A stretch of 62,279 nucleotides of DNA from a virus. Its lineage: Duplodnaviria; Caudoviricetes. The translations under genes and the position numbers were made by a program. Positions 1 to 62,279 of this stretch are shown piece by piece. The stretch is taken from the IMG/VR virus record IMGVR_UViG_3300032116_000190, positions 1-62,279 of that record; one strand, given 5' to 3'. The stretch's first letter is position 1; every line of letters starts with the position of its first letter. The notes below the pieces were generated by a model. That model saw only the letters and a list, made by a program, of their open reading frames with translations, was not told where the DNA came from and did no database searches.

Positions 1-2
1 GT

Positions 3-1865
3 GCAAACTCAGGCATTAAGTTCCCAGATGGTAGCATTCAAACTACTGCTGCTGGAAATGGTGGATTACCATTATCAAATGGCAACAGCATCATTAATAT
101 TGCTACACTAGATGGTAACATCACACTTGATGCTAATGGCAATACTTTTACATTTGGTACTGACGGTAATCTCACTATTCCAAGCAACTTAGTAATTGGT
201 GCGAACGGGGCCGGCGGATCAAGCATCTATCAATTTGATGCACCTCTTCAAGTTTTAGGAGAAGGTGCTAACAGCGCATTGATAGTGGGCTGGACCGCAA
301 ATAGTAGTGGACCAGAAAATGTGGCAGCTATTGCCTTCAATAATCCATTAGGCAATGGTGCTGGTAATCTAGTCATAGGAGTCGGCAATAACGCAACTAC
401 GGTTAATTATTGGAACTTTGACAACACGGGTAACTTAATATTGCCAGGCAATGGTTATATTAGTAACCCAATCAACAGTTCACTGGATCCATTAAATCCA
501 AATGTCAGTACGATGATCTTTACACCAGACTCTGGCTATAGTTCACAGTCATTAGTGCTTGACCCAACTGCTCCTGGACATATTCACTTACGAGCACCGG
601 GCGCAAACATTGACGAACCATATGCTAATATATTCTTAGGTGGTGAAGATTCAAGTTTTGAAGTAGGTTATTATAACGGTAGTGCTCCTAACTTATACAT
701 TCACAGTGGTGGCAACACTTGGACATTTAGTAATGACGGAACTACAACGTTCCCTACAGGTAATATAACTTCTAACACATCATTGCAATTCACTACAACA
801 TTTGCCAATGTTAAAACAGTAGAATATCAAACAGCAGGTGTATGGGATCTATATGTTGAAGATAGTATCACAGGATCTAATACCGCGGCTTCTCGTCTAA
901 ACGTATCTTTCAAAGATAATCTAATAGATAAGCCTCAAGTCTACATTGAAAACACAAAAGAAAGTGATGGCATAGCCCTTCGTTGGACATTTGACGAAAA
1001 TGGTAACTTGAACTTCCCACGTGATGTAGCAGGCAACACTGATCCTTTCTTAACTATCAGTGGTGGGGCAAGCCCAAGAATCTTGTCAGAAGATGTTAGT
1101 TTAGCAGGTCCTGCTAATCTTGAGATTACGGCTCTTAATACTATATTCACCGGCTCTAGTGGTAGCGCAATCAAGATTTACCCTGATGATGGTGAAGTTG
1201 CGTCTGATGGTAATCTTCAGATTTGGTCTAACGTAGTCGGCAATACTCAATATAGTTGGACGTTTGATACTGATGGTAACTTGACACTACCTGGAAATAT
1301 ATCGCTTTCAACAGCAAATGGTATTATTGATTCTACTAGTAACCTAGAGATTTACTCAGGAACCGATGGCAATAACGGTGCATACCTAGCACTTGGCTCC
1401 GGTAGTGGAAATATCGGCGGAGACATTTCAATAATCTCAGGTGAAGGCACTGTCACTACTGGAGGAAACATAATTCTTCAAGGTGGTATTGGCAACACTA
1501 AGGGCGGCAACGCTACACTTCAAGGCGGATCCGGTCTTGGTGCCGGGGGCAACGGCGGAGATGTTGAGATTGTCGGTGGTATCGCAAACGTAGGAGGATT
1601 AAGCGGAAACATCACTCTTTATTCAGGAGTGAATCAGTGGAAGTTTGACAATTCTGGAAATCTAACTATACCATCTAATACAGTAAAGATCAACTTCGCT
1701 AACGGTAGTCCTGCTTTTGCTAACTTAGTACAATGGACTACTGCTCCTGTAGCAAATACAAGCGCAGGAACAGCAGGACAAGCTGCATATGATAGTGGTG
1801 GAAATCTCTATGTATGCGTGTCTACGAACACTTGGGCTAAGTTCTCAGGAACAACTAGCTGGTAA
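3..1865 (+). CDS. Tail fibre/virion structural protein, 5' truncated by window edge
   Basis: Frame open from base 3; G/N/T/S-rich with repeated W-x-F-D-x-x-G-x-L-x-L-P units; ends YVCVSTNTWAK...W. Confidence 0.7.
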   Translation, partial: ANSGIKFPDGSIQTTAAGNGGLPLSNGNSIINIATLDGNITLDANGNTFTFGTDGNLTIPSNLVIGANGAGGSSIYQFDAPLQVLGEGANSALIVGWTANSSGPENVAAIAFNNPLGNGAGNLVIGVGNNATTVNYWNFDNTGNLILPGNGYISNPINSSLDPLNPNVSTMIFTPDSGYSSQSLVLDPTAPGHIHLRAPGANIDEPYANIFLGGEDSSFEVGYYNGSAPNLYIHSGGNTWTFSNDGTTTFPTGNITSNTSLQFTTTFANVKTVEYQTAGVWDLYVEDSITGSNTAASRLNVSFKDNLIDKPQVYIENTKESDGIALRWTFDENGNLNFPRDVAGNTDPFLTISGGASPRILSEDVSLAGPANLEITALNTIFTGSSGSAIKIYPDDGEVASDGNLQIWSNVVGNTQYSWTFDTDGNLTLPGNISLSTANGIIDSTSNLEIYSGTDGNNGAYLALGSGSGNIGGDISIISGEGTVTTGGNIILQGGIGNTKGGNATLQGGSGLGAGGNGGDVEIVGGIANVGGLSGNITLYSGVNQWKFDNSGNLTIPSNTVKINFANGSPAFANLVQWTTAPVANTSAGTAGQAAYDSGGNLYVCVSTNTWAKFSGTTSW

Positions 1866-1869
1866 TAAG

Positions 1870-1895
1870 AAAGCCCCTTTCGGGGCTTTCTTTTT
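1870..1895. terminator. Bidirectional intrinsic terminator
   Basis: aaagcccc-tttc-ggggcttt-cttttt between convergent genes. Confidence 0.85.
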
Positions 1896-2097
1896 AGCTA
1901 TCACGGGGAAGTGATTCTACTTCAAGTAGAAGTGCCTGAACTTCATCAAGGTCCTTGCACATTAGCTTGACTGAACACCAATCATCTTTCTTGTCACGAC
2001 CGTTTGCTTCAACCATGTATGCGTTGTCATAGAAATAGACGTTGACGCATTCACCAACCTTAGCAAGCTTGTCGCCAATCTTCTTAGCCTTAGCCAT
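1894..2097 (-). CDS. Hypothetical protein
   Basis: 67-aa ORF, GGAGG RBS, overlaps upstream gene. Confidence 0.7.
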   Translation of the reverse strand: MAKAKKIGDKLAKVGECVNVYFYDNAYMVEANGRDKKDDWCSVKLMCKDLDEVQALLLEVESLPRDS

Positions 2098-2464
2098 TTA
2101 CTGCCTCCAAAATGTCATTAACAGAAACGTCCTTGCGCGGACGATTCTTAATTGCGTCAAGAGAAATGTTCTTCTTGACCTTTACTTCACCCTTACGTGC
2201 TTCCTTTTCCTTGTCAGCAAGAGTATCAAGAATCGTTGCCTGATCATCCTCAGACGAAAACTCACGACAAGTAAGCATATACTTGAGAGCATCAATCTTG
2301 GTCATTTCCTCAGGAAGTTCAATAAAGTCAATACGGCTTGCGCCGCCCTTACTAAACTGCTTGACACGGCGGACCATGTCATGCGTAAAACGAACCTTAA
2401 CGTTACCGTTGTGTTCGGTAATGCCGACAACCTTAAAAGTTTGTGAAGTCATATTATTCTCCAT
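2090..2464 (-). CDS. Hypothetical phage protein
   Basis: 124-aa ORF downstream of TTGACA-type promoter. Confidence 0.7.
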   Translation of the reverse strand: MENNMTSQTFKVVGITEHNGNVKVRFTHDMVRRVKQFSKGGASRIDFIELPEEMTKIDALKYMLTCREFSSEDDQATILDTLADKEKEARKGEVKVKKNISLDAIKNRPRKDVSVNDILEAVNG

Positions 2465-2557
2465 AAAAAGAGTTAGTTAAAAGTTGTGTACAATTACACA
2501 TTATTGTTATAACAGGTATGGGCACCCATGTCAATTGACATAGTGCCCAAAACACTT

Positions 2558-2707
2558 TTAGCGAATGAGATTCGCACCTTCTGAAATCAACTGCCTGCCA
2601 TAGAGTGCCTTAGCAAGTTCAATTGCTCGGAAGTTATTTTCTGCCTGTAGTTCTACCCGCATGGGCATACCGGACGAATTCTTAATCATAACCCAAAAAG
2701 TATGCAT
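2558..2707 (-). CDS. Small hypothetical protein
   Basis: Likely start MHTFWV after AAGG. Confidence 0.55.
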   Translation of the reverse strand: MHTFWVMIKNSSGMPMRVELQAENNFRAIELAKALYGRQLISEGANLIR

Positions 2708-2720
2708 TAGTTTACCTTTC

Positions 2721-3134
2721 TTACTTAGTAACAATGTAGGGCTTATTCCACTTGCCCACGTTAATGTCAATGTAGTGACTGACATGGAAGTAGTCAGTCA
2801 TAGAATCCGAATGATCAAAGAACTTCGGGCCCTTCATCGCAGCAATGACTTCTGCGAGGAACTTCTTAGCCTTACCAGTGAAATGTTCATCAGTCCAGTA
2901 AGGATTAACCTGAATATAGCCGTCAGCTTTGTAACCCTGACGAAGATCACCTGCGTTACGCTGATCAACAACATCGTTATAATTCTTGATGAAGTCAATC
3001 TTGCCTGACTTGATATTGAGAACGAGAGTAGAATGATTGCTAACAGCAAGCGAACCCTTAACGCCATACTTATTAAGAATGGACTTGATTGCGGGAGCGA
3101 GTTCTGCCTTCATCTGCTGCGAAACGTAAGCCAT
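2721..3134 (-). CDS. Hypothetical phage protein
   Basis: 137-aa ORF with own promoter. Confidence 0.75.
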   Translation of the reverse strand: MAYVSQQMKAELAPAIKSILNKYGVKGSLAVSNHSTLVLNIKSGKIDFIKNYNDVVDQRNAGDLRQGYKADGYIQVNPYWTDEHFTGKAKKFLAEVIAAMKGPKFFDHSDSMTDYFHVSHYIDINVGKWNKPYIVTK

Positions 3135-3224
3135 TTTGTAAACCCTTTCTTCGTTCTTGATATACTCTTATAACAAGTTTGGGCACCTTTGTCAACCAAA
3201 AAGTGACCTTTTTGCAAAATATTT

Positions 3225-3539
3225 TTAGCCGGGATAGCGAGTAGGCTTACGAACGATCTTACCATTTTCATAGATTTCTAGATCGTAGTTATCATCTTCG
3301 GGGTCAGCAGTCTCGCTGAACCACCCACCGCCCTTGCGGAAAGAACGGAGCCAAAGCTTAGCACCATGCTTAGTCCAAAACCACTGACTACGATTTTCAC
3401 CGTAATAGAGATAATCTCGGATGTTACGAGCGCCCTTCTGATAACCGATGAAGTTAATAACTAGAGCGATAATCAGTGCGCTAATTGCTAGAGCAACAAT
3501 ACCCGAAACAATCATACCAACGATAGTGAAAAACGCCAT
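3225..3539 (-). CDS. Membrane-anchored hypothetical protein
   Basis: N-terminal hydrophobic helix; GGAG RBS. Confidence 0.7.
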   Translation of the reverse strand: MAFFTIVGMIVSGIVALAISALIIALVINFIGYQKGARNIRDYLYYGENRSQWFWTKHGAKLWLRSFRKGGGWFSETADPEDDNYDLEIYENGKIVRKPTRYPG

Positions 3540-3564
3540 AACATTATCTCCTTGCTATACATTC

Positions 3565-3593
3565 TTTATAGCAAAATGGGCAAACAATGTCAA
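3565..3593 (-). promoter_or_regulatory. Repeated sigma70-type early promoter (TTGACA...TGCCCA...GCTATAA)
   Basis: Near-identical copies at ~18904, 44242, 50938; variants at 2508, 3168. Confidence 0.8.
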
Positions 3594-3650
3594 CCAAAAA
3601 GATGCCAGCCACAAAAAAAGGTAGAGTCGGTTAAGACCCTACCTTTCTTA

Positions 3651-4325
3651 TTAAGCTCGTTCGTAGAAGATATGAGCACCGATTCTAACGAGTCGGTCTA
3701 CATTTCTCCAATTTGGACTCACATAGGTTGCATGATAATACACTGCATCCTCTAGTCCCTTTACCCTAAAGCCGTGAGTTAGTGCTTCTCGGGCTATTTC
3801 TCTGCTTTCTCTCCATGCTTCACTTGAGCGCGGAGTAGTCCACCGAATGCTACGATTATTGGCCCAGGAGAATTGATAAGGTTCAAATACGACACCGCAA
3901 ATAGTGTCTCTCCAAAGAGGGTGCTTCATTCTATTGATAGTTACCTGAGCAACAGCAAACTTACCTAAACGACTTTGATTACCAGCTTCATGATAAATGT
4001 TCTTTGCCATGCAGAACATATCCTCTTCTGTATATCTAATCTTATCAGGCGTGTCAACAATGGATAGAAACTTAGCATTTCTCCATTCTTCCATAAATCT
4101 CTGTTGTGGGGTTTGTATAGGTTCCTGCTTAGGACGTTCAATCTGCGTAGCTGCTTGATCTACTTGTGTAGTTTGTGTAGCCTCTTGCGCCTTTGCGCTA
4201 GGCATTAAACTAGCAGGGGTATATGTGTTAATAAATTGCCAAATGAAAATTACAGAAAGTGCGGCAATTAGAACTTTCCAAGTTTTTGCTACGTCTATGG
4301 TAGCGTTAGATTGAGAATATAACAT
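3651..4325 (-). CDS. SleB-family cell wall hydrolase with N-terminal TM helix
   Basis: CMAKNIYHEA..VAQVTINR..QFSW..YYHATYV..IGAHIFY. Confidence 0.9.
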   Translation of the reverse strand: MLYSQSNATIDVAKTWKVLIAALSVIFIWQFINTYTPASLMPSAKAQEATQTTQVDQAATQIERPKQEPIQTPQQRFMEEWRNAKFLSIVDTPDKIRYTEEDMFCMAKNIYHEAGNQSRLGKFAVAQVTINRMKHPLWRDTICGVVFEPYQFSWANNRSIRWTTPRSSEAWRESREIAREALTHGFRVKGLEDAVYYHATYVSPNWRNVDRLVRIGAHIFYERA

Positions 4326-4504
4326 TATTTTTCCTTAATTGGGCCGCTTTATGATACAATAGGCATGTTGTCTAGTCCTTCTTACGGGACACCTTATCTA
4401 TCTACTAAAGTAGCACTTCCAATAGTGTTAAAATAGGATGACCCTATCAATGATAGGGTCATGCATGTCCTACGTGAACACTATGTGGCAATTAACTGAA
4501 ATAA

Positions 4505-4669
4505 TCAGTCAATGTAAGCTTGACTTTCTCTCTTTTGATGTTTGGACTTACGCTTGTATGCAGTCTTAAGTTTGACTGCTTTAGGCTTAAAGGGAGTACC
4601 ATGAGCATAAAACTCTAAGGCTCTCGTCTTTTTACGTCCTAGTGTGATATGTAAAATTTCGCTTTTCAT
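4505..4669 (-). CDS. Small basic ArfA-like protein (54 aa, not in ORF track)
   Basis: MKSEILHITLGRKKTRALEFYAHGTPFKPKAVKLKTAYKRKSKHQKRESQAYID; F..V..YxRKxKH pattern. Confidence 0.5.
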   Translation of the reverse strand: MKSEILHITLGRKKTRALEFYAHGTPFKPKAVKLKTAYKRKSKHQKRESQAYID

Positions 4670-4899
4670 AATATCACACTACATCAAAACAGCTTGAATG
4701 TCAAGCCCTCTGTCAGAATTCTCACAACTGACATATATACTTAGCCCCTAAGGGCTGGTATAAAATACTTATATTACGGTTTTAGTCGTCACTCATCGTG
4801 AAAGACACACGCCCTGTCGTTTTCCAGGAATAAATAATAGTGTAGTCCGCGAGTCTCTAACCTCTCCGACTACTCTAACGCTTACGAGGAGCATCAGCT

Positions 4900-5340
4900 A
4901 TGACTATTTACTTATACAAAAAAACTCACAATGTAACTGGATTACAATATTTAGGCAAGACAACTCGCAATCCTTTTACGTATAAAGGATCGGGTGTTTA
5001 TTAGTCTAAACATATAAAAAAGCACGGATATGATGTTACCACCGTTATATTAAAAGAATGTGAAACCAACGAAGAGGTCAAAAAATGGGGCCTTTACTAT
5101 AGTAATCTGTGGAATGTAGTAGAAAACAAGCTGTGGGCAAACTTAATACCGGAATCTGGGGAGGGCAGCGACGGTTCCATTAATATCATAAAAGATGAAA
5201 CTATTCTCGGAATTAAGAATATGCTTGATAGAAGAAAAAATAGACATGCAATTAATCAAGCCAAATTTTCTGCTAAGCGATCTACGAAGGGCTCTAAAAA
5301 ACGAGAACTCTTGAGGAGTAAGCTTACTCGCCGTCAATAA
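4900..5340 (+). pseudogene. GIY-YIG homing endonuclease with in-frame TAG at 5002-5004
   Basis: MTIYLYKKTHNVTGLQYLGKT..YKGSGVY*SKHIKKHG..WANLIPESG; GAGGAG RBS; frame otherwise open. Confidence 0.8.
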
Positions 5341-5641
5341 CAAATTCTACCCGCTTTACCGACGATAGAGTGAAGCTGCGCCAGCCCTGTGCGTCAAGAT
5401 CATACACAGAAAGAACACTGTCATTCTGCTTACGAGGGGCCTTGTCTTCCTTGATTTCAACAACAGGAAGCATATCACCACGAAGGGTGCAGTTCATTAC
5501 ACGTTCGGTACCATCCTTCTTAGTGAAGGTGATAGTAGCTGGCTGCACAGTGAGTACACCCTTGAGCCAGCCACGAAACACTTCAATGTCATTATCAAGA
5601 GTGTGCTGATCGGGTTCATAAACGTTCATATTTTCAACCAT
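5324..5641 (-). CDS. WYL_2/Sm-like SH3 barrel protein
   Basis: FTKKDGTERVMNCTL..VYDLDAQGWRSF. Confidence 0.75.
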   Translation of the reverse strand: MVENMNVYEPDQHTLDNDIEVFRGWLKGVLTVQPATITFTKKDGTERVMNCTLRGDMLPVVEIKEDKAPRKQNDSVLSVYDLDAQGWRSFTLSSVKRVEFVIDGE

Positions 5642-5777
5642 TTTCTTATCCTTGTTACTGATTCACTAAATGTAATATAACACAAAATTGCTATCCAGTA
5701 AAGACTGAATATAACCAAACCAACTAGCCATAGTAGCGAAACTAATGCCAAAATCAGAATAGTTTCTAACTTAGATA

Positions 5778-6017
5778 TCATGTTCCGCGTGTCAACAAAT
5801 AGACAGTTAGATCCGAACCGTCTAACTTAGTAGTATCAGATGGGTACTTATTGGTAGTAGGTCTCCAATCTTTGCCAGTCGTGACTCTAACCATCTTTTG
5901 ATTAAGCTTGTCAATTTTGCCAATCTTAAGTTGGTTAGAGTCTGGATAGGCAACATAATCACCTACGTTGAGAATGCGACCCAAAAGGTCCTTGTGTTCC
6001 GGAAGCGGTTTAGGCAT
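5778..6017 (-). CDS. Hypothetical protein
   Basis: DLLGRILNVGDYVAY SH3-like start. Confidence 0.7.
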   Translation of the reverse strand: MPKPLPEHKDLLGRILNVGDYVAYPDSNQLKIGKIDKLNQKMVRVTTGKDWRPTTNKYPSDTTKLDGSDLTVYLLTRGT

Positions 6018-6018
6018 G

Positions 6019-6279
6019 TTACTTCTTCAACGTTTCCCAAGTACGCTTTTTGTTTATATCCTTTTCCCGATGCTTAACTCCAAGCTTATATGGGAGATAG
6101 AATGGGGCGGCAACAATACCTACTATGAGAATCAAAGGCCAAATTAGGGATGCTATAAAAGCAGTAAACATTATCATTGGCCTATCATCCTCATTAGGAT
6201 GAGTTTGTCTTCCGATAAGGTATAACAAACCAGAAAAAATAAGGATGGCAATAACTAGCCAAAGCACAAACATATTCAT
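6019..6279 (-). CDS. Small membrane protein
   Basis: Two hydrophobic segments. Confidence 0.7.
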   Translation of the reverse strand: MNMFVLWLVIAILIFSGLLYLIGRQTHPNEDDRPMIMFTAFIASLIWPLILIVGIVAAPFYLPYKLGVKHREKDINKKRTWETLKK

Positions 6280-6620
6280 TATACCCTCGGTCCTCTAGGC
6301 ATAGTAGGCTTGCGAATCTTTAGAATCTTGCGATCTTCTTCACTAAGACGGTCCCACGCATTCTTCTTGATTTCGTAGATTCTCCAAGCTTCTCTACGCT
6401 TCTCAACAGTAGCATTAGCTTGCTTTACAATCTTGCCCCACCAGTTACGGCTTTCATCATCACGAAGGAACAAGAAGGTAGCATGACCTGACTTAACTAG
6501 TGCAACCATAGTCTTACGCAGAATACGTTCATTTTGGTTGACATAGTTCTTCTTGTCAGTGTTACGAAGGATTTCTTCATAAACTTCGGGAGCAATCTGT
6601 AGTTCAGTATCTTCGTTCAT
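6279..6620 (-). CDS. Hypothetical protein
   Basis: Coupled ORF; resembles the neighbouring ORF (aromatic, coiled coil, L(S/T)xE(E/D) tail). Confidence 0.7.
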   Translation of the reverse strand: MNEDTELQIAPEVYEEILRNTDKKNYVNQNERILRKTMVALVKSGHATFLFLRDDESRNWWGKIVKQANATVEKRREAWRIYEIKKNAWDRLSEEDRKILKIRKPTMPRGPRV

Positions 6621-7039
6621 CGCTTTGTAACCTTTCTAGGCTTCTTAACAAGACCAAATGCTTCAAGCTCCTCAGGAGTAAGCTTGGTCATAACCTCTTC
6701 ACGCTTAGCCTGTTCAATGGCTCGCTTTTCAGCAAGCTTTGCCTGCCGCTGGCGTTCTCTTTCTCTCGCCTGTTCAGCACGAATCTTTTCAGATTGGATT
6801 TGGTTCCAGTAGGTACGCACTTGCTTGTTCTTAGTGAGCAAGGTGTCAAATTCAACGCCCTTAGAGTATGCTTCAAGAACCGCAGTAGCGACTTCATCAC
6901 CGCGGGTATCCTTGTAGTAACCTCTAGAATATGAATAACCCATGTCTTTTGCCTCATCTATCCAAATACTATCCACAGATTTTCCATAGATACGCTGGGC
7001 GAAAATCTGTTTAATCCAACCGTAATCATCATCGTTCAT
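6617..7039 (-). CDS. Hypothetical coiled-coil protein
   Basis: ORF ending KLTPEELEAFGL; start uncertain. Confidence 0.65.
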   Translation of the reverse strand: MNDDDYGWIKQIFAQRIYGKSVDSIWIDEAKDMGYSYSRGYYKDTRGDEVATAVLEAYSKGVEFDTLLTKNKQVRTYWNQIQSEKIRAEQARERERQRQAKLAEKRAIEQAKREEVMTKLTPEELEAFGLVKKPRKVTKR

Positions 7040-7079
7040 AAGATTCACTATACTATAGTAGGGGAGTGGTGTCAACCGT

Positions 7080-7508
7080 TTATTGCAGTATGTTAGCCAA
7101 AAGTTGCTGTTCTCTGCTGGTTACGTCAAGTTCCCAAGGAAGCCGGGTATACTCTTTGTATGACATTTTAGATTGATTCAGCTTGTACGTCTTTCCTTCC
7201 CATACACAGTCGCCAAATCTCGTTACTGACAGTCTACCCTCGTGTATCTGATTCAAGTGCAGTAACTCGTGTACTAGTGGATATATCAGTTCTTTAGTAG
7301 ATAGCTGTAGGTTGATACGGACCTTGCTTTCCTTATTGAATGTCAGTGTGGACTCACCATACGCATTGTGACCCAAATCTACAAACTCAACTATGATATT
7401 ATTTGGCAGGGAAATATATAAAGAGGCAGCCTGACACAAAGAAGTAGCAACTTTGGCTTTCTCTATGTCAGGCTGTTGGTATTTGGGAAATCTAACAGTA
7501 ACGCTCAT
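7080..7508 (-). CDS. Zn metallopeptidase-like protein
   Basis: HELLH motif followed by LPWE. Confidence 0.75.
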   Translation of the reverse strand: MSVTVRFPKYQQPDIEKAKVATSLCQAASLYISLPNNIIVEFVDLGHNAYGESTLTFNKESKVRINLQLSTKELIYPLVHELLHLNQIHEGRLSVTRFGDCVWEGKTYKLNQSKMSYKEYTRLPWELDVTSREQQLLANILQ

Positions 7509-7516
7509 TCAACTAT

Positions 7517-8104
7517 TTAATCAATGATTGGACCATTACCATTTCTAAAACCAATTTGACCTCCCTGATCCTTGATACGCTGGATTGCGTCTTCAAACAA
7601 GATGGGCCGGAAGTCTGTTTGTTCAACACAAACGCAGAAGTAGTCAGGATCAATAACTTGCTTCTTAAAGGGCCATATACCCACAGTCTTCATTACACGA
7701 TTTCCGTGAGTGTGACCGTGAATGTTAGTGCCAAAACGAGCAATGCTTCCCTTGCTTACAGGAATGTGACTCAGGATCATACCGTTCATAACATGATATG
7801 CACGAATGTCTCGGAAGTACTTCACATAATCCTTCAACGGAAAGATATCGTGGTTGCCCTTAATCAGAACCTTATCACCGTTAAGACGGTCTAGTGTTGC
7901 CAACGCTCTGCGATTGATAACAACATCGCCCAAGTGATAGACCTTATCCTTAGGACCCACGGTCTCGTTCCAACGCTTGATCATTTCTTCGTCCATTTCC
8001 TCAACAGAGTCCCAGGGACGAACAGGCGAACCATCGTAGTTGGTGAACTTGCAGATGTTGGCATGACCAAAGTGCGTGTCGCTGGTCAGAAAAACTGCTG
8101 GCAT
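7517..8104 (-). CDS. Calcineurin-like metallophosphoesterase
   Basis: SDTHFGH, HLGD, GNHD, HGHTH. Confidence 0.9.
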   Translation of the reverse strand: MPAVFLTSDTHFGHANICKFTNYDGSPVRPWDSVEEMDEEMIKRWNETVGPKDKVYHLGDVVINRRALATLDRLNGDKVLIKGNHDIFPLKDYVKYFRDIRAYHVMNGMILSHIPVSKGSIARFGTNIHGHTHGNRVMKTVGIWPFKKQVIDPDYFCVCVEQTDFRPILFEDAIQRIKDQGGQIGFRNGNGPIID

Positions 8105-8158
8105 GAGTAATTCCTTTCTATAATTTGTTATACTAGATTTTGGGTAAGGTGTCAAGTA

Positions 8159-9049
8159 TTAATTTATGACATAGGGGAGGTTGTTTAGAATAAACTTAAG
8201 TTCAGGCTCTCCGAAGAGGTCTTCATATGGGTAACGAAATAACCAATCAAATGGTCTATGACTTGGTTTATTGTACCACTTCATCTTGTTTCTGAAATCT
8301 TTTAAAACATAATCATGACTATCATAGTGTTCTTTAAATTTTTCAAAACCATTCAACTTTTTTGTTTGAGGTATAACCGGAAACCCTCCCATTTGGTAAA
8401 GATGAACCCTATAAGCATACGTTATATGTGAAGTACTAAGGTTAGCTTTAGTATCGCTGGAAGACTCTAAAAAATTCAAACTATATGCTAACTCCGGTGT
8501 ATGTAGGAAAAAATAAGGTACAATGTTTTTTCCTTCCGAAGATTGACTAAATCTGTAGAGTCCTAACAAAGCATACGTTAAACTTGCTGACTGCATATTT
8601 AGAAAATTTCCGGAGTACATACAGGTACCCTCAATGAGGCTTGCCATTCTTATATGCATGGATATTTGAGGACTGCTACATTTGTATCTTTTTGCTATGC
8701 TATCGTATTCTTCTTCCAAAAACTTAAAGTAATCAAAATCTACTATGGTATATGAAATGTCTTCCTGTTCGCAAAAAATAGGAAGCGTCTTGATATCATG
8801 CTCGTTGAACGTTTCGTTGTACCGAAAACAGTATGCGTTAAACGGGTGTCCTGACATTTTCCACGCATACAACATGGCCTGACTATCTAGCCCGCCACTG
8901 ACCATAAGATTATAAGGAGGTGGATAATTTTTTACTATGTCATCAACTGCTTCAATAGCAGCGTGTAACGGATTTTTGACTGTTTCTTTAAAAGAAGGAA
9001 CTGTAAAATCAATTACAGTTCCTTCTACTTTTGCCCAATGATTTATCAT
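8159..9049 (-). CDS. PP-loop (asparagine synthase-like) ATPase-fold protein
   Basis: VSGGLDSQ motif. Confidence 0.6.
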   Translation of the reverse strand: MINHWAKVEGTVIDFTVPSFKETVKNPLHAAIEAVDDIVKNYPPPYNLMVSGGLDSQAMLYAWKMSGHPFNAYCFRYNETFNEHDIKTLPIFCEQEDISYTIVDFDYFKFLEEEYDSIAKRYKCSSPQISMHIRMASLIEGTCMYSGNFLNMQSASLTYALLGLYRFSQSSEGKNIVPYFFLHTPELAYSLNFLESSSDTKANLSTSHITYAYRVHLYQMGGFPVIPQTKKLNGFEKFKEHYDSHDYVLKDFRNKMKWYNKPSHRPFDWLFRYPYEDLFGEPELKFILNNLPYVIN

Positions 9050-9065
9050 AAAGAAAAGATAATGC

Positions 9066-10700
9066 TTATAGGCATTGGCAATCTAATGTTTTATTGAAAT
9101 CGCATTGACAACTTGTTGGGAAACCGCATCCGCCTGCATTACACGCACTTGGGTTTCCTGAACAGAAGGTCGGTACGATGCCACTGCAATTTCCATTGAG
9201 TACATACGGAATCATAACATTAGGATCTGACGGATACTTATCTACTGTATGCGTGTTCAATATTGCAATATTTAGTTCAGCATCAACCGTTGTACCATCA
9301 ATATTGGTTATAGTGATAGGAATATAATAATCTTCTCTTTCACTCTCAATAGATTCTACATATCCACTTAATATACCATGATCATTAAAGGTAAAATTAT
9401 ATGGCAGCGGTTCATGTAGTGTTATCGACGCCACTGTCAGTGGATTAAAGATAACGGAACGAGAAACCATTCCTACAGGTATAGCAGCAAATAACTCAGG
9501 ATCCATAGAAATGTTAGAATACGGATCAATCAAACCGGTTATCAGTGTGCTAATTGAATTAGGTGAATTTTCATATTTAGGATCATTTAAAAGCAATAAA
9601 TTGTGTTTGATGAAGAAAGACATTCTATTAACAGTGGAATGGTTAAACTTACTGTCAATGTCATCATCAAATCTAAAAGTAGGGAGTGTAGCGTTATATG
9701 CTAAAATAGCTGAATGGATTGCGGCGGAAACTGAGGTTCCTGATACAAAACTATATTCTCCGGTCAAGGTAGCTACATAAATATTTTCTCCGGGAGCCCA
9801 ACCAGATAGTCTACCGCCATTTACTGTTCCGCCGGTTACGCTGATTGCTTGCGCGCCGGTATAATCTGAGAAGTCACATGGAGAAAGTGAGGCATTATAT
9901 GCGCCCACAACCAAAGCCTCTGCCATTGCTGCCGGAGTAACGTTTCCAACATCGGTGCCGGTGTTGCCTGCCGCAACAACAATCTGGGCGCCAGCAAGCC
10001 AAAGAGTTCTTAATTTTGATTCAACATATTCATTTCTTTCAATTTCCCAACTACAATTGATAACACCATACGCATTTGTTTGTGAGAAATCGGTATAGAT
10101 AGCATCCAACGCAGCCAAGAAATCACTTAGTTTTGTGGGAACATCTTTGTCAAAGATTTTTACTACCTTAAGCTTAGCGTTAGTGATACCGCAAGTTTTT
10201 CCTACGATAAGGCTGGCTAGTGCGGTACCGTGTCCTTTTCTATCTACAAAATCATCATTCAGTGAGTATAGTAGATCAATATCAGCACCGTCAAACTCCG
10301 GGTGATCCAGTGTAATACCGCTATCCATCAAATAAACATTGGCGCCGGCGCCACTTAGTGGTAGCTGGTAAGTCTCAGCGTCTAGGTCTACTACAGATGC
10401 ACTATATACCTTCCACCAATCTTTTTGATCAGAAAGCGTTACTGTTTTGGCGCCTTCATCAGATAAACTAGGAAGTTGAACCGGGACTGTGGTTAATAGT
10501 TTAATGTGGTTGGTGTGGTCAGCATCATCCTTAATGTGTTCTACAATTTCACTAGCGGGCGGCTCTGATTCGCATTCTACCAAAACTACCTGCTCAAATG
10601 CACTGAATGTCTTAAGTACAGTTGCACCGCATGCGTTTAGGTATTCATTGATTTCAACTTCTGTAGTGCCGTTAACAAAGTCAATAATATATTGTTGCAT
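9066..10700 (-). CDS. Subtilisin-like S8 protease with Cys-rich C-terminus
   Basis: MDSG, GHGT, AAGN, SGTS motifs; prodomain. Confidence 0.9.
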   Translation of the reverse strand: MQQYIIDFVNGTTEVEINEYLNACGATVLKTFSAFEQVVLVECESEPPASEIVEHIKDDADHTNHIKLLTTVPVQLPSLSDEGAKTVTLSDQKDWWKVYSASVVDLDAETYQLPLSGAGANVYLMDSGITLDHPEFDGADIDLLYSLNDDFVDRKGHGTALASLIVGKTCGITNAKLKVVKIFDKDVPTKLSDFLAALDAIYTDFSQTNAYGVINCSWEIERNEYVESKLRTLWLAGAQIVVAAGNTGTDVGNVTPAAMAEALVVGAYNASLSPCDFSDYTGAQAISVTGGTVNGGRLSGWAPGENIYVATLTGEYSFVSGTSVSAAIHSAILAYNATLPTFRFDDDIDSKFNHSTVNRMSFFIKHNLLLLNDPKYENSPNSISTLITGLIDPYSNISMDPELFAAIPVGMVSRSVIFNPLTVASITLHEPLPYNFTFNDHGILSGYVESIESEREDYYIPITITNIDGTTVDAELNIAILNTHTVDKYPSDPNVMIPYVLNGNCSGIVPTFCSGNPSACNAGGCGFPTSCQCDFNKTLDCQCL

Positions 10701-10705
10701 TAACC

Positions 10706-10945
10706 TTAATCCTTTTTATCCTGATATTCTCTTACAAACTTACCCCATTTACCAACCGGGCATTCAGCAGAAGGTATATATGTCTTAGCCTTCATAAAGC
10801 AACCACACTTCTTACACTGATTAGTCAAATGGATAAGGTGTTCGCATGTCAGGCAAACATCAAACCTAACATTTCTTTCTTCTTCTGAGAGAGGTTTGGC
10901 AGATTCCCTCAAATGTTCAAGTCGGTGTTTAAGTTTCTCTAGCAT
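10706..10945 (-). CDS. Small Cys-rich protein (DUF6171-like)
   Basis: CLTC..CKKCGCFMKAK..CPVGKW. Confidence 0.7.
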   Translation of the reverse strand: MLEKLKHRLEHLRESAKPLSEEERNVRFDVCLTCEHLIHLTNQCKKCGCFMKAKTYIPSAECPVGKWGKFVREYQDKKD

Positions 10946-10993
10946 ACTTCTATTTATCTTTTATCTAAAGCAAGCTATAATAAATAGCACACG

Positions 10994-11437
10994 ATGCTCA
11001 CACAGAAAATAACCTTTGATCAGATACTTCCTATTTGGAGAGACTATCTTTGGCCAAATAGAATTAGTGAAATCACGCCCAATAGCGCAATGTGTTTTTT
11101 GGAAGGTTATGATCTAGTAAACATGCAGACCACACCTACATTCTTCGCATATATGGTAGATAACGAGATAGCTGGCGTAAACAGCGGGCACATGTGTAAT
11201 AACAAACACTATCGTTCTAGAGGATTATATGTATTTGAAAAATATCGTGGTAGGGGAATCGGCGTAGAATTATTGAAAGCTACGATTGAGCAAGCCAAAT
11301 TAGAAGGTGCGGTTATGTGCTGGAGCTATCCAAAAGATACAAGCTGGTCCACCTACAGTAAAGCAGGGTTTGCGTTAGCTAGTGAGTTTGAAGTTAGTGA
11401 AAACGGCGTCAATGCTTATTGCATGATCAATCTTTAG
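10994..11437 (+). CDS. GNAT acetyltransferase
   Basis: LYVFEKYRGRGIG..YSKAGF. Confidence 0.85.
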   Translation: MLTQKITFDQILPIWRDYLWPNRISEITPNSAMCFLEGYDLVNMQTTPTFFAYMVDNEIAGVNSGHMCNNKHYRSRGLYVFEKYRGRGIGVELLKATIEQAKLEGAVMCWSYPKDTSWSTYSKAGFALASEFEVSENGVNAYCMINL

Positions 11438-11925
11438 TACCATTCACCTTCATTACGCATTCTGCGTATGAATGTACAATAGACACTTGCGATGCCGTAG
11501 CAGCGCAATTTTACAGTACTAATCAATCCACGATCAACGATTTCAGGAAGATAGACAATACTGGTGTTATTGATAGGTACGTTTCCAGGAACGATAGTTT
11601 GACCACCGGTAGAAACTGTAGGACTCGCCTCCGTAGCGACATTACTGAATATGAATACGTTTGGATATAGATTTCTGGGCTGTGCCAATAGATAGTCATA
11701 TGCGTCTTGATTCTGACAGTTCAACCAAAAACGAACGCCCTGCAAATATCTATCAGTAACTTCTATCCAATCATTCTCTTGGCCAAGATAGAGTTTGTTA
11801 TCAAATCTCCATACATCAACCATGCAGGAAAACCCCGAATTGAAAGCTTTTGCTATCTGATTCGGGGTGTTGGCATCTTCAAAGTTCTGCCCGTCATATA
11901 TACCCTGGTATGAAATAATCAGCAT
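11434..11925 (-). CDS. Degenerate glycerophosphodiester phosphodiesterase-like protein
   Basis: ANTP..GFSCMVDVW..LYLG pattern; usual HRG is YQG. Confidence 0.5.
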   Translation of the reverse strand: MLIISYQGIYDGQNFEDANTPNQIAKAFNSGFSCMVDVWRFDNKLYLGQENDWIEVTDRYLQGVRFWLNCQNQDAYDYLLAQPRNLYPNVFIFSNVATEASPTVSTGGQTIVPGNVPINNTSIVYLPEIVDRGLISTVKLRCYGIASVYCTFIRRMRNEGEWY

Positions 11926-11932
11926 AATGTAT

Positions 11933-12388
11933 TTATGCAGACTGGTTATTGTCCTTTTTCGCATTAATATATGCGTAGTATTTGTCTACAAATACAGGAT
12001 CTTGAGATATAACTCTGACTTTAGTATCCTTGTGATACACGATATGAGGTACATCACCTGATATTACTGCACTGACCGCCCAGTCTAAAACATCAATTGA
12101 TATTTCTTTTCCTGCAGGAACAATATAGACATAAGGAATATCGTCTAGTACGTTGTTGATCATTATCATACCAACAACATCTGGCTTAAAACTTACAGGA
12201 ACAATTGAATTTTGTTTCCATACACATTTAAAGCCTTTGCATGGATCATATGGACGATTAGAATAAATGCTGCAACCGTTTTTAGTTACAAAATGACAGG
12301 GTTTCCCTGGCCCCATTTCATAACCATATATATTTGCAGTAAGATGACCATCACAGCATTTTGTGCAGCCATCACAACTCCTATCCAT
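11933..12388 (-). CDS. YkgJ-like Cys-cluster protein
   Basis: CDGCTKCC..C..GCSIYSNRP..C..F.C.W. Confidence 0.8.
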   Translation of the reverse strand: MDRSCDGCTKCCDGHLTANIYGYEMGPGKPCHFVTKNGCSIYSNRPYDPCKGFKCVWKQNSIVPVSFKPDVVGMIMINNVLDDIPYVYIVPAGKEISIDVLDWAVSAVISGDVPHIVYHKDTKVRVISQDPVFVDKYYAYINAKKDNNQSA

Positions 12389-12402
12389 ATCTCACCTAAA
12401 TT

Positions 12403-12477
12403 TGGAGCGGAAGATGGGATTCGAACCCACGACATTCACCTTGGCAAGGTGACGCTCTACCCCTGAGCTACTCCCGC
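12403..12477 (-). tRNA. tRNA-Gly(GCC)
   Basis: Cloverleaf, encoded CCA. Confidence 0.95.
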
Positions 12478-12481
12478 ATTA

Positions 12482-12799
12482 TTATATTAACGTCCTAGTT
12501 ACTACAGTATAGTTATGATTTGCTAGTTCGGTCACAATCTGATTTTGAAATCCAGTGATTGCCTCTTGCCCTAATTTTAGAATCAGCCAATCTATCACCT
12601 GTTGAGAGGTCAACTGATCAAATGGGACATAATCATTAGGATCAGCAGGATCTAATTCAGTTAGTCCGTATACATTAGCAACACAAGTCCCATCGTTTCC
12701 TTGATATCGCCAATTCACTGCTACTACAACGTCAACCATTGAATCGTGTAGTAGGGCAACTTGCAAATCTACAATAACCCATTCGTATGTAACTGACAT
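12482..12799 (-). CDS. Hypothetical phage protein
   Basis: 105-aa ORF between tRNAs. Confidence 0.7.
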   Translation of the reverse strand: MSVTYEWVIVDLQVALLHDSMVDVVVAVNWRYQGNDGTCVANVYGLTELDPADPNDYVPFDQLTSQQVIDWLILKLGQEAITGFQNQIVTELANHNYTVVTRTLI

Positions 12800-12816
12800 G
12801 TCAATCCCTTTATATT

Positions 12817-12890
12817 TGGAGCGGGATACGGGAATCGAACCCGTCTGATCAGCTTGGAAGGCTGGAGCATTACCACTATGCTAATCCCGC
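12817..12890 (-). tRNA. tRNA-Gly(TCC)
   Basis: Cloverleaf, CCA. Confidence 0.95.
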
Positions 12891-12897
12891 TTAAAAC

Positions 12898-12976
12898 TGG
12901 TTGCGGGGGTCGGATTTGAACCGACGATTTCCGGCTTATGAGACCAGCGAGGACAACCTGACTCCTCTACCCCACG
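12898..12976 (-). tRNA. tRNA-Met(CAT), initiator-like
   Basis: C1:A72 mismatch, CAT anticodon, CCA. Confidence 0.9.
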
Positions 12977-12982
12977 ACAATA

Positions 12983-13068
12983 AACTATTTTGAAGAACAC
13001 ACTCAACATCTTGCCCTTGATTCACTACTGCTACTAGGGGCACGTTCTAGTGTATTCATCAAAATAGT
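12983..13068 (-). ncRNA. Long irregular hairpin RNA
   Basis: ACTATTTTGATGAATACACT...AGTGTGTTCTTCAAAATAGT closing stem. Confidence 0.45.
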
Positions 13069-13084
13069 CTAATATTATTTAGTC

Positions 13085-13940
13085 TATTTCTTACAAAGCC
13101 TGAGATTACAGCCTTAAACGAGAGTCTTTGAGTTGTACCGAATCCCTTGCGAGGACCGTTGACTCGTTATCCACTAACGCCTTTTACGGTCAGTTAGTAA
13201 CTCTCAACGCTGCCTTTTTTGACGAGTGGCGTTTCTCGTGTCATAACATGCTATTCGTCCTTCATTCTTTCGTCAGCCTTGCGGGCTGTTCAAGGTCGCT
13301 AAACCCTTACGCCTTCATTCCGAACAACTACTTCTGCCTTGCGGGCTTCCGTAGACCACATTGCCTTGCGACTGTGGTATTAAGCGTCTTTCACATGTTA
13401 CCGGAGCAGTCTTTCGCTTTTTATGGTTGCATAGATAGGAGTTGAACCTATTACCTACATTACATCAAAATGTTGCTCTACCGAATGAGCTACAATGCGA
13501 AACCTACCAAGATGTGCTGCTCCAGTTGCTTCATAGCTTGTTAGCTACAAAATACAACACACCTCATGTCTTTTGCCTTGCGGGCTACTCAACCATACTT
13601 CACGATTCCAGAGCAAGTGTCCTCTTTCACCGTTTGTATTGCTATCTCGCCTTTCCTTGCAGGGTCAGACTCAATAACTACCTGTTAACTTTCAGTACTC
13701 GTCAGTTTGGCTGCACATCGTGAGGGCGCCAACCCTCTTAGCTACTCACCGATTTGGCTCTGTAGCCTATCCCTTCGGACGACATACCTGACTTACTACC
13801 TACCGCCTTCGTCAGACGGGCCTTTCGGCTAGTTCAGGCTTGCATAGATGGACTTGTATTGCTACAAGCGCAAGTGCGTAGGCTTTCTTGCTTTGACAGA
13901 GATTACTCCCTGCTACCCTAGTGAGGCTATGCCCCCAATT
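13085..13940 (-). ncRNA. GOLLD-like giant structured RNA with embedded tRNA
   Basis: ~850 nt with no credible ORF; many GCAA/GAAA-capped hairpins (e.g. CAGCCCGCAAGGCTG); internal tRNA; own promoter and boxA. Confidence 0.7.
13424..13499 (-). tRNA. Degenerate tRNA-Ile(GAT) embedded in GOLLD-like RNA
   Basis: D and T arms and CCA present; ACATT-TTGATGT-AATGT; two acceptor mismatches. Confidence 0.65.
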
Positions 13941-13950
13941 CTTAATTCAA

Positions 13951-14019
13951 TTTTCAAAGAGCTAAGACGATTTCTCGTCTTGATAAATTCATTATACTTA
14001 TTCTTGATACTAATGTCAA
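13951..14019 (-). promoter_or_regulatory. Sigma70 promoter + hairpin + boxA-like leader
   Basis: TTGACA..TATAAT, AAGACGA-GAAA-TCGTCTT, GCTCTTTGAAA. Confidence 0.7.
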
Positions 14020-14380
14020 GAACTTTTTTGCCTATTTGTGAAAAAAGTTTTAGTCGTAAACTTCTTCACGGGTATCGTTAGCAAACTCAACCAGTGCAGC
14101 AGCCAGTTCCAGCGCCTGCGACTTATTCATTTGCAGATACCAATAACCGAAATCAGGACGATTACGTTCTTCTTCCGGCTTCTTAAAAGTCAGTTGAACG
14201 CACTTACCATCTTCCTTGCCACCGAAGTAGCGAACCATAGAAACTTCACCAGTCTTACCAGTGACGCCCTTGAGTTGAGTAGACATATGTAAGTCCTTTC
14301 AATTGCTCTTGATATATACTCTTATAACAAGATATCAGGCTAATGTCAAGAACTTTTTTGCCTATTTGTGAAAAAAGTTT
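14010..14380. repeat. 41-bp exact direct repeat (14010-14050, 14340-14380) flanking one ORF
   Basis: ctaatgtcaagaacttttttgcctatttgtgaaaaaagttt twice. Confidence 0.9.
14050..14286 (-). CDS. Hypothetical protein
   Basis: RYFGGKEDGKCVQLT; AGGA RBS. Confidence 0.75.
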   Translation of the reverse strand: MSTQLKGVTGKTGEVSMVRYFGGKEDGKCVQLTFKKPEEERNRPDFGYWYLQMNKSQALELAAALVEFANDTREEVYD

Positions 14381-14608
14381 GGAAGAGAAAAAGCAAGTGA
14401 TAGACAATGCAATACACAGCGACCCGCCCTAAGGACAAAGTCTATAAACACTAAACACTACACAAGCTGCAAAAATAACGTATCTCTAAGCGGCAACTCA
14501 CAAATCTGAATAAAGCTTAGGTCATGCTATTATGGAGCGTTTCAAGCGCCTGTGCTACACAGTATCTCCGATACCAGGGTGTCTACTCTCGTCTCTCTTT
14601 CTCTTCCT
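14381..14608 (-). ncRNA. Candidate ~230-nt structured RNA
   Basis: GGAAGAGAAAGAG...CTTTTTCTCTTCC closing stem, internal hairpins. Confidence 0.5.
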
Positions 14609-14652
14609 GGTAACGTCCTCAAGATGGAGTCAAAAAGGACGCTACCAAACTC

Positions 14653-15216
14653 TTAGATGATGTCCTCAGCCTTGAGAACTGCAACAGTGCCAGCAGCAAG
14701 TTCGATTGTAGTGCGAACATTAGCTTCAAGCAATGCATCCTGCAATGCTTGCTTCTTCTTCTTAGCAAGTGAAAGATTGCTTCGGAAATCTTCCAAATCA
14801 CTATCAGCGAAGATAGAAGTGCTTACTTCGCTTGAATGAAAGCTATAGCTTTCACCATCACGATTAGCAATCTTCTCAAGCTTGCCGCCGATGACCTTAA
14901 GGTCAGTCTGAACATTTGCCTTAGCAAACGGTGCAAAGAACACGAGGTCCTTTTCAATGCGGGCAAGATCGGCAAGAAGATTGTCAATGTTGTTCTCTGC
15001 ATTAGCAGAGGCAACCTTAGTGCGAATGTCATATAGCGCGGCAATTAGATTCCAACGGCGTTGAACATTACGGTCAAACTTCTGCTTGGCAAGTTCAATC
15101 TCCGTTGCAGGAGTCTGGAACTCGTTGATGCTAACATCAGCCTTAAACTCCAAACCCTTGAGGGCTTCGTTGATTAAAACTTGAAGTGCATTTGCCTTGC
15201 GTAGTGAAACTTGCAT
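14653..15216 (-). CDS. Coiled-coil hypothetical protein
   Basis: True start MQVSLRKANALQ after GAGG; longer track ORF runs into tRNA-Asp. Confidence 0.8.
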   Translation of the reverse strand: MQVSLRKANALQVLINEALKGLEFKADVSINEFQTPATEIELAKQKFDRNVQRRWNLIAALYDIRTKVASANAENNIDNLLADLARIEKDLVFFAPFAKANVQTDLKVIGGKLEKIANRDGESYSFHSSEVSTSIFADSDLEDFRSNLSLAKKKKQALQDALLEANVRTTIELAAGTVAVLKAEDII

Positions 15217-15235
15217 TTTTCTTTCCTCTATAAAA

Positions 15236-15312
15236 TGGCGACTCGTACGGGACTTGAACCCGTGGCCTCTAGCGTGACAGGCTAGCGATCTAACCAACTG
15301 ATCTAACGAGCC
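15236..15312 (-). tRNA. tRNA-Asp(GTC)
   Basis: Cloverleaf, CCA. Confidence 0.95.
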
Positions 15313-15378
15313 ATTAAACTCTGTATATACTTCTTATAATGTATTCTAATACGATAGTCAATCGTTTTGGGTAAGCTT

Positions 15379-15455
15379 TGGTGACGCAGGGTAGAATTGA
15401 ACTACCGACCTCGGGCTTATGAGACCCACGCTCTGACCATCTGAGCTACTGCGCC
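15379..15455 (-). tRNA. tRNA-Met(CAT), elongator-like
   Basis: Cloverleaf, CCA; 5' end overlaps HisRS stop. Confidence 0.9.
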
Positions 15456-16076
15456 ATTTGTTTCTCTAAAGCAAGTAGCAGTCTGTCAACTCCTATTGCC
15501 CATCCACATCCTTGAGGATAAGTGCCTCCACCAGCGATTTGTTTCTGTGCCCCAAGTATATCACACCTAGCTTCAAATCCATCGCGGGAATAATAACTCA
15601 ATCCTCGCTTGACGTTTTCATCAAACTCATATTCAACATTACTACCGTTCAAGCATAATGTCAAGAGATTTTTTGCCTCTTGTTCATAATCGCCAGGACC
15701 TAGAATCTCAACACCGAATTGAGTAAACTCACGGTATCTACCTTCTTGTGGTCTTTCGTAACGATAGCAACGAGTGACATAAAACAGTTTGATTGGTTTG
15801 GGTAGTGAATTCTTCCAATTCTGTTCGTACATCTGCTGAATCATTGCAGTAGCTTCTGGAATCAACGTGACCTCACGATCACCTTTATCCTTGAAGTTCC
15901 ACAACTGATTCTGTATTTCTGAACCTGAACGTTGAATCCAAGTGTCAGTTTCCCATAGCACGGGAAGAACTATTTCACTAAAGCCTGCATCAATGAAGAC
16001 AGTTCCGTAGCGTGTCAATCATAGACACATAACGAGAAGCCTGTTCACCCATCAATACTCGTGTACCCTTAATCAT
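15446..16076 (-). CDS. hisS: Minimal histidyl-tRNA synthetase-like protein (catalytic core only) with +1 frameshift near 16004
   Basis: MIKGTR start; DKGDREVTLIPEAT, YRYERPQEGRYREFTQFGVE, RGLSYY, IAGGGTY, GWAIGVDRL. Confidence 0.8.
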
Positions 16077-16127
16077 TTCAAATTCCTTTTAATATTTTAC
16101 TTGATAGTTTTTACTATCATTCTTTTT

Positions 16128-16146
16128 TGGTGTCCCCGACGAGGAC
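16128..16146 (-). other. Acceptor-stem-only tRNA remnant (microhelix)
   Basis: GTCCTCG-T-CGGGGAC-A-CCA. Confidence 0.45.
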
Positions 16147-16325
16147 ACTCTATTGTTAGGACAATTCAAGCTTAGTTAAATCAAATGCCTTTGAAAAAGA
16201 CATAACACGTTCCCATAACTCCGCTTGGGTAAGTCCTGATGGAATACTTGCAGAACATGAAACTGTTCGTTCTGAATTATGGACTTTGCCATATAATGTG
16301 TATTTGTAGATCATTGGTTTTTCCT

Positions 16326-16694
16326 TTAACAAAACGTTTTAATTGCTTTTAAATCTTCACCGATCATATCTTCACTTAGTGGACCGATACCAAGACAAGT
16401 CGTAGTAGGTTCCTTAAAGACAGTGAATCCTTTGTCAGTGATTAGTTGTGTAGCGCATACGTCATTGTATGCTTTTTGAAGCTCCTGTAGCTGCTCTACA
16501 GTGTCTACAATCAAGGTAATCTTGAATGAGTGTCCACTGTCTAGATAAGCTTTAGCAAGCTCCGGAGTCTCTGCCATAGCGTTCATGAAAGTATGCAAGT
16601 AAGCATGACCTGCTTGCGTACACATTTTACCACGAACCCCGTTAATTTTGTCTACAGATTCTTTTGCGAAAACGCAATACATCTTATATTTCAT
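16326..16694 (-). CDS. Peptidyl-tRNA hydrolase, Pth2 family
   Basis: GKMCTQAGHA..KITL..DKGFT..TCLGIGP. Confidence 0.9.
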   Translation of the reverse strand: MKYKMYCVFAKESVDKINGVRGKMCTQAGHAYLHTFMNAMAETPELAKAYLDSGHSFKITLIVDTVEQLQELQKAYNDVCATQLITDKGFTVFKEPTTTCLGIGPLSEDMIGEDLKAIKTFC

Positions 16695-16896
16695 CAGACT
16701 CTACCTTAATTGCTACGTAGTCCATTTGAGGACGTAGCGTTTTTCTTTTCTCAACAAGTGCTAATGCTTCTTCTTCGGAATAGAACTTAGCATCAGGCCA
16801 TGACGAGAATGGCGTGCCGTTGATCGGTATAGTCTTAGATACTACAATCCATTTAGTCATTTTCTTGGCTTTCGATTGCCGTAATGATTTTTCCAA
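16684..16896 (-). CDS. Small hypothetical protein
   Basis: ORF overlapping pth2 start; start uncertain. Confidence 0.5.
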   Translation of the reverse strand: MEKSLRQSKAKKMTKWIVVSKTIPINGTPFSSWPDAKFYSEEEALALVEKRKTLRPQMDYVAIKVESDEI

Positions 16897-17034
16897 GCTT
16901 CGTCTGTGTAGGCAGGTCCATGTCTACTCAAGAGAAGTTCTCGTTCTTGAGGATCCATCATGATCCACTCCTCGTGAGTATAACGCTTGCCTGACTTAGC
17001 TAATGTCATAGCTGGCATGTTATTCTCCTTTATA

Positions 17035-17109
17035 TGGTAGCCCGAACGGGTTCCGACCCCGCTTCTCTTGGTTGAGAACCAAGTGTCCTAGCCACTAGAC
17101 GACCGGGCC
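17035..17109 (-). tRNA. tRNA-Glu(CTC)
   Basis: Cloverleaf with atypical T-loop GTCGGAA, CCA. Confidence 0.9.
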
Positions 17110-17129
17110 ACAGTGTTGTGTCAAGAGTT

Positions 17130-18347
17130 TTACCCCTTGACACAAACTACCTGCTTCAACGTATGCACGATATCTACAAGGTCAAACTGTGCAGCCATAA
17201 CTGCATCAATGTCCTTGTACGCCTTCGGCGTTTCGTCAATAACGTCTGCGTCCTTTCGGCACTCAACCCCTGCCGTAGCAGCGATATGGTCCTCAAGAGT
17301 GAAACGCTTCTTCGCTTCGGTACGGCTCATAGAGCGTCCTGCACCGTGTGAACACGAACAGAACGATTCACGATTACCCTTACCACGAACGATGAATGAC
17401 TTTGCACCCATTGAACCCGGGATAATTCCCATTTCGTCCTTCTTAGCGGACACTGCACCCTTACGAGTAACAAGAACGTCCTCACCGAAGTGCTTTTCGT
17501 GCGATACATAGTTGTGGTGACAGTTAACTGCCATCAACTCACTATAGAACGGCTTCGTGATCACTGAACGGATAGCAGCAATAGTTGCTTCCATCATTAC
17601 TTCACGGTTGCTACGAGCAAACTTCTGTGCCCAAGACACTGCCTGCATGTAGTCGTTGAAGTGATCAGTGCCTTCCGGCAGATACGCAAGGTCCATATCC
17701 GGAAGATTGATAAACCACTTACGCATATCCTGCTTCGCAAGTTCAATGAAGTAGGAACCGATACGGTTACCAATACCACGAGAACCTGAGTGCAGCATGA
17801 TCCAAACGTAATCATCTTCATCAAGACAAATCTCTACGAAGTGATTACCAGAACCAAGCGTACCCAAATGATGAGGCGCACGTTCTGCTGCCTGACCAAT
17901 CTTAGGATGCTTAGCTACGATTTCAGCAAGACCAGCCGCATGTGCAGTAAACTTAAGTGCAGCTTCGCTAGAAGGAACACCGAATGCACCACGGTCATTC
18001 TTGCCACCATTGTCAGTACGACCATGCGGCACTCGTGCTTCAATTGCAGAGCGAATGCCAAACAGGTTGTCGGGCAAATCTTCTGCACGAAGATTGGTCT
18101 TGTGCGCCATCATACCGCAACCGATATCAACGCCGACCGCAGCAGGGATGATTGCATTCTTGGTCGGAATAACCGAACCAACAGTCGCACCCATTCCCCA
18201 GTGAACATCAGGCATAATTGCTACGTGCTTGTGGATAAAGGGCATAGAAGCAATATTGTCAAGCTGGGCGCGGGCTTGATCCTCAACGGTCACGCCGTCG
18301 ATCCATGCCTTAATAAGACCACCCTTGTTTCCTTGAATTACTTGCAT
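17130..18347 (-). CDS. rtcB: RtcB RNA ligase
   Basis: MPDVH, VGVDIGCG, GSGNHFVE, HSGSRG, HHNY, RKGA, PGSMG, SHGAGR. Confidence 0.97.
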   Translation of the reverse strand: MQVIQGNKGGLIKAWIDGVTVEDQARAQLDNIASMPFIHKHVAIMPDVHWGMGATVGSVIPTKNAIIPAAVGVDIGCGMMAHKTNLRAEDLPDNLFGIRSAIEARVPHGRTDNGGKNDRGAFGVPSSEAALKFTAHAAGLAEIVAKHPKIGQAAERAPHHLGTLGSGNHFVEICLDEDDYVWIMLHSGSRGIGNRIGSYFIELAKQDMRKWFINLPDMDLAYLPEGTDHFNDYMQAVSWAQKFARSNREVMMEATIAAIRSVITKPFYSELMAVNCHHNYVSHEKHFGEDVLVTRKGAVSAKKDEMGIIPGSMGAKSFIVRGKGNRESFCSCSHGAGRSMSRTEAKKRFTLEDHIAATAGVECRKDADVIDETPKAYKDIDAVMAAQFDLVDIVHTLKQVVCVKG

Positions 18348-18365
18348 AACTACTTCCTTTAAAAA

Positions 18366-18397
18366 TGGATGGGCAGTTTAACGTCTTACCCAGGACC
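18366..18397 (-). ncRNA. Small H-type pseudoknot ending in CCA, upstream of rtcB
   Basis: GTC-CTGGGTAA-GAC-GTTAAAC-TGCCCA-TCCA. Confidence 0.45.
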
Positions 18398-18409
18398 CTA
18401 CATTAAAAA

Positions 18410-18485
18410 TGGTAGACGATATAGGGTTCGAACCTATGACCTAAGGATTAAGAGTCCCGCGCTCTACCAACTGAGCTAATCGTCC
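18410..18485 (-). tRNA. tRNA-Lys(CTT)
   Basis: Cloverleaf, CCA. Confidence 0.95.
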
Positions 18486-18616
18486 ATAAATATCGTTACA
18501 AGCAACAAGAAGCCAGGACACCTAGCAATTCAGCAATATACGAAATCCCACTCGGGGCTTCTCGTCACTTGATATACTAGATATACAATACTTCTTGTTG
18601 CTTGTCAACCGAAAAA

Positions 18617-18877
18617 TTAAACAAGTTCAATTGTGATTACATCGTACTTGTGCTTGATAGCAGGGCCCCAGCGCCAATCGGGCTGTTCGTAGGACCAACG
18701 CTTCACGAGCTTAGCAACACCCTTTTCAACAAGGGACAACGCGGCTTGCTGCTTAGCAAGACTGCGCTTAATGCGACCGTCTGCATTAACATCAATCTGT
18801 GTGGTACCCCGGTGTTCAAGAGTCCACTGCATGTAGTTGACAAGTTCTTGTTCAATCTTCTTAAGCTTGACAGTCAT
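18617..18877 (-). CDS. Hypothetical protein
   Basis: Behind repeated early promoter and GGAG RBS. Confidence 0.7.
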   Translation of the reverse strand: MTVKLKKIEQELVNYMQWTLEHRGTTQIDVNADGRIKRSLAKQQAALSLVEKGVAKLVKRWSYEQPDWRWGPAIKHKYDVITIELV

Positions 18878-18940
18878 TTCATTATCTCCTTGCTATATAT
18901 TTGTTATAGCAAAATGGGCAAACAATGTCAACCAATTTTT

Positions 18941-19441
18941 TTAGATTTTGAAAGTTTTTCTGATATGATGAAACGCTTCCATGTTTCCACGAACATCGTC
19001 TAACGGATCATGGGTATGCTTAGTGATTCTAAACTTCTTCCAAGACGTATGGTCCCTGATATTCTTATTGCATCCTGCATAAAGATCACCGATACGTCTA
19101 GCACTGAATCCAAAAGGGTTTCTACCTTCATAAGTGTGCATCAACCAGTTAATCCACTGCCAATCAAATGCGGGATTATCAGACCAAAAAACACAACGAT
19201 CAAATTGTGATAGCCAGTCACTGAAACGCTTAGCTTCTGTGACAAAACTACCAGTATACTCCTGATGCTGTTCTCTAGTCAACTTAAGTGCGTTGTATGC
19301 ACCTTGGTCAAAATTGGAAAAGATAGGGGAAAACTTGTCAGATACGAAAGTTTTCCCATTCTCTGCGATTGCCGCAAATTCAATCAAGTCGCCCATTGTT
19401 GGGCAAGGACCTGACGCTTCACAATCTACGATAATATTCAT
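18941..19441 (-). CDS. DEDD 3'-5' exonuclease
   Basis: VDCEASGP..AFDW..HDPLDD. Confidence 0.85.
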   Translation of the reverse strand: MNIIVDCEASGPCPTMGDLIEFAAIAENGKTFVSDKFSPIFSNFDQGAYNALKLTREQHQEYTGSFVTEAKRFSDWLSQFDRCVFWSDNPAFDWQWINWLMHTYEGRNPFGFSARRIGDLYAGCNKNIRDHTSWKKFRITKHTHDPLDDVRGNMEAFHHIRKTFKI

Positions 19442-19809
19442 ACTGTTTCCTTTCGGCAGTAGACCTCTTCGCTGTAGTAACCATTTGATTCACCAAGGAA
19501 CCGAATCGTCACATAACCCTTGTAGGTTGCGAAGTTATAGAACGTCCACGTATAGCTTTCGCCATTGCAGGTTCCTGGATCTTCTGCATTAGTATCTTCA
19601 CGAGAAATCAACAGCGGAAGGTTTTCTAAGTCTTCCAAATCACCGATGATTTCTTCTACGTACACCGATTCACAGCAGTCAGTATCGTGATAAAGTACAT
19701 AACGCACTTCATCATTTTCAAACGTAACTGTATCGTTAGTTGCACGAACCGAGGTGAAGGTTTGGTTCAGCATTTCGTCAACAGTCACATGATTATCATA
19801 CCAGCCCAT
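19438..19809 (-). CDS. Conserved phage protein
   Basis: HDTDCCESV..SYTWTFY..GESNGYYSE. Confidence 0.8.
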   Translation of the reverse strand: MGWYDNHVTVDEMLNQTFTSVRATNDTVTFENDEVRYVLYHDTDCCESVYVEEIIGDLEDLENLPLLISREDTNAEDPGTCNGESYTWTFYNFATYKGYVTIRFLGESNGYYSEEVYCRKETV

Positions 19810-19833
19810 AACCTTCTCCTTTCATTCTTTATA

Positions 19834-20307
19834 TCAGTTCATAGTCAATATGTCAAGAGCCGAATCAAAATGATGCTCTTTAATTCCCAGCCCATCTTCA
19901 ATGTGGATTAGATTAGCAATGTCGCTAAACTTTCTATCATCAAAACATACCCAACTTGTGTCACCGTGATGCTTAATCCAATCCTCAATCGCAACTAATC
20001 TTCCGATGCCACGTACCGGGCTGTTTACCTTACTGTAGTCAATCCTAGGAAAGATTGTGCGCCAGTTAGAATGAACAAACTTTTCATCAAGTCCCCATTC
20101 AACTAGGTCTTCTCTAAGATCGCCGCCCATCCAGTCTTCATAGTTGTGCATACTGTTAGTAACAACCTTAGCACCAGTCTCCTCGCACAGCAAGTTCAAA
20201 TATGCAATTGAGTTAGAACTATATGTAGTGCGGTATACGCTTTCATATACCGGAACATCAATGGGAATTACTGGACCATCAATATCTAAAAAAATTACCT
20301 TATTCAT
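19834..20307 (-). CDS. HAD-family phosphatase (RNA-repair Swiss-Army-knife type)
   Basis: FLDIDG..VCFDD. Confidence 0.75.
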   Translation of the reverse strand: MNKVIFLDIDGPVIPIDVPVYESVYRTTYSSNSIAYLNLLCEETGAKVVTNSMHNYEDWMGGDLREDLVEWGLDEKFVHSNWRTIFPRIDYSKVNSPVRGIGRLVAIEDWIKHHGDTSWVCFDDRKFSDIANLIHIEDGLGIKEHHFDSALDILTMN

Positions 20308-21184
20308 TTGTTAACTTATCTACCAATTCAATAAAACGTGCTGTGTCGTAAAGCTTATCAAGCCACATGATCGGGATACCTGACATACCATAGAAAGCAC
20401 CTGCAATTTGCCCTGTAACTGCTGCTACAGTGTCGGCATCTTCACCAAGATTAGTAGCAAGCAGAATAGCATCACGGAAGTTATCAGTGTTCTTGAAGCA
20501 CCACAGAGCAGCGTGAAGCGTATGAATGACGTAGCCCGAACTCTTGACTTCATCACGAGATACATCAAGTGTAGTGAGAATGTTCTTAACACTATCTGCC
20601 CAATGATCCTGAGGGTCAATGTTCAATACTGCGTTCTTATCATCAGTGACATATGCAGTCAACAGCACCCTAGCAAGCAAATCGCAACTGTCACAGGCTT
20701 CTACAGAGCCGTGTGTAGTTTCGCCCTGCATGATAGCAGTAGCAATTGCCATATCATTGTCAGTGTGATACTTGATCACCGCAGGGGCGAGGCGCATAAT
20801 AGAACCATTACCTGCGTCCCAAGAACCAGTGTTGTTCAATACACTACCGGTAGTCTCCCAATTTACGATTGCAGAACTAGTAGTAGCACCAATATCAAAG
20901 CAGCGACCGGTCGGGCTATTCACTCCTTCACGATACCACTTGCTAAAACGATTCAGTAAATCATTTCTATCAAGCTGAGGATGTTCAATCAGACTTTCAG
21001 CGAGACACAATGCCATGCTAGTATCATCTGTGAAATATCCTGCGGGAAGATTGAACGGGCCCTTACCTACCATATCAGTTACAGGTTCAAATGTGTCGCG
21101 GGCACGGAACTCAACTGTAGTACCTACAGCATCACCGATTGCGAGGCCCAAGAATGAACCTAAAAGCCTGTCTTTAACTTGCAT
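20300..21184 (-). CDS. ADP-ribosylglycohydrolase (DraG/ARH family)
   Basis: GLAIGDAVG, TDDT, GNGSIMR, GEDADT. Confidence 0.95.
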   Translation of the reverse strand: MQVKDRLLGSFLGLAIGDAVGTTVEFRARDTFEPVTDMVGKGPFNLPAGYFTDDTSMALCLAESLIEHPQLDRNDLLNRFSKWYREGVNSPTGRCFDIGATTSSAIVNWETTGSVLNNTGSWDAGNGSIMRLAPAVIKYHTDNDMAIATAIMQGETTHGSVEACDSCDLLARVLLTAYVTDDKNAVLNIDPQDHWADSVKNILTTLDVSRDEVKSSGYVIHTLHAALWCFKNTDNFRDAILLATNLGEDADTVAAVTGQIAGAFYGMSGIPIMWLDKLYDTARFIELVDKLTNE

Positions 21185-21230
21185 GTATAACTCCTTTAAT
21201 TATAAGTTATACACGTTTAGATGGAGCTTG

Positions 21231-24200
21231 TCAACCTATTTTTTTGACGTTAGCTTTTTTTGCGAAGAATACATCGCCGGTTGTAGAATCCTGAACCACT
21301 AACATAGTAACATCCATGTCAGTGACTTTGCCCTTCTGCCCATATGAAGCTAGAGAGTCGTTGGTTACTTCAACCATATCACCTAAATGAAATTCTGTAG
21401 GGTCGTTTGCATCAACCTTCTTGAGTGCAGATACGGGGAACGAACTAGCTGCGGTGTTACCATCAAGCCAAACACTAACAAAGCCATAGTTAGGATTTAC
21501 TTGCGTAATCTTCCCCTTCATACCTATTAGTCCTGGAAACTCTGATACAACTTCAACTCTGTCATTGACTTCAAATTTAGGAGCAACAGGTTCGGTAACT
21601 TTTGGTTGTGAAGGTCCTTCAGTCTTTGATAAGTTACTTGTGTCATATGTCAATATATTATCTTCATCGCCGTAGTTGATGCGAACGCCAGCAAACTTAC
21701 CATCGTCTGATACTGAGGTAATTGTTCCAGTATATCCAATGAATGAACTATTGTTATATGCGCTTGGGCCAGTTATCTTAACTGTGTCGCCCTCAGCTAA
21801 CTTTGGTTGCTCTTGTGGTTTACCTACCTTCTCTAAAACGTCTGGCTGAAAATATGACCACTCATTTTCATCATTGTTAAAGATAACTGTATAATCGCCG
21901 TCATTGTCAGGCCCGCTTTCAATCTCACCTATGTCGCCGTAGAAGCCGCTTGACTTATCTAATATTTTAACTTTATCACCCATTGCAAATGCAGAAGCAG
22001 CAGTAGAATCTTGCTCAAGTTTTTTCATTCCGCCGGCCGGGACATATGTAATGTTTTTTCCTACTACAACTTTATAGTCACCATCTTCATCAGGACCTGC
22101 TGATACTGTACCTTCTTTGCCGTTGTATAAACTTTGATTATATTCAATCTTTACCTTGTCGCCTGACTTAAATTCTACTTCATCGGTTACTTTTTGGACC
22201 CAGTCAATGAAAGTTTTAACGCCATCTGATATGGTGAGGCTTTTGAATTTAATCCATTCTTTTCCGTTAGGATTCTTTCCTACTTCAATCACTTCGCCAG
22301 ACTGCCCATAGTAGCTTGACTCGTCATTGATAACTTTGACGATATCTCCGACCTTAATGACATTAGTAGAATCAGAAGAATCTTGGTCAAAGTGTTCTAA
22401 ATCCGACAAGTACACATCTGCTCGTGTTGTGCCAATATCTACTTCTGCTTTTGTACCGTTGCTGTATAGATATGTAATTTTACCAGAACTACCGGCGTAC
22501 TCACCACTAGTAATCTTGACTGCATCTCCTAAGTGATACTCACCCGGTACTTTCTTCAATAATTCAGGTGGTGCGTTCTTTAGCAATACTAATTGATTGG
22601 GTTGAAAGTCTACATACATGCTTCTCTTTGGAAGATAGACTTCAATAGTTCCACTGCTGTAGATGAAGTTTACGCGGCCGCGCTCACCGTAGTATTCACT
22701 ATCAGCATCACTAACAACAACATCATCATTGTTTTCAATAACAGGAGGTTTGCCCGCAAGATCCTTTTGAATTTCTTCATCACGTTCGGGAGTGTAGCTC
22801 TCTAGTTGATTCTTATATACAGTGCTATGATTACCTTTTGTATCAACTATCTCAATCTTACCGTTTGCATATACAAAATTAACAGTGCCAACTGTCCCGT
22901 ATAATCTACTGTCAGGATCAGAAACAATGATCTTATCGTCTCTTTCATAGATAGGAATTGATCCATCAGGTAGATGGTATAATTCTACCTCATCTTTTGA
23001 TATAGTAATGTCACCGGTCTTTTGAGTCAAGAACACTTCGTACTTGTCACCATATACATAGGTAATCGTACCTAGCTTACCCTGATGATTTCCAGCTAGT
23101 ATTCTAACAACATCACCCTTGTCCAAGATATTAGGAACTTCACCAAAGTTTTCTGGAAGCTCAACATTATCAGTATTAATTTGCTCTAAGAACTTGAATA
23201 GTTCTCTACTATGTTCAATGTTAACAGCATAGTAGTTTCCCCTGACATAGATTTCTTTTTCTGAGAGAATTGCACTAAACAAATCTTGATCAGTGAACTG
23301 AAAATGTTCCTGAATACTTTTATTAGTTAAAACATTGTCTAATAAATCTTGTGCTTCCTCGGGTAACAATCCCTGATCAATTGCACTAGATACGCTTTCA
23401 TAGTCACGATCATATTCATATCCACTGTAGAACAAATCGTCCGGGTTATATACAGGAAATGTAGATGGATCTTTGCTTTCAGCCTTGGCTTTCTTTACCA
23501 TTTCTCTAAGTTTAGGAACCACTTCTTGGTCCAACAGGTCCCTTCTTTTATTATTGTCTAGGACCAAATCTTTTACTGTTTTACTCCATGTAAACTTGAA
23601 TCCATCTACTGGAAACAATACGTACAATGAATGTCCATAACCGCTTGCCTGGCTTCTATCACCAGTAACAAACATGGCGTTTTCTCTATTAGCTTCAAAA
23701 CCTAAGTGTTTGATGGTTCCGTTGACTAATTCATGCAAGTCTTGGTTGCTATCTTTGGGTTTACGTGATTCAAACGGTTTACCATACAATGCATCGTCAC
23801 TTGATCTAATCCCTCTAAACAAAAACTTTTCTCGTTCAAAGTTGTTTCTGTTGAGTTCCTTGTAAACCTTTATAATCTCTTTGCAGTTCTTTGCTAGAGC
23901 CTTGAACAGATTGTCCATTTTAACAGGTCTGTCATTGACCTTAGACTTTTCAAACTCTATTTGATAAGCCTGATTGACTTTATCAATTTCACCATTCAAC
24001 TTATCTTCAATCTGCTTCATTTCTGCCTTGAGTGCAGGAGGAAGATCCATGTACTTCATGCTATGCAATGAACTTTTGTACTTGTCAAGCTGGTTACTAA
24101 GTTTCTCCAGCTTCTTTAGTTTGAAGGAAATACCTTTTCGTTCACCGGGCTTTACAGGTGCTTCATCAAGTTTCATTAATTGTTCTAGTAGGTCTTTCAT
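21231..24200 (-). CDS. 989-aa protein: putative ADP-ribosyltransferase-like domain plus ~11-12 tandem KOW/SH3-like repeats
   Basis: LFRG..FVT..A.GYG..EKE; repeated GD-x-V-x-I...G..G.(I/V) units. Confidence 0.6.
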   Translation of the reverse strand: MKDLLEQLMKLDEAPVKPGERKGISFKLKKLEKLSNQLDKYKSSLHSMKYMDLPPALKAEMKQIEDKLNGEIDKVNQAYQIEFEKSKVNDRPVKMDNLFKALAKNCKEIIKVYKELNRNNFEREKFLFRGIRSSDDALYGKPFESRKPKDSNQDLHELVNGTIKHLGFEANRENAMFVTGDRSQASGYGHSLYVLFPVDGFKFTWSKTVKDLVLDNNKRRDLLDQEVVPKLREMVKKAKAESKDPSTFPVYNPDDLFYSGYEYDRDYESVSSAIDQGLLPEEAQDLLDNVLTNKSIQEHFQFTDQDLFSAILSEKEIYVRGNYYAVNIEHSRELFKFLEQINTDNVELPENFGEVPNILDKGDVVRILAGNHQGKLGTITYVYGDKYEVFLTQKTGDITISKDEVELYHLPDGSIPIYERDDKIIVSDPDSRLYGTVGTVNFVYANGKIEIVDTKGNHSTVYKNQLESYTPERDEEIQKDLAGKPPVIENNDDVVVSDADSEYYGERGRVNFIYSSGTIEVYLPKRSMYVDFQPNQLVLLKNAPPELLKKVPGEYHLGDAVKITSGEYAGSSGKITYLYSNGTKAEVDIGTTRADVYLSDLEHFDQDSSDSTNVIKVGDIVKVINDESSYYGQSGEVIEVGKNPNGKEWIKFKSLTISDGVKTFIDWVQKVTDEVEFKSGDKVKIEYNQSLYNGKEGTVSAGPDEDGDYKVVVGKNITYVPAGGMKKLEQDSTAASAFAMGDKVKILDKSSGFYGDIGEIESGPDNDGDYTVIFNNDENEWSYFQPDVLEKVGKPQEQPKLAEGDTVKITGPSAYNNSSFIGYTGTITSVSDDGKFAGVRINYGDEDNILTYDTSNLSKTEGPSQPKVTEPVAPKFEVNDRVEVVSEFPGLIGMKGKITQVNPNYGFVSVWLDGNTAASSFPVSALKKVDANDPTEFHLGDMVEVTNDSLASYGQKGKVTDMDVTMLVVQDSTTGDVFFAKKANVKKIG

Positions 24201-24224
24201 TAATATATTTATGCTAAATACATT

Positions 24225-24893
24225 ATGCGCTTTAACGAATTCTCTCAGCCTCTAGACGAAGGCGTTCACGATCCGAATATTTTCAAAGCTGTCTTTATGG
24301 CAGGATCACCCGGTTCGGGAAAAACCACAATAGCTAATAAACTATTTGCTGGCACTGGTCTCAAGTCATTGAATGTAGATGATTTCTACAACTACCTAAG
24401 ACAGTCTCAAAAAGCTACCGGCGATGCCGAGCAAGACTATTCTGCTGCTTGGGAAAAATATAGAATGAGAGAGCAAAACTATCTTGATGGTCGCTTAGGA
24501 TTGATCATTGACGGTACCGGCAAGAACCCAAATGTCATGAATGATGTTAAAACAAAGCTTGAAGAATTAGGTTACGAAACTGCTATGGTATTCGTGAACA
24601 CTACTCTTGATACTAGCCTTGAACGCACTACACGTAGATCACAAACACCCGGAAAAGACTACGGTAGACAGATTGATCCTAAGTTTGTTAAAGATACATG
24701 GCTTAGAGTGCAGAAGGGTTTAGGTCAATTGCAGAGTATCTTTGGAAATAGATTCTTCATTGTTGACAACAACAGAGGCGAACCTGATATTCAATATGTT
24801 CAGAAGTCAATGGACAAATGGCTAGGAGCTCCTCCCCAATCACACATCGCTAAAGAGTGGATCAAGAACGAGCTTCAAGCTAGACAGAAATAA
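24225..24893 (+). CDS. Zeta-toxin-like P-loop kinase
   Basis: AGSPGSGKT, IIDGTG. Confidence 0.8.
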   Translation: MRFNEFSQPLDEGVHDPNIFKAVFMAGSPGSGKTTIANKLFAGTGLKSLNVDDFYNYLRQSQKATGDAEQDYSAAWEKYRMREQNYLDGRLGLIIDGTGKNPNVMNDVKTKLEELGYETAMVFVNTTLDTSLERTTRRSQTPGKDYGRQIDPKFVKDTWLRVQKGLGQLQSIFGNRFFIVDNNRGEPDIQYVQKSMDKWLGAPPQSHIAKEWIKNELQARQK

Positions 24894-24894
24894 A

Positions 24895-24970
24895 TGGTGA
24901 ACCCTGCTGGACTTGAACCAGCGACACACGGATTAAAAGCCCGTTGTTCTACCTACTGAACTAAGGGTCC
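24895..24970 (-). tRNA. tRNA-Lys(TTT)
   Basis: Cloverleaf, CCA. Confidence 0.95.
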
Positions 24971-24980
24971 ACATTATTTT

Positions 24981-25055
24981 TGGTGCGCCCGGGAGGATTT
25001 GAACCTCCGGCCACCGCGTTATCAGCACGGTGCTCTACCCCTGAGCTACGAGCGC
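24981..25055 (-). tRNA. tRNA-Ile(GAT)
   Basis: Cloverleaf, CCA. Confidence 0.95.
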
Positions 25056-25062
25056 ATTATTT

Positions 25063-25347
25063 TTAATTAGTTACAACAGTAACGTCATTCTGATCTACAG
25101 TAGTATTACCCTGCGGATCGCTGTGGGTTTCGCTAGTAGTTACTGTATTACCGCAGACAGTGAAGAAAATACGAGAAGGACGACTTTCACGAAAGCCCTC
25201 TACACGAACTTCTCCTGCATAGTGCAACGTGCAACCTGCGGGAAGAGAACCCTGAACTTTCATCATATCCGCTGACTGATCCTGCCTATTAGCAGAACAG
25301 GCCGTAAGAGCAAACATAGAAACAAGAACAATAGCAATCTTCTTCAT
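25063..25347 (-). CDS. Lipoprotein
   Basis: Signal peptide with LTAC lipobox. Confidence 0.8.
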   Translation of the reverse strand: MKKIAIVLVSMFALTACSANRQDQSADMMKVQGSLPAGCTLHYAGEVRVEGFRESRPSRIFFTVCGNTVTTSETHSDPQGNTTVDQNDVTVVTN

Positions 25348-25362
25348 ACTTCACCTATTAAT

Positions 25363-25444
25363 TGGAGCACCGGGTAGGAATCGAACCTACTTCACTTGCG
25401 TAGCGGATTTGCAGTCCACCGCATTCCCAATCTGCCACCGATGC
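25363..25444 (-). tRNA. tRNA-Cys(GCA) with long variable arm
   Basis: U73, GCA anticodon, 12-nt variable region TACGCAAGTGAA. Confidence 0.9.
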
Positions 25445-25510
25445 ATTAAACTTTATAGATTTGTTATATCAACATTCAGGACGAATGTCAACCGTTATTT
25501 TCAAAAAACT

Positions 25511-25600
25511 TGGCGGAGAGTGAGGGATTCGAACCCTCGGTACCTTTTACAGTACGTCTCGTTAGCAATGAGGTGGTTTCAGCCGCTCACCCAACTCTCC
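25511..25600 (-). tRNA. tRNA-Ser(GCT)
   Basis: Class II cloverleaf, CCA. Confidence 0.95.
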
Positions 25601-25606
25601 GTATCT

Positions 25607-25990
25607 TTATATATTTAGATGCTGTTTAGCGTTTTCAATATAACCTTCAATTCGTTCCTTACCGACAGGATTCATAGAGTGAACTACGTATCGGGGAAAC
25701 TTAAAGCCATTGTCAGCACAATAATCAACTAACCATTTAGCACAATCATATCCAGTCTTTTCAGGACCATAATCGGCTTCTTTGCCTTCTGTTTCTGCAA
25801 GCATTGCAACATAGTGCTGGTCAGCAAGGTCATGATCAAAGCAAACGAACATAGGAACACCATACGTAGTTACTTGCTTTACAAAGCCTTCATAGCCACG
25901 AATGATATAGATTGTCTCGTACCGAGGGAATTGAACCCAATCAACTTTGTCGGGCATTCGCTCATCATCTAAAAACAGTACGTAAGACAT
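25607..25990 (-). CDS. Cyclic-phosphate-processing receiver-domain protein
   Basis: LFLDDER..FDHDL..TGYD..HSMNPVG. Confidence 0.8.
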   Translation of the reverse strand: MSYVLFLDDERMPDKVDWVQFPRYETIYIIRGYEGFVKQVTTYGVPMFVCFDHDLADQHYVAMLAETEGKEADYGPEKTGYDCAKWLVDYCADNGFKFPRYVVHSMNPVGKERIEGYIENAKQHLNI

Positions 25991-26006
25991 TTATATTCCT
26001 AATAGT

Positions 26007-26096
26007 TGGCGGAAGCGGTGAGATTCGAACTCACGGTACCTTTTAGAGTACGGCAGTTTTCAAGACTGCAGGCATAAACCACTCGCCCACGCTTCC
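26007..26096 (-). tRNA. tRNA-Ser(TGA)
   Basis: Class II cloverleaf, CCA. Confidence 0.95.
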
Positions 26097-26106
26097 GTGT
26101 TAATAT

Positions 26107-26610
26107 TTATGTAGAGGGAGAGACAGCAGACTTTTTCTGCTTGTACGAACGGTCGTATTCTCTACCTTTACCGTTATTCTTGCTTTTATATGTTGGCTGT
26201 TGCGAATCGCAGTTGCAGCACAACAATCTAAAGTTTTCAATTCTGTTGTCTGTGCTATCACCTGAGATATGGTCACAAACTAACGGAGCAGGATGCCCCA
26301 TCCATTCTGTTATACCACACTCACTGCATTTATGCCCCTGGGTATGTATTAGATAATACTTCGCTGTTCTTCTAGCAGCAGGTTCTGAATACGCTGATAA
26401 TGCGCCTGACTCTACTGCATCAATTACACGCTTTAGTACCTTTTCGGGCTGTTTTTTACCAGCATTCCAAGGAACTATACCCTTCTTAGCACCTGCATTA
26501 GGTGATCGTACTCTAGTAATCTTGTTAGGATTAGCAGCGCAAGAATTTTGGTGTGCTACTAAACCACCCTTATTACTGATTTCTCTCTCACAGAATTGAC
26601 ATTTCATCAT
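26107..26610 (-). CDS. HNH homing endonuclease
   Basis: CSECG..DHISGDSTDNRIENFRLLCCNC. Confidence 0.85.
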   Translation of the reverse strand: MMKCQFCEREISNKGGLVAHQNSCAANPNKITRVRSPNAGAKKGIVPWNAGKKQPEKVLKRVIDAVESGALSAYSEPAARRTAKYYLIHTQGHKCSECGITEWMGHPAPLVCDHISGDSTDNRIENFRLLCCNCDSQQPTYKSKNNGKGREYDRSYKQKKSAVSPST

Positions 26611-26681
26611 TCGTCTCCTTAATACTATTTATGCATTAACGCAAATAAACAGCATTTAAGAGCGATTATCCACAAGAAAGA

Positions 26682-26756
26682 TGGTGCTCCCGGCAGGACT
26701 CGAACCCACAACCTAGCCGTTATGAGCGGCCAGCTCTACCTTTGAGCTACAAGAGC
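26682..26756 (-). tRNA. tRNA with CAT anticodon, probably Ile2
   Basis: GCCG-CTCATAA-CGGC arm typical of Ile2. Confidence 0.85.
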
Positions 26757-26764
26757 ATTTAAAC

Positions 26765-26850
26765 TGGTGCGCAGGGCTGGATTCGAACCAGCGTAGCATT
26801 GCTGCGGCAGATTTACAGTCTGCTGGTATTAACCACTCACCCACCTACGC
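26765..26850 (-). tRNA. tRNA-Tyr(GTA)
   Basis: Class II cloverleaf, CCA. Confidence 0.95.
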
Positions 26851-26858
26851 ATAAAACT

Positions 26859-27089
26859 TTATAGAAACTGATGGAGCCAACCATCAGCAAAACTTTTTAC
26901 CTCATCGTCTGCGGCAAAATATGCATCCACATCGTTGATTGCGTCAATAGTGTCAAGGATATCTTCATCATCAACACCTTGTTTACGCAAACTGTCTAGA
27001 TAAGCAGTGAGACTAGGCGGAATTTCCTGCACTCCCTGTTGTTCTACAACGTTCTTCTTACCAAACTCAACATGAATTACATTGCTCAT
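26859..27089 (-). CDS. Hypothetical protein
   Basis: MSNVIHVEF start, GGAG RBS. Confidence 0.7.
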   Translation of the reverse strand: MSNVIHVEFGKKNVVEQQGVQEIPPSLTAYLDSLRKQGVDDEDILDTIDAINDVDAYFAADDEVKSFADGWLHQFL

Positions 27090-27106
27090 GATTGGCTCCT
27101 TGAGAC

Positions 27107-27277
27107 TTAGTTAGGAGAAACAGTAGCTTCTGATTCTGCGCCAGTCTCTGTAGTAGCGCCATTATCAGCGCCAGCAGGCGCCTCAGTTGCAGGGGCCTCA
27201 GCAGGTGCTTCTTCCTTGCTGCAAGCAGCGAGAGTAGTAAATGCTGCAATAGCAGCGATAGTTGCGATCTTCTTCAT
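27107..27277 (-). CDS. Small Ala/Glu-rich lipoprotein (56 aa, not in ORF track)
   Basis: MKKIATIAAIAAFTTLAAC-SKEEAPAEAPATEAPA. Confidence 0.8.
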   Translation of the reverse strand: MKKIATIAAIAAFTTLAACSKEEAPAEAPATEAPAGADNGATTETGAESEATVSPN

Positions 27278-27298
27278 ATTCTCTTTTCTTTCTCTAAT

Positions 27299-27374
27299 TG
27301 GTGACCCCTACGGGATTCGAACCCGTGTCGTTGCCGTGAAAGGGCAGTGTCCTAGGCCTCTAGACGAAGGGGCC
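27299..27374 (-). tRNA. tRNA-Glu(TTC)
   Basis: Cloverleaf, CCA. Confidence 0.95.
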
Positions 27375-27449
27375 AAATAATAAAAGTGTTTGAGGAGCTA
27401 ACCGTGACTCCTCACGTGCCTATTAGGTAGCAACCCCATATCGTAAACT

Positions 27450-27535
27450 TGGTACGAGTAGCCGGACTCGAACCGGCACGTCCAAAGGACACAAGATTTT
27501 AAGTCTCGGGCGTCTACCTATTCCGCCATACTCGC
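27450..27535 (-). tRNA. tRNA-Leu(TAA)
   Basis: Class II cloverleaf, CCA. Confidence 0.95.
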
Positions 27536-27556
27536 ATATCAAACTAAAAAATCAAA

Positions 27557-27664
27557 TGATTTTTTGATATATGCTGCAAGGGAATCGAACCCTTTCACAC
27601 CAGCTACTCAGTTGCATAGGAATCGAACCTATAAGAACCATCACAGCGTATATCAAAAAAATCA
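27557..27664 (-). ncRNA. Structured RNA with two T-arm hairpins on a long closing stem
   Basis: TTTTTTGATATACGCTG...ATAGG-TTCGATT-CCTAT...AAGGG-TTCGATT-CCCTT...CAGCATATATCAAAAAA. Confidence 0.65.
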
Positions 27665-27668
27665 ACAA

Positions 27669-27732
27669 TGTCAAAGAACAGTCAATTGCTTGACTATGTT
27701 CTGAATATACGACATGTTAGGATGAATGTCAA
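27669..27732 (-). promoter_or_regulatory. Promoter + hairpin + boxA-like leader
   Basis: TTGACA..TATATT, AGTCAA-GCAA-TTGACT, TGTTCTTTGACA. Confidence 0.7.
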
Positions 27733-27751
27733 GAAGTTTTTTCAAAAAGTT

Positions 27752-27826
27752 TGGCACAGGTGCCAGGATTTGAACCCGGACGAACGGTTTTGGAGACCGT
27801 CATGCTACCGTTAACATCACACCTGC
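27752..27826 (-). tRNA. tRNA-Trp(CCA)
   Basis: Cloverleaf, G73, CCA. Confidence 0.95.
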
Positions 27827-27834
27827 ACGAAATT

Positions 27835-28236
27835 TTAAAAGTGAATTACACCTGAGTCAATGACCGGATGCTCATCATCTGTGCGATCAACTACAGTATA
27901 TGTAATCTTAGTTGTACCGAACTCCTTGAGCATTTCAGCAACATCTTCTAGCTGAAAGTCTTTGCAACTGTAAAGATCAAACTTATAGAAAGCTGGCTTG
28001 TCGTCCTCGCTCCCCCAAAAATGTATACTACTATGACTAGTAGTGATTCCTACCATTCCAGTAACGCCTTCGTTACCTTCATCATCACACCAGACGCAAA
28101 TAGGATCAATTAGCACCTTCATATCCACTGCTTCTACCAAACGGAGAAACCAATCGTGAAGTGCGGGGACGAATGCAGGGCCGGGTGCCTCTGCTAGGTA
28201 TCCTGTGATAAGGACATGCTTATTAACTTGAGCCAA
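27835..28236 (-). CDS. speD: S-adenosylmethionine decarboxylase proenzyme
   Basis: GVTGMVGITTSHSSIHFW..DLYSCKDF. Confidence 0.8.
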   Translation of the reverse strand: MAQVNKHVLITGYLAEAPGPAFVPALHDWFLRLVEAVDMKVLIDPICVWCDDEGNEGVTGMVGITTSHSSIHFWGSEDDKPAFYKFDLYSCKDFQLEDVAEMLKEFGTTKITYTVVDRTDDEHPVIDSGVIHF

Positions 28237-28337
28237 CTCATAAAACCTTTCGTTTCAATTTTACTGTCAGACAGCGAAATAATATTTATCACAAAAGGAA
28301 AAACTACAGATATTAAATCTGTAGTTCTTCTTGAATA

Positions 28338-28412
28338 TGGTACCTCGTGACGGGATTGAACCGCCGGCCTTGACCGTGTAAAGGTCCTGCTCTACCGCTG
28401 AGCTAACGAGGC
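28338..28412 (-). tRNA. tRNA-Val(TAC)
   Basis: Cloverleaf, CCA. Confidence 0.95.
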
Positions 28413-28420
28413 TCTATATA

Positions 28421-28497
<77 letters not shown>

Positions 28498-28591
28498 TAC
28501 TAAACTCTGTGTAGCATTTTAGACTGCGCTACACGACAGTGGGGCTATCACCCTCGCCAGATACTTTTTGAGGAAGTATCAAACCTATCTT

Positions 28592-28667
28592 TGGTGGAGA
28601 ATAGCGGGATCGAACCGCTGACCTCCTGAATGCAAATCAGGCGCTCTCCCATCTGAGCTAATTCCCC
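28592..28667 (-). tRNA. tRNA-Ala(TGC)
   Basis: Cloverleaf, G3:U70, CCA. Confidence 0.95.
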
Positions 28668-28710
28668 ATGAAACTATTTATAACTTACTAATATCCTCAA
28701 ACAAAAAGAA

Positions 28711-28787
28711 TGGCGACCCCGGCAGGGCTCGAACCTGCAACCCCAAGTTTAGAAGACTCGTACTCTATCCAGTTGAGCTACGGGGCC
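28711..28787 (-). tRNA. tRNA-Arg(TCT)
   Basis: Cloverleaf, CCA. Confidence 0.95.
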
Positions 28788-28867
28788 AATCTCTAATTCT
28801 TTATCAATATAGTATGTCTTAAAGGAAAAGTCAACAGTTTTTTGCCGTTGACTTAACCTTTTTTGTA

Positions 28868-28943
28868 TGGTGCCCGCAGACGGATTCGAACCGCCGACCT
28901 ACTGCTTACAAGGCAGTTGCGCTACCAGCTGTGCCATACGGGC
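28868..28943 (-). tRNA. tRNA-Thr(TGT)
   Basis: Cloverleaf, CCA. Confidence 0.95.
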
Positions 28944-28949
28944 AATATT

Positions 28950-29024
28950 TGGCTCCCTGAGTAGGATTCGAACCTACGACCAATTGATTAACAGTCAACT
29001 GCGCTACCGCTGCGCCATCAGGGA
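28950..29024 (-). tRNA. tRNA-Asn(GTT)
   Basis: Cloverleaf, CCA. Confidence 0.95.
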
Positions 29025-29075
29025 ATGAACTGTTTGAACTATTTAATCTGCTTATAGCAGCTTGACAAATAAATG

Positions 29076-29642
29076 TCAAGCCGCTAATTGCAAGATTCTA
29101 CTGTGCTTTGGGACACCTGAAATCAAGTAGTCCATCTGATCTGCAAGAATACTGCGATTCTGCAAAATCAAACTCTCATAGTGATTCGGCTCGTAGGGGA
29201 CATATCTCAATTCCATACCCGATTCCTTAAGAGACTTACAGCCCTTCTTTTGGTTACAGTTAAAGCAAGCAGTAACAACGTTCATCCACGTGTCCTCACC
29301 ACCGTGGTAACGAGGAACAATGTGGTCACGACTCAAATCATACTTGCTTACAAAGTGCTTTCCACAGTAAGCACAGATATGACGGTCACGAGCGAACAAC
29401 GTTTGGTTAGTCAAGATGACCTTGTTGTGCTTCTTGAAATCAAAGCCATTACCCTTAACAGCGATAATACTGGGAGTCTCAAGATAACTCTGCTCACCGT
29501 TGCTTTGAATACCACCGCGGTATCTGGCAACTACATCACCTAGAGTCCATGCTACCAGGTTCTTTGCGTGATACGAAATTGCTTCGTCGTGGGAGACCCA
29601 CGTGCGCGGGATACCCGATATGTCTAAGGCTAGTACTGCCAT
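29076..29642 (-). CDS. HNH endonuclease
   Basis: LFARDRHICAYCG..DHIVPRYHGG..WMNVVTAC..CN..K. Confidence 0.9.
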   Translation of the reverse strand: MAVLALDISGIPRTWVSHDEAISYHAKNLVAWTLGDVVARYRGGIQSNGEQSYLETPSIIAVKGNGFDFKKHNKVILTNQTLFARDRHICAYCGKHFVSKYDLSRDHIVPRYHGGEDTWMNVVTACFNCNQKKGCKSLKESGMELRYVPYEPNHYESLILQNRSILADQMDYLISGVPKHSRILQLAA

Positions 29643-29749
29643 GTTATGCTCCTGTCTGTAAAAATATTTAGACTGTCATTATTATATACACTATGATTGG
29701 ACTTAATGCAACCATAATTTATAAATACATTATCAGCCTTGTAAAAAAC

Positions 29750-29835
29750 TGGTGCCCAAGAAAAGACTCGAACTTTCACGGGCTTTCGCCCACAACGACC
29801 TCAACGTTGCGTGTCTACCATTCCACCACCTGGGC
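29750..29835 (-). tRNA. tRNA-Leu(GAG)
   Basis: Class II cloverleaf, CCA. Confidence 0.95.
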
Positions 29836-29843
29836 AATTAATT

Positions 29844-29934
29844 TGGTACTCCTGCTCGGATTTGAACCGAGACCGTCCCCTAATCTGGGCTCCGGGATAT
29901 AAATCCGGCCGCTCTACCGTTAAGCTACAGGAGT
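29844..29934 (-). tRNA. Atypical tRNA, TAT (Ile) anticodon, long variable arm
   Basis: CCGGA-TTTATAT-CCCGG, ~20-nt variable region, CCA. Confidence 0.75.
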
Positions 29935-29935
29935 A

Positions 29936-30589
29936 TTAGATTTTAAATGTGAATGCAAAACTAAGCGTGTTATCTTCACGCCAGTCTTTCGTGTACAAGT
30001 CTTGAATTGAAAAACTCGTCTTCTCTGAAAGCTTGTATTTTATTTCTGCTCTATTCTGAATGAAGGTTCTTGAACCCTGCTCAATCAAAAATTGATTGCT
30101 TACAGTAAGCTTCTTGTTTAACTTATGACTAATCCATAAGCTTTCACGAACTACTATGTCGCTATATCCACCTGTACCGTGCTTGTAACCTACACTAAGT
30201 TCATTAGATATTCTAGTTCTATCGTTCTTTACGATTCTAAACCCGTGTCCGATGCTATAAACTACTTGATCTTCTGCAAATGTTCTAGGATCATGTCTAT
30301 AGCGAATACCGACTTGAACATAATGGTCGGGATGAATGTCCTGATTGATCTTAGCAAAAGCGTTGATCTGCTCTCTAGAAGCTACGCCATTACTACTCTT
30401 GTATAGAATGTCACTTTCAAATGAATATTCTCTAGGACCTGTGTCAGTAACATGTTTGAAGGCTCCAGTGAGTACGATGTTATCATCATTGATAATCGTG
30501 CCACCTAACGAACCTGATGTTTCTCTCTCAACCTGTGCATGTGCAGGGAAAGAGAATAGTAATGCTATTGCTAAAATAAGTTTTTTCAT
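29936..30589 (-). CDS. Outer-membrane beta-barrel protein (DUF481-like)
   Basis: Signal peptide AHA-Q, alternating beta strands, C-terminal LSFAFTFKI. Confidence 0.7.
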   Translation of the reverse strand: MKKLILAIALLFSFPAHAQVERETSGSLGGTIINDDNIVLTGAFKHVTDTGPREYSFESDILYKSSNGVASREQINAFAKINQDIHPDHYVQVGIRYRHDPRTFAEDQVVYSIGHGFRIVKNDRTRISNELSVGYKHGTGGYSDIVVRESLWISHKLNKKLTVSNQFLIEQGSRTFIQNRAEIKYKLSEKTSFSIQDLYTKDWREDNTLSFAFTFKI

Positions 30590-30619
30590 TATTGTCTCCC
30601 ACATTACTATTTAGTAATA

Positions 30620-30695
30620 TGGTGCTCTATACAGGAGTCGAACCTGTTATCTCCGGGTTACGAATCCGGCGCATCGCCAGCAATGCTTATAGAGC
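30620..30695 (-). tRNA. tRNA-Thr(CGT)
   Basis: Cloverleaf, CCA. Confidence 0.9.
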
Positions 30696-30709
30696 ATTGA
30701 ATATATTTA

Positions 30710-30889
30710 TAATGGGCCTGTCACCACAACATTGACAGCATTACCGAGAAATTAAAGGGCCCTCTCAGTAGGGTACGTTGTTGAAGTCGTTGTCAGGCGG
30801 TTTCTATGTTGCGTACTTGCACCGTCACCCTTTACAAAGATTCAAACGGCCATTCTAGCCTCTGTGACTATTACTTCCAACACCCATTA
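30710..30889 (-). ncRNA. Candidate ~180-nt structured RNA
   Basis: TAATGGGT...GCCCATTA closing stem with internal stems. Confidence 0.45.
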
Positions 30890-30970
30890 CAAACTTGATG
30901 TAGCGACCCAGCTTCCGTATGTACGTGCGACTTCTGGGATATACCGTACAGCTACGCTACAAACTCTAAA

Positions 30971-31067
30971 TGCAACGTTGGGAATCGAACCCAACTCCTG
31001 GCCTCTTGATGCCTACCCATCCTTCCGGACTCTCGGACTTCCTGTGCTACCATTACACCACGCTGCA
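30971..31067 (-). ncRNA. tRNA scaffold with anticodon arm replaced by GGA-rich insert
   Basis: Acceptor TGCAGCG/CGTTGCA, D arm, T arm TTGGG-TTCGATT-CCCAA, no CCA. Confidence 0.7.
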
Positions 31068-31071
31068 ATAT

Positions 31072-31156
31072 TGGTGCCCCGAGAGGGACTTGAACCCCCA
31101 CGCCCGAAGGCAAAAGATTTTGAGTCTTCCGCGTCTACCGATTCCACCATCGGGGC
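31072..31156 (-). tRNA. tRNA-Leu(CAA)
   Basis: Class II cloverleaf, CCA. Confidence 0.95.
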
Positions 31157-31296
31157 AATAAACTAGGCCCGGGATTGTTATACTGCATACGGGCGGCGCA
31201 GTATCGGTTCAGCAGTTTGGGTTCTATGTTAAGTGACCCTCATAGTGTGCCTTGAAATAACACTCCGGAATGTTATCTCTTCCGATTTCTGAAACT

Positions 31297-31381
31297 TGGT
31301 ACGGATGAAGGGACTCGAACCCCCACGATGTGAATCGCCAGGACCTAAACCTGGTGCGTCTACCAATTCCGCCACATCCGC
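31297..31381 (-). tRNA. tRNA-Leu(TAG)
   Basis: Class II cloverleaf, CCA. Confidence 0.95.
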
Positions 31382-31394
31382 ATGTTAACTCTAT

Positions 31395-31922
31395 TTATAA
31401 CCACCACAATAGACTTTTAGGTAAATCTTGTGGTCTGATCGTATACCATATAGGCAACGTATATCTTAATCCGTTACTAACTTGTGTAACACCATGCTCA
31501 AGTTTATGACCATTATATGCTACAATCCTACCGGGTTTGGGCTGAACTTCAACTCGTTCCCCGTTACTCTTGTTAATAAACGTGTGTCCCCCATCAAAAT
31601 CATCATTAAGATAAAGAACGCTAGTGCAAAGCCCCCATTCACCTGCTTGCATATCAAAGTGAGCCATATGCTCATTCTGCCGGCACTCAATGTGGGCACG
31701 TTGAACCATTAGATTGTCAGGTACATGTTTCATTATAAGAGAAACTTTCTCTTTAATAAAATCATCTACTGGCTTACGTGTATAATGAGGTACAATCGCT
31801 TTGAAAGGATAGTTATATCCGTAATCTGTTCCTAACAGAGAACTTGAGTAATAGTCTATCAAGCTATTACAATCCTCAATGCTCAAAACATCATCAATGA
31901 TTGTTACTTCATCATCAAACAT
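31395..31922 (-). CDS. 2OG-Fe(II) oxygenase
   Basis: HFD..LYLNDDFDGG..HGV..RY. Confidence 0.9.
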   Translation of the reverse strand: MFDDEVTIIDDVLSIEDCNSLIDYYSSSLLGTDYGYNYPFKAIVPHYTRKPVDDFIKEKVSLIMKHVPDNLMVQRAHIECRQNEHMAHFDMQAGEWGLCTSVLYLNDDFDGGHTFINKSNGERVEVQPKPGRIVAYNGHKLEHGVTQVSNGLRYTLPIWYTIRPQDLPKSLLWWL

Positions 31923-31928
31923 AATGTA

Positions 31929-32066
31929 TTTACTCGCCGTGACTCGTATCTCAAATTAAGTCACTGGTAGTCTCTCTCAACTACTGCTACGGCCTTCGGG
32001 TACACTCTCGCTCGGATTGAGAATAGAGCAAGGTCACATACGGCATACCGTACACACACGAGTAAA
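31929..32066 (-). ncRNA. Candidate multibranch RNA
   Basis: TTTACTCGT...GCGAGTAAA closing stem with four internal helices. Confidence 0.5.
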
Positions 32067-32069
32067 ATC

Positions 32070-32145
32070 TGGTGCACGGAGACGGGCTCGAACCGCCGAC
32101 ACTCTGGGCTTCAACCAAATGCTCTACCAACTGAGCTACCCGTGC
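32070..32145 (-). tRNA. tRNA-Phe(GAA)
   Basis: Cloverleaf, CCA. Confidence 0.95.
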
Positions 32146-32159
32146 AAAAATTATCACAA

Positions 32160-32247
32160 TGTCAAAGAGCATAGAGAGCGAAACTAACTAAGACTTTCCG
32201 ACGCTCTCTATGTTCTCTTTATAGCAGGTTCACTATGTTATGTCAAC
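32160..32247 (-). promoter_or_regulatory. Promoter + hairpin + boxA leader
   Basis: TTGACA..GCTATAA, ATAGAGAGCG/CGCTCTCTAT hairpin, TGCTCTTTGACA. Confidence 0.75.
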
Positions 32248-32249
32248 CT

Positions 32250-32876
32250 TTATTTTATACCTGGATCAACCAAACCTAACTGATCAAATGCCCAAGCTCT
32301 TTCATTACACCTATTACACCCATTGCATCTACCATCTATATTGTATACGCAACTATGTGTCAATAGAAAAAGCTGTTCAATATTCAACTTTGTTATCATA
32401 TCAACGACATGTGCCTTTGTCAAATCTTTAAGAGGATTTTTTACAAATTCCTTATCTACAGGAACATATGGAGTAGGAACACCATGCAGTGCATGTTCAG
32501 CTAATATCTTTATATGCCCCATATAAAGTATGTTGCTAGGTTCTTTTAGAACTACACTCATACCTTCTGCTACTTGAAGATTACTATCTGTACTAACTAT
32601 CGGTATGTAGTTGGTAGTTGTTCTGTCAGCTTGCAGCGTATCATGCACGTAGTCTATTACCAACTGTGCATGATTTTTAGAACCATCTTGTCGCTCTAAT
32701 GTGTATGGAGTAACAACGTATCTATCATCTTCTAGTGAAAGCTTTTTCACGAGATAATAGAGCAGTGCGCTATCTAGTCCACCGCTGACTAAAACTGCAA
32801 TTCTTCGTCTAAGTAAAGACAGTTGCAGTTTAAAAGCAGTGTTATCATACAGCAACAATTCTATTTTAGGAGTCAT
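32250..32876 (-). CDS. QueC-like PP-loop protein
   Basis: VSGGLDS..THSC..CNGCNRCNER. Confidence 0.7.
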   Translation of the reverse strand: MTPKIELLLYDNTAFKLQLSLLRRRIAVLVSGGLDSALLYYLVKKLSLEDDRYVVTPYTLERQDGSKNHAQLVIDYVHDTLQADRTTTNYIPIVSTDSNLQVAEGMSVVLKEPSNILYMGHIKILAEHALHGVPTPYVPVDKEFVKNPLKDLTKAHVVDMITKLNIEQLFLLTHSCVYNIDGRCNGCNRCNERAWAFDQLGLVDPGIK

Positions 32877-32917
32877 GTATCTATTTACATTTAGAAACTG
32901 CTGCTGTCAGTATTATT

Positions 32918-32992
32918 TGGTAGCCCGAACGGGTTTCGATCCCGCTTCTTCTCCTTGAAAGGGAGGTATCCTAGCCACTAGACGACCGGGCC
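32918..32992 (-). tRNA. tRNA-Glu(TTC), second copy
   Basis: Body nearly identical to the Glu(CTC) gene at 17035; T-loop ATCGAAA. Confidence 0.9.
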
Positions 32993-32998
32993 ATGTAT

Positions 32999-33074
32999 TG
33001 GTGGAGCCTAAGGGAATCGAACCCTTGACCTTTTGTCTGCCAGACAAACGCTCTCCCAACTGAGCTAAGGCCCC
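32999..33074 (-). tRNA. tRNA-Ala(GGC)
   Basis: Cloverleaf, CCA. Confidence 0.95.
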
Positions 33075-33130
33075 GAATATTTTTACCTGTACGTTTCTGC
33101 TACGTTAAATATCATATAACGGAGAAACGA

Positions 33131-33868
33131 ATGAAAATTGCAGTAGTAAGCACCGGCAGAAGTAGATGCACTTTAGTAGCACTTTATCTGCATGAACTTC
33201 ACCGCGAAACAGAATATTGCAGAGAGTATTATACAGAATTAAATTGGGAAGGCAAATCTGATTTAGTAAGCCTTACCGAAGAACTTATGCAAAAAGAGAA
33301 TTTTGTCATTAAGATAATGTCATGCAATCTTTATGAAGGGTATGACCCATCGGTTTTTAGATTTGAAGAATATGACGAACTTCATCTAATTGAGCGCCAC
33401 GACTTTTTTGAACAAGCATGTAGTTGGCACATAGCGCGCCGAACTAATTTATATCATTTACGAAATGATATAGAAAATAGTGGTGCCAAAGAGTATGATG
33501 GCGTAAGAAAGCTAAGAAGCAAAGTGACCTTAGGCAATATCAAAGAAGGTGCAGAATATGTTGATACATATATTAAGTTTAAGCGTTACATAATAGAGAA
33601 CAATTTAAAATTTACATTGCACACATATGAAAGTGCTAAGGAATTTGATAAGAAGCAAAGCGTTACTGAGGATAGCAATCTTAACTACAATGAACTCATA
33701 ACCAACTATCACTTAAAGGATGAGGTTAATGCATTGTTCAATGAATGCTTTTCATATGAAAACTTAACCAGCGATTTAGTAACATTTAAACGAAAAGTCA
33801 GTGAAGTGAAAGGACTTCGTTCTCTACAAAGCTTTGCAAACAAAATGACTAAAGTTTGGAATGAGTGA
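33131..33868 (+). CDS. Sulfotransferase-fold-like hypothetical protein
   Basis: STGRSRCT..ERHDFFEQACSW..YE. Confidence 0.5.
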   Translation: MKIAVVSTGRSRCTLVALYLHELHRETEYCREYYTELNWEGKSDLVSLTEELMQKENFVIKIMSCNLYEGYDPSVFRFEEYDELHLIERHDFFEQACSWHIARRTNLYHLRNDIENSGAKEYDGVRKLRSKVTLGNIKEGAEYVDTYIKFKRYIIENNLKFTLHTYESAKEFDKKQSVTEDSNLNYNELITNYHLKDEVNALFNECFSYENLTSDLVTFKRKVSEVKGLRSLQSFANKMTKVWNE

Positions 33869-34014
33869 GGGTTCCCAATCAATCATCGCATAAGCGGCTT
33901 TTTTACAGCTATACCCACAACGCTCTAACCTCTTAAACTCTCGGGGGAGTTGCACTGTCCCCCTTCCTCCACAAAGCTATTGTGCAACGCTTCATAGAGA
34001 GTACCTCTTTAACC

Positions 34015-34090
34015 TGGTCGGGAAGACAGGGATTGAACCTGCGACCTCGGCGTCCCGAACGCCGCGCTCTCCCACCTGAGCTACTTCCCG
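34015..34090 (-). tRNA. tRNA-Pro(CGG)
   Basis: Cloverleaf, CCA. Confidence 0.95.
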
Positions 34091-34243
34091 TTGTTATTCT
34101 TTAATCTATCAAATGCACGTTTCATCCGTGCTTTAGTTTCTTCTGCTTCTTTACCTTTGAGAACCTTTACGCCCTCAAACACACGGTTACTCGTGTAGTT
34201 GCTAAAGTCGGGTAAATCAGACTTCATAATGATTTCCTTTAAG

Positions 34244-34320
34244 TGGTCGGGGTAGCCGGATTTGAACCGACGACCACTTGTCCCCCAGACAAGTGCGCTA
34301 CCAGGCTGCGCTATACCCCG
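34244..34320 (-). tRNA. tRNA-Pro(GGG)
   Basis: Cloverleaf, CCA. Confidence 0.95.
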
Positions 34321-34326
34321 TTGAAA

Positions 34327-34392
34327 TGGCCGCCCGCATTATGTTTCATGCTACTAGAACCATATAAACAGTATGTCATAGCAGCGCAGGCG
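34327..34392 (-). ncRNA. CCA-ended armless tRNA-like RNA
   Basis: CGCCTGC/GCGGGCG-G-CCA acceptor, one internal stem, A-rich linker. Confidence 0.55.
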
Positions 34393-34403
34393 ATAAGTTA
34401 AAA

Positions 34404-34501
34404 ATGCAGTTTAGGCGGGCGGGATTCGAACCCGCAAGGGCCAGTTGCGAAACCGGCGTGTCTATCCACTTCCACCACCGTAACGTTCGTCTAAACTGCA
34501 T
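34404..34501 (-). ncRNA. tRNA-like RNA with extended closing stem and no CCA
   Basis: ATGCAGTTTAGACG/CGCCTAAACTGCAT; D arm; GCCGG-TTTCGCAA-CTGGC; T arm. Confidence 0.7.
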
Positions 34502-34506
34502 AATAT

Positions 34507-34596
34507 TGGCGGAGTCGGTGGGATTTGAACCCACGGTACCCTTGCAGGTACAACACCTTTCCAGGGTGTCACAATCGGCCGCTCTGTCACGACTCC
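34507..34596 (-). tRNA. tRNA-Ser(GGA)
   Basis: Class II cloverleaf, CCA. Confidence 0.95.
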
Positions 34597-34607
34597 AACT
34601 GTTTAGC

Positions 34608-35168
34608 TTAGTATGGATAAATCCATTTTTTATTCTTGAGTTTTGCTTGAATGTTAGGATGCTCTACTACCATCTTAATAGATGATTTTTGCCAAGAGGG
34701 TAATTTACTCTTAGGGTCCTTCAGTTTCTTAGCAGAATTAATAAACTTATGTGATAGATTCCATAAGTTATTTCCGCCGCCTTTACCATGTAAGAAGCCA
34801 AACAATTTTACATACCCATGAAGAACAACGTGACAATCGTGACACAACTGCACTAAATCCTCATACCTTTCGTTGCCGTAGTATCGCTTATAGGTGTGAT
34901 GATGTAGTTGTAGAGCGGAATCTACGCAGTGACAAAGTTCGCATTTAGCAGTTTTATTATTTTTAAAATAAATTGACCACCACCATTTCTTCTTAGCTAC
35001 CCATTCGGTACTTTTTAAATATGCAAATCGTTTGGGGGTATCAAGAAGAATAGTAATATCAGTGTCGTTTTTTGTTCGCCATACCTTAGATGATAGAATC
35101 CTAGGGCGATTGGCGCCTTTCTTTTCGCTGATTAGGGCTTCTCTTAGTTTTTTTAGCTTATCTGACAT
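34608..35168 (-). CDS. HNH-like endonuclease
   Basis: CELC..LQLHHHTY..E..DLVQLCHDCH..H. Confidence 0.8.
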   Translation of the reverse strand: MSDKLKKLREALISEKKGANRPRILSSKVWRTKNDTDITILLDTPKRFAYLKSTEWVAKKKWWWSIYFKNNKTAKCELCHCVDSALQLHHHTYKRYYGNERYEDLVQLCHDCHVVLHGYVKLFGFLHGKGGGNNLWNLSHKFINSAKKLKDPKSKLPSWQKSSIKMVVEHPNIQAKLKNKKWIYPY

Positions 35169-35187
35169 TCATCTATTTACATTGATA

Positions 35188-35251
35188 TGGCGCGCCCGCT
35201 ATTTTTCTATACTGGGGCTACTTTCGGAAGGTAGTCCATACATACGGGCGC
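35188..35251 (-). ncRNA. CCA-ended armless tRNA-Arg(CCG)-like RNA
   Basis: GCGCCCG/CGGGCGC-G-CCA; hairpin loop CTTCCGAAA; no D or T arm. Confidence 0.6.
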
Positions 35252-35317
35252 ATAAGAAGGGGGCAGCGGTAACGTTTGTTCGTCACTATTGTAGTGGGTA
35301 TCACTCGCCGCCATAAG

Positions 35318-35509
35318 TTAAATTCCGAGAAACTGCATTACTAGCTTGAAGGGCCAGACATGTTCCCAGAGAAAGTGTTCTAGTGGATAGCTGATAGTTA
35401 CGCCAATCCAAAATCTATAATCAGTAATCAAATTTGAACACGAATTCATACAACGAACTAACAGTCCAGTCTTCTTATCTTCGTGATAATGAGGTTCTTG
35501 CAATGGCAT
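35318..35509 (-). CDS. Small hypothetical membrane protein
   Basis: 63-aa ORF with AGGA RBS. Confidence 0.6.
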   Translation of the reverse strand: MPLQEPHYHEDKKTGLLVRCMNSCSNLITDYRFWIGVTISYPLEHFLWEHVWPFKLVMQFLGI

Positions 35510-35525
35510 AAATTATCCTTAAAAA

Positions 35526-35600
35526 TGGTACACCCTATCTGGTTTGAACAGATGACCTTCGCTGAGTCAAAGCGATGCTCTACCGCTGAGCTAAGGGTGC
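35526..35600 (-). tRNA. tRNA-Val(GAC)
   Basis: Cloverleaf, unusual T37-C38, CCA. Confidence 0.9.
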
Positions 35601-35607
35601 ATGAAAC

Positions 35608-35683
35608 TGGGGTGAAGGAGGAGGATCGAACTCCCGACATGCGGTACCACAAACCGCCGCTCTACCACTGAGCTACCGACACC
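35608..35683 (-). tRNA. tRNA-His(GTG) with G-1:C73
   Basis: G-GTGTCGG...CCTTCAC-C-CCA; two acceptor mismatches. Confidence 0.9.
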
Positions 35684-35688
35684 ATAAT

Positions 35689-35762
35689 TGGCATACCCTG
35701 TAGGAGTCGAACCCACGCTGCCTGGGTTGGAACCAGGAGTGCTACCGTAACACTTAGGGCAT
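35689..35762 (-). tRNA. tRNA-Trp(CCA), second copy
   Basis: Cloverleaf, CCA. Confidence 0.9.
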
Positions 35763-35767
35763 ATGAA

Positions 35768-35818
35768 TGGCTGTAACGCAAGTATGGGCCATTGACGAAC
35801 AATGAAGCATTGGTTACA
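35768..35818 (-). ncRNA. CCA-ended mini RNA
   Basis: TGTAAC/GTTACA-G-CCA; CATTG-TTCGT-CAATG. Confidence 0.45.
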
Positions 35819-35847
35819 ATTTAAACGGGACACGTACCATAAGAAAC

Positions 35848-35922
35848 TGGCTGACTAAGTAGGACTCGAACCTACATAACCTTCGTTAACAGCGAAGTGC
35901 ATTACCATTATGCTATTAGCCA
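35848..35922 (-). tRNA. tRNA-Asn(GTT), second copy
   Basis: Cloverleaf, CCA. Confidence 0.9.
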
Positions 35923-35992
35923 ATGAAACTGAATGTGTCTTAGCCCCACCGCGCATGACACTGAATATGGCGCCGGTCCATATTCCCCCAAC

Positions 35993-36069
35993 TGGTGCAA
36001 CCAAAAGGACTTGAACCTTTAACCTTCGGTTTCGTAGACCGATGCTCTATCCAGTTGAGCTATGGCTGC
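35993..36069 (-). tRNA. tRNA-Arg(ACG)
   Basis: Cloverleaf, CCA. Confidence 0.95.
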
Positions 36070-36077
36070 GTGATATT

Positions 36078-36154
36078 TGGTGGTCCCTGAGGGATTCGAA
36101 CCCCCGACATTCTGTTTCGAAGACAGACGCTCTATCCAGCTGAACTAAGGAACC
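36078..36154 (-). tRNA. tRNA-Arg(TCG)
   Basis: Cloverleaf, CCA. Confidence 0.95.
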
Positions 36155-36164
36155 AAATAAGAAA

Positions 36165-36240
36165 TGGTGCTGTTGGAGAGGATTGAACTCTCGACCTCTT
36201 CATTACCAATGAAGTGCTACTACCACTGAGCTACAACAGC
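36165..36240 (-). tRNA. tRNA-Thr(GGT)
   Basis: Cloverleaf, CCA. Confidence 0.95.
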
Positions 36241-36247
36241 ATTAATT

Positions 36248-36323
36248 TGGATGCCCCGCCAGGGCTCGAACCTGGAACCTGCGGAATCAAAATCCGACGT
36301 GCTACCAATTGCACCACGGGGCA
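36248..36323 (-). tRNA. tRNA-Gln(TTG)
   Basis: Cloverleaf, CCA. Confidence 0.95.
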
Positions 36324-36339
36324 GTGTTAACTTGTGCGT

Positions 36340-36368
36340 ATTATATATGCTTAACGAAGCACTGTCAA
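36340..36368 (-). promoter_or_regulatory. Consensus sigma70 promoter inside the tRNA array
   Basis: TTGACA-17-TATAAT. Confidence 0.8.
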
Positions 36369-36374
36369 ATATTT

Positions 36375-36448
36375 TGGATGCCCTCCAAGGACTTGAACCT
36401 TGATTGACGGAGTCAGAGTCCGCTCTCTTACCATTAGAGGAAAGGGCA
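36375..36448 (-). tRNA. tRNA-Gln(CTG)
   Basis: Cloverleaf, CCA. Confidence 0.95.
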
Positions 36449-36795
36449 ATGAAACATCAATTACTAAAGAACACTTGAGGCACAGTCAGATTCGCAGTCT
36501 GGTGCGGTGTATTCTTCTCTCATGTTCTTAAATAATGTATGTGTATAACAAGATGTGTGGTCTTCACGGGCACCCCCACTGGGTGTCGGCACTGTTTTGT
36601 AAATCTTGATATAGGTTAGCCTTTTGTTGATAAGCGATCTATGTTGTCTGGCATTTCAGACTTGACCGCTTATAGAGGATCACTATGTCCTCTACTGAAA
36701 GTTTTTACTCTCTGCGTTCTCTCCGCAGATTTCATCCCTATCACCGCCCCTTCTTTTTTTATAGTGCTTTGCAGGCTCGTTCCGACTTGCACTGT

Positions 36796-36831
36796 AAAAG
36801 GAAAACCCCAAGAACTTTATCGTCCCCGGGG
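36796..36831 (-). terminator. Intrinsic terminator (putative attenuator)
   Basis: CCCCGGGGAC-GATAAA-GTTCTTGGGG-TTTTCCTTTT. Confidence 0.75.
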
Positions 36832-36861
36832 CCTAAATAAACTAGTTTATACTATGTCTAC

Positions 36862-37002
36862 TTATCCACCGGGCACTTGTTCCAATGATGGGGTAAAGTC
36901 GCCGCGAATGCTTGTATTATACGCTGCCACGACCATACCCATAGGAGCTAATTGTCCCCAAAGTGTATGCTGTTTCAGCGATATGTTACAAGTGTTAGTC
37001 AT
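36862..37002 (-). CDS. Putative 46-aa leader peptide containing all 20 amino acids
   Basis: MTNTCNISLKQHTLWGQLAPMGMVVAAYNTSIRGDFTPSLEQVPGG*; between promoter and terminator. Confidence 0.6.
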   Translation of the reverse strand: MTNTCNISLKQHTLWGQLAPMGMVVAAYNTSIRGDFTPSLEQVPGG

Positions 37003-37097
37003 AGTAAAGTTATTTAGTCCTGGTTTAAATTATGCTCATTTAAAGGGTGTTTTTGGCGATTTCTGCTAAAACAACACTTCTCATCAACACAATCACT

Positions 37098-37126
37098 CTT
37101 ATATATCATTCAAAATCGTTTGTCAA
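37098..37126 (-). promoter_or_regulatory. Sigma70 promoter heading the RNA array
   Basis: TTGACA-17-TATAAG. Confidence 0.75.
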
Positions 37127-37144
37127 GAAAAAAATCACCACATG

Positions 37145-37327
37145 TCAATTTTTATTTTCTTTTTCGCTTAGGTCACCGAACGATGCTGAATATAGGCACA
37201 CAAACACAAGAATGTATGCGAAGATAAACGAACCCCATGGGTTAATAGCATGGGGCCAAATGTTCAACCAGGCGCCGACCGCCATACCGAACAGAAAGCG
37301 AGTGCGATTAGAAATAGTCCTAGACAT
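37145..37327 (-). CDS. Small membrane protein
   Basis: Two hydrophobic segments, GGAG RBS. Confidence 0.6.
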   Translation of the reverse strand: MSRTISNRTRFLFGMAVGAWLNIWPHAINPWGSFIFAYILVFVCLYSASFGDLSEKENKN

Positions 37328-37496
37328 TTGTTTGACTCCGTTTTCTCAGCGTATGATTTACACTACACTAGTTTTGGATATATGTCAACCGATCATTGTG
37401 TGAAAAAAGACCAAAACAGAAAAAAAGATAAATAAAGTTGCGGATCACGATGTTACGAGCATCCACCCGCTCTAACGCTACAGAGGAGCATCAGCT

Positions 37497-38024
37497 ATGT
37501 GTATTTATTGTGGTACAAAGAAGTACCGTAAAATATATGAAAATCATCACGGACCCATCCCAAGAGACGAGTACGGTAGAAAATATGATATCCACCACAT
37601 TGATGGAAATCATTCAAACAATGATCCTATGAATCTCAAAGCAGTCACAATCAATGAACACTATGATATTCACTATAGCCAAGGTGACTACGGTGCCTGC
37701 ATTTTAATCTCCCGTAAGATGAACTTTACATCCGAAGAGTTAGCCCATCTTGCAGGTCTCTCTGCTAAAAAGAGGGTGCAAGAGGGAACACATCCTTTTC
37801 TAGGAGGTGCGGTTCAACGAGAGGTAGCACAAAAACTGCTCAAGGCCGGTACTCATCCTTTTCTTGGCGGAACAATACAAAGAAACCTAGCTTATAGATT
37901 AGTTGCGGAAGGTACACATCCTTCTCAAAAAGTTTGGGAATGCCCCTACTGCGGTAAAGTAGGGAAGGGTAAAGGTAACTACACACGGCACCACGGTGAT
38001 AGCTGTAAGATGGCACAAATATGA
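37497..38024 (+). CDS. HNH homing endonuclease with GTHPF repeats
   Basis: DIHHIDGNHSNNDPMNL..EH..IH; C-terminal CPYC. Confidence 0.9.
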   Translation: MCIYCGTKKYRKIYENHHGPIPRDEYGRKYDIHHIDGNHSNNDPMNLKAVTINEHYDIHYSQGDYGACILISRKMNFTSEELAHLAGLSAKKRVQEGTHPFLGGAVQREVAQKLLKAGTHPFLGGTIQRNLAYRLVAEGTHPSQKVWECPYCGKVGKGKGNYTRHHGDSCKMAQI

Positions 38025-38581
38025 ACTTTGACTCTTTCTCTCACGGACAAATCCAAAGCAAAGTCTGGCTTTGCAAAGAACTTGAACGATTCGTACACGC
38101 CAACCTAAAAATTGCTATTTTAGGTAGCTGGTACAATCTCGTTGCGTTTATGCTTCTTACACGGAACGCAGACAGATATCAATACATTTTGGGCATAGAC
38201 ATTGACCCAGAGACAAAACCAATCGCAGACAAGATCACAGAAGCTTGGCGAATTGGTAGTGATTATAAGGTTGAGAACAAAATAGCAGATGCGAACCTTG
38301 AAAATTTGGCAGGCTACGACCTTATAATCAACTGCTCACCCGAGCATATGGACGGTAATGATTGGTTTGAGAATCTTGATTATGGCACTATGGTCTGTAT
38401 TCAGTCTAGTGACGTTCAGACTAGCGACGATGATGTTTGGAAGTGCGTAAATCCAAACGAGAGTTTGGAAGATTTGGTACTAAAATACCCGTTGTCTAAG
38501 TATCTTTACTCCGGAGAGAAGGAGATCAGATATAGCGAAAACAACGGGTACAAGCGTTTTATGCTAATCGGTATTAAATAA
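38021..38581 (+). CDS. Class I SAM-methyltransferase-like protein
   Basis: ILGSWY..IDID..IINCSPEHM. Confidence 0.65.
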   Translation: MNFDSFSHGQIQSKVWLCKELERFVHANLKIAILGSWYNLVAFMLLTRNADRYQYILGIDIDPETKPIADKITEAWRIGSDYKVENKIADANLENLAGYDLIINCSPEHMDGNDWFENLDYGTMVCIQSSDVQTSDDDVWKCVNPNESLEDLVLKYPLSKYLYSGEKEIRYSENNGYKRFMLIGIK

Positions 38582-39011
38582 CACACTTGCCGATTGCAGG
38601 AATCAATCTAGCGATTCGCTTTACTGCATCAAGCTTATATTCTTCTACGCCGGCAGCAGATAGATTATTTGTGATATCTGACACTCGGATATTCAACACA
38701 TGAGCAATAGCTAAAGTGTATAGTGTAGGATTGTCCACAACATCGGAATTGTCAATCATAAGATCAATGACTGTTTTGGCAATATCCTCTCTGATTTCAG
38801 TTCCGCGTAGAGTATCGCTCATCGCAATTTCAAACGCAAGTTCTCCGTTTTCGGTGGCGATAGCTGCTCCTAAAGCACATGCATGAGCATCAATATCATC
38901 AAGCACTTGCTCGGTCATAGCGACTTCAATTTGCTTGCCTAACTCATTGGCGTATTCAGGCAAGCTAACTGTTAATGTATTGACCCAATTTCTATTAAGT
39001 GAGATTGTCAT
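38574..39011 (-). CDS. Degenerate AhpD-like protein
   Basis: LPEYA..HACALGAAIA; no CxxC. Confidence 0.55.
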   Translation of the reverse strand: MTISLNRNWVNTLTVSLPEYANELGKQIEVAMTEQVLDDIDAHACALGAAIATENGELAFEIAMSDTLRGTEIREDIAKTVIDLMIDNSDVVDNPTLYTLAIAHVLNIRVSDITNNLSAAGVEEYKLDAVKRIARLIPAIGKCVI

Positions 39012-39012
39012 A

Positions 39013-39432
39013 TTATCGTGTCCTTCTAGCTAATTGCTGGTACCCACGCCCTGTTGGGTGGTATCTATCTGCCATTGGGCGGGGAATAGTAAGGATAGCA
39101 TCACCGTTTGCTGTAGCAATGCTATCAATTGATGTTTGAATAATTGAAATGTTTGCACCGCTGCTAGGGTTAACTGCTGCGGGAACAATCCAAATTACTC
39201 GGCGGGCATTAATTCTAGAACGTAAAACAGAAAGCTGTTCGTAAGTATCCGTGTATCTATGATCGTTTGTACCTAAGCTGATAACTACAGTGTTTGCGTC
39301 TAGTTGAGTTGTTCTATAATGTCTATTGAATTGTTGACTGTTCCAACCAACGTGGGCATACTCAACACATTCTGGTCTATAATTAGCAATACCCTGAGCA
39401 ATGCTATCACCGATAATCAAACACTCTAACAT
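39013..39432 (-). CDS. SGNH/GDSL hydrolase
   Basis: GDSI, LGTND, DRYHP. Confidence 0.85.
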   Translation of the reverse strand: MLECLIIGDSIAQGIANYRPECVEYAHVGWNSQQFNRHYRTTQLDANTVVISLGTNDHRYTDTYEQLSVLRSRINARRVIWIVPAAVNPSSGANISIIQTSIDSIATANGDAILTIPRPMADRYHPTGRGYQQLARRTR

Positions 39433-39483
39433 GATACATCCTTTAATGATATGTTGGAAGGGACCAAAGTCCCTTCCATTGGA

Positions 39484-40545
39484 TCACAGCGCAAGGTGAC
39501 TGTAATCGTAAAGTGCCTTATCCTTGACACGGGTCAGGATGAGACGGGCGCCCTTGCTTTCAAAGACAAACTTACCTTCCTGACTGTTCAGGTTGATAAG
39601 ATTTTCAGGAGTAAAGCGAAGGTCCTTCCACTCTGCTTCATCATCGTTAGGATCAGTGTCATATTCAATGTTGACACCCTTGACGGCAAGCGGGTTGCCT
39701 CGCCAAATCTCAGGGGAGACAGAGGAGATTTCCCTTCCACCGTCAATCAACTTGATTTCGTACTTAGCACCTTCATCATACTCGGGCTTGGCGTTGAGCA
39801 TTTCAAGTGCTTCCGTCGGAGTCTCACCGTAACGATTCATTTCTTCAACAAGCGCCTTAAGCATGTCAAAGTTGAATTCACCAAACAAGCTAGTGAGTGA
39901 ACAAATCTGATCAATGTACTGCTTGTTGTTGAGGTTATCTTCACAGTACTCACGAATGAAGTTAACGTCAAGACCCTTGAAGTCAAGCAGGTAGAAGATA
40001 CGACCAGGACGATTACGCATGTGCGAGTCAACCCGCCACTTGTCATTCACAGTGAGAACATACAGCTTCTTAGAACCGAACACGCCGTCAAGCAGAGTAA
40101 GAATTTCTTCCTGCTTTTCGCGGTCATAGACCTTCTCAAATTCGTCAAAGAGAACGACACACGGCTGGTCAATGTCCTGCAACAGCTTGAAGAAGCCATC
40201 ACCAGTCCAATCACGATTGATAACAATCGTAGGGACACCCTGCTTAGCAAGTTCAACAGAAATGTTCTTAGCAAGAAGCGTCTTACCAGAACCCTTTTCA
40301 CCGTTCAACAGAACACCGGTCTGCTGCGGACGGTCCCAAAAGCTATTGATAATGCGATCCGTGTGTCGCAGGGTATTACCATACATCTTAGCAGGAATCT
40401 CAAAGCTATCAATCTGCTCAAGATAGAAGTTGCCCATCATATCTACAGCAACAGTGTAGTTGCCTGCAGGAAGCTGCTCATGCAAATCCATTGCCTCCTT
40501 GCTGGAAACACGGAAAGTAGTACCATTCTTCAAAAAGTATGCCAT
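39484..40545 (-). CDS. AAA+ ATPase
   Basis: GEKGSGKT, FDEFEK, RPGR. Confidence 0.9.
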   Translation of the reverse strand: MAYFLKNGTTFRVSSKEAMDLHEQLPAGNYTVAVDMMGNFYLEQIDSFEIPAKMYGNTLRHTDRIINSFWDRPQQTGVLLNGEKGSGKTLLAKNISVELAKQGVPTIVINRDWTGDGFFKLLQDIDQPCVVLFDEFEKVYDREKQEEILTLLDGVFGSKKLYVLTVNDKWRVDSHMRNRPGRIFYLLDFKGLDVNFIREYCEDNLNNKQYIDQICSLTSLFGEFNFDMLKALVEEMNRYGETPTEALEMLNAKPEYDEGAKYEIKLIDGGREISSVSPEIWRGNPLAVKGVNIEYDTDPNDDEAEWKDLRFTPENLINLNSQEGKFVFESKGARLILTRVKDKALYDYSHLAL

Positions 40546-40552
40546 AGTATCC

Positions 40553-40876
40553 TCAAAACTTCAACAGGTTAAACGCAAGCAAGATATCTCGCTTATCTTC
40601 ATCAACAGGGTGGACTGCGATTGCAGTCATTTCACCACCATTCAAGTCTGGCTCAATAAAATATTCGTACTTGATACCAAACTCAAACAGAATCTTTTCA
40701 ACCGCCTGTAGGGCTTCTAGGTTGCGAACACCCACGCAAGTGAAGTAAGTGTTGTCTGGATCTTCGGTTGAGCCAAGCTTAGCCCCCAGCTTCATAGCAA
40801 CGTGTGCAGTCTGCACAAGTTGGTACTCGCGGAAGATATCCTGACGGGTAAAAAAGTATGCGTATCGTTTTGTCAT
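40553..40876 (-). CDS. Second Pth2-like protein
   Basis: VQTAHVA..EPDL..TAIA. Confidence 0.65.
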   Translation of the reverse strand: MTKRYAYFFTRQDIFREYQLVQTAHVAMKLGAKLGSTEDPDNTYFTCVGVRNLEALQAVEKILFEFGIKYEYFIEPDLNGGEMTAIAVHPVDEDKRDILLAFNLLKF

Positions 40877-40924
40877 AGTCTTCTTATAACAGGGGCTGAC
40901 CGTTAAGTCAACCCCTTATTATCC

Positions 40925-42301
40925 TTACTTGTTACTGTTTGCCCGAATTTCGTCAAACGTCATGTCACGGATAAGCTTGCCCATGCTGTAAACAACTTCA
41001 AGCACATCCTGATCCTTAACATCTTCGTAAGCAGCATCTTCGGTAGTGACAGTCTTGAAACCATTGTCAGTTTCAATTAGGACCATACGACCCTTCTTGC
41101 TGCGCTTGCCCTTGTCAGTGATTGGGTCCTTGAAAACGTCAACCCATTCACCGTTGATAAAGGCAGCCGAACACTTCATAGCAAACTTCTGATCGTCACG
41201 ATTGACAATCTGCAACAGTGCGCCGCCCTGTCCGAAAGCCACATTGTCTGCACTGTAGCCTGCAAGCGTGATAGTGTAGAGAATGCTACGAATAGTCTGG
41301 TGATTGATGCCGTCACCCTGCAAGACACGAACATTGTTCAGTACCTTGAAGCCCTTGTCATTGACAGTGTGACCAAAGTACTTGTCAAGAATCTTGAGAC
41401 ACTTAGCGACAACATCTGCCGGGTCACCACTGTCGGGACGAACAACAAGAGTTGCACCACTGTCAAGCACATCCTGCTTCAACTCGGTGCCCCACTTTTC
41501 ACAAGCAGAGAAAATGTCATAGCTGTCAGAAACAGCAGCAACAAGACCGCCGGGCTTAGCATTCTGCTTGAGCATATTGCGATAGCTAGCAACTTCGCCT
41601 TCACGGCCCCAGCTAGTTACAGTGCTGTGTTCCATGGCAGGAATACTGAACCCAGCCATATCAGCACCATAGTAACGACGAGCAAAAAGCAAAGCTTCTA
41701 CCGTATCAGTTCCCTGGAAGTTAACAAGGTGTGCAGCGCCACCAATACCAGCACTCTCAAGACTGGACACGCCACGAGCGCCAAAGTCATGAAGTTTGAA
41801 ATCAATCGTGCTGGGGTCGCCAGTCTTTTCAAGATATTCAAGAATCAACTTCTTGCTCTGATAGCTGTTGGTAGCAACAGTAGTCGGATACCAAATTGCA
41901 CGAAGCAACGCAGTCTCAAGGAAGCTAGTCAACCAGTAGCACTCAGGATCCATGTTGACAATAGTAGCGAGAACATTGCGAGTACCAACTACTGTACCTT
42001 CGGGAACAGCCTTGATCGTAACAGGAAGCTTACCGCCATAAGTGTTGACGATATATTCCCAACCTTCACGATTGAAGGGCTCACCATGTGCAGTGATGAT
42101 AGCTTCGGCTTCGTCAATCATTTCCATCGTCACCGGAGTCAGCATGTACTCCTTGATGAATGCTTGAAGACCGAAGAACACAGTAGCGTCATGAACGCCA
42201 CCGCGGCTTTCAATGTAACTGTAAATGTATTCAGTACCTTCGGGGTACTGATTGAACTGGCTATACTTGTAGCTGTCCGAATTAAGAATGATGTTATGCA
42301 T
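40925..42301 (-). CDS. nadV: Nicotinamide phosphoribosyltransferase
   Basis: DSYK, LHDFGARG, IPAMEHS, VSDSYD, RPDSGDP, QGDG. Confidence 0.95.
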   Translation of the reverse strand: MHNIILNSDSYKYSQFNQYPEGTEYIYSYIESRGGVHDATVFFGLQAFIKEYMLTPVTMEMIDEAEAIITAHGEPFNREGWEYIVNTYGGKLPVTIKAVPEGTVVGTRNVLATIVNMDPECYWLTSFLETALLRAIWYPTTVATNSYQSKKLILEYLEKTGDPSTIDFKLHDFGARGVSSLESAGIGGAAHLVNFQGTDTVEALLFARRYYGADMAGFSIPAMEHSTVTSWGREGEVASYRNMLKQNAKPGGLVAAVSDSYDIFSACEKWGTELKQDVLDSGATLVVRPDSGDPADVVAKCLKILDKYFGHTVNDKGFKVLNNVRVLQGDGINHQTIRSILYTITLAGYSADNVAFGQGGALLQIVNRDDQKFAMKCSAAFINGEWVDVFKDPITDKGKRSKKGRMVLIETDNGFKTVTTEDAAYEDVKDQDVLEVVYSMGKLIRDMTFDEIRANSNK

Positions 42302-42381
42302 AATAGAACTCCTCTATTTAAAAATGCTAGCTTCTATCAGCTAGACTTGATGATTGACTATAACGAATCTTTAGTAGAATG

Positions 42382-42864
42382 TCAACCAAATTCTACCAAA
42401 GTTACTGATCCGCCCTGTGCGGAAATCTTTTCAGCGAAGTCTTCCAACATCGCAATGATACGGTCCTTATCGCCACCTGCAAGTCCCATACCGATATAAG
42501 GGAAGCCGATTTTGAAGGGGCCATATTCTGCTGCCATCTTCTTAAGAATGACTTCAAACGAAGCATACTCAAAATGGTCAACGTCACGGGGTGCAAAGTT
42601 AATTTGCGTATATGCGTTGATGATAACAAACTTATCGGTCACATGGGCAGAAATATTGCCAAGCTTTTGGACTTGACTATTTCCACTGTCCTGCAGGTCT
42701 AGGGTATAAGCTGTATCAGCTTCATACGCTTTTGGATATCGCTCACGAATCTCCTTAGCGATGCCAGAACCCATAGTGTTTAGGCAGTTGCATCCATGAA
42801 CGATTACATCAAACTCACCCTTCTCTGCGAGGTCAATGAGATTACCTTTAGTGTGCTTAAGCAT
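42382..42864 (-). CDS. Macro domain protein
   Basis: KGNL..HGCNC..MGSGIA..PYIGMGLAGG. Confidence 0.9.
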   Translation of the reverse strand: MLKHTKGNLIDLAEKGEFDVIVHGCNCLNTMGSGIAKEIRERYPKAYEADTAYTLDLQDSGNSQVQKLGNISAHVTDKFVIINAYTQINFAPRDVDHFEYASFEVILKKMAAEYGPFKIGFPYIGMGLAGGDKDRIIAMLEDFAEKISAQGGSVTLVEFG

Positions 42865-42866
42865 GA

Positions 42867-43913
42867 TTAAAGCCCCAAGAAATACTGAATGATGAAGTAG
42901 TGGTCGTCAAAGAAATCTTCTTCACGAAGTTCGCTGATTGGAACCCACTTTGCCTTTTCAGCATCATCGGCACCTTTCACCTTAGGCAGCGTAACATCAT
43001 CTGCCAACTTGAAGTGATATGCCTTCGTGATAACACGACCGAGCGTAGAACGATACGGATCGTCAAACGTTTCATGGTCACGAATGCTACCACGCAGCAC
43101 AGCCTCAGGAACCTTAATCTTCGTTTCTTCACGGAGTTCACGAATAGCACCATCAAGCTGCTTTTCATACTCGTTCAAGTGACCGCCGGGCAATGCCCAT
43201 AGACCCTTACCAGGTTCCGAACGGCGCTTAACAAGCAGGATGTGTCCGCTCTGTTCAACAACTGCGTCAACAGTGGCGTGCTTCACGGGATAGGGCGAAA
43301 CTTCCCACTGCTTCTTGTAGTCACGGACAAACTTAAGTTCATTGTGAAGTTGCACGTAAGTATCGGTACCACGAAAATCCATGAGAAACTTAACGACACT
43401 CATAGGAACCGTCTGATTAGACAGAAACCCTCGCTCTAGGTACTGTTCACGAATCTCTGTAGCGTGAAGATCATTCTGAATTTCAACATTCACCGACTTA
43501 TACTGCGGGAACATCTTAAGATAGTAGCTAGTGTTATCCTTACTAGCGCCAATCAATCCGACCTTAGCGTCATTGTAGCCGCTTGCTCTCCAAGAGGTGA
43601 AGTTATTGACAACATCAAGTGCAGTATCAAGCACGATGGTCTGCACCTGCTTAATCCAGGCTGCATCATTATAAGTCTTGTCATAGAGAGGCTTGATGAT
43701 GAGGCGTTCACTATCGGTGAATGCTCCTTCAATCATCTGCTTACGTTCATCAAACGTGAACGGATTTCGGATCGTGCGGGCCTTGCCAGCAGAACCTACT
43801 AGAACTAATACATTGCGGGATTTTTGTAGCGCAATATCAATGATGCGCTTATGTTCATTATGAAAGGGCTGAAAGCGCCCAACAAAGACCAGAAGGTCAA
43901 ACTCTTTTTCCAT
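42867..43913 (-). CDS. nadM: Bifunctional NMN adenylyltransferase/Nudix hydrolase
   Basis: GRFQPFHNEH, RNPF, Nudix box PGG..AIRELREET. Confidence 0.95.
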   Translation of the reverse strand: MEKEFDLLVFVGRFQPFHNEHKRIIDIALQKSRNVLVLVGSAGKARTIRNPFTFDERKQMIEGAFTDSERLIIKPLYDKTYNDAAWIKQVQTIVLDTALDVVNNFTSWRASGYNDAKVGLIGASKDNTSYYLKMFPQYKSVNVEIQNDLHATEIREQYLERGFLSNQTVPMSVVKFLMDFRGTDTYVQLHNELKFVRDYKKQWEVSPYPVKHATVDAVVEQSGHILLVKRRSEPGKGLWALPGGHLNEYEKQLDGAIRELREETKIKVPEAVLRGSIRDHETFDDPYRSTLGRVITKAYHFKLADDVTLPKVKGADDAEKAKWVPISELREEDFFDDHYFIIQYFLGL

Positions 43914-44024
43914 TGCTCAAAACTCCTTTGAAGCGATTTATATAGAAAGTCTATCTTTCTACAAACTTATTTATACAAGGAAAGCCGGGTAAAGTCAAGA
44001 ACTTTCTCTACCCGGCTACCCATT

Positions 44025-44216
44025 TTATTCAATTACAGGATTGGTGAAGGTTACTAACCTAGTCCCGCCCGGCACCCGCCGTACACCGTCAGGAGCAGTC
44101 CAAGAAGCATCATCATCTTCATCAAGATCGCGCCAATCATCCCACACATCTTTCATTGCTACCGGTACAATATACCAATGACCACTGTTGTCACGATCAA
44201 GAAAAAACTGTTCCAT
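44025..44216 (-). CDS. Small hypothetical protein
   Basis: DNSGHWYIVP; behind repeated promoter. Confidence 0.7.
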   Translation of the reverse strand: MEQFFLDRDNSGHWYIVPVAMKDVWDDWRDLDEDDDASWTAPDGVRRVPGGTRLVTFTNPVIE

Positions 44217-44274
44217 TTTACTTCCCCTTGCTATACATTCGTTATAGCATTTTGGGCAAGCTATGTCAACCGTT

Positions 44275-45099
44275 TTATGCGAATATTTCTAGTGCAGTTC
44301 CACACTCACTACAGAACTTAGCAGTTGCCTTATTCTGCTTACCACAAGTGACACACTTAGGCTTAGCCTTAACAGTGATTGGCTTGCGAATTGCTTCATT
44401 GTCAGGTGTCTCGCCTAGCAACTTGAGAATGATATTGTGCTTTTCTGATTCCGTTGCAAACCAACTTGCAGTCACAAACTTCTGATCACTCTTACTACCT
44501 GCAACAGTGATACCTGTTTCAGTCTGCGGTGCTGCGTTAAATGCTTGTACTGAACTTGCGTTTATTGTAGCGGAGCCTACTGCCATATTAGTTGCTGCAT
44601 AGGATGCGCTTGAACAAGTAATAGTGCCTGACATTGACTTAGGCGCGGCGGCTGTTGTGCTTCTCATTACATCGCCATAATATGAATCCATTGAGGTAGG
44701 TTGCCAACTTGGCGTAGTAGTCCAAATCGCTGGCTGATATTTCGGATAGACTTTTTCAAACTGATATTCTACACGAATCAACCCATCTTCAAGCTTGATG
44801 CCGCGATGGTCTTCAATCTTACCGGTGCGTTCAATGAACTTGAACTTGTTACCTTCGTTCATATTACCATTGCGAATGGCTCGTTGTAGGTCAATCTCTT
44901 GTCCTGCATTCAATACGAGTCCACCTGGCACGATATTGTCACCATCAATGTAGATATTGATTAATGCTCTTACTGTGTTGAGGTTCTTGAGAAGAATACT
45001 GTATTCGCTTCCAAATGGGATATAGACAGTATCTTTGAATTCACGGAGTACTTTTCCGTTGGCTTTGATGCTGGCAACCAGCTTACTATTATACATCAT
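44275..45099 (-). CDS. Hypothetical protein with C-terminal zinc ribbon
   Basis: CVTCG..AKFCSECGT. Confidence 0.8.
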   Translation of the reverse strand: MMYNSKLVASIKANGKVLREFKDTVYIPFGSEYSILLKNLNTVRALINIYIDGDNIVPGGLVLNAGQEIDLQRAIRNGNMNEGNKFKFIERTGKIEDHRGIKLEDGLIRVEYQFEKVYPKYQPAIWTTTPSWQPTSMDSYYGDVMRSTTAAAPKSMSGTITCSSASYAATNMAVGSATINASSVQAFNAAPQTETGITVAGSKSDQKFVTASWFATESEKHNIILKLLGETPDNEAIRKPITVKAKPKCVTCGKQNKATAKFCSECGTALEIFA

Positions 45100-45177
45100 G
45101 TTTCTTCCTTTCTACGGACCACAGACTAAGGCCCTCATTCTTAAAGTCTGTTACGAAGCTTCATGCTTCAATATTAT

Positions 45178-45399
45178 TTATCTGCTACGAAGCACCGTTG
45201 TGATATTTGTAATGTCAGTATTTGCCCTACGCATTTGTCTGCTATTAAGTGCAAGAGCCGAAGCCATCTTATGAACCTGTTCGCTCAATAAACGAACTTT
45301 GTCTTCTAGGTTCTTGATGCGCTTTTCATCATCTTTTTCTTTTTGGTCAAACTCTACTACGCCTGTTTCCACAATTGGCTTGTTTGAATACATTGTCAC
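45178..45399 (-). CDS. Small coiled-coil protein
   Basis: Heptad pattern. Confidence 0.6.
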   Translation of the reverse strand: MTMYSNKPIVETGVVEFDQKEKDDEKRIKNLEDKVRLLSEQVHKMASALALNSRQMRRANTDITNITTVLRSR

Positions 45400-45401
45400 T
45401 G

Positions 45402-46298
45402 TTATTTCCTTTTTAAAGATATCTTATACTTTATATATTCTGCAATATGCTCTGCTACATTTATTCCGCAGTATTTTTCAAAGCCTTCAAATCCCGGTGC
45501 ACTGTTTGCTTCACATATCTTGTAACCATCTTTGTCAAACAATAAGTCAATGCCTGCAATTTCTAATCCACAAATTCTAGCTGTTTCTCTTGCAAGATAT
45601 TCTATTTCGCCGTTAACTTCAAACGGTTCACCGTAGCCACCGTTAGATATGTTTGCTCTGAAATCACCTTCGGGTGCATGACGCTTCATTGCTCCGATAA
45701 CTTTTCCACCGATAACTAATACACGCAAGTCTTCGCCGGGTCTGGCATCTATGTATTCTTGAACTAATAGTGTTTTTGGAGTATCAAGATTGCCAATAAA
45801 TTCCATCATTTTCTTGAATGCGGTCTTGTTCTCACAAAGATAGATACCTTCACCATAACTGCCACTGATCACTTTAACGACACAGGGCCAACCGATGAGA
45901 TTGTCTGCGATATCTACATCTACGGGAAATCTAACAAGCATAGTATTAGGTACTGGCATACCTTTGCTAGCTAGTAACTGATGGCTACGCATTTTATCTT
46001 TTGCGATTTCTACGCTTATAGAACTATTAATGCACTTAATATGTTCTTCTTCAAATTGCCTAACAATAGCAGTGATAAACTCGGTAGTGCCTGATCCGGT
46101 GCGAGTCAACACAAGATCAGGCATGCCAAACTCTTGTCCATTGTATTTGATACCGTGTCCAGTACCTTTTCCTACAATTACATCAAAGTTATCTGGGTGG
46201 TAAATGGTTGCAGGGATACCTAAGTCAGCGAGACTTTTCACGAGACGACGATTTTCGTATTCGCTCTCGTCCTTCTTAGACAATATAAGTATTGACAT
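45402..46298 (-). CDS. RimK-family ATP-grasp ligase
   Basis: KDK..VPNT..GSYGEG..QEYI..DLRVLV..FRAN..EANSAPG. Confidence 0.9.
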   Translation of the reverse strand: MSILILSKKDESEYENRRLVKSLADLGIPATIYHPDNFDVIVGKGTGHGIKYNGQEFGMPDLVLTRTGSGTTEFITAIVRQFEEEHIKCINSSISVEIAKDKMRSHQLLASKGMPVPNTMLVRFPVDVDIADNLIGWPCVVKVISGSYGEGIYLCENKTAFKKMMEFIGNLDTPKTLLVQEYIDARPGEDLRVLVIGGKVIGAMKRHAPEGDFRANISNGGYGEPFEVNGEIEYLARETARICGLEIAGIDLLFDKDGYKICEANSAPGFEGFEKYCGINVAEHIAEYIKYKISLKRK

Positions 46299-46328
46299 GC
46301 TGTATCCTAATAATAGTATTTAGCTATT

Positions 46329-46532
46329 TTACGCGGGTACTCCAGTAACATCATACTTTAGTGATAAGAAACTAACTAACGGATGGTCCATTGGTTCAAT
46401 CTCAATGTGATACCCGGAGTCAAACTTTCTAAAGGGATGAAACTTAACTCCGGACTCTTTGATTGCTCGTTCTATCTGCTTGAAGTCCTGAATCGGAACA
46501 AACAACTTAGTTGTCATAGAGTTCCTCCTCAA
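46329..46532 (-). CDS. Small hypothetical protein
   Basis: ORF; probable start MTTKL. Confidence 0.55.
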   Translation of the reverse strand: MRRNSMTTKLFVPIQDFKQIERAIKESGVKFHPFRKFDSGYHIEIEPMDHPLVSFLSLKYDVTGVPA

Positions 46533-47043
46533 AGTCTTCTTCGGTTTCTAGTTGGTAGCCGCGGCCATCTTTCGCATAGTCAATATAATAGTCTTCGTTG
46601 GGCATAAGTTTGCGAAGACCATCTACTGTCAATGAGAGAAATAGAAAGTCTTTTTCATCAGCAATGCTAACAACATACCAACTAGTACCGCATCCTCCAC
46701 CAAAGACCTTCAACATACCATGTTTGATCTTGTGATTTTTTAGTGCTTGTCTAAGTTGATTGCCCTTACTGGTGATCAGCCTAATAGGATTCTTCTTACC
46801 GTTCAGCCTAATGCTGTTCATAACGGTAAGTTCTTTGATCGTAGCAGTATTGTCTTCGTCAATAACCAAATGGCAGTTCTTGACTCGGATGCTACCTTTA
46901 GTGCTAGGATTATCGGGAGTTTCTTTAGTAGACCACGGAACAGAACAATCAACGTGATTTACATAGTAGCTCTCACCCTTAGTTTTCAAGACCCACATGG
47001 GAATTGATGGATCGGTGAGGTGACCCTTATTAAAGTGGAACAC
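46507..47043 (-). CDS. Hypothetical phage protein
   Basis: FHFNK..PMWVLK..WSTKETPD; start uncertain. Confidence 0.7.
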   Translation of the reverse strand: MFHFNKGHLTDPSIPMWVLKTKGESYYVNHVDCSVPWSTKETPDNPSTKGSIRVKNCHLVIDEDNTATIKELTVMNSIRLNGKKNPIRLITSKGNQLRQALKNHKIKHGMLKVFGGGCGTSWYVVSIADEKDFLFLSLTVDGLRKLMPNEDYYIDYAKDGRGYQLETEEDFEEELYDN

Positions 47044-47375
47044 AACGTCCTTACAAGCTAATTCAACTTTCTATGCCATTTTCTTTCTCCTTTGTTTAGC
47101 ATAACAGTATTTATTTTATATCGTATCGGGTAGAAAAATGCTCTATCCTATCACCAAAGCAAAGCTTTAGCCAAACTTCTTGCTCTTTAGTAGTAGTAAT
47201 AATTTGGGTGTTGTGATTTACCTTAACCCAGCTATTATTATGAAATCCTATAGTGTCTATGGGATAATCGTCTGTTACTATTGAGTAATTGACACCTGCC
47301 CGTTGAAGCATTTCAAGATCGTCTCTTGTTACTTCTCCGAGCAGGTACCAAACTTTAGTGACAACTTGTGTCAAA

Positions 47376-47909
47376 TTATCCCTGCAAATATGCAAGAACA
47401 TTTTCTGGTGAAGTCTCACCATACGGATCATCTTCCGCATTGTGTGCAATGTTAGGTTCAATAAACCACTTTTCAATCACGCCATTGTCAACAACAACAG
47501 CATAACGCCAAGAACGAACACCAAATCCAAGATTATCCTTCTGCACTAGCATGTTCATCTGACTAGTGAAAAGGCCCGAACCATCGGGAATAACCTTAAC
47601 GTTCTGAATGTTTTGGTCCTTTGCCCAGCAATTCATCACAAATGAGTCATTGACCGAAATACAGTAGATTTCGTCAATACCAAGCTCCTTGAACTTTTCA
47701 TAGTTCTGTTCAAAGCCCGGAAGCTGATAGGTTGAGCAAGTAGGAGTGAATGCGCCCGGAAGCGAAAACAGAACTACTCGCTTACCAGCAAAGTATTCGT
47801 ATGAGGTAACATCCTGCCAGCGGAAGGGATTTGGACCTTCAACTGATTCATCACGAACACGAGTCTTAAAGACTACGGCAGGGACAATAGTTGGTAACTG
47901 TTCAATCAT
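47376..47909 (-). CDS. Peroxiredoxin (Prx5 type)
   Basis: LPGAFTPTCS..SVNDSFVM..RSWRY. Confidence 0.95.
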   Translation of the reverse strand: MIEQLPTIVPAVVFKTRVRDESVEGPNPFRWQDVTSYEYFAGKRVVLFSLPGAFTPTCSTYQLPGFEQNYEKFKELGIDEIYCISVNDSFVMNCWAKDQNIQNVKVIPDGSGLFTSQMNMLVQKDNLGFGVRSWRYAVVVDNGVIEKWFIEPNIAHNAEDDPYGETSPENVLAYLQG

Positions 47910-47919
47910 AATTATTTCC

Positions 47920-48276
47920 TTATAATACCATAGCAATAATTGCCACATAAGTTAATTGGTGAACTAGCTGATCTAATCCAGTTAGCTGCCAAAATTCATT
48001 ATGCGTAGTTGCTCCCCAACCCTTTATACGATTGATGTTCATCTTCGCATAGTCTGTCCAATAGTGAACAGTAAACTCAAATGCCATTGCCGCTAATGCA
48101 ATGACAGGAGTAGTGAAAAACAAAAGAATAATAAACGTAGTAACTGCATGGAGGCCAGAGTGTACGATGCCTCCCCAGTGTCCTAGCTTTCCCTTATTTT
48201 GCCACATATAAGCAGGTTGGTAATAGAAATCCCAAATGAAGTGCTTAACAAGCAGTAATGTCAAAAGAGTAATCAT
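47920..48276 (-). CDS. DUF3307-like membrane protein
   Basis: KH..DF..Q..H..H..H..D..K..GLDQLVH. Confidence 0.8.
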   Translation of the reverse strand: MITLLTLLLVKHFIWDFYYQPAYMWQNKGKLGHWGGIVHSGLHAVTTFIILLFFTTPVIALAAMAFEFTVHYWTDYAKMNINRIKGWGATTHNEFWQLTGLDQLVHQLTYVAIIAMVL

Positions 48277-48294
48277 ATTACCAACCTTATCTTT

Positions 48295-48368
48295 TGGCGC
48301 CCCTGACAGGAATTGAACCTGCAATCATGGGTTTTAGAAGCCCGTGTGAACCACTCAGCCTCAAGGGC
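48295..48368 (-). tRNA. Atypical tRNA with probable CTA (amber) anticodon
   Basis: GCCCTTG/CAGGGGC-G-CCA, T arm, small D arm, loop TTCTAAA. Confidence 0.6.
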
Positions 48369-48376
48369 GCTTAACC

Positions 48377-49183
48377 TTAGCGGTTATTACCGACGTTGAT
48401 AATACCCTTGAAGTCGTAAGGGACAACAACAGTGTTGACCTTGCCAGCCTTCACGCCTTCTGCGATATCCTGTAGAGCCATAGCAGCCATGTACTCGGTA
48501 GCACCACGGTTAGCATTAAGTGCAGCAATACGCTGTGCTTCAAGACGGGCAGTCTGAACTTCAACTTCCTTACGCTTCTGTTCGTTCTGTGCCTGAACAA
48601 GAGCATTAGCAGATGCTACAATGTTTGCAGCAGGCTTGATCTGGCGAACAAGAACCTGCGAGACAGTGATAGCGCCGTCAAGCTTTTCAGCAGCAAGCTG
48701 GTTGACGATTTCCTGGCGAACAAGCTGTTCAATTTCAGCACGATTGTCTGCCATCTTCAACGACTCGTAACGACGAGCGACCTTGTATGCAGCGTTGCGA
48801 CCAAGCTGACGAACATAGTTATACATCAACAGAGTATCGCCTTCTTCGGTTTCAGTGTGGAAACCGCGATTCTTTTCAATGTAAAGTTCTGCAACAGCAG
48901 TTGGGTTGATTGAATATACAACAGCCATATCGAAGTCGGATACAGTAGAGTTGTCACTAGCAAGGGGAGTCAAGTCAGCGATATCTACCTGAACGTCCTT
49001 AGTTGGGAAAGTGAGAACTTCACCGAAGATAGTCTGATTGATTGAACCAGGCTGGAGTTCAGTAGTCTCAATCGTCTTATCAAAAGAACGACGGACACCA
49101 ACTTCACCAGTTTCAATACGAGTACATGCAGCAGTCGTGGCCATAAGACCGGCGAGAACAGCAACCTTAGCAATACGATTCAT
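48377..49183 (-). CDS. SPFH/band-7 lipoprotein
   Basis: AACTRIETGEVGV; C-terminal coiled coil. Confidence 0.9.
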   Translation of the reverse strand: MNRIAKVAVLAGLMATTAACTRIETGEVGVRRSFDKTIETTELQPGSINQTIFGEVLTFPTKDVQVDIADLTPLASDNSTVSDFDMAVVYSINPTAVAELYIEKNRGFHTETEEGDTLLMYNYVRQLGRNAAYKVARRYESLKMADNRAEIEQLVRQEIVNQLAAEKLDGAITVSQVLVRQIKPAANIVASANALVQAQNEQKRKEVEVQTARLEAQRIAALNANRGATEYMAAMALQDIAEGVKAGKVNTVVVPYDFKGIINVGNNR

Positions 49184-49431
49184 TTTACTTTATATCCTTA
49201 AAAGAGTAGAACAATTGTTACAGCGACAATAGTTGCTAGCAACGTACACAACATACTATAGCCTGCCCACTTAGTCAAGCTAATTTTTTCTTTTCGGGTA
49301 AATCGTCTAAAGAGGTCAATACCAAAAAAGAAAATCAGAAAAAGTGAGATAAAGGCGATAATCATCTTAACCATAAATAGGTCTCCTTAGTGTTTACGAA
49401 GATTAAGATATAACACGTAGCTAGAGGATTG

Positions 49432-49686
49432 TCAAGAGTTTTGGTTGCCCGTTTTGCAGCTTTCTGCAAAACGCTTTTCTTGTAGTGTAGGTTTACCGAA
49501 AACCTTTTCTGAATGACATACAAGACATTTAGGATTGCCACAATCTAGTGCATGACGCTTTGCGTAACGATGTGGCTGATTGTGCGGATGAGTTGTGCCT
49601 AGCGATTTAGCAATACGCACTTGCTTTTTGATTGCGTTTGCTGTGCGATGTAGGCGTGTAGCTTTCTTACTTTTATCGTCGCTCAC
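49432..49686 (-). CDS. Basic Cys/His hypothetical protein
   Basis: HALDCGNPKCLVC..TLQEKR. Confidence 0.7.
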   Translation of the reverse strand: MSDDKSKKATRLHRTANAIKKQVRIAKSLGTTHPHNQPHRYAKRHALDCGNPKCLVCHSEKVFGKPTLQEKRFAESCKTGNQNS

Positions 49687-50192
49687 TTGTTTCTCGTTTT
49701 TGGGGTTTGTGAGTTCTTTTGCTTGTTTATCATTTCTTGTTGCTGCTGTCTGGTCCAGCCCATTCTTTTAATGTTTCCGGAATCCATTAAATCTTGAATA
49801 AGCTTTTTGCCAGTTCCCATATTATTCAAATCCATTTTCGTCTCTCACTAACCAACCTAATTTAAGTAGGACGGCCCATTGGTTTTAGGATCGTCCATAA
49901 GTCCCTTTTCAGTTTGATGTTCTATAGCGTTTAGGGCTTTTTGCTATTTTTTTCATATTGTTCAATTCTGCTTAACATCCAAGATACTAAAAAATAGACG
50001 CCGACACTAATGAGTATGCCGGCGCCTACTAAAATTGACATAGCTAAGAGAAAGTTTAACAATACTGTCATTAAAGTATTTATACTAGATAATCCTATAC
50101 CCTAGAACAATTAGTCCTAGAGCAAGCAAAGTATAGCAACCAATCTGTAACCAATTTGAGTTAGTGTAAAGCCAATTCATGATCAAAACTCC

Positions 50193-50411
50193 TTACTGGA
50201 TTTCATTTTCTTTTGCTTGCTGAATCAAGCTATTTTGGTAAGTGATGCGTTCAGTCAAGATAGTTACTGCCTCTGGGCATCGCAACAGAACTTCACGCAA
50301 CGTGCTTTCAAGGTACCCTGCACGATATGACATACTGTGTACCGGGTCCCCAGTAAGTACAGCAGTGTTTGCTAGCATCTTGTCAATCAAATCAGATGTA
50401 GATACAGTCAT
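50193..50411 (-). CDS. Hypothetical protein
   Basis: YRAGYLES; GGAG RBS. Confidence 0.65.
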   Translation of the reverse strand: MTVSTSDLIDKMLANTAVLTGDPVHSMSYRAGYLESTLREVLLRCPEAVTILTERITYQNSLIQQAKENEIQ

Positions 50412-50463
50412 AAGTAACTCCTTTCAAGCGATACAGAGACACTACATGAAAAATACTAATCTG

Positions 50464-50907
50464 TCAAGCGATTTCTTGAGTCTTGAACCATTTTAGGACA
50501 TTTTCCTTGCGCTTGTCAAAAAAGGAAACGTCCATACCAAAGTGCTTCTTGCTCTTGAACAGAAGGCCCTGCCAGGCATAGCCACCTGCATTCTTGGGAC
50601 GATACTTCCACTTAAGCTGTCCGACAACTTCGCCGTTCTTCTTAACAGCAAAAGTGTGAAACTTTTCGCTGGGAAGATCAGCAAAGCCATCCTTGACCTT
50701 AGCAAGGGCCCACTTGACTACGGGAGTATACGGACGAGCAACCTGTTCATCAATGTAAACAGTGCGACCATCTTCGGTCTTGATAATGATATCCTGAATA
50801 TATTCTTCGGGGTCGTCGGTACGAGCAACAAACTTACCAATCACTTCAATTTCGTCGCCGGCTTCGTTGTATTCAAAGCCGCGTACAAGATCACCAACCT
50901 GAAACAT
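50464..50907 (-). CDS. Hypothetical protein
   Basis: Behind repeated promoter, GAGGAG RBS. Confidence 0.75.
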   Translation of the reverse strand: MFQVGDLVRGFEYNEAGDEIEVIGKFVARTDDPEEYIQDIIIKTEDGRTVYIDEQVARPYTPVVKWALAKVKDGFADLPSEKFHTFAVKKNGEVVGQLKWKYRPKNAGGYAWQGLLFKSKKHFGMDVSFFDKRKENVLKWFKTQEIA

Positions 50908-50977
50908 GAGAGACTCCTCGTTTTTGCTATAGTCTTGTTATAGCAAAATGGGCAAAGAATGTCAACCGATTATTTTG

Positions 50978-51250
50978 TTACGCAGCTTCTTTTTCGCCAC
51001 GAGCAATCTGAATATCAATGTCACGGAAAGTAACGACAAACTTCATCATTTCAAGAGAAGTGTCAGCTAGTACAGCAATTGAATACTTTGACGGCGACTT
51101 CTCGTTGTAATATTCAACGTGAATCCAATCAATCATGTCGCCGGCGGCATTCTTAGCACGAACAATGCGAATCACTTCGCCGCGGATTGTACCAGCAGCA
51201 GATTCATAGCGAACACGATCACCGATGAGAACAGTTTTAGGAGCAGACAT
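50978..51250 (-). CDS. Hypothetical SH3-like protein
   Basis: IGDRVRYESAAGTIRGEV. Confidence 0.7.
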   Translation of the reverse strand: MSAPKTVLIGDRVRYESAAGTIRGEVIRIVRAKNAAGDMIDWIHVEYYNEKSPSKYSIAVLADTSLEMMKFVVTFRDIDIQIARGEKEAA

Positions 51251-51307
51251 ATGTAAAGCCTTTCGTTACTCTGTATTTAACTGTTATATCAGTTTTGGGT
51301 AACCGTG

Positions 51308-52405
51308 TCAACCAAAAAGATCAACTTTTTCCCAGGGTAGGTACGATTTTCCAAAATGACCATAGTTAGTAGAAGCACTATAAATTGGCCTAAACATATC
51401 AAATCTATCAATAATTCCCTTAGGAGTTAGATCAACGTTTTCACGAATATACTTTTCTAGGTCCTTACTTTCGCCGTCACTGTCAACATAGAAGCTAGTA
51501 GGTTCTTCAACACCAATTGCATAGCTTAGCTGAATCTGTGCCCACGATGCCTTGCCGCTAGCAACGATGTTCTTTGCAAGATAACGAGCCATATATGCAG
51601 CAGAGCGGTCGACCTTAGTTGGATCCTTGCCTGAGAATGCTCCACCTCCGTGCGGCGCTGCCCCACCGTAAGTATCCACAATAATTTTTCTTCCCGTCAA
51701 GCCAGTGTCGCCATCTGGACCGCCAATAACGAATCTACCGGTTGGGTTGATTAGGAACTGGGTATTATCATCAATCAGCTCCGTTGGGACAACTGCACGG
51801 ATAATTTGTTCAATTCCATTACGAACTTCTTTGATATCTACATCTGGATGATGCTGCGATGAGCAAACAATCTTGTCAATTCTATTGACTGTCCCATCGT
51901 CATTGTATTCTACAGTTACCTGACTCTTGCTGTCAGGGCCCATCCAAATCTGATTCTCATTCTTTCTCAGATGAGCAAGTGCTTCAACAATTCTATGACT
52001 ATAAAATAATGGGGCAGGCATATGATTTTCTGTTTCGTCACATGCGTAGCCGAACATTAGGCCCTGATCTCCAGCGCCAAAATTATCAGTGCCTAATGCA
52101 ATGTCTGGACTTTGCCCATGCATTAGATTAACAATGTTTACAGTATTCCAGTGAAAACCTTCTTGCTCGTATCCTATATTCTTGATAACTTTCTTCACCA
52201 TGTAGTCTAAGTCTAAAGAATCAATTTCTCCTTTATACTCTCCTGCCAAGATTACTGAATTCGTAGTCACGAGTGTTTCACACGCACACCTTACTGCCGG
52301 GTCCATCGCTGTCATAAACATGTCAAGAATTCCATCACTGATGGCATCTGCAATTTTGTCTGGGTGTCCTTCCGACACCGATTCACTGGTAAATAGATAT
52401 GGCAA
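51308..52405 (-). CDS. metK: S-adenosylmethionine synthetase
   Basis: FTSESVSEGHPDK, GAGDQG, GGGAFSGKDPTKVDRS. Confidence 0.97.
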   Translation of the reverse strand: MPYLFTSESVSEGHPDKIADAISDGILDMFMTAMDPAVRCACETLVTTNSVILAGEYKGEIDSLDLDYMVKKVIKNIGYEQEGFHWNTVNIVNLMHGQSPDIALGTDNFGAGDQGLMFGYACDETENHMPAPLFYSHRIVEALAHLRKNENQIWMGPDSKSQVTVEYNDDGTVNRIDKIVCSSQHHPDVDIKEVRNGIEQIIRAVVPTELIDDNTQFLINPTGRFVIGGPDGDTGLTGRKIIVDTYGGAAPHGGGAFSGKDPTKVDRSAAYMARYLAKNIVASGKASWAQIQLSYAIGVEEPTSFYVDSDGESKDLEKYIRENVDLTPKGIIDRFDMFRPIYSASTNYGHFGKSYLPWEKVDLFG

Positions 52406-52460
52406 ATTAAGCTCCTATGATATACACTTAATTATACTAATATCAGGTCGTTGTAAAGTT

Positions 52461-55451
52461 TTATGATACCCAACAATCGCAGTTGCATTCAATTACCTTT
52501 TCAATTGCCTCATCAACGTTATAGGCCGAAGGTAACAAAACGCTTCCTGTATAGTCAGTGTTTAGATTGTCTGGCACATTGTTAGGGTTAAGTTGCTCGG
52601 GTGGTTGCACAGTTACAATGCGTGGAATTTCGGTTGACCCTGACAAACTTGCCGGAACAGTTATCATAACTGATGGGACCGGGACACCTTGAAGTATGGG
52701 AGTAATATCTCCGGGTTTAGTTGATCTAGCAGGAATATAAGTTCCAACGAGAGCAGAATCAGTAGGTATATAAATACCATTTGGATTGGGCTTAACAACT
52801 TGATTGTCCACTTCTGCGGCGAACCAAGCAGGGTTAGTATAGCCCTCTACTTCGTTCAATAGTTCAGGCTGATCATTCTTTATTATATTAAGGATTGGGC
52901 TAGGGATATTATTTTGCACGCCGGCGGCGATAGTTCCATTAGTAGTAAGAGTTTTAACATCATCAGTAGACATATCTACAGGAATATTGTTGTCTAATGT
53001 TATTCCTGCGTTTTGAAGTCTTCGTTGATTTCTTTCTTGTCTCATCATACCAACAGTGCTTTGTCCACCTACTGTAGACAAATCAGTTATAGCCTCAATA
53101 GTCTGTGCCGACATATGAGGTTTAGTATCTTGTGCTAATTCAGGTAATGAATCCACAAATACATTAATAGCTTGCGGATACGGATTAGTAAACGGATCTT
53201 TGGGGATAGTAACAGGAACTAGTGCATTGTATCTAGTTCTTTGTTCAATCATCAATTGAGTTCCCATACTATTCCAATACACATTTAGTTCTTGGGCTTT
53301 TTCTGGGTTGGATGCGGCAATTGATGTGATTTCGGTGTTTGCTTGATCAATATAATTTTGTACTACCGAATTCATTGGGCTAGGCCAGCCAGTAGTACCA
53401 AACGCGGTGTTTGTTCCGCCTGCGTTTGATGTGGGAGGACACTGAACCTGTGCAAACCACCCGCTAGTATTTGTATGACTTCCTCCTGAGACTAGCGTGA
53501 CGCTAGTAAGTCTACCAAAATTAGCTATATCGTTAGGATCTGTTCCGATTGTGCAAGTCGCACTAGCACCAAACGGCAATGAGATTGTTGGGACGGGCGC
53601 TCCACCACGACCATATCCTCCGCCAGGTGTTACTATAGTGAGAGTGTCAATAAAATAATCACTGGGTGAATTGCTGTCAAGAGTAAATGCTAATACAGCA
53701 CCCTCCCATGTAACTGCCAGATACAAGTTATCGTATATTGATTTTAGTGTGGTCGTTTGTACTTCTAAAATTCTGTTATATAGATTTTCCCAGGGATAAG
53801 GTAACCCGCTCATACAACCAAAAAAATCACTCATCGTGTAGGTGCCATATGGACCTGACCCTAATGCTTGCTTTTCAGAAGTATTATCAATCATTTCCTG
53901 ATTAGTTGGCTTGCTAGTTCCCGAAGTTAAGGGCAATCCAACCATGCTTTCTAATGACTTAGTAGCTTTAGCAAACTTTTTGAATGTTACTTGCTCAATG
54001 TTTCTTACTTGTCGCAGTGAGAACGATAGTGCGCCAATTGCAATTGCCTGATCCTGTGGTATGATTCCATACAAGTAAGAACCAAATCCTTTTTCGGGGA
54101 CTGCTATATTTTCAGTAGATAGGGGTGTATCTAAAATCGTCGGTGGGCCCTTAGGTATTTGAATGCCCACATAGTCTTTCATTTCCGGCGTTGACAATGC
54201 AATATTGACCCCGCCGTCTGCATAGATTGGATAGTAAGTTTTGCTATTAGTAGGCAATCCTAAATCGCTATTGTACTTAGGAACTGTTAATGATTGGAAA
54301 CTATTAGGGAATAGTTTCCTAACATCTAATAAATCAGCGAGAGATTCTAGTCCCTGAGTTTTAACTTGCATGGGTGCTAATACAGCTTGTAAGTTTTCGC
54401 CGCGGATAATCAAAAAGGCACTATAGATTTTCTTTTCTTGATCTTTGGTAGGAGTCAATATACTACCAGAAGATAGATTAGTTACGTCAGTAGATTCTAA
54501 ACCGGATGCTAGTAATGCAAGAACCAAATCTTGGATAACTGCATTATTTTGACCCAGTGTCGCTAACAATAGTGAGGGCAAACCTAATGCATCCAATCTA
54601 CTCAAATTAATTAGATTGCCTAAGTTTTCTAAATCTTCTCCAAACTGTCTAGTTGCTAGACTTATACCCATGATATCGGCACTTACCAAATCATCCATGT
54701 TACTATACGAGCCATCCATAAATGTTTGACTATTGTGGGAAGACATTATGATTTGGTTAGAAGAATTGATGAATGCAGCAGATGACATTAATGAAGAACA
54801 AAATTCCTTATATGCCGGTGTTGATGCATTAACAGTATCACCATTCCAATTGAATTCATTCCAAGCCTGCAATGCGTGTAATCTAATATACCCCCACTGC
54901 GTTACTGATTTATTAGGATTAGTAGTGTCGTATGGTATCCAAGTTGCATTTTGCTTTTGGTCAACTACGCCATTTCCTTGTAGAGGATCTGAGTATCCAG
55001 CGAGAGCAGTGGCATCATAGTTTCCATATCCAGATGTTGCGGGTCCGGGATAAGGAGGATTAACTCCGTCTCGTGTAATACCCTGTCTTGCACCATATGC
55101 AACTGCACCAGTAGTCCAATTGCCGGTTGGGTCTATAGCTTGATATGTGGGCGGCTTAGAATTACCTAATGCGCCTATTGAAGTAGAGCCAATTGAAATT
55201 AGATTGTTATAAGTTGCGTCTGAGAGGGTTGCGTTGCTGTTTCCGGGGCCTTGCAAGTATCCATCATTAATTGCATAAGTTAATGTGTGTAAGCAAGTAT
55301 CAGTGACGCATTTTCCTGGAGTATAACTAACGTTTGTTTTGCTAGAACCCATATAAGATGCAGCAACAGGGTTAATAGTTAATCCCTGGTTAAAAAGGTA
55401 AGAACCATTTACGTTTATTCCTAAGGGACTTTGTTTACCTGTATCAGCCAT
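52461..55451 (-). CDS. Large virion structural protein (baseplate/tail region)
   Basis: 996 aa, next to PAAR, PGGGY..P.I beta motif. Confidence 0.55.
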   Translation of the reverse strand: MADTGKQSPLGINVNGSYLFNQGLTINPVAASYMGSSKTNVSYTPGKCVTDTCLHTLTYAINDGYLQGPGNSNATLSDATYNNLISIGSTSIGALGNSKPPTYQAIDPTGNWTTGAVAYGARQGITRDGVNPPYPGPATSGYGNYDATALAGYSDPLQGNGVVDQKQNATWIPYDTTNPNKSVTQWGYIRLHALQAWNEFNWNGDTVNASTPAYKEFCSSLMSSAAFINSSNQIIMSSHNSQTFMDGSYSNMDDLVSADIMGISLATRQFGEDLENLGNLINLSRLDALGLPSLLLATLGQNNAVIQDLVLALLASGLESTDVTNLSSGSILTPTKDQEKKIYSAFLIIRGENLQAVLAPMQVKTQGLESLADLLDVRKLFPNSFQSLTVPKYNSDLGLPTNSKTYYPIYADGGVNIALSTPEMKDYVGIQIPKGPPTILDTPLSTENIAVPEKGFGSYLYGIIPQDQAIAIGALSFSLRQVRNIEQVTFKKFAKATKSLESMVGLPLTSGTSKPTNQEMIDNTSEKQALGSGPYGTYTMSDFFGCMSGLPYPWENLYNRILEVQTTTLKSIYDNLYLAVTWEGAVLAFTLDSNSPSDYFIDTLTIVTPGGGYGRGGAPVPTISLPFGASATCTIGTDPNDIANFGRLTSVTLVSGGSHTNTSGWFAQVQCPPTSNAGGTNTAFGTTGWPSPMNSVVQNYIDQANTEITSIAASNPEKAQELNVYWNSMGTQLMIEQRTRYNALVPVTIPKDPFTNPYPQAINVFVDSLPELAQDTKPHMSAQTIEAITDLSTVGGQSTVGMMRQERNQRRLQNAGITLDNNIPVDMSTDDVKTLTTNGTIAAGVQNNIPSPILNIIKNDQPELLNEVEGYTNPAWFAAEVDNQVVKPNPNGIYIPTDSALVGTYIPARSTKPGDITPILQGVPVPSVMITVPASLSGSTEIPRIVTVQPPEQLNPNNVPDNLNTDYTGSVLLPSAYNVDEAIEKVIECNCDCWVS

Positions 55452-55459
55452 ACATCACC

Positions 55460-55726
55460 TTATGGAACATACACATTAGGACTACCTTGCGATATCTTGT
55501 GTCCGCATGTATTTCCTGACCCAACTCGTAGAACAGGTACTCCCTCAGCAAAAACAGTAGGACTACCCTCAGTAGTCTTAGCTGCTTTATGCTTGTTTTT
55601 GCCGTGAGGAGTAATGTCGCTAACGTGCAATCCTACTGCGATACCATTTGCAAAAACTGTACCGGCACCTCGGACAATCTGTCCTCCTGCATCGTTTTGA
55701 TCACCTTTTCTACTGAGTTGTGCCAT
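55460..55726 (-). CDS. PAAR-like spike tip protein
   Basis: GAGTVFANG..H..GSPTVFAEG..CGH..GSPNV. Confidence 0.9.
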   Translation of the reverse strand: MAQLSRKGDQNDAGGQIVRGAGTVFANGIAVGLHVSDITPHGKNKHKAAKTTEGSPTVFAEGVPVLRVGSGNTCGHKISQGSPNVYVP

Positions 55727-55729
55727 TCA

Positions 55730-56032
55730 TTATCCTAAAATTAACTTCTTGTCAGGTACTACTAGACCTGTGGTAGCCTCAATATACTTTGACTTGACGC
55801 TTTCATCTGTCAAAGCATGGATTGTAACACTATTACTATTTAGTCTTGTTTCGGCCTTCGGATTTGCAGTAAACAAACTTGCAATCAATCCAAGACCTTG
55901 AGGTCCGGGAGCTACTGAAACTGGATCATGCAGTAATATGTAGTTGTCTTCAATGCTTGTTACTCTAGCAACTACTTCTTCGCCGCTAGTAAGCTTAAAG
56001 GTGTATACTTCACCTGTCTTAATATCTTTCAT
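55730..56032 (-). CDS. Sm-like hypothetical phage protein
   Basis: FKLTSGEEVVA..Y..TTGLVVP. Confidence 0.7.
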   Translation of the reverse strand: MKDIKTGEVYTFKLTSGEEVVARVTSIEDNYILLHDPVSVAPGPQGLGLIASLFTANPKAETRLNSNSVTIHALTDESVKSKYIEATTGLVVPDKKLILG

Positions 56033-56041
56033 TATCTTTCC

Positions 56042-56275
56042 TTATGCTGCGTGTGGGAGCAGTCTTGCTCTGAGTTGGTCAAACCCACCCACATATTCAT
56101 CGTCAATAAAGATTTGCGGGACTGAACGAGCATCAGGAACTGCTGCTAACAAATCTTCCTTGGTGTACGTATCACCAATCTTTCTTTCTTCAAACTCAAT
56201 TCCCTTCTGAGTTAGAAGTGTCTTTGCCTGTACACAATGGGGACAGGCGTCCTTTGACCATACAATTGCTCTCAT
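56042..56275 (-). CDS. Glutaredoxin
   Basis: CPHC, VPQIFI..VGGF. Confidence 0.95.
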   Translation of the reverse strand: MRAIVWSKDACPHCVQAKTLLTQKGIEFEERKIGDTYTKEDLLAAVPDARSVPQIFIDDEYVGGFDQLRARLLPHAA

Positions 56276-56286
56276 TATTTTTCTCC

Positions 56287-57387
56287 TTATAATTCTGGAA
56301 GTGCTTCGTAATCTAGCGTGTCAGTCATTACCCCAATGACATAACTAGTAGATTCTGATTCTTGTAATGCCGTCTGCTTTTTGCTAGTATCGCTGTGTTT
56401 GTTGAACCAAGGAATGGGAGTATTCTTTGGTGCTGGATTCCAGTACTTAATGCCAATCTGCTTAAGTGCATCTACTGCGGTGTAGTCAACAAAGTCGCAA
56501 AGAATTGCAGCATTGAGGCCGATAACTGGGCCCTTCTTAAATAGATAGTTGGCCCATTCTTTTTCTTCACGAATAACATCCGCGTAAATCTTAATGACTT
56601 CTTGTTCACAGTCGACCTTTGCTTTAGCAAAGCGAGGATCTTCCTTAACTACTTGATTAATCATCCAAGCAGTCCACTCTTTGTGTAATAATTCGTCTTG
56701 TAGAATCAAACTGATAATGTTACCGTTACCCATAAACAACTTGTTCTCAACCATTGCAAGACTTGTGGCGAACGACACCATAAAGCGAAAAGCCTCAAGT
56801 GCATAACTTGCATGGAGTGCTAACCAAATTGCATTGATATGCTCTTGTTCAGGAACGTCAATGCCGATTTCTTTCTTACAATTAAGAGCATGTAGCTTAT
56901 CATAATAGTCACCAATGCTTGAGGCCATGTCAATGATTTCCTGAGTGTCGTGAATCGTGTTGAACACTTCCTTAGGAACATTGTAGATGTTGCGAATGAT
57001 GTGGCTATATGAGCGAGAGTGGATGTTTGTTTCAAAGAAACTCCAGTTACTCATAATAGCTTCAAGTTCGGGGATAGAGCAGACCGGAGTAAAGACCTGT
57101 GCTGGTGCTCTACCCTGCAAACTATCAAGTGCAGTTTGACGAAGAACATTGCTGGTAAAGATGTGTGCAACAGCTTCACTGGCGTCCTTCATGTCATTGG
57201 CATCTTTACTGAGATTGACTTCTTCCGGAACCCAAAAGAATCCACGTGCAGTCTGTTCAATCTTTTGTAGCTTCTGATACTTGACTTCTTCAAAACGCTG
57301 AATAGTTACAGGACCTGCAGGGTCAAGGAACATCTTGCGAGTAAGATAATCTGTTTTAGTGTGTAAGTTATATTGTTGCTTGCTCAT
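56287..57387 (-). CDS. nrdB: Class Ia ribonucleotide reductase beta subunit
   Basis: FFWVPEEV, ETNIHSRSY, EAFRFMVSF, DELLH. Confidence 0.95.
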   Translation of the reverse strand: MSKQQYNLHTKTDYLTRKMFLDPAGPVTIQRFEEVKYQKLQKIEQTARGFFWVPEEVNLSKDANDMKDASEAVAHIFTSNVLRQTALDSLQGRAPAQVFTPVCSIPELEAIMSNWSFFETNIHSRSYSHIIRNIYNVPKEVFNTIHDTQEIIDMASSIGDYYDKLHALNCKKEIGIDVPEQEHINAIWLALHASYALEAFRFMVSFATSLAMVENKLFMGNGNIISLILQDELLHKEWTAWMINQVVKEDPRFAKAKVDCEQEVIKIYADVIREEKEWANYLFKKGPVIGLNAAILCDFVDYTAVDALKQIGIKYWNPAPKNTPIPWFNKHSDTSKKQTALQESESTSYVIGVMTDTLDYEALPEL

Positions 57388-57388
57388 C

Positions 57389-58534
57389 TTAGTCCCTTAA
57401 TAGTTTGATAATTGTTTGTGCTAAATCTTTGAACCAACGTTCATCGTGTCCCCTAGTTGTTTCGGCAGCAACGCCGATTCGTACTCCGCTAGTTTCAATG
57501 AACCCGCGAGTATCATTGGGAACACCATTTTTATTTACAGTAATGCCATGAGTTTCTAACAAGTCAGCAAACTCTCTACCGCTATACTTTTCGTTATTTA
57601 GATTGATGGTCATCATATGGCAGGCAGTACCGCCACTAACAACATCAACATTGGCTTCAATGAACTCTCTGGCCATTGCTCGTGCATTAATCTTGATACG
57701 CTTTGCATAAACCTTGAATTCTGGCTGCAATGCTTCATAGAAGCACTGTGCCTTAGCAGCAATGATGTGCATCAACGGGCCACCCTGCGTTCCCGGGAAC
57801 ACTGCACCATTAATCTTCTTATTGTAAGACTCATCATTCCAAAGTATCATGCCGCCTCTAGGACCGCGCAATGTCTTGTGTGTAGTAGTTGTTGCAACAT
57901 GTGCGTAAGGGAATGGATTTGGATATTCGTCTGCTGCAATCAATCCTGAATAGTGACTGATATCAGCTAATAGAATAGCGCCAACACTATCAGCAATTTC
58001 TCTGAAACGGCGCCAGTCAATGACTTGACTATATGCACTTGCACCTGCAATAAGCATCTTGGGCTGAACTTGTCTGACTAATTCAGCTACGGCATTGTAG
58101 TCAATCAAACCGTTTTCGTCAACGCCATAGCTATAAGCTTCAAACCACTTGCCACTCGCATTAACTTTTGCACCGTGACTTAAGTGGCCTCCGCTAGCTA
58201 AGTCCATACCAACAATCTTGTCATTGGGAGTCAGGAAAGCTTTGAATACTGCTAGATTGGCATTGGCTCCTGAGTGCGGTTGAACATTAGCAAACTTGCA
58301 GTTGAACAATTGAGTAGCATATTCAATTGCAAGATTTTCCACTTCGTCAACATGTTCGCAACCATTATAGTACCGCTTGCCGGGCAGTCCCTCAGCATAC
58401 TTATTAGTAAGAATACTTCCACATAGTTCCATAACTTCTGGACTAGTAAAGTTTTCACTAGCGATTAGTTCAATGGTGTTTTCCTGTCTGACCTTCTCTT
58501 TGTTGAGAATATCTGAAATGCGTGTGTCAATCAT
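57389..58534 (-). CDS. glyA: Serine hydroxymethyltransferase
   Basis: LIASEN, NKYAEG, GGHLSHG, TTTHKTLRGPRGG. Confidence 0.97.
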   Translation of the reverse strand: MIDTRISDILNKEKVRQENTIELIASENFTSPEVMELCGSILTNKYAEGLPGKRYYNGCEHVDEVENLAIEYATQLFNCKFANVQPHSGANANLAVFKAFLTPNDKIVGMDLASGGHLSHGAKVNASGKWFEAYSYGVDENGLIDYNAVAELVRQVQPKMLIAGASAYSQVIDWRRFREIADSVGAILLADISHYSGLIAADEYPNPFPYAHVATTTTHKTLRGPRGGMILWNDESYNKKINGAVFPGTQGGPLMHIIAAKAQCFYEALQPEFKVYAKRIKINARAMAREFIEANVDVVSGGTACHMMTINLNNEKYSGREFADLLETHGITVNKNGVPNDTRGFIETSGVRIGVAAETTRGHDERWFKDLAQTIIKLLRD

Positions 58535-59155
58535 TTAATAATTCCCTGATGCAAGAACGATTTTACAAATATGTTCTAATCTTTCAATATGCTCATATGC
58601 GCGCCAGGGACTAGTATCAATTGCAACTACGCCATGTCCTTTGATGCCCACGATATCATATGCGATGTTACCCTGACTGTCAAGACCTAAGTTAGTGTGA
58701 CATTCTGTTGCAAGTTCTTCACTGATCGGAGGAACTTCCCCCACATTCGGTGCGACCCTAGTGTATCTGCCCAACTCAGGGAAGTGTGTCACTAACTCAT
58801 TCAAGTTGATACCGGCATGCATTGCAGCAACACAGTATGTAGGGTGAACATGCACTACTACACGAATGTCATCACCGTGCTGACCCATATTCTTTAGCAA
58901 GCCATAGTGTAGCGGAATCTCTCCGCTAGGTGTTAGCTTTTCGGAGATATCGGTGTACTTTGCAACTTCCCAGCCATTTTCAACTAAATCAATTTTCTTG
59001 AATTGATCTGGTTGTAATGTCTGTTTTCTTACGCCACTAGGAGTGATGAAGAAATGGTTTCTATCGTGGTGTCTTATGCTTACGTTACCGTCTCTGCTGG
59101 TAATCCAGTTACGGGCATAGGCATCCTTTAAAATATCACAAATTGTTTCTAACAT
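58535..59155 (-). CDS. Class II aldolase/adducin family protein
   Basis: GNVSIR, TPSG, PSGE..H, HVH, HG. Confidence 0.9.
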   Translation of the reverse strand: MLETICDILKDAYARNWITSRDGNVSIRHHDRNHFFITPSGVRKQTLQPDQFKKIDLVENGWEVAKYTDISEKLTPSGEIPLHYGLLKNMGQHGDDIRVVVHVHPTYCVAAMHAGINLNELVTHFPELGRYTRVAPNVGEVPPISEELATECHTNLGLDSQGNIAYDIVGIKGHGVVAIDTSPWRAYEHIERLEHICKIVLASGNY

Positions 59156-61464
59156 TATAACTTACAACTTTCGCAGTCACCGTCTTCTTCAAAGAAATCA
59201 ATTTCTTCAAGCGGTGCATCATCTTCTACTTCTTTCGCGCCCTTCTTATTGATCAAGCTGTAATAGATAGTCTTGATTCCCCACTTACTTGCAAGCATTA
59301 AGTTCTTTGCGATGAGCGTTGTAGGGACCTTACGATCAGGGAAGTGAGCAGGATTGTAGAAGGTATCTGTGCTGATTGACTGATCCATGTAAGCGGCTAG
59401 AACAGCGGAGGTCTTGAGATAACCAACACAATCAGTTTGGTCCCACATAAGCTGATACTTGTTCTTCAACTTCTGATATTCAGGAACAACCTGAATGAAC
59501 GATCCAGCCTTTGATTCCTTGACGCTAATTAAACTCATTGGCATAGCAATGCCGTTCGTTGAATTGATAACCACCGAACTTGATTCTACCGGAGCAATTG
59601 CACCAACTGTGGCATTACGCACACCGTACGCCTTCATTTCAGTGCGTAGTGTTTCCCAATCAAGTTCAGGAGTAAAGTCTGCTAGTTCGTTGACACCCTT
59701 TGATCTAAGTTCCCAAGGGAAGATGCCTTGACCATAGCGAGTCTTGTCACTGTCTAAGCACTTGCCGCGTTCCTTAGCAAGTTCAACGTTTGCTTCCATC
59801 AAGTAATAAGTTTGATGTTCACCCCAACTCTTGATTTCTTGCAATGCATCTTGTTCTCCATACTTGTAGCCGCGCTTTGCATGCCAGTATGCAAGATTAG
59901 TAACGCCGATGCCGATTGGTCTGATTTCTTCGTTTGATAGCTTGCTTTGGATTGACAAGAAGTCCTGATAGTCTAGGATATTGTTCAAGCTACGCAATAG
60001 AATGCGACATGCTCTACGCATATCTTCTGGATTTCTAAATGCACCCCAATTCATTGAACCAAGTGTACAAAGAGCAATACGACCGGTAGGATCGTCTAAA
60101 CGCTTGAATGGCTTTGTGGGAAGAAGGATCTCAACACAAAGGTTTGACTGATAGATTGTATGATACTCAGGATCAAACGGACCCTGATTCATTACGTTAT
60201 CAATGAACACGAGATAGATTCTACCTGTGTCAGTGCGCTCCTTGAGAATGCCTCCCTTGAAGACTTCCTCAGCACTCATTACCTTTCTACGCAAATCCTT
60301 ACGCTTTTCATACTTCACGTAAAGTTCTTCAAACTTTGCGGTGTCCTTGTAGAATGCTTCATACAGGTCAGGAACTTCGTTTGGATCAAAGAACGTGATA
60401 TTCTCTTTGTTCTTGAATCGCTTCCAAAAGAATGCAGATAGAACTACACCGTAGTCCATATGACGAACACGAGTTTCTTCCGTACCCTGATTGTTCTTAA
60501 GAACGATCAAGTCATCAAACTGATGGTGCCAGATAGGATAGAATACAGTGGCACTTGCGTTACGAATGCCACCCTGTGAGCAAGAACGTAAGTCACCGAA
60601 CCATTTCTTCAAAAACGGAATCATGCCAGTGTGCATGATTTCGCCCCCGCGGATAGGCGAACCGAGGGGGCGAAGCCTGCCGATTTCTAAGCCAATGCCA
60701 GCACGTTTGCTAGCATACTTAGCCATCATTTCTCCCGAAGCAAAGATTGAATCTAAGTCATCGTCACTGCGAATAAGAACACAAGAACTAAACTGCTTAG
60801 TAGGAGTGCCCAAACCAGCGAGGACCGGAGTAGCAAGAGTGAATAGTCCATCGCTTGCTGCATTGTAGTATTCTTTAACGAACTTAAGACGCTTGCTAGC
60901 TTCTTCCATATGAAAGACTGTAGCTGATGCGACCATATACCGAACTTGAGGAGTTTCATAGATTTCCTTAGTGGCTCTATTGCGAACAAGATATTTTTCA
61001 ATCATCTGTTCAATTGCTGCGTATGAGTACTCCTCGTCCTTCTCATGGTCAATGAATTCATCCATCTTGTTCCATTCATCTTCCGAATACCATTCAAGAA
61101 GTTCGGGAGTGTAAAGGCCCACCGATATATTCTTCTTTACAATCTCATACAATGATGGTGGGTTATAATTTCCATATACGTCTTTACGAAGCATGGAAAG
61201 TCTTTGTCTACCTGCGACATATTGATAGTTGGTGTGACCGATATCGGGATTAGCCTCAATATCAATCAAATCCACGATAGCTCTAAGAGTGATTTCATCA
61301 ATCTCTCGTGTAGTTATTCCATCGTAAAAATGTGGATGTGCTTTAATTTCAATCATGGATTGGCTTACATCAGCCGTTCCATTGCATACTTTTGTAATCT
61401 GTTGTTGCCACTTTTCTAGGGACAGTGGCTCTTTGTTCCCTGATCGCTTTGTTACATTAATCAT
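59155..61464 (-). CDS. nrdA: Class Ia ribonucleotide reductase alpha subunit
   Basis: ATP cone VTKRSG, FSSC, QSNLCVEI, C-terminal CESCKL. Confidence 0.97.
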   Translation of the reverse strand: MINVTKRSGNKEPLSLEKWQQQITKVCNGTADVSQSMIEIKAHPHFYDGITTREIDEITLRAIVDLIDIEANPDIGHTNYQYVAGRQRLSMLRKDVYGNYNPPSLYEIVKKNISVGLYTPELLEWYSEDEWNKMDEFIDHEKDEEYSYAAIEQMIEKYLVRNRATKEIYETPQVRYMVASATVFHMEEASKRLKFVKEYYNAASDGLFTLATPVLAGLGTPTKQFSSCVLIRSDDDLDSIFASGEMMAKYASKRAGIGLEIGRLRPLGSPIRGGEIMHTGMIPFLKKWFGDLRSCSQGGIRNASATVFYPIWHHQFDDLIVLKNNQGTEETRVRHMDYGVVLSAFFWKRFKNKENITFFDPNEVPDLYEAFYKDTAKFEELYVKYEKRKDLRRKVMSAEEVFKGGILKERTDTGRIYLVFIDNVMNQGPFDPEYHTIYQSNLCVEILLPTKPFKRLDDPTGRIALCTLGSMNWGAFRNPEDMRRACRILLRSLNNILDYQDFLSIQSKLSNEEIRPIGIGVTNLAYWHAKRGYKYGEQDALQEIKSWGEHQTYYLMEANVELAKERGKCLDSDKTRYGQGIFPWELRSKGVNELADFTPELDWETLRTEMKAYGVRNATVGAIAPVESSSVVINSTNGIAMPMSLISVKESKAGSFIQVVPEYQKLKNKYQLMWDQTDCVGYLKTSAVLAAYMDQSISTDTFYNPAHFPDRKVPTTLIAKNLMLASKWGIKTIYYSLINKKGAKEVEDDAPLEEIDFFEEDGDCESCKL

Positions 61465-61907
61465 TCTTTGCCTATTTTCTGTTTTAATGGTTTAATATCA
61501 ATTTGTTTGAAGTTAGTGAAATCTGATAGACATGTATTTAATACTGAATCAGGGTACCAATTCATTATATATTTTGCGTTGTCAACCAGGACTAAACATA
61601 CGTTCTCATTATTATCGTCTAAACAGTCCACAAAGTCAATGTTTTTTACACCCAATAGCATAAGTGTGTATACCATTCCTAAACCTCGGGCATATTTACA
61701 ATAGTTATTATCACTAATGAGTTCCCATGGATTGGGCCAGTCGGGCGTGTCTGCTGGATGTAGATAGTGATTGACGAGTGGGGTCTTTTGCCAAAACTTG
61801 TCTACTTCAACGCAGATACTTTGTATATCGCCGTTTTCTAAAGATTGTCTAAGCGAATGCCATGCACGAAGACGAGTATAATAGTCTAACAGAAAAATAT
61901 TCATCAC
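61461..61907 (-). CDS. Conserved hypothetical phage protein
   Basis: WPNPWELI..YC..ARGLGM.YTL. Confidence 0.75.
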   Translation of the reverse strand: MMNIFLLDYYTRLRAWHSLRQSLENGDIQSICVEVDKFWQKTPLVNHYLHPADTPDWPNPWELISDNNYCKYARGLGMVYTLMLLGVKNIDFVDCLDDNNENVCLVLVDNAKYIMNWYPDSVLNTCLSDFTNFKQIDIKPLKQKIGKE

Positions 61908-61941
61908 ATTAATGATACTTATATTAGATGCTAATCAACTG

Positions 61942-62279
61942 TTAAAATGTGATTCTAAATCCCGATCCAGCTATGTTAGTGAATATAATCCCCCCTACTG
62001 CTAGAGAGTTAGTACCGGTAATATAGCTGATACTTAGGTAGTCATTTGTTCCCCCGCCGGCAAATGTCAAGCCAGTATTATTACCACCGTTAACACTATT
62101 AGCACCAACATTCCATGCAGTCAGTTTAAATAATGTTGCATTAGATGTAGAGGTTGACCCAACTGTGACTAGATTGCCGGCGGTGCCTGCAAGATCAAAG
62201 TTAGTAAAGGATTGCGTTTCTCCTGCACCAAACAAAACAGTGCATGGTTGAACAGTATTGTTGAACGTAGTGAATGTAT
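61942..62279 (-). CDS. 3' end of a G/N/T-rich structural protein (truncated by window edge)
   Basis: Beta-rich low-complexity ORF open to the window edge. Confidence 0.6.
   Translation of the reverse strand, partial: TFTTFNNTVQPCTVLFGAGETQSFTNFDLAGTAGNLVTVGSTSTSNATLFKLTAWNVGANSVNGGNNTGLTFAGGGTNDYLSISYITGTNSLAVGGIIFTNIAGSGFRITF

What the first reader, a model, noticed from the sequence alone, without database searches (positions are those of the whole stretch)
36796..37126. Candidate pan-codon attenuator: all-20-amino-acid leader peptide gating the phage tRNA/ncRNA array
Seen: promoter (37098-37126), a 46-codon ORF (37002-36862) with all 20 amino acids and 37 distinct codons (Leu CTG/CTT/TTA/TTG matching the four Leu tRNAs; both Gln; ATA and ATT; three each of Pro, Ala, Thr, Gly, Ser), then an intrinsic terminator, then the RNA array. 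The start region CCAGG-A-CTAAATAA..TACTATG complements CATAGTA..TTATTTAG-G-CCCCGG after the stop, overlapping the terminator's 5' arm. Known: classical attenuators sense one amino acid through codon runs. Inference: a ribosome reaching the stop masks the 3' strand and termination occurs; a stall at almost any internal codon frees both strands and gives read-through, so loss of any tRNA switches on replacements. Caveats: AGGA is ~15 nt from the ATG, and internal promoters (36368, 32247, 27732 and others) drive most tRNAs independently.
Basis: partly seen in the sequence, partly recalled or inferred. Interest (0 to 1): 0.9.

Follow-up and report, generated by a model that had tools for sequence, protein, structure and literature searches.

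The report
Phage leader peptide using all twenty amino acids
A giant phage carries, ahead of an unknown structured RNA and its tRNA genes, a short conserved reading frame that keeps one or more of every amino acid and is wired to a transcription stop signal like a classical attenuator, which could let the phage sense a shortage of any charged tRNA.

Summary
The ORF at 37002-36862(-) has 46 codons, all 20 amino acids and 37 distinct codons. It lies between a sigma70-like promoter and an intrinsic terminator.

Relatives in IMG/VR jumbo phages keep the whole unit, and the frame stays open in every one. In the 45-50-codon class, 22 of 27 unique peptides from loci have all 20 amino acids. So do 40 of 48 further database homologues. 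The rest lack one kind, nearly always Cys. Rare residues relocate instead of disappearing. A tree-based simulation gives 4-7 of 24 all-20 tips, against 19 observed.

The terminator's 5' arm finds its best upstream partner at the last sense codons and stop codon in 23 of 26 lineages, with different sequences. This is an antiterminator that a terminating ribosome would melt. It mostly coexists with the terminator.

The unit directly gates a conserved, Rfam-less ~180-nt RNA. Most tRNAs have their own promoters. Metatranscriptome contigs start just below the promoter and run through the terminator.

Verdict: probably a translation-coupled attenuator with a selected one-of-each-amino-acid leader. 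The regulatory logic is inferred, not shown.

The parts
37098..37126 (-). sigma70-like promoter: TTGACA (37126-37121), 17-nt spacer, TATAAG (37103-37098)
   Evidence: Sequence. The -35 hexamer is invariant and the -10 conserved in relatives. RNA contigs begin 15-21 nt downstream of the -10.
37077..37083 (-). apparent 5' end of the RNA in metatranscriptome contigs
   Evidence: Contigs of X16 and X18 stop at 37077. The X17 contig stops at 37083 and runs into what I recall as Illumina adapter sequence. None of the 4 runs covers 37128-37400.
   Evidence: Inverted repeats I8 and I11; MFE fold; duplex dG -12.6 against shuffles -6.7+-2.4. The AGGA lies 13-15 nt from the ATG, whereas 25 of 29 SD-bearing long ORFs have 3-8 nt.
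36862..37002 (-). leader ORF: 46 codons plus TAA, all 20 amino acids, 37 distinct codons
   Evidence: The frame stays open in all relatives. pN/pS is 0.321/0.490, with pN<pS in 263 of 276 pairs; the control frames give about 0.9-1.0.
36856..36876 (-). region 2: GTGCCCGGTGGATAAGTAGAC, the last four sense codons, the stop and 6 nt; 5' strand of the antiterminator
   Evidence: In the fold of the segment, 9 of 12 nt of the 5' arm pair here (z -3.0). It is the best duplex partner of the 5' arm in a 242-nt scan (dG -16.1).
36833..36856 (-). region 3a: the spacer CATAGTATAAACTAGTTTATTTAG, which can pair with region 1 or with region 2
36796..36833 (-). intrinsic terminator: 5' arm GGCCCCGGGGAC (36833-36822), loop, 3' arm GTTCTTGGGGTT (36815-36804), tail TTCCTTTT (36803-36796)
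   Evidence: Scan; covariation; stop-to-stem distance of 24-34 nt in the relatives.
36614..36793 (-). conserved structured ncRNA of unknown family: P1 hairpin with the invariant CGGAACGAGNCTGC (36784-36771), then a multibranch domain
   Evidence: Alignment. RNAalifold gives 43 pairs, 13 of them with compensatory changes. No Rfam match. There are 62 IMG/VR stretches carrying the motif and one copy per genome in 5 of 5 records. RNA contigs cover it.
36375..36448 (-). tRNA-Gln(CUG), the first tRNA of the array and the only one before the next promoter
36340..36368 (-). internal promoter, TTGACA-17-TATAAT, matching 12 of 12

Best explanation
The unit is a ribosome-mediated transcription attenuator at the head of a jumbo phage's RNA-gene array.

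Shown: a sigma70-type promoter starts an RNA at about 37083. The RNA carries a 46-codon leader ORF. The last codons, the stop codon and the next few bases (region 2) can pair with the spacer and the terminator's 5' arm (region 3) to form an antiterminator hairpin. Alternatively the 5' arm pairs with the 3' arm to form an intrinsic terminator. This happens just before a conserved ~180-nt structured RNA and the first tRNA.

Inferred mechanism: a ribosome that reaches the end of the ORF while RNA polymerase is transcribing region 3-4 melts region 2, so the terminator forms. A ribosome held up earlier in the ORF, or no ribosome at all, leaves region 2 free, so the antiterminator forms and transcription reads through.

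In the core clade the start region (region 1) is a second partner for region 3. It would report whether the start site is occupied, and it closes the start codon afterwards.

The leader has been kept with at least one codon for each of the 20 amino acids. On this reading, a lack of almost any charged tRNA slows the pioneer ribosome and switches on the phage's RNA genes. The cause could be host shut-off, starvation or tRNA-cleaving defence.

Shown: the anatomy, its conservation, the all-20 constraint and transcription through the terminator. Inferred: translation of the ORF, the direction of control, and what the signal is.
For: 1. Synteny. Promoter, ORF, hairpin with T-run and ncRNA recur in IMG/VR relatives at 68-92% nucleotide identity. 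The distance from stop codon to terminator stem is 24-34 nt in both the 45-50-codon and the ~30-codon classes.

2. Coding signs. ATG and frame are kept in 27 of 27 unique long leaders and 9 of 9 short ones. The other two frames carry 1-6 stops. pN/pS is 0.66, with pN<pS in 263 of 276 pairs; control frames give 150 and 119 of 276.

3. Antiterminator.
- The 5' arm pairs with codons at -2 to -16 from the stop in 31 of the 36 distinct folds listed. Four others also reach further into the ORF, and in one (L030) my script picked the wrong hairpin.
- The best partner of the 5' arm lies at the ORF end in 23 of 26 lineages scanned over 160-250 nt.
- This holds with seven different arm sequences, for example CCCGG.GG/CCCCGGGG, UAGGGUCCU/AGGACCCUA, GAGGUUUAAGUAU/AUACUUAAACCUU and GGAGGG/CCCUCC.

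4. Terminator covariation.

5. All-20 constraint.
- 22 of 27 unique peptides from loci have all 20 kinds; the other 5 lack only Cys.
- 40 of 48 further homologues have all 20; 7 lack Cys and 1 lacks His.
- The independent-draw expectation is 2-4%, or 10-16% even for a uniform composition.
- Given the conserved residues, P(all 20) is at most 0.024 for L012, 0.044 for L086, 0.059 for L099, 0.032 for L136 and 0.10 for L092. All five have 20 kinds.
- The tree simulation gives a mean of 3.8-7.2 all-20 tips of 24, against 19 observed; 0-5 of 400 runs reach 19.
- Relocations: W in L012; K, D and E in several lineages; Cys at three different positions in P0053, P0054 and P0055.

6. Synonymous-codon diversity is above genome-usage expectation in 14 of 18 lineages at P<0.05, with a mean z of 1.8.

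7. Relatives without a leader have a promoter about 45 nt upstream of the ncRNA. So in leader-bearing phages the ncRNA depends on read-through. No promoter-like site lies between ORF and ncRNA.

8. RNA contigs from 4 metatranscriptome runs of 4 studies begin at 37077-37083. In 3 of the 4 runs a single contig bridges the terminator into the ncRNA. Nothing covers 37128-37400.
Against: - No experiment bears on translation or on regulation.
- The SD-like AGGA lies 13-15 nt from the ATG. Of the 29 long ORFs in the window that have an SD-like site, 25 place it 3-8 nt away.
- Most amino acids occur once. Classical attenuators use codon runs, so sensitivity to mild starvation should be low (established knowledge of trp and his).
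- Some singletons (E, D, K, W, I, C) sit 5-7 codons from the stop, where a stalled ribosome would itself cover region 2. Only 12 of 18 lineages keep 20 kinds outside the last 5 codons, and only 4 of 18 outside the last 8.
- Cys is missing in two lineages. One of them (contig of L053/L111) does encode tRNA-Cys.
- The ~30-codon leaders have only 13-14 kinds, which is average for their length (14.9+-1.4), and some phages have no leader. So all-20 is not needed for the architecture.
- On a fixed-column alignment the antiterminator does not covary significantly: 13 of 500 shuffles reach the cells paired, and 129 of 500 reach the covariation score.
- In 9 of 21 decision-point folds the 5' arm prefers the start region.
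- The L053 clade has a poor U-tract, GGGTTAACC.
- In 3 of 4 RNA runs one contig runs across the terminator, so termination may be weak.
- Internal consensus promoters feed most tRNAs.
Confidence: 0.55

Rival explanations
1. It is an attenuator, or a general sensor of translation coupling, but the all-20 make-up is not what is sensed. The leader reports overall ribosome speed or availability. The amino-acid diversity is kept for another reason, or by a constraint I did not model.
For: The same anatomy works with leaders of 29-32 codons and 13-14 kinds, and with a 19-codon one. Several singleton residues lie in the zone where a stall would not free region 2. There are no codon runs. Cys is dispensable although the phage has a tRNA-Cys.
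Against: All 20 kinds are retained far above tree-aware expectation, and rare residues relocate. Synonymous diversity is also raised. I could not think of another constraint that demands one of each amino acid.
Confidence: 0.2
2. One reading: the helix between the start region and the post-stop spacer, reaching into the terminator's 5' arm, is the antiterminator. A ribosome at the stop codon masks its 3' strand.
For: The helix is present in the MFE. It is stronger than shuffles at 0.02 or less in 10 of 13 core lineages. Changes around the AUG:CAU pairing look compensatory in L090, L110, L092 and L091 (and sequences). In 9 of 21 decision-point folds the 5' arm pairs with the pre-start CCAGG.
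Against: The helix is absent in L009/L013/L011, L086, L099, L136 and in 7 of 7 short-leader lineages, all of which keep the ORF-end antiterminator. In the window it coexists with the full terminator, and the decision-point fold there uses the ORF end. On a fixed-column alignment it shows no significant covariation.
Confidence: 0.1
3. It is an ordinary small phage gene. The 46-residue peptide has a function of its own, the gene has its own terminator, and the pairing with the ORF end and the amino-acid make-up are incidental.
For: The peptide has conserved positions: Y28, T30, R33 and F36 are invariant, and Q11, H12, L14, W15 and G45 nearly so. pN/pS is below 1. Gene callers annotate it as a hypothetical protein.
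Against: Purifying selection is weak (0.66). L086, L099 and L136 keep the architecture and all 20 kinds with almost no sequence likeness. The C-terminal codons track the terminator arm sequence. There is no Pfam or PHROG family. The ncRNA downstream has no promoter of its own.
Confidence: 0.1
4. The ORF is not translated. The whole ~480-nt transcript (37083 to about 36600) is one stable structured RNA, and the open frame is a by-product.
For: RNA contigs cover leader and ncRNA as one piece in 3 of 4 runs. In L002 a 400-nt block from the ATG to about 36600 is 100% identical, while the flanks are 87-94% identical. The Shine-Dalgarno spacing is poor.
Against: The frame is kept through indels in every relative, while the other frames hold 1-6 stops. 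There is an excess of third-position changes and pN<pS only in this frame. The ATG is invariant. An all-20 constraint has meaning only for a translated frame.
Confidence: 0.05

Closest known systems
Leader-peptide transcription attenuators of amino-acid operons (trp, his, leu, thr, phe, ilvGMEDA of enterobacteria)
   Same: A promoter-proximal short ORF and an intrinsic terminator. An alternative hairpin shares the terminator's 5' arm. The stop codon and last codons lie in the strand that a ribosome would melt. The distance from stop codon to terminator is conserved.
   Different: There are no runs of one codon; instead there is at least one codon of all 20 amino acids. The leader is long (45-50 codons). 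The unit is encoded by a phage, and the controlled genes are a structured RNA and tRNA rather than biosynthetic enzymes. A second competitor strand lies at the start codon. The ilv leader, which as I recall senses three amino acids, is the nearest idea of multivalent sensing.
pyrBI-type attenuator (44-codon leader, coupling of ribosome to polymerase; recalled, not tested here)
   Same: A long leader ORF of about 45 codons. The read-out is how closely the ribosome follows the polymerase, not one cognate amino acid.
   Different: In pyrBI the leader ORF runs through the terminator, so the ribosome blocks the hairpin directly. Here the stop codon lies 24-34 nt before the stem and an antiterminator hairpin is used.
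T-box riboswitches
   Same: In the proposed reading, a cis-acting leader that senses tRNA charging and acts through terminator/antiterminator choice.
   Different: A T-box binds one uncharged tRNA directly and has no ORF. There is no Rfam T-box match here.
Phage tRNA clusters with co-encoded stable RNAs (T4 tRNA region with RNA C and D; GOLLD RNA next to phage tRNAs)
   Same: A stable non-coding RNA sits with a phage tRNA array. A GOLLD RNA is present in relative L124 and a permuted tmRNA in L086.
   Different: The RNA here matches no Rfam family. I know of no leader ORF or attenuator described for those clusters. My four literature searches aimed at this question found none. A fifth search, on non-coding RNAs beside jumbo-phage tRNAs, returned nothing.

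Membership tests
Ribosome-mediated (leader-peptide) transcription attenuator | Short translatable ORF directly downstream of the promoter | tested here: inconclusive
   The ORF, the ATG and the frame are conserved in all relatives, and pN<pS only in this frame. But the SD-like motif lies 13-15 nt from the ATG, and there is no ribosome data.
Ribosome-mediated (leader-peptide) transcription attenuator | Intrinsic terminator (GC-rich hairpin plus U-tract) between the leader ORF and the controlled genes | tested here: met
   Scan hit at 36834-36803. Covariation: 0 of 500 shuffles reach it. Present in the leader-bearing relatives, although my script mis-picked the hairpin in L030/L031. The U-tract is weak in the L053 clade.
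Ribosome-mediated (leader-peptide) transcription attenuator | Mutually exclusive antiterminator that uses the terminator's 5' arm | tested here: met
   Per-sequence folds. The best partner lies at the ORF end in 23 of 26 lineages, with seven arm types. The fixed-column covariation test is not significant.
Ribosome-mediated (leader-peptide) transcription attenuator | The ribosome's position on the leader decides which hairpin forms (stop or regulatory codons lie inside a competing strand) | tested here: met
   By geometry only. The stop codon and the last 4-5 codons lie in the antiterminator's 5' strand. The start codon lies in the second competitor strand in the core clade.
Ribosome-mediated (leader-peptide) transcription attenuator | Run of codons for the amino acid that is sensed | tested here: not met
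   There is no run. Nine amino acids occur once in the window's leader, and all 20 kinds are present.
Ribosome-mediated (leader-peptide) transcription attenuator | Read-through responds to translation of the leader | not testable with these tools
   RNA contigs only show that transcripts cross the terminator.
pyrBI-type coupling attenuator | The leader ORF overlaps the terminator hairpin | tested here: not met
   The stop codon lies 24-34 nt upstream of the stem.
Known RNA families (T-box, tmRNA, RNase P, GOLLD, ROOL, 6S and the rest of Rfam 15) | Covariance-model match of the leader or of the downstream RNA | tested here: not met
   No match other than tRNAs reaches its family's gathering score over 30000-40000 (E up to 1) or 36440-37150 (E up to 10). 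In 8 relatives' loci no match lies at the unit.

The most novel reading that the evidence does not exclude
A phage-encoded universal sensor of aminoacyl-tRNA supply. The leader holds one of each amino acid. Its pioneer ribosome must pass a codon for every amino acid before it can trigger termination. Loss of any single tRNA species then switches on a dedicated structured RNA and adds transcription into the phage's own tRNA array. Such loss could come, for example, from host anticodon nucleases or from phage-induced shut-off. The unknown ~180-nt RNA would be the first effector of that response.
Probability: 0.4. Interest if true: 0.95.

Novelty: new variant of a known kind. Interest (0 to 1): 0.85.

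Why it matters
Classical attenuators each read one amino acid, or a few. A leader selected to contain every amino acid would be a new design principle: a single cis element that reports the state of the whole tRNA pool, or of translation as such.

It would link two current topics, the role of large phage tRNA arrays and host defences that cleave tRNAs. It would also give a function to test for a widespread, unnamed phage RNA.

The constraint 'keep all twenty' is unusual in itself. It acts on the composition of a peptide rather than on its sequence, and can be tested directly in a reconstituted translation system.

Tried and rejected
- No DNA match in 50,697 phage records. tblastn of the peptide there gave only hits at E>=1.
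- Pfam and PHROGs gave nothing for the leader peptide or for the 60-aa ORF upstream.
- Rfam gave nothing for the unit.
I went through neighbouring genes and DNA motifs instead.
- The idea that leaders lacking Cys belong to phages lacking tRNA-Cys is rejected. L111, on the same contig as L053, has tRNA-Cys. The other contigs are too short to judge.
The register differs between clades, so I relied on per-sequence folds and scans.
- The contig depths (18.5 upstream against 4-7 downstream in X17) cannot be used as a measure of attenuation.
- I looked for a known identity of the ncRNA (tmRNA-like, RNase P-like and SRP-like resemblances recalled from memory). None was borne out by Rfam.
- Five literature searches found no description of such a leader or of this RNA. 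I saw only listings and the starts of abstracts, opened no paper, and saw no supplements.
- Two motif hits (L122, L143) lie in what look like coding regions without the hairpin context. I dropped them. L141 lacks upstream sequence and was also dropped.

Full report
**Context.** The window is a 62-kb fragment of an uncultured virus record, with a CheckV completeness estimate of about 16%. Relatives include a 360,683-bp genome with terminal repeats, so this is a jumbo phage. All 44 tRNA genes lie on the minus strand between 12403 and 36448 and cover all 20 amino acids. The finding sits immediately upstream of that array. The genes further upstream on the same strand are an AAA ATPase, a GDSL-like hydrolase and two unknowns. 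An HNH endonuclease and a 186-aa ORF lie on the other strand.

**The observation.** The ORF at 37002-36862(-) has 46 sense codons, all 20 amino acids and 37 distinct codons.
- The promoter is TTGACA-17-TATAAG at 37126-37098. The scan missed it only because its rule needs a T at the end of the -10 hexamer.
- The terminator at 36834-36803 was found by the scan.
- The complementarity between the start region and the post-stop region is real.
- Within this one window the composition is unusual but not decisive. All 20 kinds together with 37 or more codons occur in 0.27% of random-nucleotide ORFs and in 1 of 72 small ATG ORFs.

**Relatives.** Public phage records hold nothing similar. IMG/VR does.
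- I reached relatives through a neighbouring gene, the ATPase and a motif of the downstream RNA.
- blastn showed that the stretch from about 37139 to 36614 is conserved at 68-92% identity in some twenty loci.
- The alignment shows an invariant -35 hexamer, a conserved -10 and a conserved ATG context. It also shows an open frame, a hairpin with a T-run and a very conserved downstream RNA.
- One close relative (L002) is 100% identical over 400 nt from the ATG to about 36600, while its flanks are 87-94% identical. Other relatives differ freely in that block, so I read this as recent exchange, not absolute constraint.

**Three forms of the locus**.
- Class 1, the window's class: a 45-50-codon leader, with 27 unique peptides.
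- Class 2: a leader of 29-32 codons, or 19 in L125, with 9 unique peptides. Its consensus is ..KHMF..SI.KCREYR.G.SEGYGG.
- Class 3: no leader at all, and a sigma70-like promoter about 45 nt upstream of the RNA (5 distinct loci).

In classes 1 and 2 the stop codon lies 24-34 nt before the terminator stem. Class 3 shows that the RNA is driven from an upstream promoter. In the leader-bearing forms the only recognisable promoter lies upstream of the ORF. The RNA there must therefore come from read-through.

**Is the ORF translated?** There is only indirect evidence.
- ATG and frame are kept in every relative, through indels, while the other two frames hold 1-6 stops each.
- Differences fall 29%, 32% and 38% on codon positions 1, 2 and 3.
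- pN/pS is 0.321/0.490, with pN<pS in 263 of 276 pairs. The two control frames give 150 and 119 of 276. The alignment was built on peptides, which favours the real frame a little.
- Against translation: the AGGA is 13-15 nt from the ATG. Of the 29 long ORFs in the window with an SD-like site, 25 have it 3-8 nt away.
- Gene callers have predicted the peptide many times, always as hypothetical. Pfam and PHROGs know no family for it.

**The alternative structures.**
- I folded the RNA from 15 codons before the stop to the end of the terminator's 5' arm. This is what exists before the 3' arm is made. A long imperfect hairpin forms, in which the 5' arm pairs with the last sense codons and the spacer pairs with the stop-codon region. 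The 5' arm's partners lie between -2 and -16 from the stop in 31 of the 36 distinct folds listed. Four others also reach further into the ORF, and in one (L030) my script picked the wrong hairpin. The z-scores run from -1.3 to -5.5, apart from +0.27 for L030.
- I scanned each whole leader (160-250 nt) for the best duplex partner of the 5' arm. It falls at the ORF end in 23 of 26 lineage representatives. In the other three it is second best.
- The pairing sequences differ between clades: CCCGG.GG with CCCCGGGG, UAGGGUCCU with AGGACCCUA, GAGGUUUAAGUAU with AUACUUAAACCUU, and GGAGGG with CCCUCC. The complementarity is therefore maintained, not merely inherited.
- On one fixed-column alignment the terminator covaries clearly. 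The antiterminator does not reach significance, because its register shifts between clades.

- It is strong in the core clade: dG -8.8 to -24.4, and beyond shuffles at 0.02 or less in 10 of 13 lineages. Changes around AUG:CAU in L090, L110, L092 and L091 look compensatory.
- It is absent from L009/L013/L011, L086, L099, L136 and from all 7 short-leader lineages tested.
- In the window it coexists with the terminator in the MFE.
- At the decision point the 5' arm pairs with the ORF end in 12 of 21 lineages and with the pre-start CCAGG in 9 of 21. With the full transcript the terminator forms in 19 of 21.
- So region 3 has two upstream competitors, one at the stop codon and one at the start codon. 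A ribosome can cover both.

**All twenty amino acids.**
- In class 1, 22 of 27 unique peptides have all 20 kinds and 5 lack only Cys.
- Independent draws give 2.4% with genome composition, 2.0% with family composition and 10% with uniform composition at 46 residues.
- I held the majority-consensus residues fixed and redrew the rest. The chance of all 20 is then at most 0.024 (L012), 0.044 (L086), 0.059 (L099), 0.032 (L136) and 0.10 (L092). All five have 20. For the others the chance is 0.1-0.47.
- I simulated evolution along a FastTree tree of the 24 alignable peptides, with per-site rates set from parsimony counts. The mean is 3.8-7.2 all-20 tips, against 19 observed. Between 0 and 5 of 400 runs reach 19. 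The three unalignable peptides were left out of that test, and all three have 20.
- As an out-of-sample check, a profile search of 5.8 billion proteins gave 56 homologues. Of these, 48 were not among my loci, and 40 of the 48 have all 20. Seven lack Cys and one lacks His. I trimmed N-terminal extensions called from an upstream in-frame ATG before counting.
- Rare residues move instead of vanishing. W goes to the C-terminus in L012. K, D and E shift in several clades. P0053, P0054 and P0055 carry their only Cys at three different positions.
- Given each peptide, the number of distinct codons exceeds genome-usage expectation at P<0.05 in 14 of 18 lineages. The mean z is 1.8, and L009, L099, L092 and L136 are the exceptions. 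Against uniform synonymous choice the excess is weaker.
- Class 2 leaders have 13-14 kinds, average for their length.

**Points against a perfect pan-codon sensor.**
- Singleton residues at 5-7 codons from the stop lie where a stalled ribosome would itself cover region 2. Only 12 of 18 lineages keep 20 kinds outside the last five codons, and only 4 of 18 outside the last eight.
- One Cys-less lineage still encodes tRNA-Cys.
- Single codons should respond poorly to mild starvation, though well to loss of a tRNA.
- The array has internal promoters at 36368 (12/12), 32423 and 27732 (11/12) and others. The unit therefore directly controls the ncRNA and tRNA-Gln(CUG) and only adds to the rest.

**The gated RNA.** The stretch 36793-36614 folds into a P1 hairpin with the invariant loop region CGGAACGAGNCUGC and a multibranch domain. 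RNAalifold finds 43 pairs, 13 with compensatory changes. It matches no Rfam family. It occurs once per genome in 5 of 5 records searched. Its function is unknown.

**Expression.** Four freshwater metatranscriptome runs from four studies hold contigs of this locus.
- The contigs are 36560-37077 (no differences), 36603-37077, 36476-37023, and in X17 three pieces, of which 36876-37083 ends in what I recall as Illumina adapter.
- None of the four runs covers 37128-37400.
- This fits an RNA that starts just below the promoter and crosses the terminator into the ncRNA.
- Contigs cannot give levels, ends or strand, and they say nothing about regulation.

**Comparison and verdict.** The anatomy meets the structural criteria of leader-peptide attenuators, but lacks codon runs and biosynthetic targets. 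My searches found no description of a leader holding every amino acid, or of an attenuator ahead of phage RNA genes. I saw listings and the starts of abstracts only. I file it as a new variant of a known kind. I put about 0.55 on the full reading, which is an attenuator plus selected all-20 sensing. I put roughly 0.75 on an attenuator of some kind.

Noticed in passing
window 36614-36793 (-): A conserved structured RNA of unknown family lies directly after the terminator. It has a P1 hairpin with the invariant CGGAACGAGNCTGC and then a multibranch domain; 13 of 43 pairs show compensatory changes. It has no Rfam match and occurs once per genome in 5 of 5 relatives' records.
   Followed up: partly
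window 36600-37005 versus L002:1150-1560: A 400-nt block (ORF, terminator and ncRNA) is 100% identical to a relative whose flanks are 87-94% identical. This suggests recent exchange of the whole unit.
   Followed up: partly
window 37497-38024 (+): An HNH homing-type endonuclease (PF13392, phrog_12324) lies on the opposite strand. It and the 60-aa ORF at 37145-37327 are missing at this place in L002, so this looks like a mobile insertion next to the unit.
   Followed up: partly
L119, L123, L124, L129, L130, L132, L135, L137, L139 (leader about 80 nt upstream of the motif): More distant phages have a 29-32-codon leader (..KHMF..SI.KCREYR.G.SEGYGG) with the same antiterminator/terminator design but only 13-14 amino-acid kinds. 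L125 has a 19-codon leader with 16 kinds.
   Followed up: partly
L120, L121, L127/L131/L133, L138, L140: These phages have the same RNA but no leader or terminator. A sigma70-like promoter lies about 45 nt upstream. Their RNA carries a variable insert, in some loci with T-loop-like GGTTCGA elements, inside a long closing stem.
   Followed up: no
L012:2157-2231, L053:6120-6194, L031:981-1056, L091:1454-1528, L108:718-792, L030:6121-6196: tRNA genes with anticodon CUA, called 'Pyl' by ARAGORN and so amber-suppressor-like, lie 4-9 kb upstream of the leader in several relatives. None was called in the window.
   Followed up: no
L124:9422-9892 (-); L086:11505-11828 (-): There is a GOLLD RNA (198.6 bits) in one relative and a permuted tmRNA (71.7 bits) in another, both inside the tRNA arrays and several kb from the leader unit.
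   Followed up: no
L012, L017, L037 and database forms of 58-73 aa (e.g. P0005, P0038): An in-frame ATG 12 codons upstream (M[HR][YC][FL]KPGLNK.T) extends the leader in some relatives. In L017 and L037 this extension supplies the otherwise missing Cys. In the window the corresponding ATG (about 37039-37037) runs into a stop after four codons.
   Followed up: partly
window 36544-36613 (-): A long hairpin (inverted repeat I9, arms 36544-36554 and 36603-36613) encloses a GC-rich stem between the ncRNA and tRNA-Gln. It is variable among relatives and could be a processing or termination site.
   Followed up: no
window 36950-36960 (-), codons L14-W15-G16: CUUUGGGGAC, and its counterpart in relatives, is the second-best partner of the terminator's 5' arm. 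It is the best partner in L019, L012 and L110, so it could be a further alternative pairing inside the ORF.
   Followed up: no
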